Source of the DNA: a virus
Taxonomy: Duplodnaviria > Caudoviricetes
Direction: 5' to 3' (one strand)
DNA length: 26,382 nucleotides
IMG/VR virus record: IMGVR_UViG_3300043580_000045
Location: 1 to 26,382 of that record
Positions 1-26,382 of the stretch are shown here, piece by piece (position 1 is the first letter of the stretch; each line of letters opens with the position of its first letter). Below the pieces are notes generated by a model that saw only the letters and a program-made list of their open reading frames with translations, did no database searches and was not told the DNA's origin. The translations under genes and the position numbers were made by a program.

Positions 1-367
1 TGTGCCGCGCAAGGTCAGCGAAGGTTCGACGGCAGCACGGACAGACGCCGTTGCTGACCCGCTTGCGTAGTCGGGTGTTGGCCGCGCGCTGCGCTCGGGC
101 GGACCGCTCGGCCGCCGCGCGCTGGTCACGCTCGTGCGTAAGCTGCGCCTCGGCGATCTCGGTACGGCGTTTGGCGTTCTCCAGATAGGTGCGGAGCTTG
201 TCCGCTTCGCTCGCGCCCCAGCTCATCGCGCCGCGGCACGCGGGACAGTATGCGTTGCGGCCATCCTTCCGGCGACGGTCGACGAACGTTTCGGGTAGTG
301 CGAACTGGAAGCCGCATGCCGGGCAGTCCAGCGCTTGATATGTGCCGAGGATCGTCAAGACGGTCAT
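1..367 (-). CDS. Cys-rich zinc-finger/coiled-coil phage protein, 3' end outside window (not in ORF track)
   Basis: ATG at 367 overlaps the upstream stop (ATGA). Manual translation MTVLTILGTYQALDCPACGFQFALPE...YCPACRG...coiled coil...GVCPCCRRTFADLARH stays open to base 1; three CxxC motifs. Confidence 0.75.
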   Translation of the reverse strand, partial: MTVLTILGTYQALDCPACGFQFALPETFVDRRRKDGRNAYCPACRGAMSWGASEADKLRTYLENAKRRTEIAEAQLTHERDQRAAAERSARAQRAANTRLRKRVSNGVCPCCRRTFADLARH

Positions 368-576
368 GGCTGGGTCTCTTTCCACTTCGTGGCGCATCGC
401 TTGCACAGCGCCGCTTCGAGGCGCTCCAGCGTCGCCGCGGCGTGCCCCAGCTCATCGTCGAGTGAGTCACGCTCGTCGGTCAGATCGGCGAACGACGCGG
501 GTCTCTCGCCCCATCGCAGCGTCGCCGCGGCGTCGGGCCGGCCGAGCGCTTCCATGATGTCTGCGGGTGTGCTCAT
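364..576 (-). CDS. Hypothetical early protein, 70 aa (MSTPADIME...)
   Basis: ATGA overlaps with both neighbours; start reassigned to 576 from the 633 in the ORF track. Confidence 0.65.
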   Translation of the reverse strand: MSTPADIMEALGRPDAAATLRWGERPASFADLTDERDSLDDELGHAAATLERLEAALCKRCATKWKETQP

Positions 577-875
577 GCGGCCCTCGCAAGTGGCGGGCGA
601 CCGATGAGCACGCCGCCGCGCGGTACGGACCAAACCGGCGTACTGGTGCGGGATGCGGCGTAGGCCGCGCTGGCGAGCTCGGCGCGTACGGTGGCCATCA
701 GGCGCGCGTCATGCTGGCGCCGGAGGATATCCGCGCGCCACGAGCGATCGTCGAGCAACGCCTCTGCGAGATGTCTCGCCAGCGCCGGCCTGCGGTGTCG
801 CGGCTCGCGGGCGATGTCGGCCAGCAATACGGCGACCGCGCCGGACGCGACGAAAGTGAACACAACGGCGATCAC
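573..875 (-). CDS. Hypothetical protein with N-terminal hydrophobic segment, 100 aa
   Basis: GTG start preceded by GAGGTG; 4-nt overlaps at both ends; hydrophobic first 20 aa. Confidence 0.6.
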   Translation of the reverse strand: MIAVVFTFVASGAVAVLLADIAREPRHRRPALARHLAEALLDDRSWRADILRRQHDARLMATVRAELASAAYAASRTSTPVWSVPRGGVLIGRPPLARAA

Positions 876-1188
876 GTGGCATCACCTCGGCCGTTCAGCG
901 CGTGGATCTGCTGGGTCACGTCGTTGGCCGCGGGAGTGCGCGCGAAAGCTCGGTCAACCGGGTCCGGAATGGATTGCCGCTGGAGCTGGTCCTCCGCGCG
1001 GAACGCTCGGGCGCGCCACTGCGCGACCAGTTGCGAGGCGCGCGATCGCGCTGACCCACGAGATTGTGAGTGCGCTGCCGCTCACGCTCCAGCAGACGCA
1101 AGGAGCGCATGACCGCGCCGAGCAAGCCGAACGCGAGAATGATCAACGCGGCGACCGCGGCGAACGTGTACTCATCGGCCGTGGTCAT
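872..1188 (-). pseudogene. Single-TM membrane protein gene with apparent frameshift near 1038-1044 (real lesion or assembly error)
   Basis: After ...GQRDR the alternative frame reads ASQLVAQWRARAFRAEDQLQRQ...NGRGDAT* and ends in a GTGA overlap with the next start. Removing one GC from the GCGCGCG run gives a 104-aa ORF. Confidence 0.55.
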
Positions 1189-1607
1189 CAGATCACGCCC
1201 AAGTGCGCGCGGCGCACGATGTTCAGCGGCGCGGGTGGCGTGACGTCGCGATAGGTGTCACGGTCGGACGTGACGCTGACGAACCAACCGAGCATCCGAC
1301 CGATGGCCGTCAGCATGAAGAAGTATCGACCATCGTCAAGGTCGGTCCGCGCGCTGATTTCACAGTCCAACTGGCCGGCCCATGCGTGCATGTCCGCTTC
1401 ATTCTTGAGTCGGATGATCAGTAACGGCGGGAGCTTGCTCATCGTTTCGCGCACCTGCGCGTCTTCGGGTCTGTCGAACAGTGCGCCGCGATCCGCGTAC
1501 GCTCGGATTCGGACTGGCGCGGGGAGTGAGTAGGCGATCGTGGCCTCATCGACGCGAGCGAGGATCGTAGCCGCATCGGCGTGGGTCTCGTATGCTGTGG
1601 ATGACAT
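1188..1607 (-). CDS. Hypothetical early protein, 139 aa
   Basis: AGGAG RBS upstream of ATG; TGATG coupling to the next gene; globular-looking sequence. Confidence 0.7.
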   Translation of the reverse strand: MSSTAYETHADAATILARVDEATIAYSLPAPVRIRAYADRGALFDRPEDAQVRETMSKLPPLLIIRLKNEADMHAWAGQLDCEISARTDLDDGRYFFMLTAIGRMLGWFVSVTSDRDTYRDVTPPAPLNIVRRAHLGVI

Positions 1608-1634
1608 CGGGTTGGTCTCCTGTCTGATGTCCGG

Positions 1635-1665
1635 CCCCCGGCGCTTGCACCGCGCGGGGGTTTTT
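1635..1665 (+). terminator. GC-rich hairpin followed by TTTTT (intrinsic terminator-like, antisense to the early operon)
   Basis: CCCCCG-GCGC ... GCGCGGGGG then TTTTT, in the intergenic gap after xis. Confidence 0.45.
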
Positions 1666-1676
1666 ACGTGCTGGGT

Positions 1677-1877
1677 TCAGGCGGCGTGGCGTCCGCGCCT
1701 GGTGGCCGCCCGGACGAATCGGTCCACGCTGGACTGAGGGATGCGGGTCTTACTCGCGGGTCCGCGCCCGAGGTCAACGCGGTCGAACAGTCCGGCCGCT
1801 ATGTAGCGGTACACAGTGGACCGCCCGACAACGAGTTGCGCGGCAACCTGCGGGATGGTGAGCAACTGATCGGCCAT
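1677..1877 (-). CDS. xis: Excisionase-like HTH protein (HTH_17/MerR-like), 66 aa
   Basis: LLTIPQVAAQLVVGRSTVYRYIAAG...TRIPQSSVDRF pattern; second gene of the leftward early operon, next to the integration module. Confidence 0.8.
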   Translation of the reverse strand: MADQLLTIPQVAAQLVVGRSTVYRYIAAGLFDRVDLGRGPASKTRIPQSSVDRFVRAATRRGRHAA

Positions 1878-2155
1878 TACGCGGCCACCCGCTCACGGAA
1901 TAGATCTTGATAGAGCAGATCGAGCCCGCGCATGGCTGCCGTGATGAAAGAGCCTGAGACGGCAGAGCCGGCCCGCGCGCGGCTGACGGTTGCCTGCGAG
2001 ACATGGAGCCGGCGCGCGATTGCCGAGTTACTCGGCACCCTGCGGTACCCGTGAGCCTCCTGGCCGTCGCGCACCATCCGCCAGAGTCCAAGTTGCACGG
2101 CGCGCGCGTCGAACCGATCGACGTCGAGTACGACGGTGGGTGACTGACTACGCAT
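1877..2155 (-). CDS. Cro-like HTH (XRE) regulator, 92 aa
   Basis: SNSAIARRLHVSQATVSRARAG helix-turn-helix; divergent from the repressor; leaderless start 6 nt after a -10 box. Confidence 0.8.
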   Translation of the reverse strand: MRSQSPTVVLDVDRFDARAVQLGLWRMVRDGQEAHGYRRVPSNSAIARRLHVSQATVSRARAGSAVSGSFITAAMRGLDLLYQDLFRERVAA

Positions 2156-2395
2156 GCACAGAAAATACCACGCGGCTGTGCATGCGTCGACATCAGCCGT
2201 TCGGACGACTTTAACGCTTGCGGACCATCCGCTCCGGCCCTAACCTGTGCATGCATGCACAGCACTCGATGCGGTTGGGAGTAACCAATGCTGATCACGG
2301 TGGAGCCCCGGACCCCGGCGCCAGCCAGCGTTTACGGTGCGCGCACAGACACGACAGGACCGGGCCGGAAGCTACAGACTGTGCATGTGTCGACA
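2145..2395. promoter_or_regulatory. Immunity switch region: leftward promoter and repeated CTGTGCATG operator motifs
   Basis: Minus strand TCGACG(2190-2185)-17 nt-TATTTT(2167-2162)-6 nt-ATG. Motif copies at 2145-2161, 2176-2192 and 2379-2395; perfect 18-bp palindrome CTGTGCATGCATGCACAG at 2245-2262. Confidence 0.7.
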
Positions 2396-2782
2396 ACAGA
2401 TAAATGGCCGCACGCCGTATTCATGGCCTGGCTTGATCAACTTAAAGAGTCGCGGGACATCCCGAGCGACATGCAGTTGGCGCAGCGCGCGAAGATCTCC
2501 GCCCCGTCCGTGATCTCCGGATGGCGGACGGGGCGGACGCAACCGAGCAAGGAAAACCTACGCAAGATCGCAAACTACGCGGGCGAGGCGCCGGTCACGC
2601 TGTGGCGGTTGGCCGGACTTGTCGACGATGGTGACCTTGACGCGCCCGAGCTCGCGCCGAGCGAGCCGCTACCGCGTCAGATCCAAGACCTGATCACGCT
2701 CTACCGCGGCGCAGACAAGTCCGCCCGAAAGGTCATCCTCGGGCAGGTCGAATTTCTCGTGAACGCCATGACCGAAAGGTGA
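2387..2782 (+). CDS. Immunity repressor (XRE HTH); probable GTG start at 2387, ORF open from 2288
   Basis: SDMQLAQRAKISAPSVISGWRTGRTQPSKENLRKIA is a typical XRE HTH; divergent from cro and directly upstream of the integrase. Start choice is an inference. Confidence 0.8.
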   Translation: MSTTDKWPHAVFMAWLDQLKESRDIPSDMQLAQRAKISAPSVISGWRTGRTQPSKENLRKIANYAGEAPVTLWRLAGLVDDGDLDAPELAPSEPLPRQIQDLITLYRGADKSARKVILGQVEFLVNAMTER

Positions 2783-2789
2783 GCCATCG

Positions 2790-3983
2790 ATGGCTTGGGT
2801 ACGACAACTCCCGCCGCGCAAGAGCGACGGCGTGCGCCTCTGGGCGGCAACCGTCACCACCCCGGTCGGCCGGATCACCGAGTCCGACAAACTGGAATCC
2901 GCGATCCGCGCATGGGCGCAAGAGCAAGAGGTAGACATACGGCGCGGCACGTGGATCGATCCGCGCGGGGGCGACATCACGGTGGGCGCCTGGCACACGC
3001 GGTGCGAGCGGTCGCGCCACCTGGAGCGCGCGAGCCGCAAGCGCGACGAGTCACATTGGCGGGTCCACGTCGCGCCGCGCTGGGAGTCGGTCAAGCTCGG
3101 CGGGATCCTCAAAACCGACGTGTCGAAATGGGTGGTCGCCATGGGGGAGGCGAACGTTGGCGCGGCCACGGTGGAGGGCGCGCTCGGCGTGCTCCGGTCG
3201 CTGCTGGAGCAAGCGGTAGATGATCGACTGATCCAGGCCAATCCCGCCCGGCGCGTGGGCGCACCGCCGCGGGACGCTCACGTTGACCGTGTACTCGACG
3301 CGGACGAGGAGCGGCAACTCATCGCCCGACTCGCCGAGCGCTTCCCTGACCGCGACGACGCGGCGTTGTTTGTGGAGCTGCTACTCGACACTGGCGTCCG
3401 CTGGGAGGAGGCCGCGGCCATCCCGCCCGAGCTCGTCGACGCGAAACGCCACCGGGTCCACATCGCGTGGGTAATGGAGCGCGACGGCACCGCGCGCCCG
3501 TACGCCAAGACCCACGCCGGAAACCGGACCGTGGCGTACAGCGAAGCGCTGGCCGCCCGGATGCGCGCGGCGAAACTGGCCGCCCCGGTCTGCCCCGGCG
3601 TCTTCCCGGCGCGTCGCGAGACCACGCCCGACCGACTGATCTTCACGGCGCCCGAAGGCGGCCCGATGCGCTACAACAACTGGCGGCGTCGGGTGTGGCT
3701 GCCCGGACTGACGATCGAGGTTCCGATCCCGACCCAGCGCCGGCCAGGGCAGCGCGGCCCGAGCAAGAAAGTCACGTCGAAGTACCTGGATGATCCACAG
3801 CCGACCGCGCACGACATGCGACACACGTACGGGTCACGCCTGGCCGATGAGAACGTACCGGTGCACGAGATCGCGGCCCTTATGGGGCACGCCAGCCTGC
3901 GCTCTGTTCAGCGCTACCTGCACGCGACCGAGGAGCGTTTCAAGCGGGCGCGCGACGCCCTGAAGCGGGCGCGCGAGGCATGA
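2790..3983 (+). CDS. int: Tyrosine integrase, 397 aa
   Basis: Catalytic set visible: R (TGVRWEEA), K (AKT), HxxR (HDMRH), H (LMGH), Y (QRYLH); adjacent to attP. Confidence 0.95.
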   Translation: MAWVRQLPPRKSDGVRLWAATVTTPVGRITESDKLESAIRAWAQEQEVDIRRGTWIDPRGGDITVGAWHTRCERSRHLERASRKRDESHWRVHVAPRWESVKLGGILKTDVSKWVVAMGEANVGAATVEGALGVLRSLLEQAVDDRLIQANPARRVGAPPRDAHVDRVLDADEERQLIARLAERFPDRDDAALFVELLLDTGVRWEEAAAIPPELVDAKRHRVHIAWVMERDGTARPYAKTHAGNRTVAYSEALAARMRAAKLAAPVCPGVFPARRETTPDRLIFTAPEGGPMRYNNWRRRVWLPGLTIEVPIPTQRRPGQRGPSKKVTSKYLDDPQPTAHDMRHTYGSRLADENVPVHEIAALMGHASLRSVQRYLHATEERFKRARDALKRAREA

Positions 3984-4120
3984 CGCCACGTCAAGATCAT
4001 GAGTTGGCCATGAGTTATGATCTTGAGAATCAGCGGGACAGCGTGGGACAGCGTGGGATGCGCCCCCGCAGGTCAGTGGCATGATCGCCGAGTTTTCGCA
4101 GGTCGGAACTACCACGGGCT

Positions 4121-4167
4121 TTCGTTCACACCGAAGAGGTCGCAGGTTCGATACCTGCATCGCCCAC
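4121..4167 (+). other. att core = 3' half of tRNA-Val(CAC) (not a complete tRNA gene)
   Basis: TTCG-TTCACAC-CGAA anticodon arm (CAC), AGGTC variable loop, GCAGG-TTCGATA-CCTGC T-arm, ATCGCCC-A acceptor strand; no D-arm or 5' acceptor strand upstream. Confidence 0.88.
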
Positions 4168-4185
4168 AGTCTATAAGTAAAGGTG

Positions 4186-4222
4186 AGAGGCCCGACCGGA
4201 TGGCTTCCGGATCGGGCCTCTT
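4186..4222. terminator. Hairpin downstream of the att core (would terminate the reconstituted tRNA)
   Basis: AGAGGCCCGA-CCGGA / TCCGG-A-TCGGGCCTCT stem. Confidence 0.7.
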
Positions 4223-4256
4223 CGATGTTCACGGAGATCATGAGTTGCCCATGAGT

Positions 4257-4745
4257 TCAGGGCTTGATACCAAGATCGCGGAATCGGTCGAGCACCCACC
4301 TCATGGAGGCTTGCAGTTCGTTGGCGGCATCCGCCCGTGCGCGGTCAACCGCGTCGTGCAGGCTCGCGATTTGAAGGTCACGATCACGGTCGGATGCCTC
4401 AACGAGGCGCATGAGCTCGGCCACCCCCGCCGTCCTGGCAATCGAGGGGATCTCGCCGGTCACCTCGGCCAACTGGTCCGTGTGCGTCGTCTGGCCAATG
4501 TGGAGCGCGTCCAACCGTTGAGTCAGCTCGGCCTGACCCGCGAGCATGGCAATGCTGCACTTCCACAGCGCGGCAAGGATGAGCAGGAGTAGGAGAGTGA
4601 AAAAGATCGTGCTCCGGAGTGAGTTGGATAACCAGCTCAACTCCGGCCCTAGCAGGACAATGCCCGCCAACACTGCCCATGCCAACGCACCGAAAGCCAG
4701 TATCCGATTCGAGTAACGAGATAGACGTGACCTAATGTCGATCAT
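4257..4745 (-). CDS. Two-TM membrane protein with helical C-terminal domain, 162 aa (accessory)
   Basis: Two hydrophobic stretches (ILAFGALAWAVLAGIVLLG; IFFTLLLLLILAALW); GGGAGG upstream; visibly less GC-biased 5' half. Confidence 0.65.
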   Translation of the reverse strand: MIDIRSRLSRYSNRILAFGALAWAVLAGIVLLGPELSWLSNSLRSTIFFTLLLLLILAALWKCSIAMLAGQAELTQRLDALHIGQTTHTDQLAEVTGEIPSIARTAGVAELMRLVEASDRDRDLQIASLHDAVDRARADAANELQASMRWVLDRFRDLGIKP

Positions 4746-4922
4746 GATGGGTTAGGGGATCCTCCCGTGAGGGTGTGGCGGGTTTGACCCGGGAGACGCG
4801 AAGTCTGGGCGGACCAGGGGTGAGCGCTCTTTCTACTCCGCGTCACATCATGATCGCTAGGCATGTGTCATACACCGTGATCCGATTGCGCCCGGATGGC
4901 GAGAGTGCGCTGGCCGAACGGC

Positions 4923-5102
4923 CTAGCGCCGACGTCCTGGCCGGCGCGGCAGTGGCGCGCCGGCCTCGCGCACGTACCACGCGATGAACTCGCGCAGCAA
5001 CGCGGACCGGTCCGTGCCGGCCGCGGCGGCGAGCTCGCCGAATCGCTGCCACAGGTCCTCGGGCACGCGCAGGGACGCCATTGGCGTACCCCTACCCGGC
5101 AT
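4923..5102 (-). CDS. Ribbon-helix-helix DNA-binding protein, 59 aa
   Basis: MPGRGTPMASLRVPEDLWQRFGELAAAAGTDRSALLREFIAWYV fits the RHH strand-helix-helix pattern; it is the C-terminal part of track ORF 4923..5591. Confidence 0.75.
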   Translation of the reverse strand: MPGRGTPMASLRVPEDLWQRFGELAAAAGTDRSALLREFIAWYVREAGAPLPRRPGRRR

Positions 5103-5131
5103 GCCTCCCAGGGTGATCGAGGGCCAGGCGG

Positions 5132-5188
5132 TTGACGGCAGCGAGGGTGTAATACACCCTGGAGGGTGACCTACCGATACATGCACAG
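5132..5188. promoter_or_regulatory. Divergent promoter region with palindromic operator
   Basis: TTGACG at 5132-5137; AGGGTGTA-A-TACACCCT palindrome at 5144-5160; immunity-type motif (reverse CTGTGCATGTATCGGTA) at 5172-5188. Confidence 0.6.
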
Positions 5189-5261
5189 ACCGAACCGGCG
5201 GGCCCGAGCCGGCGCTTGCACACCAACTCGGGCCCTTGAATCGCCCCATGGAGGCGACCCG

Positions 5262-5525
5262 ATGACCACGATAGAGCCAGACATCCCCGCGACGGAGCCC
5301 GATCCGATGAGGCGCGCCATTGCGGCCCTGACGGCGTTCGGCGGCCAAGCCCTCAACCGGTACCAGGTGGGCGTGCTGATACGCCACTGGATCGACTACG
5401 ACCAGCTCACGCATGGCGATCTCAGCGAGATCGTGGCCAAGTTCCCGAGCGACCCCGCGGAGTTCATGCGCGCGAGGAACTGGGAGAATTCCGCCTACTC
5501 CTCGTGGATGGGCGTGGAGCGATGA
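5262..5525 (+). CDS. Hypothetical protein, 87 aa (MTTIEPDIP...)
   Basis: GGAGG RBS 7 nt upstream; strong GC3 bias; ATGA overlap with the next gene. Confidence 0.7.
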   Translation: MTTIEPDIPATEPDPMRRAIAALTAFGGQALNRYQVGVLIRHWIDYDQLTHGDLSEIVAKFPSDPAEFMRARNWENSAYSSWMGVER

Positions 5526-5719
5526 CGGCTCCAGCGGACATGACCGCGCGCCAGCGGCGCCTACTCGCGTCCGTCGTCCGGCGCGCGTCACACATCACCG
5601 AGCAGACCTTGATATTGACCGTGGAGGCGAGCCGACTAGGCGCGTCAGAGGCGGACCTGCGCGCCGTACGCGATCACCTATTGGCCGGTTACGTGCTGGA
5701 GCGGGAGTGCGACGGGTAA
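5522..5719 (+). CDS. Hypothetical protein, 65 aa (MTAPADMT...)
   Basis: ATGA coupling to the upstream gene; followed by a strong hairpin. Confidence 0.6.
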   Translation: MTAPADMTARQRRLLASVVRRASHITEQTLILTVEASRLGASEADLRAVRDHLLAGYVLERECDG

Positions 5720-5769
5720 TCAGACTTCCATCCCGTTGCCGTCCGGTGGGCGACGCCGGGGCGGCAACC

Positions 5770-5805
5770 GTGACCCGGCGCCCTTGCTCAGGGGCGCCGG
5801 GTCAC
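5770..5805. terminator. Hairpin between convergent genes
   Basis: GTGACCCGGCGCCC / GGGCGCCGGGTCAC perfect 14-bp stem. Confidence 0.7.
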
Positions 5806-5813
5806 TCACTTCT

Positions 5814-6071
5814 CTACGGTGCGCCAATCGGTCGGGTACGTGGGCGCTCGGCCAGCGGCGCGAGGATCGCGCGCACCTCCGCTCGCTCGGCACGGGTCAA
5901 CTCGGGCCATGCCTTGACGATGCGCCGCGCCAGTCCCGCCGCGGAGTTGACCGCGGCGGCCCCCGCGCGGCCGAGCTCGGCACGCTCGTCGGGGGTGAGT
6001 GCCTCCACGCGGGCGCGCCCGCCCGCACTGGTGACCGCCTGTCGGTCCTCCGGGCTCATTCTGTCCACCAT
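5814..6071 (-). CDS. Small helical-repeat protein, 85 aa, possible nucleic-acid binder
   Basis: Three repeats MSPEDR / LTPDER / LTRAER with GGRAR and GRAGAAA segments; leaderless start 6 nt after TATGCT. Confidence 0.6.
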   Translation of the reverse strand: MVDRMSPEDRQAVTSAGGRARVEALTPDERAELGRAGAAAVNSAAGLARRIVKAWPELTRAERAEVRAILAPLAERPRTRPIGAP

Positions 6072-6077
6072 GGCGGG

Positions 6078-6402
6078 AGCATAGCAGGCGCGTCTAGCAA
6101 CGCAGCGTGACGCCAGCGGGCGCGCGAACGTTGGTAGTGGATCACTCCATCAAGATTCTTTGCTGGCGCGCCAGCAATGCCCGATATCGACGTCAGCCGT
6201 TCGGCTCGACATGGGTCAACTTTTCCCGTGCCTGTCAACGGCCGTTGACCCGCTCCATTGTGGATGAACACGCATCGTGAGATCAGGCGCGGGAATCGGA
6301 CATTGCCGCCCCGGGCCGGACCGCTACTGCGGCACTGAGTAGCGCGCCGTGCGTACGGCCTGGTCAGGGCATGCGGCGCTCTGCTGGCGCGCCAGCTAGA
6401 AT
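6078..6402. promoter_or_regulatory. Divergent intergenic region with repeated GCTGGCGCGCCAGC palindrome
   Basis: Copies at 6160-6177 (18-bp perfect), 6383-6396 (abutting TAGAAT -10) and a degenerate one at 6084-6098 (abutting minus-strand TATGCT). Confidence 0.6.
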
Positions 6403-6476
6403 CAATGCATCGCCCCGGTAGACGCAGCCGCGCACACGCGCGGCGCTCCCGGAGCACCAGACTTTAGGAGTCCACA

Positions 6477-7073
6477 ATGAACACGTTCCGCATCGTCAAG
6501 TCGCTAGTTCTACTCCAGTACGCGGGCGCGATGGTCATGAGCTTCATGCACATCGTGTCAATCGGCCAGCGCTACGGCCTCACGTGGGAGGCATACGTAG
6601 CGCCTCTGCTCATCGACGGCTTCATGATCCTCGGTGCCATCGGCCGGTCGGAGCGCTTCGCCGAGCAGACCCGCAGGACCGGTCTTAAGTTGATGGCCGG
6701 CGCCGGCATCGTCAGCCTGATATGCAACGTGATGGCCGGCCACAACATCGGCCAGCGCGTTTTCGGTGCGTTGGTCGTGGTCGGCGCGCTGACCGCCGAG
6801 TGGTACGGCGCCAAGCTCGACAAGGCGCCGACCCCGACCCGCAAGGCGACCCGCCAGCCGTGGAGTGCCGAGCGTCGCGCGGCCCACGAAGCGCGCAAGG
6901 CCGCGGCCGCGGTTCACCCGGTGGTTGCCATCACTGCCGCCCCGCCGGCCCCCAGCACTCCGCAGAGTCCCGCCGGTGTGTACGCCACCACGGCACCTCG
7001 GACGCCGCGCCGCACGAGCGCCCGTCGCGAGCTCGTCAGCCCGTTGACCGGCAACGTGCTCGCCGTCCGGTAG
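6477..7073 (+). CDS. Multi-pass membrane protein, DUF2637/Spd-like, with low-complexity Pro/Ala/Arg tail, 198 aa
   Basis: TAGGAG RBS; about 4 hydrophobic segments; SF.HI...YG, APLLIDG and SL.CNV motifs recall DUF2637 proteins of actinomycete elements (family call from memory). Confidence 0.65.
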   Translation: MNTFRIVKSLVLLQYAGAMVMSFMHIVSIGQRYGLTWEAYVAPLLIDGFMILGAIGRSERFAEQTRRTGLKLMAGAGIVSLICNVMAGHNIGQRVFGALVVVGALTAEWYGAKLDKAPTPTRKATRQPWSAERRAAHEARKAAAAVHPVVAITAAPPAPSTPQSPAGVYATTAPRTPRRTSARRELVSPLTGNVLAVR

Positions 7074-7087
7074 CCCCTCCCCTCACA

Positions 7088-7124
7088 CAAAGAGGCCCGA
7101 TCCCCAAGGGGGTCGGGCCTCTTT
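7088..7124. terminator. Bidirectional intrinsic terminator between the accessory gene and lysis operon
   Basis: AAAGAGGCCCGATCCCC-AA-GGGGGTCGGGCCTCTTT with A/T runs at both ends. Confidence 0.8.
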
Positions 7125-7136
7125 CTGTCTGCCGAG

Positions 7137-7379
7137 TCAGTAGCCGCGCGATGACGGCCGGCCGATGGCGGACGGGTTGGGCGGCTCGGAGCCACCCGGA
7201 AGCGAGCGGTTGCGGATGTAGTACGTGATCGCTCCAATCACGACGGACGACGCGATGGCGCCCCACTCCTCGGGCGAGATGTTGCCGTCCGAGTTGGCCG
7301 CGATCAGCAGCACCACCGCGGCGCTCACGGTGGCCGCGATTGCCTTACGCGCCTTTGCCAGCCATGCACCAAGCATCAT
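7137..7379 (-). CDS. Holin, two TM segments, ~80 aa
   Basis: AAGGAG RBS, ATGA overlap; KAIAATVSAAVVLLIAA...DG.ISPEEWGAIASSVVIGAITYYIRN resembles actinophage holins; last gene of the lysis cassette. Confidence 0.7.
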   Translation of the reverse strand: MMLGAWLAKARKAIAATVSAAVVLLIAANSDGNISPEEWGAIASSVVIGAITYYIRNRSLPGGSEPPNPSAIGRPSSRGY

Positions 7380-7576
7380 GATCTCCTTAGGTGTAGTGCT
7401 CTCTCTATCTCGGCGGTGAACACACAGGCGCGCCGGGCGAGCTCGCCCGCGAGCCATGCCGTCCGGTCCACCTTGGGTGTCGCGCGCTCCGCCCGCCTCA
7501 GTTGCTCTGTGGCGCCCTCGCGCGCTCGCGTGGCCGCGTGCCCGCTCTCGACGCGCTGGTGCCTCCACGGCCACAT
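7376..7576 (-). CDS. Small basic lysis-cassette protein, 66 aa
   Basis: TGATG and ATGA coupling to flanking genes. Confidence 0.6.
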   Translation of the reverse strand: MWPWRHQRVESGHAATRAREGATEQLRRAERATPKVDRTAWLAGELARRACVFTAEIERALHLRRS

Positions 7577-7848
7577 CAGGCCGCGCTCCGGCGTCCCTCT
7601 GCGGATATGGCCTGCAAGAGCGACATCATCTCGCGCTGCGCCGTGGACAGTTGGCCGACCGACCCGATCAGCGTCTCTACGTGACCGGTCAAGACAGCGT
7701 TTGCCGCGGCGGACGTCCGCGCGGCGGTACGCCAGTCATCGGCACGCCGCCGCTCTGCCCCCAGCGCGATGCGCACGAGCGCGAGCATCGCCCCGAGGAT
7801 TGCCGACACGGTGCCGGCTTGAATGAGCAGAGCGGCGGTTGTGCCCAT
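7576..7848 (-). CDS. Single-TM coiled-coil membrane protein (holin-like/lysis accessory), 90 aa
   Basis: N-terminal hydrophobic helix then heptad-like region; starts 2 nt after the endolysin stop. Confidence 0.7.
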   Translation of the reverse strand: MGTTAALLIQAGTVSAILGAMLALVRIALGAERRRADDWRTAARTSAAANAVLTGHVETLIGSVGQLSTAQREMMSLLQAISAEGRRSAA

Positions 7849-7850
7849 GA

Positions 7851-8765
7851 CTATGCCTGCGCCGGTGTGGCGACCGCGGCGCCGGTGGTTCCGTCGAACA
7901 TGAACTTGTGGTTGTGCGGCACCAGCGTTGCCGGTCCGGGCGGACCAGCGGGGCCGGCCTCCACCGTGAGTTGGTTGTACTCACCGAGGAACGGGCCGAA
8001 CCGGCGGTGAGCGTCTTCGAGCGTCATCGGCGCGCCAACCGCAAAGGCATCGAAGCCCCACGTCTGGCCGTAAAACACAGCGTCATCCGGATCGTGGATG
8101 TGGAAGAAACCGCTTCCGCCAGACGCATACAGCGCGCCGGCTGGAATCGCGCCAATCGGTTGGTTGACAATGAAGGTCTTTGGCACGTCGCTACCTCCGT
8201 CGATTTCCTGGTGGACCATGTCTAGTAGCACGTCCCACGGGAAGCCGGCACCCACGTCCAAGTGGTCGCCCTGGTCCTCGGGAAACGCCCTGGTGCAATT
8301 TGCGTGCTCACAGATACCGCGCACCGCGTTCGGGTTGCCGTTGTCGAAGTAGGCCGCGCGCACCTCGGCATCCGTCATCCGGCGCACCTGCAAGCCGTGC
8401 GCCAGCACCTCGGCTGCGACCACCGCGGCGGTAGTCCGCAGGGTCGCGAGCGAGACCGGATCGAGCCACTGCGCGCGAGTCTGGATGGTCCCGCAGACCT
8501 CTACGTGCACAAAAATTTCATTGCCGTGAGCCCTGGCCGTATGCGCCCGGTCTCCATCGGGCACCTCGCGCAGGGCCGGCCCGAGCGAGTCGGTGAAGAG
8601 GTGACAGCTCGTGCCATCGGCGCGGCGCTTGTCGTACGCCGCGCCACCCTCGGCCGACGTTGGTCCCTCGCTACCGGCGGTGTAATGCAGGCACACGCCC
8701 ATGATGCGCATGCGCCGGCCAGGTGTCCACGAGCGCGGGTAACCGACCCACAGAATGTCAGCCAT
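7851..8765 (-). CDS. Endolysin, Zn-dependent N-acetylmuramoyl-L-alanine amidase (Amidase_2 type); probable start 8765
   Basis: VCLHYTAG, SCHLFTD, AHTA..GN, HVEVCG, GICEH and DHLDVGAGFPW motifs; start overlaps the stop of an upstream small ORF. Confidence 0.88.
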   Translation of the reverse strand: MADILWVGYPRSWTPGRRMRIMGVCLHYTAGSEGPTSAEGGAAYDKRRADGTSCHLFTDSLGPALREVPDGDRAHTARAHGNEIFVHVEVCGTIQTRAQWLDPVSLATLRTTAAVVAAEVLAHGLQVRRMTDAEVRAAYFDNGNPNAVRGICEHANCTRAFPEDQGDHLDVGAGFPWDVLLDMVHQEIDGGSDVPKTFIVNQPIGAIPAGALYASGGSGFFHIHDPDDAVFYGQTWGFDAFAVGAPMTLEDAHRRFGPFLGEYNQLTVEAGPAGPPGPATLVPHNHKFMFDGTTGAAVATPAQA

Positions 8766-8910
8766 CGTCGTCAACGCCATCGCCGCACGGTCTCTCGATG
8801 TTGGGCGCTGGTTCCGCGTCCGGGTCAACAATGACCTCATTGGACGGTTCCGGCCCGACGTCGCCGAACGTGTCGCGCACCCACGCCTCGTCTCGCACTG
8901 GCTCGCTCAT
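8758..8910 (-). CDS. Acidic 50-aa peptide (not in ORF track)
   Basis: GGGGAGGT RBS; MSEPVRDEAWVRDTFGDVGPEPSNEVIVDPDAEPAPNIERPCGDGVDDDG*; fills the gap between the tail gene and the endolysin exactly. Confidence 0.7.
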   Translation of the reverse strand: MSEPVRDEAWVRDTFGDVGPEPSNEVIVDPDAEPAPNIERPCGDGVDDDG

Positions 8911-8922
8911 GCCTACCTCCCC

Positions 8923-9408
8923 TTATGCCGCTTCGTAATCGATGGTGAACATCAGTAGGTCACCGGTGCTCCACGTGAACGGCGTGGACCCCGCGCCACC
9001 GACCAATGCGGATGCTGACACCAAGATCACGCCGGTGCCGTTGATGAAGCACGATGCGGACCGCTGACCCACACCCGAGTCGAAGATGATCGCCGCGCCG
9101 CACCCGGCCGTGTCCGCGGGTGTGACAGGTAGACCCACGGTCCAGAACCCCGTGCCGTACGTCGTGGTCGTGCCCATCGTGATACTGACGCGAGCCTGAA
9201 CCATCTTGCCGAGCCGTCGATACTTGGCCACGATGGCGGCATTGCCCTTGACCGGGTTTGTGGTGGCGCCAACCCACGTCAGGCTTCCGGAGTAGTCGGT
9301 CCACGCGGACGTAGACGCGGTCATGTAGTTCGTGACCTCTAAAAGCTTGTCAGCGTCGAGCAGTTCGCCCGCCAGGAAGGTCGGGACCGTGCCGGTGTAT
9401 ATACCCAT
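8923..9408 (-). CDS. Minor tail / tail-tip (receptor-binding-like) protein, 161 aa
   Basis: GAGGT RBS; F.AGE.L.A.KL N-terminal motif, AKYRRLGKMV and terminal YEAA, typical of short tail-fibre heads; position after the hub gene. Confidence 0.7.
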   Translation of the reverse strand: MGIYTGTVPTFLAGELLDADKLLEVTNYMTASTSAWTDYSGSLTWVGATTNPVKGNAAIVAKYRRLGKMVQARVSITMGTTTTYGTGFWTVGLPVTPADTAGCGAAIIFDSGVGQRSASCFINGTGVILVSASALVGGAGSTPFTWSTGDLLMFTIDYEAA

Positions 9409-9415
9409 GCCTACC

Positions 9416-12211
9416 TCACAGCGCGATCACGGATGGTCGGAAGAGCGCGACGCGCGCCCCGGTCAGGTGCGTCTTGACGACGCCGTTGACGGACCGCGTC
9501 ACGGTCATGGTCTGACTCAGCGTCGTTCCGGTGATCGCGGTAACCGTCATCCGCTCACCGCCGATGAGGATGTCGAACGGGAACATCGATGCATACGTGG
9601 CGCTGTCGATGAACCGCACCGTGGTCGAGACGATGTCGACCCCAGTCTCGGTGGTGTCGAGCGCCTCCGATGTTGTGGTCGCGCCGAATGCGGGTGAGAT
9701 GCGATGCGACTCCAGCTCGAAAACGTCGTACGGCAGCGCCGGTGTCGCGTTGACCCCGATGCTCCAGCGGTGCGACTCCAGAACCTCCGTGAACCCTTGC
9801 GCTATCTGTTCGACCGAGTCATAGCCGGCCCAGACCGGCGGCGGACTCGCGATGCTGGCCCGGTCGCCCACGTCGAGACTCGCGACCAGTCCGACAAGCG
9901 CAGACTTACCGGCGCCGGTCATCGCAGTGAGGTCGAAGTTGATGACGGGGTAACGCGCCTCATCGTGCGTGCCCACGTGACGCAGCCACGACGCCGCCGG
10001 CACACACTGATCGTCGGCATACAGGATCAGGGTCGGGTCTCGCGGGTACCGCCCCACCCCGTTGACGGGATCATCGCTCGGCTCCGAGACGTTGAGCTGC
10101 CCGGTGGTCTGGACCGATCGGCCGCTGGAGCCGAGGTACCGGGTCACCGAAACGTCATTGGCGAGATGGTCCGTGTCCTCGATCGGCTGGAGTGGTGGAG
10201 CAACCTCACCGCTCGCCCCGTACGTCAGCGACACCGCCGCGGTTTGGTTGTAGAGACTGGCGCGCGTGCGGTAGGCGAAACCGAGGAACGTACGCGGCTC
10301 ATAGAGAATCCCCATATCCACGTCCGCCGCGTCCTGCAAGAGGTCAGTCAGGATGGCCGGCCGCTGGACGCCCACAAGCGCCGTGTCGTCGATGTTGCCG
10401 AGGACCGTTAAGGTGATGCCCTCCTCCTCCAGTAGCCGCTCAATGCGTCGCCCGGCGGTGTCGCCCACGTGGGCGTACATGGCCGTGGTCCGGTCGGAGT
10501 AGATGTCAGCCGAGCTCGCCACGATGAGCACGTGACCGAGACCGATGGGGCCGAGCGACGGCGCCTCGACACTGTCCGCCGCGATGGTCACAGTGCGGAT
10601 CGCAGGCAAGGTAGCGGCGACGGACACGGGACCGTCCGCGATCGCGTAATCCACGTACAACGTCATGCTGACATTGCCGCCGCTCTGCGCGCACTTCAGG
10701 ACCACGTGATGCCACAGACCGTCATTGAGGTTACCCTCGCCGAGACGGACGGAGTTGGTCCCGACCGAGTCCACAGTGTCCACGCCGAGCGACACACCGT
10801 CACCCGTGTACGAGATATTCCACTCCGTGAGCGTGGTACTCGCCGGACTGCTAAGCCGGATCAATGACCCGCCGCTCGCCGCCGGGTCGATCTTGACAAC
10901 GAAACTGACCTGCCACACGGTGGGACTGGCGGCCATTGTGGACATTGCCGTGAGGTAGCCCGCATCGTCGAGCAGACTGCCCGGTAGCGGGTTGCTCCCG
11001 GTCGGCCCGACCGTTGTCGCGAAATTGACCTCTCCGACAACGGTCAGCGGCGCCCCGCCGGCCAGCCCGGACGCGGCCTGATCGCTGCCGAGGATCCCCT
11101 CCTCCATTGGCCAGTAGTCCACGGGCGTGACACCCGCGAGCGGCAGCGCCAGTGTGGTGTAACGGACCAGCGCCGAGAGAGCGCGCGACGTTTGCCCCGG
11201 CGCGCCCAGTCTGCGCAGGATGCCCCACGCGGAGATCGACGTCCATGCGTCGCGCTCATCGGTGGTCCATGCCTGTGGCCAGGCTTCGACTTCGCCCGTA
11301 AACCTGATCGCAGGGTCAATGGTGAGGCGCTGGTAGTAGACAAAGGGAAGCGTGTTCGTGTTGCCGCTGGCGCGCCCCGACCGGCAACCGATGCTGCCCG
11401 CGGCGGTGAACTCAGTATTGGTCACCGACACGTGCCATGTGGACGGCTCGACGGTGCCGTACTCCCACACCTTCATCCTGATCAGCGTCCCGAGACACTG
11501 GGCTTTCAATGTCAAGTACTGTCCGCTGAACGTGACGCCGGTGACCGTGGCCGAGCCGAGCGACCCGGTACCCCCGACCGCGTGCAGGCTCGCCGTGATC
11601 GTCTGATCCGAGTTGAACTCGACACGGGGATGGTAGTAGTGATTGACGTCCTGAAGACGCAGCATCAATCCCCCCTCCATGTCGTTGCCCAACACGTCGG
11701 AGCCCTCGATCGGATCGAACATTCTCAGCCGCACGGTAGCCGTGACGTCGGCGCGGCTGAAGCCGGGCAAGTAGCTCATCCGGTACGCGCTCGTGGAGAA
11801 CACTCCGTGTAGCGCAGTGCCCATTTCGTCGATGCGGTAGTCGGTGGCTAGCACCGAGCCCCCCGCGCCGGTAGATGACCACGGCAGCGCGCCGTACTCG
11901 CACGTGCCCCAACCCTCGGTCACGGGGCGGTTAAACGTGTCGGCCACGACGTCATAGCCCGCGACGGTCACTCGCGCCGGAGTGTTGCGGCCGATCAGTC
12001 CATAAAGGGGACTCATCGGGTTGCGCGGTGAGTACGTGCCGTCCCGATTGTTGATGGTCGCAGCGAGCCGCGTCGGCGGTATCCGCTGAACCTCGTCAGG
12101 CCGGCCGCGCGGCGAGATCGTGATGGGGTCGCGGGTGTAGACGTCATCGGTGGCCGTGATGTCGTGCCAGGCGCCGGAGTAGTAGATCTCAACCGCGACG
12201 GGAGTCTTCAT
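9416..12211 (-). CDS. Large tail-tip/baseplate hub protein with LamG/ConA-like inserts, 931 aa
   Basis: Directly after the tape measure (ATGA); YWPMEE...DGLWHHV...LYVD LamG pattern; hub-like RFTGEV, RIERLL and NDVSVTR segments. Confidence 0.8.
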   Translation of the reverse strand: MKTPVAVEIYYSGAWHDITATDDVYTRDPITISPRGRPDEVQRIPPTRLAATINNRDGTYSPRNPMSPLYGLIGRNTPARVTVAGYDVVADTFNRPVTEGWGTCEYGALPWSSTGAGGSVLATDYRIDEMGTALHGVFSTSAYRMSYLPGFSRADVTATVRLRMFDPIEGSDVLGNDMEGGLMLRLQDVNHYYHPRVEFNSDQTITASLHAVGGTGSLGSATVTGVTFSGQYLTLKAQCLGTLIRMKVWEYGTVEPSTWHVSVTNTEFTAAGSIGCRSGRASGNTNTLPFVYYQRLTIDPAIRFTGEVEAWPQAWTTDERDAWTSISAWGILRRLGAPGQTSRALSALVRYTTLALPLAGVTPVDYWPMEEGILGSDQAASGLAGGAPLTVVGEVNFATTVGPTGSNPLPGSLLDDAGYLTAMSTMAASPTVWQVSFVVKIDPAASGGSLIRLSSPASTTLTEWNISYTGDGVSLGVDTVDSVGTNSVRLGEGNLNDGLWHHVVLKCAQSGGNVSMTLYVDYAIADGPVSVAATLPAIRTVTIAADSVEAPSLGPIGLGHVLIVASSADIYSDRTTAMYAHVGDTAGRRIERLLEEEGITLTVLGNIDDTALVGVQRPAILTDLLQDAADVDMGILYEPRTFLGFAYRTRASLYNQTAAVSLTYGASGEVAPPLQPIEDTDHLANDVSVTRYLGSSGRSVQTTGQLNVSEPSDDPVNGVGRYPRDPTLILYADDQCVPAASWLRHVGTHDEARYPVINFDLTAMTGAGKSALVGLVASLDVGDRASIASPPPVWAGYDSVEQIAQGFTEVLESHRWSIGVNATPALPYDVFELESHRISPAFGATTTSEALDTTETGVDIVSTTVRFIDSATYASMFPFDILIGGERMTVTAITGTTLSQTMTVTRSVNGVVKTHLTGARVALFRPSVIAL

Positions 12212-13701
12212 CGGCCCAGCACCACCTGAACATTGCCGCCGCGGTCGCCGATGGCGCGCGCCAGCAGCTCAATCAACAGCTCGTCGATACGGCTACCACT
12301 CGACCGGAGCTCGATCACGGTTCGGTCACTCGACGCGCCGGGCGGCGTGACCCGCTCGCCCGCTTGCAGGATCGCCACCATCTCGCTACCCGGCGCGCCG
12401 GGCACCATGCCGCCAGAGTGGAATTTCGGCAGTCCGTGACGATCGTCCGCCGATGACCCCCCGCCCGTGTTGGTCTTGGTGAAACCCGTATCCGGTAGCT
12501 TGCCCGTGAGTCGGGCGAGCCACTTGCCGAGCTCTTCCGCCCGGTTGATCGCCCACTCAAGACTGTCGATGACTCCGGCGATGATCCCCACCTGAAACTT
12601 GACGATCCGGAGACCAACGTCTTCGAGCATGAATTTCAGCGCCGGCCCAACGATTTTCGTGATGTCGGTGATCGCGCCCGCGAGCGTCCGCCACGATTCC
12701 GCGTTGCCGCCCAAGCTGTCCTGGATACTGTCGAGGCTGGTCTTTACTCCGGCCAACACGTTGTCTTTCAGGTCGATCAGCGCGGCGGACATGTCGCCTA
12801 GTTCGTTGTCCACAAACGACTGAACCTTGGGCGCCAACTCGTCGAACTTGGTCACGGCGCGGTCCGCGAACGTGCCTACGGCCTCTGTCGCTGCCCCGAA
12901 CGCAGGGGTGAGCAGAACGGCCAGCTTTTCCTTGATCGTGTCGATGGAGCTGCCGAGCGCGCCCTGTGCCTCCGCGGCAGCCTTGCCGCCATTCGCCCAC
13001 GCAGTCTGCGCGTCCGCTGATTTCTCGAAGATCAACTGTTGGGTGGCGAGCGCGATCGCTTGTTGTTGCGCGACGCCGGTCAGTTTCTCCTGCCCCTTGG
13101 CCAACAGTCGCGCCTTGACGTCCGCGTCCGAGATGCTGATACCGAGCCCTTTGAGCTCGTCCCGCTCGCCGAGCATCGCCTTAGTCAGGATGTTGGACAC
13201 GTCCGTGACTGACTTGGTGCCGCCCGACCACTTGGACAATGCGCCTGCCAGGTCGAGTACCTTCGTGCTCATCGTCGCGGCTTGCTTGGCCGTGAAACCC
13301 ATCGGGATCAAGAGGTCCGCGAAGTTGGTGGCCATCGCTACGACGTTGCGGGAGCTTGTGCCGAACGCCTTACGGTTGACCTCGGCCCACTTTTGGATGG
13401 CCGGTAGCTGGTCCTTGAACACGGCGCCGGACTTGCGGTCAAGGTCCTGGACTTGCCGCGAGAGGTCGTACAGCTCTTTGCCCACAACGCCGATGGCCGC
13501 GGCGGCCGTCGCGCCAACGGCGAGCACCTTGGTCAGCCCGCCAGCGAACGCGCTGGACCCGTCGCCACCGCGCTTGAATGAGTCGTTGGCGCGATCGACG
13601 TCCTTGGTCATCTTGCGGGACGAGTCACCCACGCGATCCATTGACCGGAGAAGGTCTTTCTCATCGCCCGCAAACGTGAGTGTGACTTGATTCTTGGCCA
13701 T
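12208..13701 (-). CDS. Tape measure protein, short (497 aa)
   Basis: Ala/Gly/Lys-rich helical sequence; C-terminal LPKFHSGGMVPG...AILQAGERV motif; position in the tail operon. Confidence 0.88.
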   Translation of the reverse strand: MAKNQVTLTFAGDEKDLLRSMDRVGDSSRKMTKDVDRANDSFKRGGDGSSAFAGGLTKVLAVGATAAAAIGVVGKELYDLSRQVQDLDRKSGAVFKDQLPAIQKWAEVNRKAFGTSSRNVVAMATNFADLLIPMGFTAKQAATMSTKVLDLAGALSKWSGGTKSVTDVSNILTKAMLGERDELKGLGISISDADVKARLLAKGQEKLTGVAQQQAIALATQQLIFEKSADAQTAWANGGKAAAEAQGALGSSIDTIKEKLAVLLTPAFGAATEAVGTFADRAVTKFDELAPKVQSFVDNELGDMSAALIDLKDNVLAGVKTSLDSIQDSLGGNAESWRTLAGAITDITKIVGPALKFMLEDVGLRIVKFQVGIIAGVIDSLEWAINRAEELGKWLARLTGKLPDTGFTKTNTGGGSSADDRHGLPKFHSGGMVPGAPGSEMVAILQAGERVTPPGASSDRTVIELRSSGSRIDELLIELLARAIGDRGGNVQVVLGR

Positions 13702-14111
13702 CAGTCGACCCGTATGCCGGACGCTTCGGCGACGGCGATCAGCTCACGCCACAGCACGCGCTCGAAGTCGCCCCGATGATCGTCGTACGCCTTATACAGG
13801 TAGCGGCCACGTTTGAGGAACGCGCGCCGCGCGCTTCCCCTGCGGCCTACTCGACCACCGAAATCAAGCCACGGATAGTGGGGAGCGCGGTTGGACCCGC
13901 CAGCGACCCGTACCGCCTTCTGTGTTGACTTGGCTTTGAGGCTCGCCGCAGCCTTGCCGGTGCGGCGCGGGATGGTCGGTAGGGCGTGGTCAATCACGAC
14001 ATCGGAAGCGTTGTTGAGCGCCACTCGGAGCGCCTTCGCTAGGCCGGCATCCATGCGGCGCAGGCCGCGCTGAAACTCTTTCAGGCCGGTTATCCGGATC
14101 GCGTCCGCCAC
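13701..14111 (-). CDS. HK97 gp10-like tail completion protein, 136 aa
   Basis: IRITGLKEFQRGLR...P.RTGK...SL...YPWLDFG...YLY.A pattern; AGGAGG RBS. Confidence 0.7.
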   Translation of the reverse strand: MADAIRITGLKEFQRGLRRMDAGLAKALRVALNNASDVVIDHALPTIPRRTGKAAASLKAKSTQKAVRVAGGSNRAPHYPWLDFGGRVGRRGSARRAFLKRGRYLYKAYDDHRGDFERVLWRELIAVAEASGIRVD

Positions 14112-14117
14112 GCTCGC

Positions 14118-14279
14118 TCACCTCCTGCCGCGCCTCGCGTTGGCCTTCAGGGTTTCTAGCTCTTGCCGCTGCGCGATCCGTGCATAGTAGACAGACCAGC
14201 GGACAAACTCGCGGTTACTCATCCGCTCCCGAAGGTGCGCCACCAGCATCCCCAGCTTGGCCGCTAGGAAGTACTCGAA
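14118..14279 (-). CDS. C-terminal (gpT-like) segment of the tail assembly chaperone, in the +1 frame
   Basis: FEYFLAAKLGMLVAHLRERMSNREFVRWSVYYARIAQRQELE... fills the gap to the next gene; the frame is closed by a TGA about 30 nt upstream of TTT-CGA. Confidence 0.7.
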   Translation of the reverse strand, partial: FEYFLAAKLGMLVAHLRERMSNREFVRWSVYYARIAQRQELETLKANARRGRR

Positions 14280-14646
14280 ATTCAGCCTCCGGGTTGGCCT
14301 CGAACTCCTTCACCGCCGATTTGGCCGAGTCATCGAGCATGCCGGACAGTTCGGCGACCCTGTCTGTCACCGGCTCCATCTCGCCCGCGGGCGACGCCGC
14401 CTGCCACCGCGCCACCTGTAGCGCCGTCAACCGTGGGGACACCATCGCGAAGGCGAGCAACGCGCGCTCACTCTCGGCGCGACCCGCAATGCCGCGCAGC
14501 GACAGCGCCTCGTCACGCGACAGGCCGCGCACGCGCACCAGGCCCAGACCTTCGACCTTGACGTCATCCTCGGGCATGCCGGACGGTGTCGCGGCGCGCG
14601 GCCCGAAGAGCTGATCGAGGCTCGCGTACTGCTGGTCCTCACTCAT
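14215..14646 (-). CDS. Tail assembly chaperone (gpG-like), 143 aa
   Basis: EDDVKVEGLGLVRVRGLSR...ELSG pattern; lies between major tail and tape measure; AGGGGG RBS. Confidence 0.8.
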   Translation of the reverse strand: MSEDQQYASLDQLFGPRAATPSGMPEDDVKVEGLGLVRVRGLSRDEALSLRGIAGRAESERALLAFAMVSPRLTALQVARWQAASPAGEMEPVTDRVAELSGMLDDSAKSAVKEFEANPEAEFRVLPSGQAGDAGGAPSGADE

Positions 14647-14684
14647 GTCGTCCCCCTACTTTCGGTCCTGTGTGGATGGTGCGG

Positions 14685-15023
14685 TCAGCGCATCGGGTAA
14701 AGCTTGTACGTCACGGTGGTCGTGACGCTATGCGTGATGGTCACGAGACCCGTGGTCGGGTCCGCCTGCTTCGGGCTGATGAAAAAGATCTTGCTCGTGG
14801 CATTGGTCACGCTCGGCGCGTTGGCCGTTGCCGCCGCGCCGGTCGTGGTCAGGCTCGCGTCGGAGATCGTCATGGAGTCCGGCGAAGCGTTGCCGTTGAT
14901 GATCTCCAGGTACGCGCCGCGTGAGCCGAGGATGGCCGCCGCGATCGTGTCCGACGCGGCGACCGCCGCGCCGCTCGTGGTCGTACCCGTGCGGGCCGGT
15001 GTGGTTGCTGCCAGGGCTGCCAT
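14685..15023 (-). CDS. Small Ala/Thr-rich beta-type virion protein, 112 aa
   Basis: AAGGAAGAGG RBS before ATG 15023; composition and position suggest a structural or decoration role. Confidence 0.65.
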   Translation of the reverse strand: MAALAATTPARTGTTTSGAAVAASDTIAAAILGSRGAYLEIINGNASPDSMTISDASLTTTGAAATANAPSVTNATSKIFFISPKQADPTTGLVTITHSVTTTVTYKLYPMR

Positions 15024-15042
15024 TGCGTCCTCTTCCTTATGC

Positions 15043-15447
15043 CTAGACCTGCGCGGTCGAGTTGACCGCGTCGGAGCCCTGAAGCTCGACTGACCACGTG
15101 ACCATGTCCGCAACCGGGTTGGTCTCCACGTAGGACGTGACAACCACATCCACGGCGTCTTGCGCCTTGCCCGACCCGGTGCCGTCTGGCCGCCGTACCA
15201 TCGCGACCTTGGTCCCGACCATCGGCTCGATGACGGCGCGCGGGCCGGTGGACGCCGTGTTGTCGTACATACCGCCGGCGCTCATCGAGGACACGCCGAG
15301 CCCGCCCTCGAAGGTGTGATCATCTTTGCCGTACGTCGTGCTGTCGTGCACATCCGCCGCGCGGGTGAATGTGCTCGTGTTGGTGAACGTCGACAAGTCG
15401 GAGCCACCAAGGGAAAAGTACGTGTCCTTGCCGTGAACGAAACTCAT
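15043..15447 (-). CDS. Major tail (tube) protein, 134 aa
   Basis: MSFVHGK...D.TTYG....F.GGL...Y.ETNPVADMVTWSVELQGS tube-protein pattern; position after the tail terminator. Confidence 0.8.
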   Translation of the reverse strand: MSFVHGKDTYFSLGGSDLSTFTNTSTFTRAADVHDSTTYGKDDHTFEGGLGVSSMSAGGMYDNTASTGPRAVIEPMVGTKVAMVRRPDGTGSGKAQDAVDVVVTSYVETNPVADMVTWSVELQGSDAVNSTAQV

Positions 15448-15857
15448 GATGGGTTGTCTCCCTGGCCGCCTATGTCCAATGTGAACACGCCTGCTATGTA
15501 GTCGATGGCCGCGATGGCAACGACGTCAAAATCGATACCGACAACGCGGATCGTGTCGAGTGCGGCGTACGCGCCGGACTCCAGAACGGCTTTGATCGAC
15601 CGCTCGCCCGCGCCCTTGCAGTACGCCGCCAACTCGTCACGCGCGGCGCGGTCGACTGCCCTGCCCACCACGAGCACCACGGGCAGGCTCATCTGATCCA
15701 TGCCCCGGCCGTAGGTCTTGTCGAACTCCAGCGTGTCCGGGTAGGACACGATCGCGGCCGGCGGCGTGATCTTGCCGATCGGATGCGCGTGTACCCGCAA
15801 GCCCTCGATCGTGTCGAGCCGCGCGGCGATCTCATCCATAACGTCTGCGAGATCCAT
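15444..15857 (-). CDS. Tail terminator-like protein, 137 aa
   Basis: MDLADVMDEIAARLDTIEGLRV...PPAAIV pattern; start 1 nt after the adaptor stop. Confidence 0.7.
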   Translation of the reverse strand: MDLADVMDEIAARLDTIEGLRVHAHPIGKITPPAAIVSYPDTLEFDKTYGRGMDQMSLPVVLVVGRAVDRAARDELAAYCKGAGERSIKAVLESGAYAALDTIRVVGIDFDVVAIAAIDYIAGVFTLDIGGQGDNPS

Positions 15858-15858
15858 G

Positions 15859-16461
15859 TCAGCCCGCCCGTCTTGGTCGCACGAACGACCGGAGCGACAC
15901 ACCCACGTCAGGGTCGACCCGCGCGAGCAATCGGAGCTCCGAGCCGCCCTGATCGGGCGAGCCCGCGACGCCGTACGGCGAGTCCCGGCGCGCGTTGAAG
16001 CGGGAGGCTTGCAGGCGGCACGCCAGCGTCACAGGCACGGGCACCGCGCTCCAGCCCCACGGCGCCGTAGCGTCGAGCTCGGGCTCACACCCGGTGGGTT
16101 GCACGGATGACGCGCGAGCGACCGCCAGGCGCGTCCACGGCCGGCCCTTGACGGCTGCGTTGCGCGGCTCCAGCGTGTAGTCGGTCAGCGCCGTACCGTC
16201 GATCGCCCACGTGGCGCCCACCGTGCTCATCAGGTCATCAATGTCGATAACCCAGCGACCACGCTCATCGTCGTAATACCACTCCGTGTAGACGCGCGCC
16301 TCTGGTGCGGCCACGAGTCCGAACTGACGGTTGGTGTGATCGTCGATGGCCCGGGAGGCAGCACTGATGTCGACTGCAAACTCGACGTCATCCACGTTGT
16401 CATGGACTCGCAGGTAATCCGCGAGTAGCTGATCAGTCAGATAGTCGGGCGCCCATGCCAT
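15859..16461 (-). CDS. Head-to-tail adaptor (SPP1 gp15/HK97 gp6-like), 200 aa
   Basis: AASRAIDDHTNRQF, WGWSAVP..V..AC and DPDV motifs; GGGGAGGT RBS. Confidence 0.8.
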   Translation of the reverse strand: MAWAPDYLTDQLLADYLRVHDNVDDVEFAVDISAASRAIDDHTNRQFGLVAAPEARVYTEWYYDDERGRWVIDIDDLMSTVGATWAIDGTALTDYTLEPRNAAVKGRPWTRLAVARASSVQPTGCEPELDATAPWGWSAVPVPVTLACRLQASRFNARRDSPYGVAGSPDQGGSELRLLARVDPDVGVSLRSFVRPRRAG

Positions 16462-16504
16462 CAGTGCCACCTCCCCTCATCGCTCGATCCGTGCGGTTGG
16501 TTGG

Positions 16505-16810
16505 TTACTCGCCCAGCTTCAGCGCGTTGCGCGTGATGTTGCTGTCGGCCAGCCGCGCAATGCGCTCTTGCTCGATGGCGTCCAGCCGCGCGCCCTCGCT
16601 CAGGCGGAAGCGCGCCCGGTTGTCGTCCGGTTCCGCGCTGGTGACCGCGGCGCGCAACGCGGCGTTCTCCGCGCGGAGTTCCGCGTTCTCGGCGATCAGC
16701 TCGGCGTGAGCGTCGTCCTCCGCGGCGATGGCCGCGATTTCATCGTCGGTCAGCTCGGGCGCGTCCGGCGCGTCCGGCGCATCCGGCGCGGGCTTGTCGG
16801 TCTTGGCCAT
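16505..16810 (-). CDS. Acidic coiled-coil head-region protein, 101 aa
   Basis: GGAAGGGG RBS; (PDA)x3 encoded by a 9-bp tandem repeat at 16761-16790; LIAENAELRAENAALRA heptads. Confidence 0.65.
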   Translation of the reverse strand: MAKTDKPAPDAPDAPDAPELTDDEIAAIAAEDDAHAELIAENAELRAENAALRAAVTSAEPDDNRARFRLSEGARLDAIEQERIARLADSNITRNALKLGE

Positions 16811-16856
16811 GATGGCGATTCCCCTTCCGTGGGTACCGGTCTCGTTGGTTGGTGCG

Positions 16857-17219
16857 CTACCGGACGAGGGTCGCGCCGACTGAGTACGTGATCGAGTTGC
16901 CGTTGCCGTGCGTGCACGTGATACGCACCTGGTCGCCGAGCGGCGCACTCGCGGAGAGGTTTGCCGCGACCGTTACGCCGAGCGCCACCACGTACGTGTT
17001 GGTCGTGACCGTGGCCACCGCGGCGGACGTCAAGAGGTTGACCCACTTGCCCGAGACGCTGTCGAGCGTGTCAATCGTCGTGATCACAGACGGTGTGGAT
17101 GTAACCGCGGTCGCATCGAGTACGACGCGGATGCCCCGGCATCCGCGCGGAATGGCGACCTGCACGGCGGTAGGGGTGGCGGTGCGAGCCGCGCTCGCGT
17201 AAATGGTCTTGGTGCTCAT
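16857..17219 (-). CDS. Putative capsid decoration/accessory virion protein, 120 aa
   Basis: AAGGGA RBS; Thr/Val/Ala-rich all-beta pattern; immediately after the capsid gene. Confidence 0.6.
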   Translation of the reverse strand: MSTKTIYASAARTATPTAVQVAIPRGCRGIRVVLDATAVTSTPSVITTIDTLDSVSGKWVNLLTSAAVATVTTNTYVVALGVTVAANLSASAPLGDQVRITCTHGNGNSITYSVGATLVR

Positions 17220-17284
17220 CGTGTGATCCCTTTCGGTGCTCGTCGGTCTACTTCGGACCGGTAGGCCTTGCGATTGCTTGGGTG

Positions 17285-17323
17285 GGCCGTCCGGCGCCCC
17301 GGGGGAGTGAGCGCCGGACGGCC
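17285..17323 (-). terminator. Strong hairpin just after the capsid stop (terminator or mRNA stabiliser)
   Basis: GGCCGTCCGGCGC / GCGCCGGACGGCC 13-bp stem. Confidence 0.6.
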
Positions 17324-17330
17324 GGTACGG

Positions 17331-20300
17331 CTACTGCGGGTCGTAGATGACCTCACGGATACCGGTGTCGTCCGTGCTGGCCGTGGCCTTGTATCCCCAG
17401 ATGGCCACATCGACGTACGCCACGCGGTATTCGAACTGGAGCCGCTGTGGCGCGGTCGCCCACCCGTGCACGTTGGCCCGGTCGAAGAGGTAGGACGACG
17501 CGGCCACCGTGCCGGACGCGGCGAGCGCCCACGCCGGACGGCCACGCAGGCCCGCAATGTTCAGGTCCGCGAACAGTTCGGACACAGTGCCGTTGGCGTT
17601 GACCGCCCCGAGCATCGGAAGCAGCTTGCGCCCATCGCCGTCAACCGCGGCGGCCAGCGCCTTGTAAAGATCGACCTGAAGAAATAGATCGCGCATGCTC
17701 ATGCCGCCGCGCACGAACTGGAGCGCCGCGATGGCAGCTTCGAGCTCGCCCGTGAGTTGGTCGTCAACCGCCGCTGTGGTAAGCGTGATGCCGGTCGGGG
17801 TGAGTCCGTCCAACAGCGTCACGGCCGATGCTTCCAGCGCCTCGAACCATGACTTCTGCATCTGGCGCCAGATGATGCCGGACAGTTGCGGGTTGCCGCC
17901 CTGGTCCCACGCCTCGCGGGTGATCTCCACCTTGCCGCTGACCGCGCTCGGCGTGATGGTCTGCGACGTCGCGACGAACGTGCCCGGGGTCGGCTCGACG
18001 CCCTGCACGTGCGCGGCCACGAGACCCGTTGCGCTGGAGAACTTCGGCAGCACGAACGGAGTCATGTCCGCCAATGTGCCTTTGTTGATCGCGTCCCAAA
18101 TCGGGTACGCGAAATCCTTCTGGTCCACGTACATGTCCGGGCGCTGGCGGTTTGGGTTGAGCGGAGCGGCGTCCGTCGTGTCCACATCGAACTGTGCGCG
18201 GGCCGGACCGGCGACAAACTGGTCGCTCATCGCTTGAAGGAACATGCTTGCGCGGGTCATTGCTTCGCCGTCGCCCTGCGACCCGGCAACGAGATCCCGC
18301 GAAAAGTCGTAGGTCTCGCCCTTGGTCAAGTTACCCTCGCGGTCGAACCGGTATGGCAACGGCTCAGTCACGCTGGTGGACGTGGTCGGGCGTGGACCGG
18401 TCGCGCCGAGCCGGCGCGTCGGGTCCACAACCTCGGGACGCTCCGGCGCGGCCGGCGCGGGGGTCAGGTGCGGCACGCCGAGCAGCACGCCCAGACCGCC
18501 ACCCGCGATGATCGCGTCAAGTTGCTCACGCGAGAGGGTCAGACCGCCCGCGGGGGTTGCCGGCGCGGCTGGCGCTTGCGGCGTCACGAGCGCCTGAAGC
18601 GCCCCGGGGTGGGCGAGTAGCGCGCTGATCTGCTCCGCGTTCAGGGCGAGCCCTGCGGTCGCCTGAATCTGGTTCGCGGGTGGGTTGGGTGCGGCACAGG
18701 CCACGCCTGCGGCGTGAGTCTGCCCGCACTGCTGGCATGGGTCCATGTGCGTCCCTTCGGGGTTGGTGCGCGACGCGGCCACCTTGGTCACGCGGGCATC
18801 GTCAAAAAGCGGCATCGCGGTGAGCGATGTCTCGCGGAGATCGGCGCGCTGTACGAGCATCACGCCGTTGTCGTCCATCGCCGTGTCTTGCGACATGTCG
18901 AAATCGACGCCTACCGACAGTCCATCGAGAACACCCTCCGCCGCGAGCGAGAGCGCCTCATCGCCAGCGGTGCCCTTGGCCACCTTGAACGACGTCATCA
19001 GGCCGTTGGGCGTGTCCTTCAGCGCGACCGCGTACCCGATCGCCTGGCCCGAGTCGTGGTCGCGCAGGAGCTTGACCCGCGAGACCGCCGAGCCGTTCCA
19101 TTTGATCGAGCCCCGCAGAAACGCGAACTTGAGCCCGTACTTGCGACCGACCACGCCGTACGGCAACGCAAGCCCCGTGATGGTCCTGCGGGTAGTGTCC
19201 ACAGTGAACTGTGCTGATACGTGCTCGGCGTCCGCGGTCCACGTCGAGCCCTCGCCCGCGCTGAACCCGTACCCGGCCAGCGCGCTCGCGTCGCTCGGAA
19301 TCACAACGTCCTCCGGTTGCGGTAGTGGGGCTGGCGCCGGCTTTGGCTTGGGCGCGCCGGGCGGCATGTTCTCCTCCGCGCGCACCTCCTCCGGGCTCAT
19401 CACGCCCTTGTCGATGGCGATGCCGTACACCGCCCAACGCTCGGTCGGGTTGGCGCGCAGGTAATCGTCAAGATCAAAAATGACGCGATGGTTGCGCCGG
19501 GTCACGTCGCCCATCGAGAGCCGCTGCGTGATCGCGAGCATGTACGGCGACAGAACGTCGTTGATGCGGTCACGCCGCCGGTCAATCGCGTTCGTGTACG
19601 TGCGGGATGTGGTGCTGACCCCCAGGTCCTCGGGATCGATCCCGAGCGCGTTCGCGATATCGAGCGATGCCTGTTTCTGGAGCTCGACAAGCTGGAGCTC
19701 GGCCGGACTCGGCGTGTCGACCGAGTTGTATTTCATCGCCCGCGGCACCCAGGCGGTTGAGCGCTTTTTGCGTGCCGCTTTCCATCGGGCGAGGATGTCC
19801 TTAACCTCGTCATCGTCCACCTCGTCCGCGCCATCCGAGGGGGTGAAGTAGTCGAGCGGTCGCGGGTCATCCGCGTACATCGACGCGGCAGAGTCCAGCA
19901 GGATCGCGCGCCTGATCGCCTTCGCGCCGGCCGAGAGGACCGGGGGATTCGGCGAGTCGAAGCGGATGACGTTGCTCGCGCTGACCTTCTGACCGTTGAC
20001 CCACACCACGGACTCGCCGCGGGGGTCCACACCGGACGGTAGCGGCGCCGTGCCGGTACCCGGCGGATTGACCGAGACCATGCCGACGTCGAGATGTTGG
20101 CACTTGGTCGGGAAGCCGGCCCCGTCGCGCTCCACGATGCGCCACCACGCGATCGACTCGAAAAGTAGATCTTCGAGGGTCTGCGCGAGCGTTACCACGT
20201 TGGCCACGTCGCGATCGAGTTGCACCAGCAACGGGTTAGTGATCGGGCGGTTGTTCGCGTCGTACTGGCACAGCGGGAGCGTCGAGATTGAACAGATCAT

Positions 20301-20498
20301 GTTCCGGCCGCGTTGCACGGCCGGGACGGTCAGCGCGGCGGAACGGCTCACGCGGCCCCCGGACACGCGGCCGGTCATGTCCAGAATGACCTGATCGATG
20401 GGACGCGGCGCGGGCTCGCTGAAGGTGTGCTCAGCGCCCGAGAGCGCCACCGCGACACGCGCGCCGAGCCGACGCCACCATCCCATGCCCGAGATCAT
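17331..20498 (-). CDS. Portal - prohead protease - major capsid fusion protein, 1055 aa
   Basis: aa ~50-380 portal (ALTVPAV.RG, IANALGI.P..LG, FDLDDYLR, MSPEEVRAEEN); aa ~432-577 HK97-type protease (RTITGLALPYG, LLRDHD, GLSVG, ETSLTAMP.F..ARV); aa ~585-1055 scaffold plus HK97-fold capsid. No stop between domains. Confidence 0.88.
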   Translation of the reverse strand: MISGMGWWRRLGARVAVALSGAEHTFSEPAPRPIDQVILDMTGRVSGGRVSRSAALTVPAVQRGRNMICSISTLPLCQYDANNRPITNPLLVQLDRDVANVVTLAQTLEDLLFESIAWWRIVERDGAGFPTKCQHLDVGMVSVNPPGTGTAPLPSGVDPRGESVVWVNGQKVSASNVIRFDSPNPPVLSAGAKAIRRAILLDSAASMYADDPRPLDYFTPSDGADEVDDDEVKDILARWKAARKKRSTAWVPRAMKYNSVDTPSPAELQLVELQKQASLDIANALGIDPEDLGVSTTSRTYTNAIDRRRDRINDVLSPYMLAITQRLSMGDVTRRNHRVIFDLDDYLRANPTERWAVYGIAIDKGVMSPEEVRAEENMPPGAPKPKPAPAPLPQPEDVVIPSDASALAGYGFSAGEGSTWTADAEHVSAQFTVDTTRRTITGLALPYGVVGRKYGLKFAFLRGSIKWNGSAVSRVKLLRDHDSGQAIGYAVALKDTPNGLMTSFKVAKGTAGDEALSLAAEGVLDGLSVGVDFDMSQDTAMDDNGVMLVQRADLRETSLTAMPLFDDARVTKVAASRTNPEGTHMDPCQQCGQTHAAGVACAAPNPPANQIQATAGLALNAEQISALLAHPGALQALVTPQAPAAPATPAGGLTLSREQLDAIIAGGGLGVLLGVPHLTPAPAAPERPEVVDPTRRLGATGPRPTTSTSVTEPLPYRFDREGNLTKGETYDFSRDLVAGSQGDGEAMTRASMFLQAMSDQFVAGPARAQFDVDTTDAAPLNPNRQRPDMYVDQKDFAYPIWDAINKGTLADMTPFVLPKFSSATGLVAAHVQGVEPTPGTFVATSQTITPSAVSGKVEITREAWDQGGNPQLSGIIWRQMQKSWFEALEASAVTLLDGLTPTGITLTTAAVDDQLTGELEAAIAALQFVRGGMSMRDLFLQVDLYKALAAAVDGDGRKLLPMLGAVNANGTVSELFADLNIAGLRGRPAWALAASGTVAASSYLFDRANVHGWATAPQRLQFEYRVAYVDVAIWGYKATASTDDTGIREVIYDPQ

Positions 20499-20506
20499 TG
20501 CACATA

Positions 20507-20550
20507 CTGTGCACGCACAGCCATAGCTGACCGCTGTGCGCGTGTCAACA
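20507..20550 (-). promoter_or_regulatory. Promoter/operator upstream of the head polyprotein gene
   Basis: TTGACA(20548-20543)-17 nt-TATGGC(20525-20520), overlapped by CTGTGC-type motifs like those in the immunity region. Confidence 0.55.
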
Positions 20551-20551
20551 G

Positions 20552-22159
20552 TTACTCGGGAGCGATCACCAACCGCGGCTTGCCGATCGGCGCGGGCAGG
20601 GTCCGGGCGAGATGCACCGCGCCGGCCGTCGCGTAGGCGGCGTCACAGTGCCCACCACCGCGCCGGCTGAACACCCACGTATCGCCGGGCCGGCGGAGCT
20701 TTTCCGCCCCGATGACGTGTGCGTTGATCAAGGGGTCATCCGAATGGACGATGCGGCCGGCGGTAACTTGCTCGGCCAGGCCCATGCACACCGCGGCGAG
20801 CTCGCCCCGAATCTCCTCCACTGTGACCGATGCAGGGAGCGTCGACCTGCGTCCCTCGCGCGGCTTGAGATCCGCCCCGAGGACCGCGGCCGGCCCGACC
20901 GGCAACCACCCGAGCGCTTGCGGCCTGATCCTGGCCACGAGCGCCGGTAGGTCACGGCGCATGGCGTCGACACACCCAACACCTTCCCACGCCTTGATCG
21001 CCTCGACACGGACACGATCGTCAGGCAGTACCGCGGCGGCGATCAGGGATGCGTGCAGCTCGTCGGGCGCGATGTCGACCACGAGCGCCACCCGCGAGCG
21101 GACCGCGGCCAGCGTGCCCGGAACGTGACCGCGGCCCCAGGCGCCGGAGTCCACGGCCGGGTCGAGCATCGGCACTGTGACGCACATCGATTCAGTCTTG
21201 AAGCTGGCCAGCGCCTCACCGCCGAGCCGGACTGCGCGGTTGGCTTTCGCGATCAGCACGGCGCCATCCTTGCGCCGGTTCAAGTTCGGGTTGGCCTGCG
21301 CGAGTGCCTCGATGTCGCGCGGGTCCGCGCCAGAGTCCGCGGACCACTCGAAGAGCCCGAGCCGCGGGTCATGACCCGCGGCGATGAGCTCGGCCATGCC
21401 CACCTCACCGCGCTCATTGATGTACTCGATCATGGCGAGCGCTTCCGCCCTGTGGTCGTTGAGGACCACCGAGCGCGCGTCGCCAGCGTTGCTCAGTGCC
21501 CAAATCTGCGCGTCCCACACCGCGGATGTCGCCTCTTCCGCCGCGCCCCAGGCTGAGTAGTCGTGGTGCTGGCGGAGCTCGTCGCAGACGAGACGGTTGA
21601 TCGTGAGCGACCGCCCACCCTCCTCGTTGCTGGCCGCGATCTTGTACCGAGAGTCCTCGATGGTGCGGCTCTCTTGCTCGCCGTTCGTGTCCCGTGTCCA
21701 GCGGCGCGGCCCGCGCAATGCGTCGAAGTCGGGTGTGGACTCCGCGAGCTTGGTCGACTTTTTCCACGACTCTTTGGCGTACTCCAGTTTGGTTGATGTG
21801 CCCAGGATCAGCGGGAAAGAATCTATAAACTGCCAATAGAGGGTGAGAATAACCAACAATTCTGTTTTGCCGTTCTGTCGCGCGACGAGCACCAACACGA
21901 CCAGGAAGCGCGGGCGCCCATCCGGCAAGAGCTCGCCTGCATGGATGGCGAGCCACTCCTGCCATGGGTCCATCGGGTGGCGCAGCGTGTGCCGCGCGAA
22001 ACGCGCCTGCCTGAAACCGACGCTGGTCTCCGGGGTCAGCTCACGTAGCGGCGGCGTCCAGAGCCTAGGTTCCGTGCTGCCGAGTACGCTCGTCGCGCTC
22101 GCGACGGAGCCGCTCGAACTCACTCTCGACTCGCGCTGGTCCAGCAGTGGCGCTGCCAT
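20552..22159 (-). CDS. terL: Terminase large subunit, 535 aa
   Basis: DPWQ adenine-binding motif, Walker A VARQNGKT, Walker B LVCDE, SNAG coupling motif, ANPNL, nuclease VVDI and CDAAYA. Confidence 0.93.
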   Translation of the reverse strand: MAAPLLDQRESRVSSSGSVASATSVLGSTEPRLWTPPLRELTPETSVGFRQARFARHTLRHPMDPWQEWLAIHAGELLPDGRPRFLVVLVLVARQNGKTELLVILTLYWQFIDSFPLILGTSTKLEYAKESWKKSTKLAESTPDFDALRGPRRWTRDTNGEQESRTIEDSRYKIAASNEEGGRSLTINRLVCDELRQHHDYSAWGAAEEATSAVWDAQIWALSNAGDARSVVLNDHRAEALAMIEYINERGEVGMAELIAAGHDPRLGLFEWSADSGADPRDIEALAQANPNLNRRKDGAVLIAKANRAVRLGGEALASFKTESMCVTVPMLDPAVDSGAWGRGHVPGTLAAVRSRVALVVDIAPDELHASLIAAAVLPDDRVRVEAIKAWEGVGCVDAMRRDLPALVARIRPQALGWLPVGPAAVLGADLKPREGRRSTLPASVTVEEIRGELAAVCMGLAEQVTAGRIVHSDDPLINAHVIGAEKLRRPGDTWVFSRRGGGHCDAAYATAGAVHLARTLPAPIGKPRLVIAPE

Positions 22160-22493
22160 TCACCACACCCCCCTTCGCACCGCGGCCGGCCAGCGTCAGC
22201 CCGAGCGACGTGAGCGCGGCGAGCAACTTTGGCCCGAGGTCGCTCGCCACCGAGTGGGCCGATAGCGCGTCTGTGATCTTGCCCCAGTGTTTGACGTAGT
22301 CCACGCCCATCACGGGATCGAGTACCGCGAGCGTTTCGAGTGCACGCGTTACCGCCTCGATCGACTCGCGGAACTTGGCGGCCGGCGCGGCATCGTCGAT
22401 CAGCGCGGCGTAGCGCCGGCACAGCGCCGCGGCCCCCTCGTCCGCCTTGCCGAGCTCGACCGCGGCCAGCGAGGCGCCAACCGCGCGCGTCAT
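22065..22493 (-). CDS. terS: Terminase small subunit, 142 aa
   Basis: D.GAAALCRRYAALID...LGPKLLAALTSLGLT...R...FERLR pattern of actinophage TerS; directly upstream of TerL. Confidence 0.78.
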   Translation of the reverse strand: MTRAVGASLAAVELGKADEGAAALCRRYAALIDDAAPAAKFRESIEAVTRALETLAVLDPVMGVDYVKHWGKITDALSAHSVASDLGPKLLAALTSLGLTLAGRGAKGGVVNGSATAGPARVESEFERLRRERDERTRQHGT

Positions 22494-22638
22494 CGGCCCG
22501 CCCCGTGCCGGCGCGGCCGGCGCCGGCAACGCGACCACGATCGGGTCGAGCGCCGGAGCGTCCGCGCACTCGGCGTGCACGGCACCCGAGATCCGACTGC
22601 CTTTGACGATCGGCCGCCGGTCGCCCTGGTCACGTCGC

Positions 22639-22719
22639 TCACCAGTTCACCGCGCTGTAGATCCCATCGACGATCTCCTGTATCCGATCGCTCAACCAGT
22701 CCAACAGTCGCGTCAGCAT
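22639..22719 (-). CDS. Possible 26-aa amphipathic peptide MLTRLLDWLSDRIQEIVDGIYSAVNW
   Basis: G-rich RBS-like sequence upstream; first ORF after the candidate cos; GTGA overlap with a following weak 50-codon ORF. Confidence 0.35.
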   Translation of the reverse strand: MLTRLLDWLSDRIQEIVDGIYSAVNW

Positions 22720-22754
22720 GACCCACCCCCCTGACCTGCGCTTATGGAGGCCCG

Positions 22755-22810
22755 GGGAGAGGGACAGGACACGTAGGCAGGGTGTCCGGGATGTCCGTTT
22801 AGGAAAAAAT
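22755..22810. other. Candidate cos (terminase cleavage) site
   Basis: Non-coding, between HNH and terS; dyad GGACA-GGACAC-GTAGGCAGG-GTGTCC-GGGA-TGTCC flanked by an A6 tract and GGGGAGAGGG. Confidence 0.5.
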
Positions 22811-22815
22811 GACCA

Positions 22816-22971
22816 TTAATTTGGCGAGATTTGTCCTGAAATGGAGCGCAACCACTCCGCGATTTCGTGCAGACCCACGGACCCGTCCGCGATGAGTACA
22901 ACCGCGGCGATCGCCAGCCCCACCAGTGCCGGCATGCGCCAGCGTCGCCAACCCCTCGATGTGTCATCCAT
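22816..22971 (-). CDS. Small single-TM protein, 51 aa (not in ORF track)
   Basis: MDDTSRGWRRWRMPALVGLAIAAVVLIADG...; starts 4 nt after the HNH stop. Confidence 0.5.
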   Translation of the reverse strand: MDDTSRGWRRWRMPALVGLAIAAVVLIADGSVGLHEIAEWLRSISGQISPN

Positions 22972-22975
22972 GCCC

Positions 22976-23236
22976 CTACCATCTCGTCACCGGCCGTGGT
23001 TGTGGGTCAGGCTTTCGGTTAGGATCGCCGATCTTCAGATTGCACGGCGTGCACGCCGCCACCATGTGGGCGGGATCGTCCCCCGTGATTGCCCTGCCCT
23101 TGGTGTGATGCGCGCAGTCGGCCACACCGACACAGACGCTTAGCTTGATCTTGCATTGGTATCCGTCCCTCGCCAACACCTGCGCGCGCACCTTGCGCCA
23201 TGCGCGCGTGCTGCCCTTCGCCCATGATCCGCTCAC
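22976..23236 (-). CDS. HNH endonuclease (HK97 gp74-like packaging cofactor), 86 aa
   Basis: WRKVRAQVLARDGYQC...C....HH...AACTPCNLKIG; position just before cos/terS; GTGA overlap with the helicase stop. Confidence 0.85.
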   Translation of the reverse strand: MSGSWAKGSTRAWRKVRAQVLARDGYQCKIKLSVCVGVADCAHHTKGRAITGDDPAHMVAACTPCNLKIGDPNRKPDPQPRPVTRW

Positions 23237-24912
23237 CAATAGCCCCCCTGACTAACCGAGGACACGCACGGCAGCGCATCTAGTCGCATCGATGCGAGGC
23301 GATGCGAGATCGCATCGGACAGTTCACCGCGAGTACCGGAAACCGGGATACGCATCTGCGCAGCGATGTTGAGCTGTCCCTGCGATGGCTCAAGCGAGCG
23401 CCACCGCGCACCCTTGCGCGTGAGCGCCTTGCCCTCAGCCGCGTACTGCTCACCCCAGCTCATCGCCATGGACAGATCCAGTCCCTCGCGCAACCACTCG
23501 CCGCCCTGGCCCTTGGCCGGACACCGAGCGACCGAGTAAGCGCCGGGGTCGCTCGCCGGCGCAAGGAAGATCAACTTATCGCCCGCGCTCAGGAACCACA
23601 CGCCGCGCTCCGTGCGCAACCATGCCTGACGACTCAGTCCAAAGAGATCCACGATCTCGTGAGCGAGCGGCCCGTCAACGCCAGCCTCACGCGGGAACGC
23701 ACCGCCGGTGCCCTCGCTCGTCTCGACCATCTCCAGTAGATCGAGCTCGTCATATTCGGCAAGATCGTCCGGGAGTTTCTCGACGCGGTCCGCGCCCACC
23801 AGGTCCACCACCGAAGCCAACCGATGGCGCCCGGTAACGCCCACCACGTCAAGGATGAGCGCGTCCGCCTTGCCGGGGTAGGGGCGCAGCCCACGACCGG
23901 CCATCTGCACGTACAGCGGCGTGGAGCTGGTCGGGCGCGCGATGACCACCGCGGACGCCCAAGGCGCGTCATAGCCTTCGGTCAAGATCATGCAGTTGTG
24001 TACGACCTGGATCGAGCCGTGCGCGAACTCGCGCAGGATCCGGCGCCGGGCGTCGAGCGGCATCGCGCCGTCAATCGCCGAGCTCGTGATCCCCTCGCCG
24101 TTGAACGCCTCGGCACCTTCGTACGCCATCGCCACGTCCGGCCAGAACGCGATGCCGCGCCGCTGCGCCGCGTGCTCGACGTACGCCCTCGCGACCGCCT
24201 TCGGTGCCAGCGCGGCGTGCATGGCCTCACTCAGCGCGCCATCCCGCCAGTCACCGCGCGAGCGCGCCACCTGCGACAGATCCAGCCCGTCAACCCGCAC
24301 CCGGATTCCCCGCGCGTTGACGAGGTGCCCCTCACGGATCATGTCCACAATGTCCCGCTGATACGCGACGTCCTCCCACACCTGCCCGAGCGCGACCCGA
24401 TCCGAGCGCCCGAGCGTCGCGGTCACGCCGAGCGCGTACGCGCCCACGGCCAAGTCCGCCCCGAAACACCCGAGGTCGCGCAGGACCGTCATGTACGTGT
24501 CGGCCACCGCGTGGTGGCACTCATCCACGATGACCAGGCGCACCCCCGCTGCGACCAGCTCAGCCCGCCGCGCGGCACCGCCCGGACCGCCGAGCGACTG
24601 CACGGACGCCACGATGACGTCCACCCCGGTCACCTCACGCCGCGCGGCCTTGACCACGCCAACCCTCAACCCGGGAGCGACTTGCGCGAGCTTGTCAACA
24701 GCCTGCGACAGCAGCTCGTCGCGATGGACCAGGATCAGCGTCACCACGCCGAGGGAATGCATGGTCGCCACCAGGTGGGCGAAGACCACCGTCTTGCCGG
24801 CGCCGGTCGGGAGCACCACCGCGAGCCGCCGGACGCCCTCCGACCATCCCCGCCGTACCGCCTCGATCGCGGCTGACTGGTAGTCGCGCAGCGCGAGCAT
24901 TCCATTACTCAT
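23233..24912 (-). CDS. SF2 DExH helicase (ResIII/Irc3-like), 559 aa
   Basis: LRDYQ, LPTGAGKT, DECHH, TAT, LTEGYD and QMAGRGLR motifs. Confidence 0.92.
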   Translation of the reverse strand: MSNGMLALRDYQSAAIEAVRRGWSEGVRRLAVVLPTGAGKTVVFAHLVATMHSLGVVTLILVHRDELLSQAVDKLAQVAPGLRVGVVKAARREVTGVDVIVASVQSLGGPGGAARRAELVAAGVRLVIVDECHHAVADTYMTVLRDLGCFGADLAVGAYALGVTATLGRSDRVALGQVWEDVAYQRDIVDMIREGHLVNARGIRVRVDGLDLSQVARSRGDWRDGALSEAMHAALAPKAVARAYVEHAAQRRGIAFWPDVAMAYEGAEAFNGEGITSSAIDGAMPLDARRRILREFAHGSIQVVHNCMILTEGYDAPWASAVVIARPTSSTPLYVQMAGRGLRPYPGKADALILDVVGVTGRHRLASVVDLVGADRVEKLPDDLAEYDELDLLEMVETSEGTGGAFPREAGVDGPLAHEIVDLFGLSRQAWLRTERGVWFLSAGDKLIFLAPASDPGAYSVARCPAKGQGGEWLREGLDLSMAMSWGEQYAAEGKALTRKGARWRSLEPSQGQLNIAAQMRIPVSGTRGELSDAISHRLASMRLDALPCVSSVSQGGYW

Positions 24913-24947
24913 TAGGGTCCCCTAATAATTCGCACGCACTCGAAAAT

Positions 24948-25183
24948 CGCACCCGCTGCGCACCGGTGTGTGTCTTCCAGACACACACCCCCCGGTGCGA
25001 GCAAAGAGGGGAACATTGATGCGACCCGGTGCGTTCGGTGCGTAACCGCAGGTCAGGGCTCGCACCAAACTCGCACCGCGCGCAGCGGTCCCTTTTAACT
25101 CCATTTGTTCCCGGTGCGTTTCCGCAGGTCAGCGGCTCGCACCGACCCGCACCAAAAACACCCCGGTGCGAGGCTCCGGTGCG
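24948..25183. repeat. Iteron-like repeat cluster, putative replication origin
   Basis: Twelve CGCACC/GGTGCG hexamers (six per orientation); GGTGTGTGTCT-TCC-AGACACACACC palindrome at 24965-24989; non-coding gap between two helicase genes. Confidence 0.65.
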
Positions 25184-25197
25184 AGGGCAAATGCGGG

Positions 25198-26382
25198 TCA
25201 TTCGGACACCTCGAAATCGACGCCTGTCGGTTCCACGGGCGGCACACACACGAACCGCTGCGCGCCAGCCACGCGCACAAATCGCCCCATGGACACCAAG
25301 TCATCCCAAGCCTTGCGAAAGCCGCTCTCCGGCATGATTCCGTGGTCGCTACCGTCCGGCCCGCGGCGCGTGCGTTTCAGCGTCTCGGCTTTGAGCTCGG
25401 CTTTACTGGCACCGACCGAGGTGAAAATGTCGAGCATCACGTCGACGAGTACCGCCCGGTTCAGCGGCAGATTCGCGCGCCAGTCAGGCAGCGCGGAACC
25501 ACCGGCCAGGGGAGCGCCGACCACGAGCGACGTACCCCCGCTGTCGAGCGCGGCCACGAACAACTCCAGCTCGACGCGCACGTCATCATCCGCGTGCCTC
25601 GATTTGTCAATCTTGAGCACTACCCGCCGGTCCGCCGTGCGGGTCAGCCGCAACTCCGTGTCCTGCGCGCCGTCGATCGCGGACGCGCCGCGCGCGTCCT
25701 GCCCGTTGCGGCCGATGTGATGCACGACCAGCACGCAGGCACCGGACGCGCGGCGGAGTTGCTCGACGCACTCAACGAACTGCCCCATTGACGAGTTGTC
25801 GTTCTCATCGAGCCCGACCGTGACGCGAGCCTGCGTGTCCACGATGATCATTACCGGCCCGATGCGCCGGCATGCCTCGACTAGCGCGGCCCAGTGCTCC
25901 GGACGCGCGGCCTGAACCGGCATCGGTAGAAAGTGGACTGTGTCCGACATCGGCCCGTTGCGTTGCTCCCACGCTCGGATGCGCGGCCCCATCCCGCCCA
26001 CACCTTCAGCCACCACATAGACGACCGGCCCGCAGGCCACCTCCCGCCCCATCCACGGCCGGCCAGCGCTCACGTGACCGGCCCAGTCCAGCGCCACAAA
26101 GCTCTTGTATGACCCGCTCGCCGCGATGAGCCACGAGGCGCTGTCGAGCGACAGTAGGCCCGTCACGAGCGGCGCTGGCGCGGGCCGGTCACGCAGTTGC
26201 GCGGCGGTGAGCATGCGCGACATGAGCGCATCGGCCAACCCCCCACCCACCCCATAACCCCCCGCCGAATCGTCGTCATCCTCGCCCGAATCCTCGAGTT
26301 TTGTTACCGGCGGGTAACTTAACTCGAGCGGCTCGAAGAGCAGTCCCTCGCCCGCCCACAACCCGCAATCGCACACCTCACG
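25198..26382 (-). CDS. RepA/AAA_25-type helicase domain of a probable primase-helicase; 5' end outside window
   Basis: Walker A AASGSYKSF, VVYVVAEG, Walker B IIVDT, LVVHH.GR, RGASA; frame open to the window edge. Confidence 0.88.
   Translation of the reverse strand, partial: REVCDCGLWAGEGLLFEPLELSYPPVTKLEDSGEDDDDSAGGYGVGGGLADALMSRMLTAAQLRDRPAPAPLVTGLLSLDSASWLIAASGSYKSFVALDWAGHVSAGRPWMGREVACGPVVYVVAEGVGGMGPRIRAWEQRNGPMSDTVHFLPMPVQAARPEHWAALVEACRRIGPVMIIVDTQARVTVGLDENDNSSMGQFVECVEQLRRASGACVLVVHHIGRNGQDARGASAIDGAQDTELRLTRTADRRVVLKIDKSRHADDDVRVELELFVAALDSGGTSLVVGAPLAGGSALPDWRANLPLNRAVLVDVMLDIFTSVGASKAELKAETLKRTRRGPDGSDHGIMPESGFRKAWDDLVSMGRFVRVAGAQRFVCVPPVEPTGVDFEVSE

What the first reader, a model, noticed from the sequence alone, without database searches (positions are those of the whole stretch)
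17331..20498. Portal, maturation protease and major capsid protein encoded as one polyprotein
Seen: one stop-free 1055-codon frame with portal motifs, a Pro-rich linker (PPGAPKPKPAPAPLPQP), an HK97-type protease with His (LRDHD) and Ser (GLSVG) motifs, then a scaffold-like region and a capsid domain. No other portal or capsid gene is in the window. Established: HK97-type heads need 12 portal subunits against hundreds of capsid subunits; protease-capsid and portal-MuF fusions are known. I do not know a characterised triple fusion, but I cannot check this. Inference: the fusion may tether the protease and a few capsid subunits to the portal ring to nucleate the shell, then be cut apart by its own protease.
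Basis: partly seen in the sequence, partly recalled or inferred. Interest (0 to 1): 0.88.

Follow-up and report, generated by a model that had tools for sequence, protein, structure and literature searches.

The report
Portal-protease-capsid gene with nested starts
A small temperate soil phage, like more than a hundred relatives, encodes its DNA-entry portal, head protease, scaffold and shell protein in one unbroken reading frame, and conserved start signals predict that it likely makes a scarce full-length chain from a dedicated promoter and an abundant shell-only chain from a start inside the gene.

Summary
Confirmed. Window 17331-20498 (-) is one stop-free frame holding an HK97-type portal, an S78 protease, a scaffold and an HK97-fold capsid protein; it is the window's only portal or capsid gene. 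It is no artefact: 173 of 238 fetched loci (127 clusters at 85% identity, actinomycete prophages and soil phages) keep the fusion. It is probably not a plain polyprotein. A Shine-Dalgarno site plus ATG/GTG/TTG sits just after the protease in 126 of 127 clusters (window: ATG 18746), predicting a separate 49.5 kDa scaffold-capsid chain that solves the 12-versus-hundreds problem. The gene's 5' start lacks a ribosome-binding site; a TAnnnT box lies 5-8 nt upstream in 92 of 122, pointing to a leaderless mRNA (window start probably 20486). A third start before the protease is weakly supported. Protease His/Ser are conserved and a recurring x-x-F|D/S/A motif marks candidate cuts. Expression and cleavage are inferred only. 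Ten literature searches found no triple fusion; protease-scaffold-capsid fusions and nested protease/scaffold starts are published.

The parts
20494..20502 (-). Predicted extended -10 promoter box (TGc AATGAT) 7 nt before ATG 20486; would give a leaderless mRNA for the full-length chain
   Evidence: Window sequence; no SD before 20498 or 20486 (+0.6 kcal/mol). Family: TAnnnT 5-8 nt before the N-terminal ATG/GTG in 92 of 122; 91 of 116 against 14.1 expected from shuffles. The window's hexamer has A, not T, at position 1.
17331..20486 (-). Fused head gene; long product 1051 aa, 112 kDa (from codon 5; the ORF finder starts at 20498)
   Evidence: codon-5 column is Met in 96 of 120 homologues
20420..20486 (-). 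N-terminal helix (residues 5-19) followed by candidate cut site HTF|S (F26)
   Evidence: Helix in the model; motif enriched in N-terminal segments; cleavage inferred
19365..20357 (-). HK97-type portal domain, residues about 48-378
   Evidence: Pfam PF04860, phrog_12, PDB 3kdr E 2.5e-13, Foldseek 3kdr, 8cez, 8fql
19209..19364 (-). Linker 1: Pro-rich, low-confidence in the model, with candidate cut site GYGF|S (F412)
   Evidence: pLDDT below 50 at 392-428; column 412 is F in 104 and L in 14 of 127
19302..19314 (-). Possible third start (GGAGG + GTG, V399) for a protease-scaffold-capsid chain of about 69 kDa; weak support
   Evidence: SD -9.5 kcal/mol in the window; 46 of 127 clusters against 14-26 expected
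18768..19208 (-). S78 (HK97-type) prohead protease, residues 431-577; catalytic H481 (19056-19058) and S528 (18915-18917)
   Evidence: Pfam PF04586; H in 123 of 127, S in 127 of 127
18744..18758 (-). Nested in-frame start: GAAGGGA Shine-Dalgarno + ATG (M585) for the scaffold-capsid chain (471 aa, 49.5 kDa)
   Evidence: 126 of 127 clusters; controls
18189..18746 (-). Scaffold (delta-like) region, residues 585-770: CxxC-H-C motif, two LxL(N/S)xEQ helical repeats, conserved EPLPYRFD-helix block; ends at candidate cut AQF|D
   Evidence: F at the capsid junction in 123 of 126
17331..18188 (-). HK97-fold major capsid protein, residues 771-1055 (285 aa, 30.6 kDa), and the shared stop codon
   Evidence: phrog_2263; Foldseek to HK97 capsids 1ohg, 2ft1, 8fqk at E about 1e-8; mass
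20552..22159 (-). Terminase large subunit, directly upstream (context)
   Evidence: phrog_9 E 3.8e-55

Best explanation
One reading frame with one stop carries portal, protease, scaffold and capsid domains, and it likely yields two main chains: a scarce 112 kDa portal-protease-scaffold-capsid chain from a predicted leaderless start at 20486, and an abundant 49.5 kDa scaffold-capsid chain from the internal ribosome-binding site and ATG at 18746. Twelve long chains would form the portal ring, each bringing one protease and one scaffold-capsid unit into the forming prohead. The short chains would build the rest of the shell (235 subunits if T=4, 415 if T=7; T not determined). The His/Ser protease would then cut at x-x-F|D/S/A sites (F26, F412, F770, perhaps L619 and L655), freeing a roughly 42 kDa portal and a 30.6 kDa capsid protein. 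Shown: the frame, the domains, their conservation, and the conservation of the start signals. Inferred: promoter use, internal initiation, product ratio, tethering and cleavage.
For: Fusion: 173 of 238 loci; 70 of 73 informative loci when seeded from capsid motifs. Nested start: SD <= -5 kcal/mol plus ATG/GTG/TTG within 20 codons after the protease in 126 of 127 clusters; expected 23.9 from other windows, 48.3 from codon-order shuffles and 96.7 from synonymous resampling; at <= -7, 80 against 16.7 and 45.4. The site codon is ATG 103, GTG 23, TTG 1; where Val replaces Met it is GTG in 22 of 25 against 47% elsewhere. The SD core falls in all three frames (84/38/5) over 23 dipeptides. In L056 and L088 the same SD+ATG lies out of frame with the protease. 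16 of 18 split relatives and Arthrobacter phages Elkhorn (M160) and Atraxa (M165) have it too. 5' start: no SD (median +0.3 at codon 5); TAnnnT 5-8 nt upstream in 91 of 116 against 14.1 expected, 0 of 127 at the nested start. Capsid codons have higher GC3 than portal codons in 106 of 127. Catalytic H 123 of 127, S 127 of 127. Precedent for a nested start in a protease gene: HFTV1 gp17/gp17.5, lambda, HSV-1 (bioRxiv 10.64898/2026.09.13.751334, passages).
Against: No RNA, ribosome or protein data. The window's own nested SD is modest (-5.3 kcal/mol; family median -8.3), though equal to that of the next gene. An SD-like score can be imposed by protein sequence: the M935 column scores <= -5 in 55 of 57, and M562 in 36 of 75. 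Synonymous resampling alone gives 97 of the 126 hits. The window's -10 box is AATGAT, not TAnnnT, and the sigma-70 scan found no promoter. The cut motif also beats shuffles in a capsid-interior control (90 of 127). L056 and L088 may be assembly errors or defective genomes. The GC3 difference may partly reflect amino-acid content.
Confidence: 0.75

Rival explanations
1. True polyprotein: only the 112 kDa chain is made, the protease cuts it before or during assembly, and the large excess of portal is degraded or left unassembled.
For: One frame, conserved catalytic residues, candidate cut motifs at every junction.
Against: It does not explain the conserved SD with ATG/GTG/TTG exchange after the protease, or the same site in split relatives. 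It would make some 20 to 35 times more portal than a head needs (235 or 415 against 12; established stoichiometry).
Confidence: 0.08
2. Three nested genes sharing one stop: portal, protease and capsid starts are all used as in the split ancestors; the fusion is only a tolerated loss of the portal stop codon, and the tail on the portal is trimmed without helping assembly.
For: SD + start in linker 1 in 46 of 127 against 14-26 expected, including V399 here; Val after such sites is GTG in 29 of 38 against 126 of 301. Fused and split forms intermix on trees (5-7 changes among 68 sequences). The leaderless box (16 of 18) and nested start (16 of 18) are also in split relatives, so neither evolved for the fusion.
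Against: 81 of 127 clusters lack a strong linker-1 start, so there the protease can come only from the long chain. The fusion dominates among close relatives (70 of 73). Compatible with the best explanation except on whether tethering matters and whether a third chain exists.
Confidence: 0.35
3. A programmed frameshift or early termination in a linker makes free portal or free portal-protease.
For: Frameshifting is common in phage tail genes (recalled).
Against: XXXYYYZ slippery heptamers occur in only 3 of 127 linker-1 regions and 2 of 127 post-protease regions. It would lower, not raise, capsid output.
Confidence: 0.03
4. Assembly or sequencing artefact joining separate genes.
For: None found.
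Against: 127 clusters below 85% identity share the frame, including isolate genomes; contigs span both junctions with 0 differences.
Confidence: 0.01

Closest known systems
Protease-scaffold-capsid fusion genes of small-genome actinophages (Microbacterium cluster EE, e.g. BurtonThePup gene 5; Arthrobacter AN, AX, FE; Gordonia CW, DM; Rhodococcus RRH1) - PMC7302621 and PMC5513430, passages read
   Same: Same order protease-scaffold-capsid in one gene right behind an HK97-type portal; about 31% identity over portal and protease; an SD + ATG at the same place after the protease in Elkhorn and Atraxa.
   Different: Their portal is a separate gene whose stop overlaps the protease start. The capsid part finds no tblastn match among 50,697 phage records. 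The passages I read do not mention a nested start.
Nested protease/scaffold genes: lambda C/Nu3, HSV-1 UL26/UL26.5, HFTV1 gp17/gp17.5 (bioRxiv 10.64898/2026.09.13.751334, passages; Shaw and Murialdo 1980 seen only as a reference title; the names UL26/UL26.5 are recalled)
   Same: An in-frame start behind the protease domain gives an abundant C-terminal product sharing the stop codon.
   Different: There the nested product is the scaffold alone and neither portal nor capsid is in the frame; here the nested product is scaffold plus capsid and the long product begins with the portal.
HK97 head module (portal gp3, protease gp4, delta-capsid gp5; gene numbers recalled) - PMC10275583, abstract and passages
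   Same: Same three folds; scaffold fused to the capsid N-terminus; mature capsid about 280 residues. In HK97, scaffold towers bind 10 of 12 portal subunits and the portal is thought to nucleate assembly.
   Different: HK97 uses three separate genes and a non-covalent portal-scaffold contact; here the link is covalent in the long chain.
Portal-MuF and portal-effector fusions (PMC7302621, PMC5513430, PMC5512222; passages)
   Same: The portal C-terminus tolerates large appended domains; close relatives L002, L025 and L122 carry an ADP-ribosyltransferase domain there.
   Different: The cargo here is the protease, scaffold and capsid protein themselves.

Membership tests
HK97-type head module | HK97-family portal domain | tested here: met
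   Pfam PF04860 98.4 bits over cut-off 39.1; Foldseek 3kdr, 8cez. Below the NCBIfam TIGR01537 equivalog cut-off (51 against 112).
HK97-type head module | S78 prohead protease with catalytic His and Ser | tested here: met
   PF04586 34.7 bits over cut-off 21; H481 in 123 of 127, S528 in 127 of 127. TIGR01543 46.2 is under its cut-off of 59.
HK97-type head module | HK97-fold capsid protein with an N-terminal scaffold domain | tested here: met
   phrog_2263; Foldseek to 1ohg, 2ft1, 8fqk; partly helical low-complexity region 585-770. Scaffold function is inferred from position.
HK97-type head module | Portal, protease and capsid as separate genes | tested here: not met
   One frame.
Small-actinophage protease-scaffold-capsid fusion (EE/AN/AX/FE/CW/DM/RRH1 type) | Protease, scaffold and capsid in one gene | tested here: met
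   definition from PMC7302621.
Small-actinophage protease-scaffold-capsid fusion (EE/AN/AX/FE/CW/DM/RRH1 type) | Portal encoded by its own upstream gene | tested here: not met
   No stop between portal and protease here; Elkhorn and Atraxa have one.
Nested protease/scaffold gene (lambda, HSV-1, HFTV1 type) | In-frame start signal behind the protease domain | tested here: met
   126 of 127 clusters.
Nested protease/scaffold gene (lambda, HSV-1, HFTV1 type) | Internal initiation shown by ribosome profiling or protein sequencing | not testable with these tools
   Needs infected or induced cells.
Nested protease/scaffold gene (lambda, HSV-1, HFTV1 type) | Nested product is the scaffold alone | tested here: not met
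   The frame runs on from M585 through the capsid domain to the only stop.
Classical viral polyprotein (one initiation, equimolar products) | A single translation start | tested here: inconclusive
   A conserved internal start signal argues against it, but its use is not shown.
Classical viral polyprotein (one initiation, equimolar products) | Processing by an embedded protease | not testable with these tools
   Catalytic residues are conserved and candidate sites recur; no cleavage data.

The most novel reading that the evidence does not exclude
These phages hard-wire head nucleation: twelve long chains, dosed by their own leaderless promoter, assemble into a portal ring that already carries twelve proteases and twelve scaffold-capsid subunits on flexible tethers, so every shell starts on a portal and receives a fixed dose of protease, while a strong nested start supplies the rest of the shell.
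Probability: 0.3. Interest if true: 0.82.

Novelty: new variant of a known kind. Interest (0 to 1): 0.62.

Why it matters
How one portal ring is built into each head, and how the maturation protease is delivered and counted, are open questions in tailed-phage and herpesvirus assembly (PMC10275583 states portal nucleation as a hypothesis). A natural covalent portal-protease-scaffold-capsid chain, with natural split relatives for comparison, makes both testable with one gene and a few point changes. It also matters for annotation: databases name these proteins only 'portal' or 'prohead protease', so the capsid gene of a large family of actinomycete phages and prophages is invisible. The parts of the mechanism (nested start, leaderless mRNA, self-processing) are each known, which limits the surprise.

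Tried and rejected
Artefact: rejected. Programmed frameshift: no conserved slippery site. M378 (19367, SD -9.5 in the window) as a start: Met in only 22 of 120 homologues and the SD arises from Glu-Glu codons, so not adopted. Sigma-70 consensus scan: 0 promoters in 16700-23300 (it needs a -35 box). Expression: no RNA holder listed. Cultured members: no record among 50,697 phages covers 80% of the protein and the capsid part has no match; no PDB sequence match for the capsid profile. Short 373-475 aa homologues starting at the M585-like site exist in the protein database, but their DNA context could not be fetched (one search returned only a relative), so they are not counted as stand-alone genes. 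Breaks in L044 (possible long-read error), L237 (adapter-like contig end), L187 and L058 were judged likely artefacts or decayed copies. Literature: 10 searches found no portal-protease-capsid fusion; the library lacks most subscription journals, Liu and Mushegian 2004 was not held, and no supplements were read, so an earlier mention cannot be excluded. A first tree script gave no answer and was rerun smaller. A second fold of residues 700-1055 had not finished when I stopped and a VIA search did not run. No complex prediction was attempted.
Full report
Observation. The minus-strand ORF 17331..20498 has 1055 codons and no internal stop. Pfam places a portal domain at 70-377 and an S78 prohead protease at 437-575, both over their curated cut-offs; PHROG 2263 (major head) covers 419-1050. 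The AlphaFold model from an 82-sequence alignment (mean pLDDT 75.8, pTM 0.45) shows well-predicted domains joined by low-confidence stretches at 392-428, 567-586 and 767-794. Foldseek matches it to HK97-family portals (3kdr, 8cez, 8fql) and HK97 capsids (1ohg, 2ft1, 8fqk). Domain profiles run over all six frames of the window hit only this frame. The window is a 26.4 kb virus record with terminase upstream, head-tail and tail genes downstream, and an integrase, repressor and excisionase: a small temperate phage, by its relatives one of actinomycetes.

It is not an artefact. One contig in each of two runs of one soil sample spans both junctions without a difference (this may be the source sample, so it is not independent). 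The protein search gave 1146 hits of 580-1847 aa among 8000 candidates scored; the 120 listed are 947-1096 aa, many from Micromonospora prophages, and named only 'portal' or 'prohead protease'. Of 238 loci fetched (duplicates between collections and the window itself included), 173 carry all three domains in one stop-free frame; 34 end at a contig edge, 21 are split after the portal, 7 have other breaks and 3 have no hit. The 173 form 127 clusters at 85% identity. Seeding from capsid motifs instead gave 70 fused of 73 informative loci (80 examined, 7 cut off).

The copy-number problem and the nested start. A head needs 12 portals and 235 (T=4) or 415 (T=7) capsid subunits (established), so one equimolar polyprotein fits badly. 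Eight codons after the protease the window reads GAAGGGA-cgcac-ATG (M585, 18746). I noted this before consulting the scan's earlier notes. In 126 of 127 clusters an ATG, GTG or TTG with an anti-SD pairing of -5 kcal/mol or better lies within 20 codons after the protease; other 20-codon windows predict 23.9, codon-order shuffles 48.3, and synonymous resampling with the protein fixed 96.7; at -7 the figures are 80 against 16.7 and 45.4. The codon is ATG 103, GTG 23, TTG 1 times; in members without an SD+ATG, Val there is GTG in 22 of 25 against 47% elsewhere. The SD core falls in all three frames (84/38/5) and over 23 different dipeptides, as expected of selection on the RNA. Four other conserved Met columns show SDs in 10 of 112, 10 of 127, 0 of 68 and 1 of 116; two controls go against the test's specificity: M562 (36 of 75) and M935 (55 of 57, behind an invariant Gly-Gly). 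The window's own site is modest (-5.3; family median -8.3) but equals the SD of the next gene. In L056 and L088 the same SD+ATG lies out of frame with the protease, though these may be errors or defective genomes. 16 of 18 split relatives examined keep the site, as do Arthrobacter phages Elkhorn (M160) and Atraxa (M165), so it predates or is independent of the portal fusion. Capsid codons have higher GC3 than portal codons in 106 of 127, which fits heavier translation but is confounded by composition.

The 5' start looks leaderless. Neither ATG 20498 nor ATG 20486 has an SD (+0.6), and the codon-5 column has a median of +0.3. Instead a TAnnnT hexamer lies 5-8 nt (mostly 6 or 7) before the N-terminal ATG/GTG in 92 of 122 clusters, and xAnnnT in 117; 91 of 116 against 14.1 expected from shuffled upstream DNA. 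It is found before 3 of 6399 internal ATG/GTG codons and 0 of 127 nested starts. A -10 box at this distance puts the transcript start on the start codon, the usual signature of leaderless mRNA in actinobacteria (recalled). The window has TGc-AATGAT 7 nt before 20486, and none of 13 other candidate gene starts checked has such a box (a 14th position was mis-set). The strict sigma-70 scan found nothing. 16 of 18 split relatives have the box before the portal too. Inference: the long chain comes from a dedicated leaderless transcript and initiates poorly on terminase read-through mRNA, while the nested SD works on both, which would bias output towards the scaffold-capsid chain.

A possible third start. 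Linker 1 holds an SD of -7 or better plus a start codon in 46 of 127 clusters, the window's GGAGG-GTG at V399 (19304) among them, against 8.1, 14.4 and 26.3 expected under three nulls; Val behind such sites is GTG in 29 of 38 against 126 of 301. This probably marks the old protease start kept in a subset. In the other 81 the protease would come only from the long chain, at one per portal subunit.

Processing. H481 is kept in 123 and S528 in 127 of 127. The residue just before the capsid domain is F in 123 of 126, typically A-Q-F|D, which would give a 285-residue, 30.6 kDa mature capsid protein, close to HK97's 280-residue chain in 1ohg. A similar x-(T/Q)-F|(D/S/A) word recurs after the N-terminal helix and in linker 1: a matrix from the capsid junction beats shuffles in 92 of 117 N-termini and 104 of 127 linkers, against 37 of 127 in a portal-interior control but 90 of 127 in a capsid-interior control. 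These are candidate cut sites only (window: F26, F412, F770, perhaps L619 and L655).

History. On FastTree trees of 55 fused and 13 split sequences (40 fused drawn at random plus 21 chosen, with overlap; midpoint root; several weak nodes), the split state needs 7 changes on the capsid tree and 5 on the portal tree. Split relatives have the portal stop 23-53 codons after the domain in most cases, overlapping the protease start, as in Elkhorn and Atraxa; a small frameshift there interconverts the states. The split relatives closest to this capsid (68-69% identity; L002, L025, L122) sit among fused members and carry a 570-650 aa portal extension with an ADP-ribosyltransferase domain, which suggests a secondary split. 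So the fusion is common and long-lived but not essential.

What is known. Protease-scaffold-capsid fusions are described for small actinophages (PMC7302621 and PMC5513430, passages), with portal-MuF fusions in other clusters. Nested protease/scaffold starts are shown for HFTV1 and cited for lambda and HSV-1 (bioRxiv 10.64898/2026.09.13.751334, passages; the lambda paper seen only as a reference title in PMC8508860). In HK97 the scaffold binds 10 of 12 portal subunits and portal nucleation is a hypothesis (PMC10275583, abstract and passages). bioRxiv 10.1101/2022.09.09.507160 (passages) has no occurrence of 'fusion' or 'fused'; PMC5512222 (passages) lists portal-effector fusions; PMC7689252 (passages) was irrelevant. 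Ten searches found no portal-protease-capsid fusion; subscription journals are mostly absent and no supplements were read. No cultured phage among 50,697 records covers the gene. This scan recorded such a fusion with nested starts in 9 earlier notes on other DNA, one with a ClpP-type protease; these are unchecked AI notes, not independent support. No note held all my search words, which included 'leaderless'.

Verdict. A real, widespread and apparently undescribed gene architecture, best read as nested genes sharing one stop: a scarce portal-led chain and an abundant scaffold-capsid chain, matured by the embedded protease (confidence 0.75). Whether the covalent link helps nucleate the head is open (about 0.3). 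New variant of a known kind; interest 0.62.

Noticed in passing
L025:1938-4808, L002:1875-4736, L122:749-3844: The split relatives closest to this capsid (68-69% identity) carry a 570-650 aa C-terminal extension on the portal with an ADP-ribosyltransferase domain (PF03496), followed by a separate protease-scaffold-capsid gene.
   Followed up: partly
window 18696-18737 (residues 588-601): CxxC-x3-H-x5-C motif right behind the nested start; CxxC-x2-4-H-x3-7-C/H in 53 of 127 clusters. Possibly a metal site at the scaffold N-terminus.
   Followed up: partly
L239:2856-4439 and L240:2805-4421 (Arthrobacter phages Elkhorn and Atraxa): Cultured phages annotated 'major capsid and protease fusion' have an SD + ATG just after the protease domain (M160, M165), so their capsid may also be made from an unannotated nested start. 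Testable in available phages.
   Followed up: partly
window 3994-4026 and 4235-4267: 33-nt direct repeat (85% alike, 241 nt apart) just after the integrase gene 2790..3983; possibly arm-type sites of attP.
   Followed up: no
window 12208-13701 and 9416-12211: Short tape-measure-like gene (497 aa, phrog_8462) followed by a 931 aa protein of unknown function (phrog_5313) with a stretch matching phrog_24476 'phosphodiesterase'.
   Followed up: no
L056:3400-3820 and L088:3406-3826: The scaffold-capsid SD+ATG is out of frame with the upstream protease; in L088 the protease's last 26 or so model positions are missing. Either errors or natural portal-protease / capsid splits.
   Followed up: partly
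BFVD hit A0A6J5S481: A 1201 aa 'HK97 portal' of an uncultured phage aligns over 737 columns; it may be another long portal fusion.
   Followed up: no
window 20420-20486: Family-wide N-terminal MG(W/F)W-type amphipathic-looking helix ahead of the portal, followed by the TF(S/D) motif; possibly a removable leader.
   Followed up: partly
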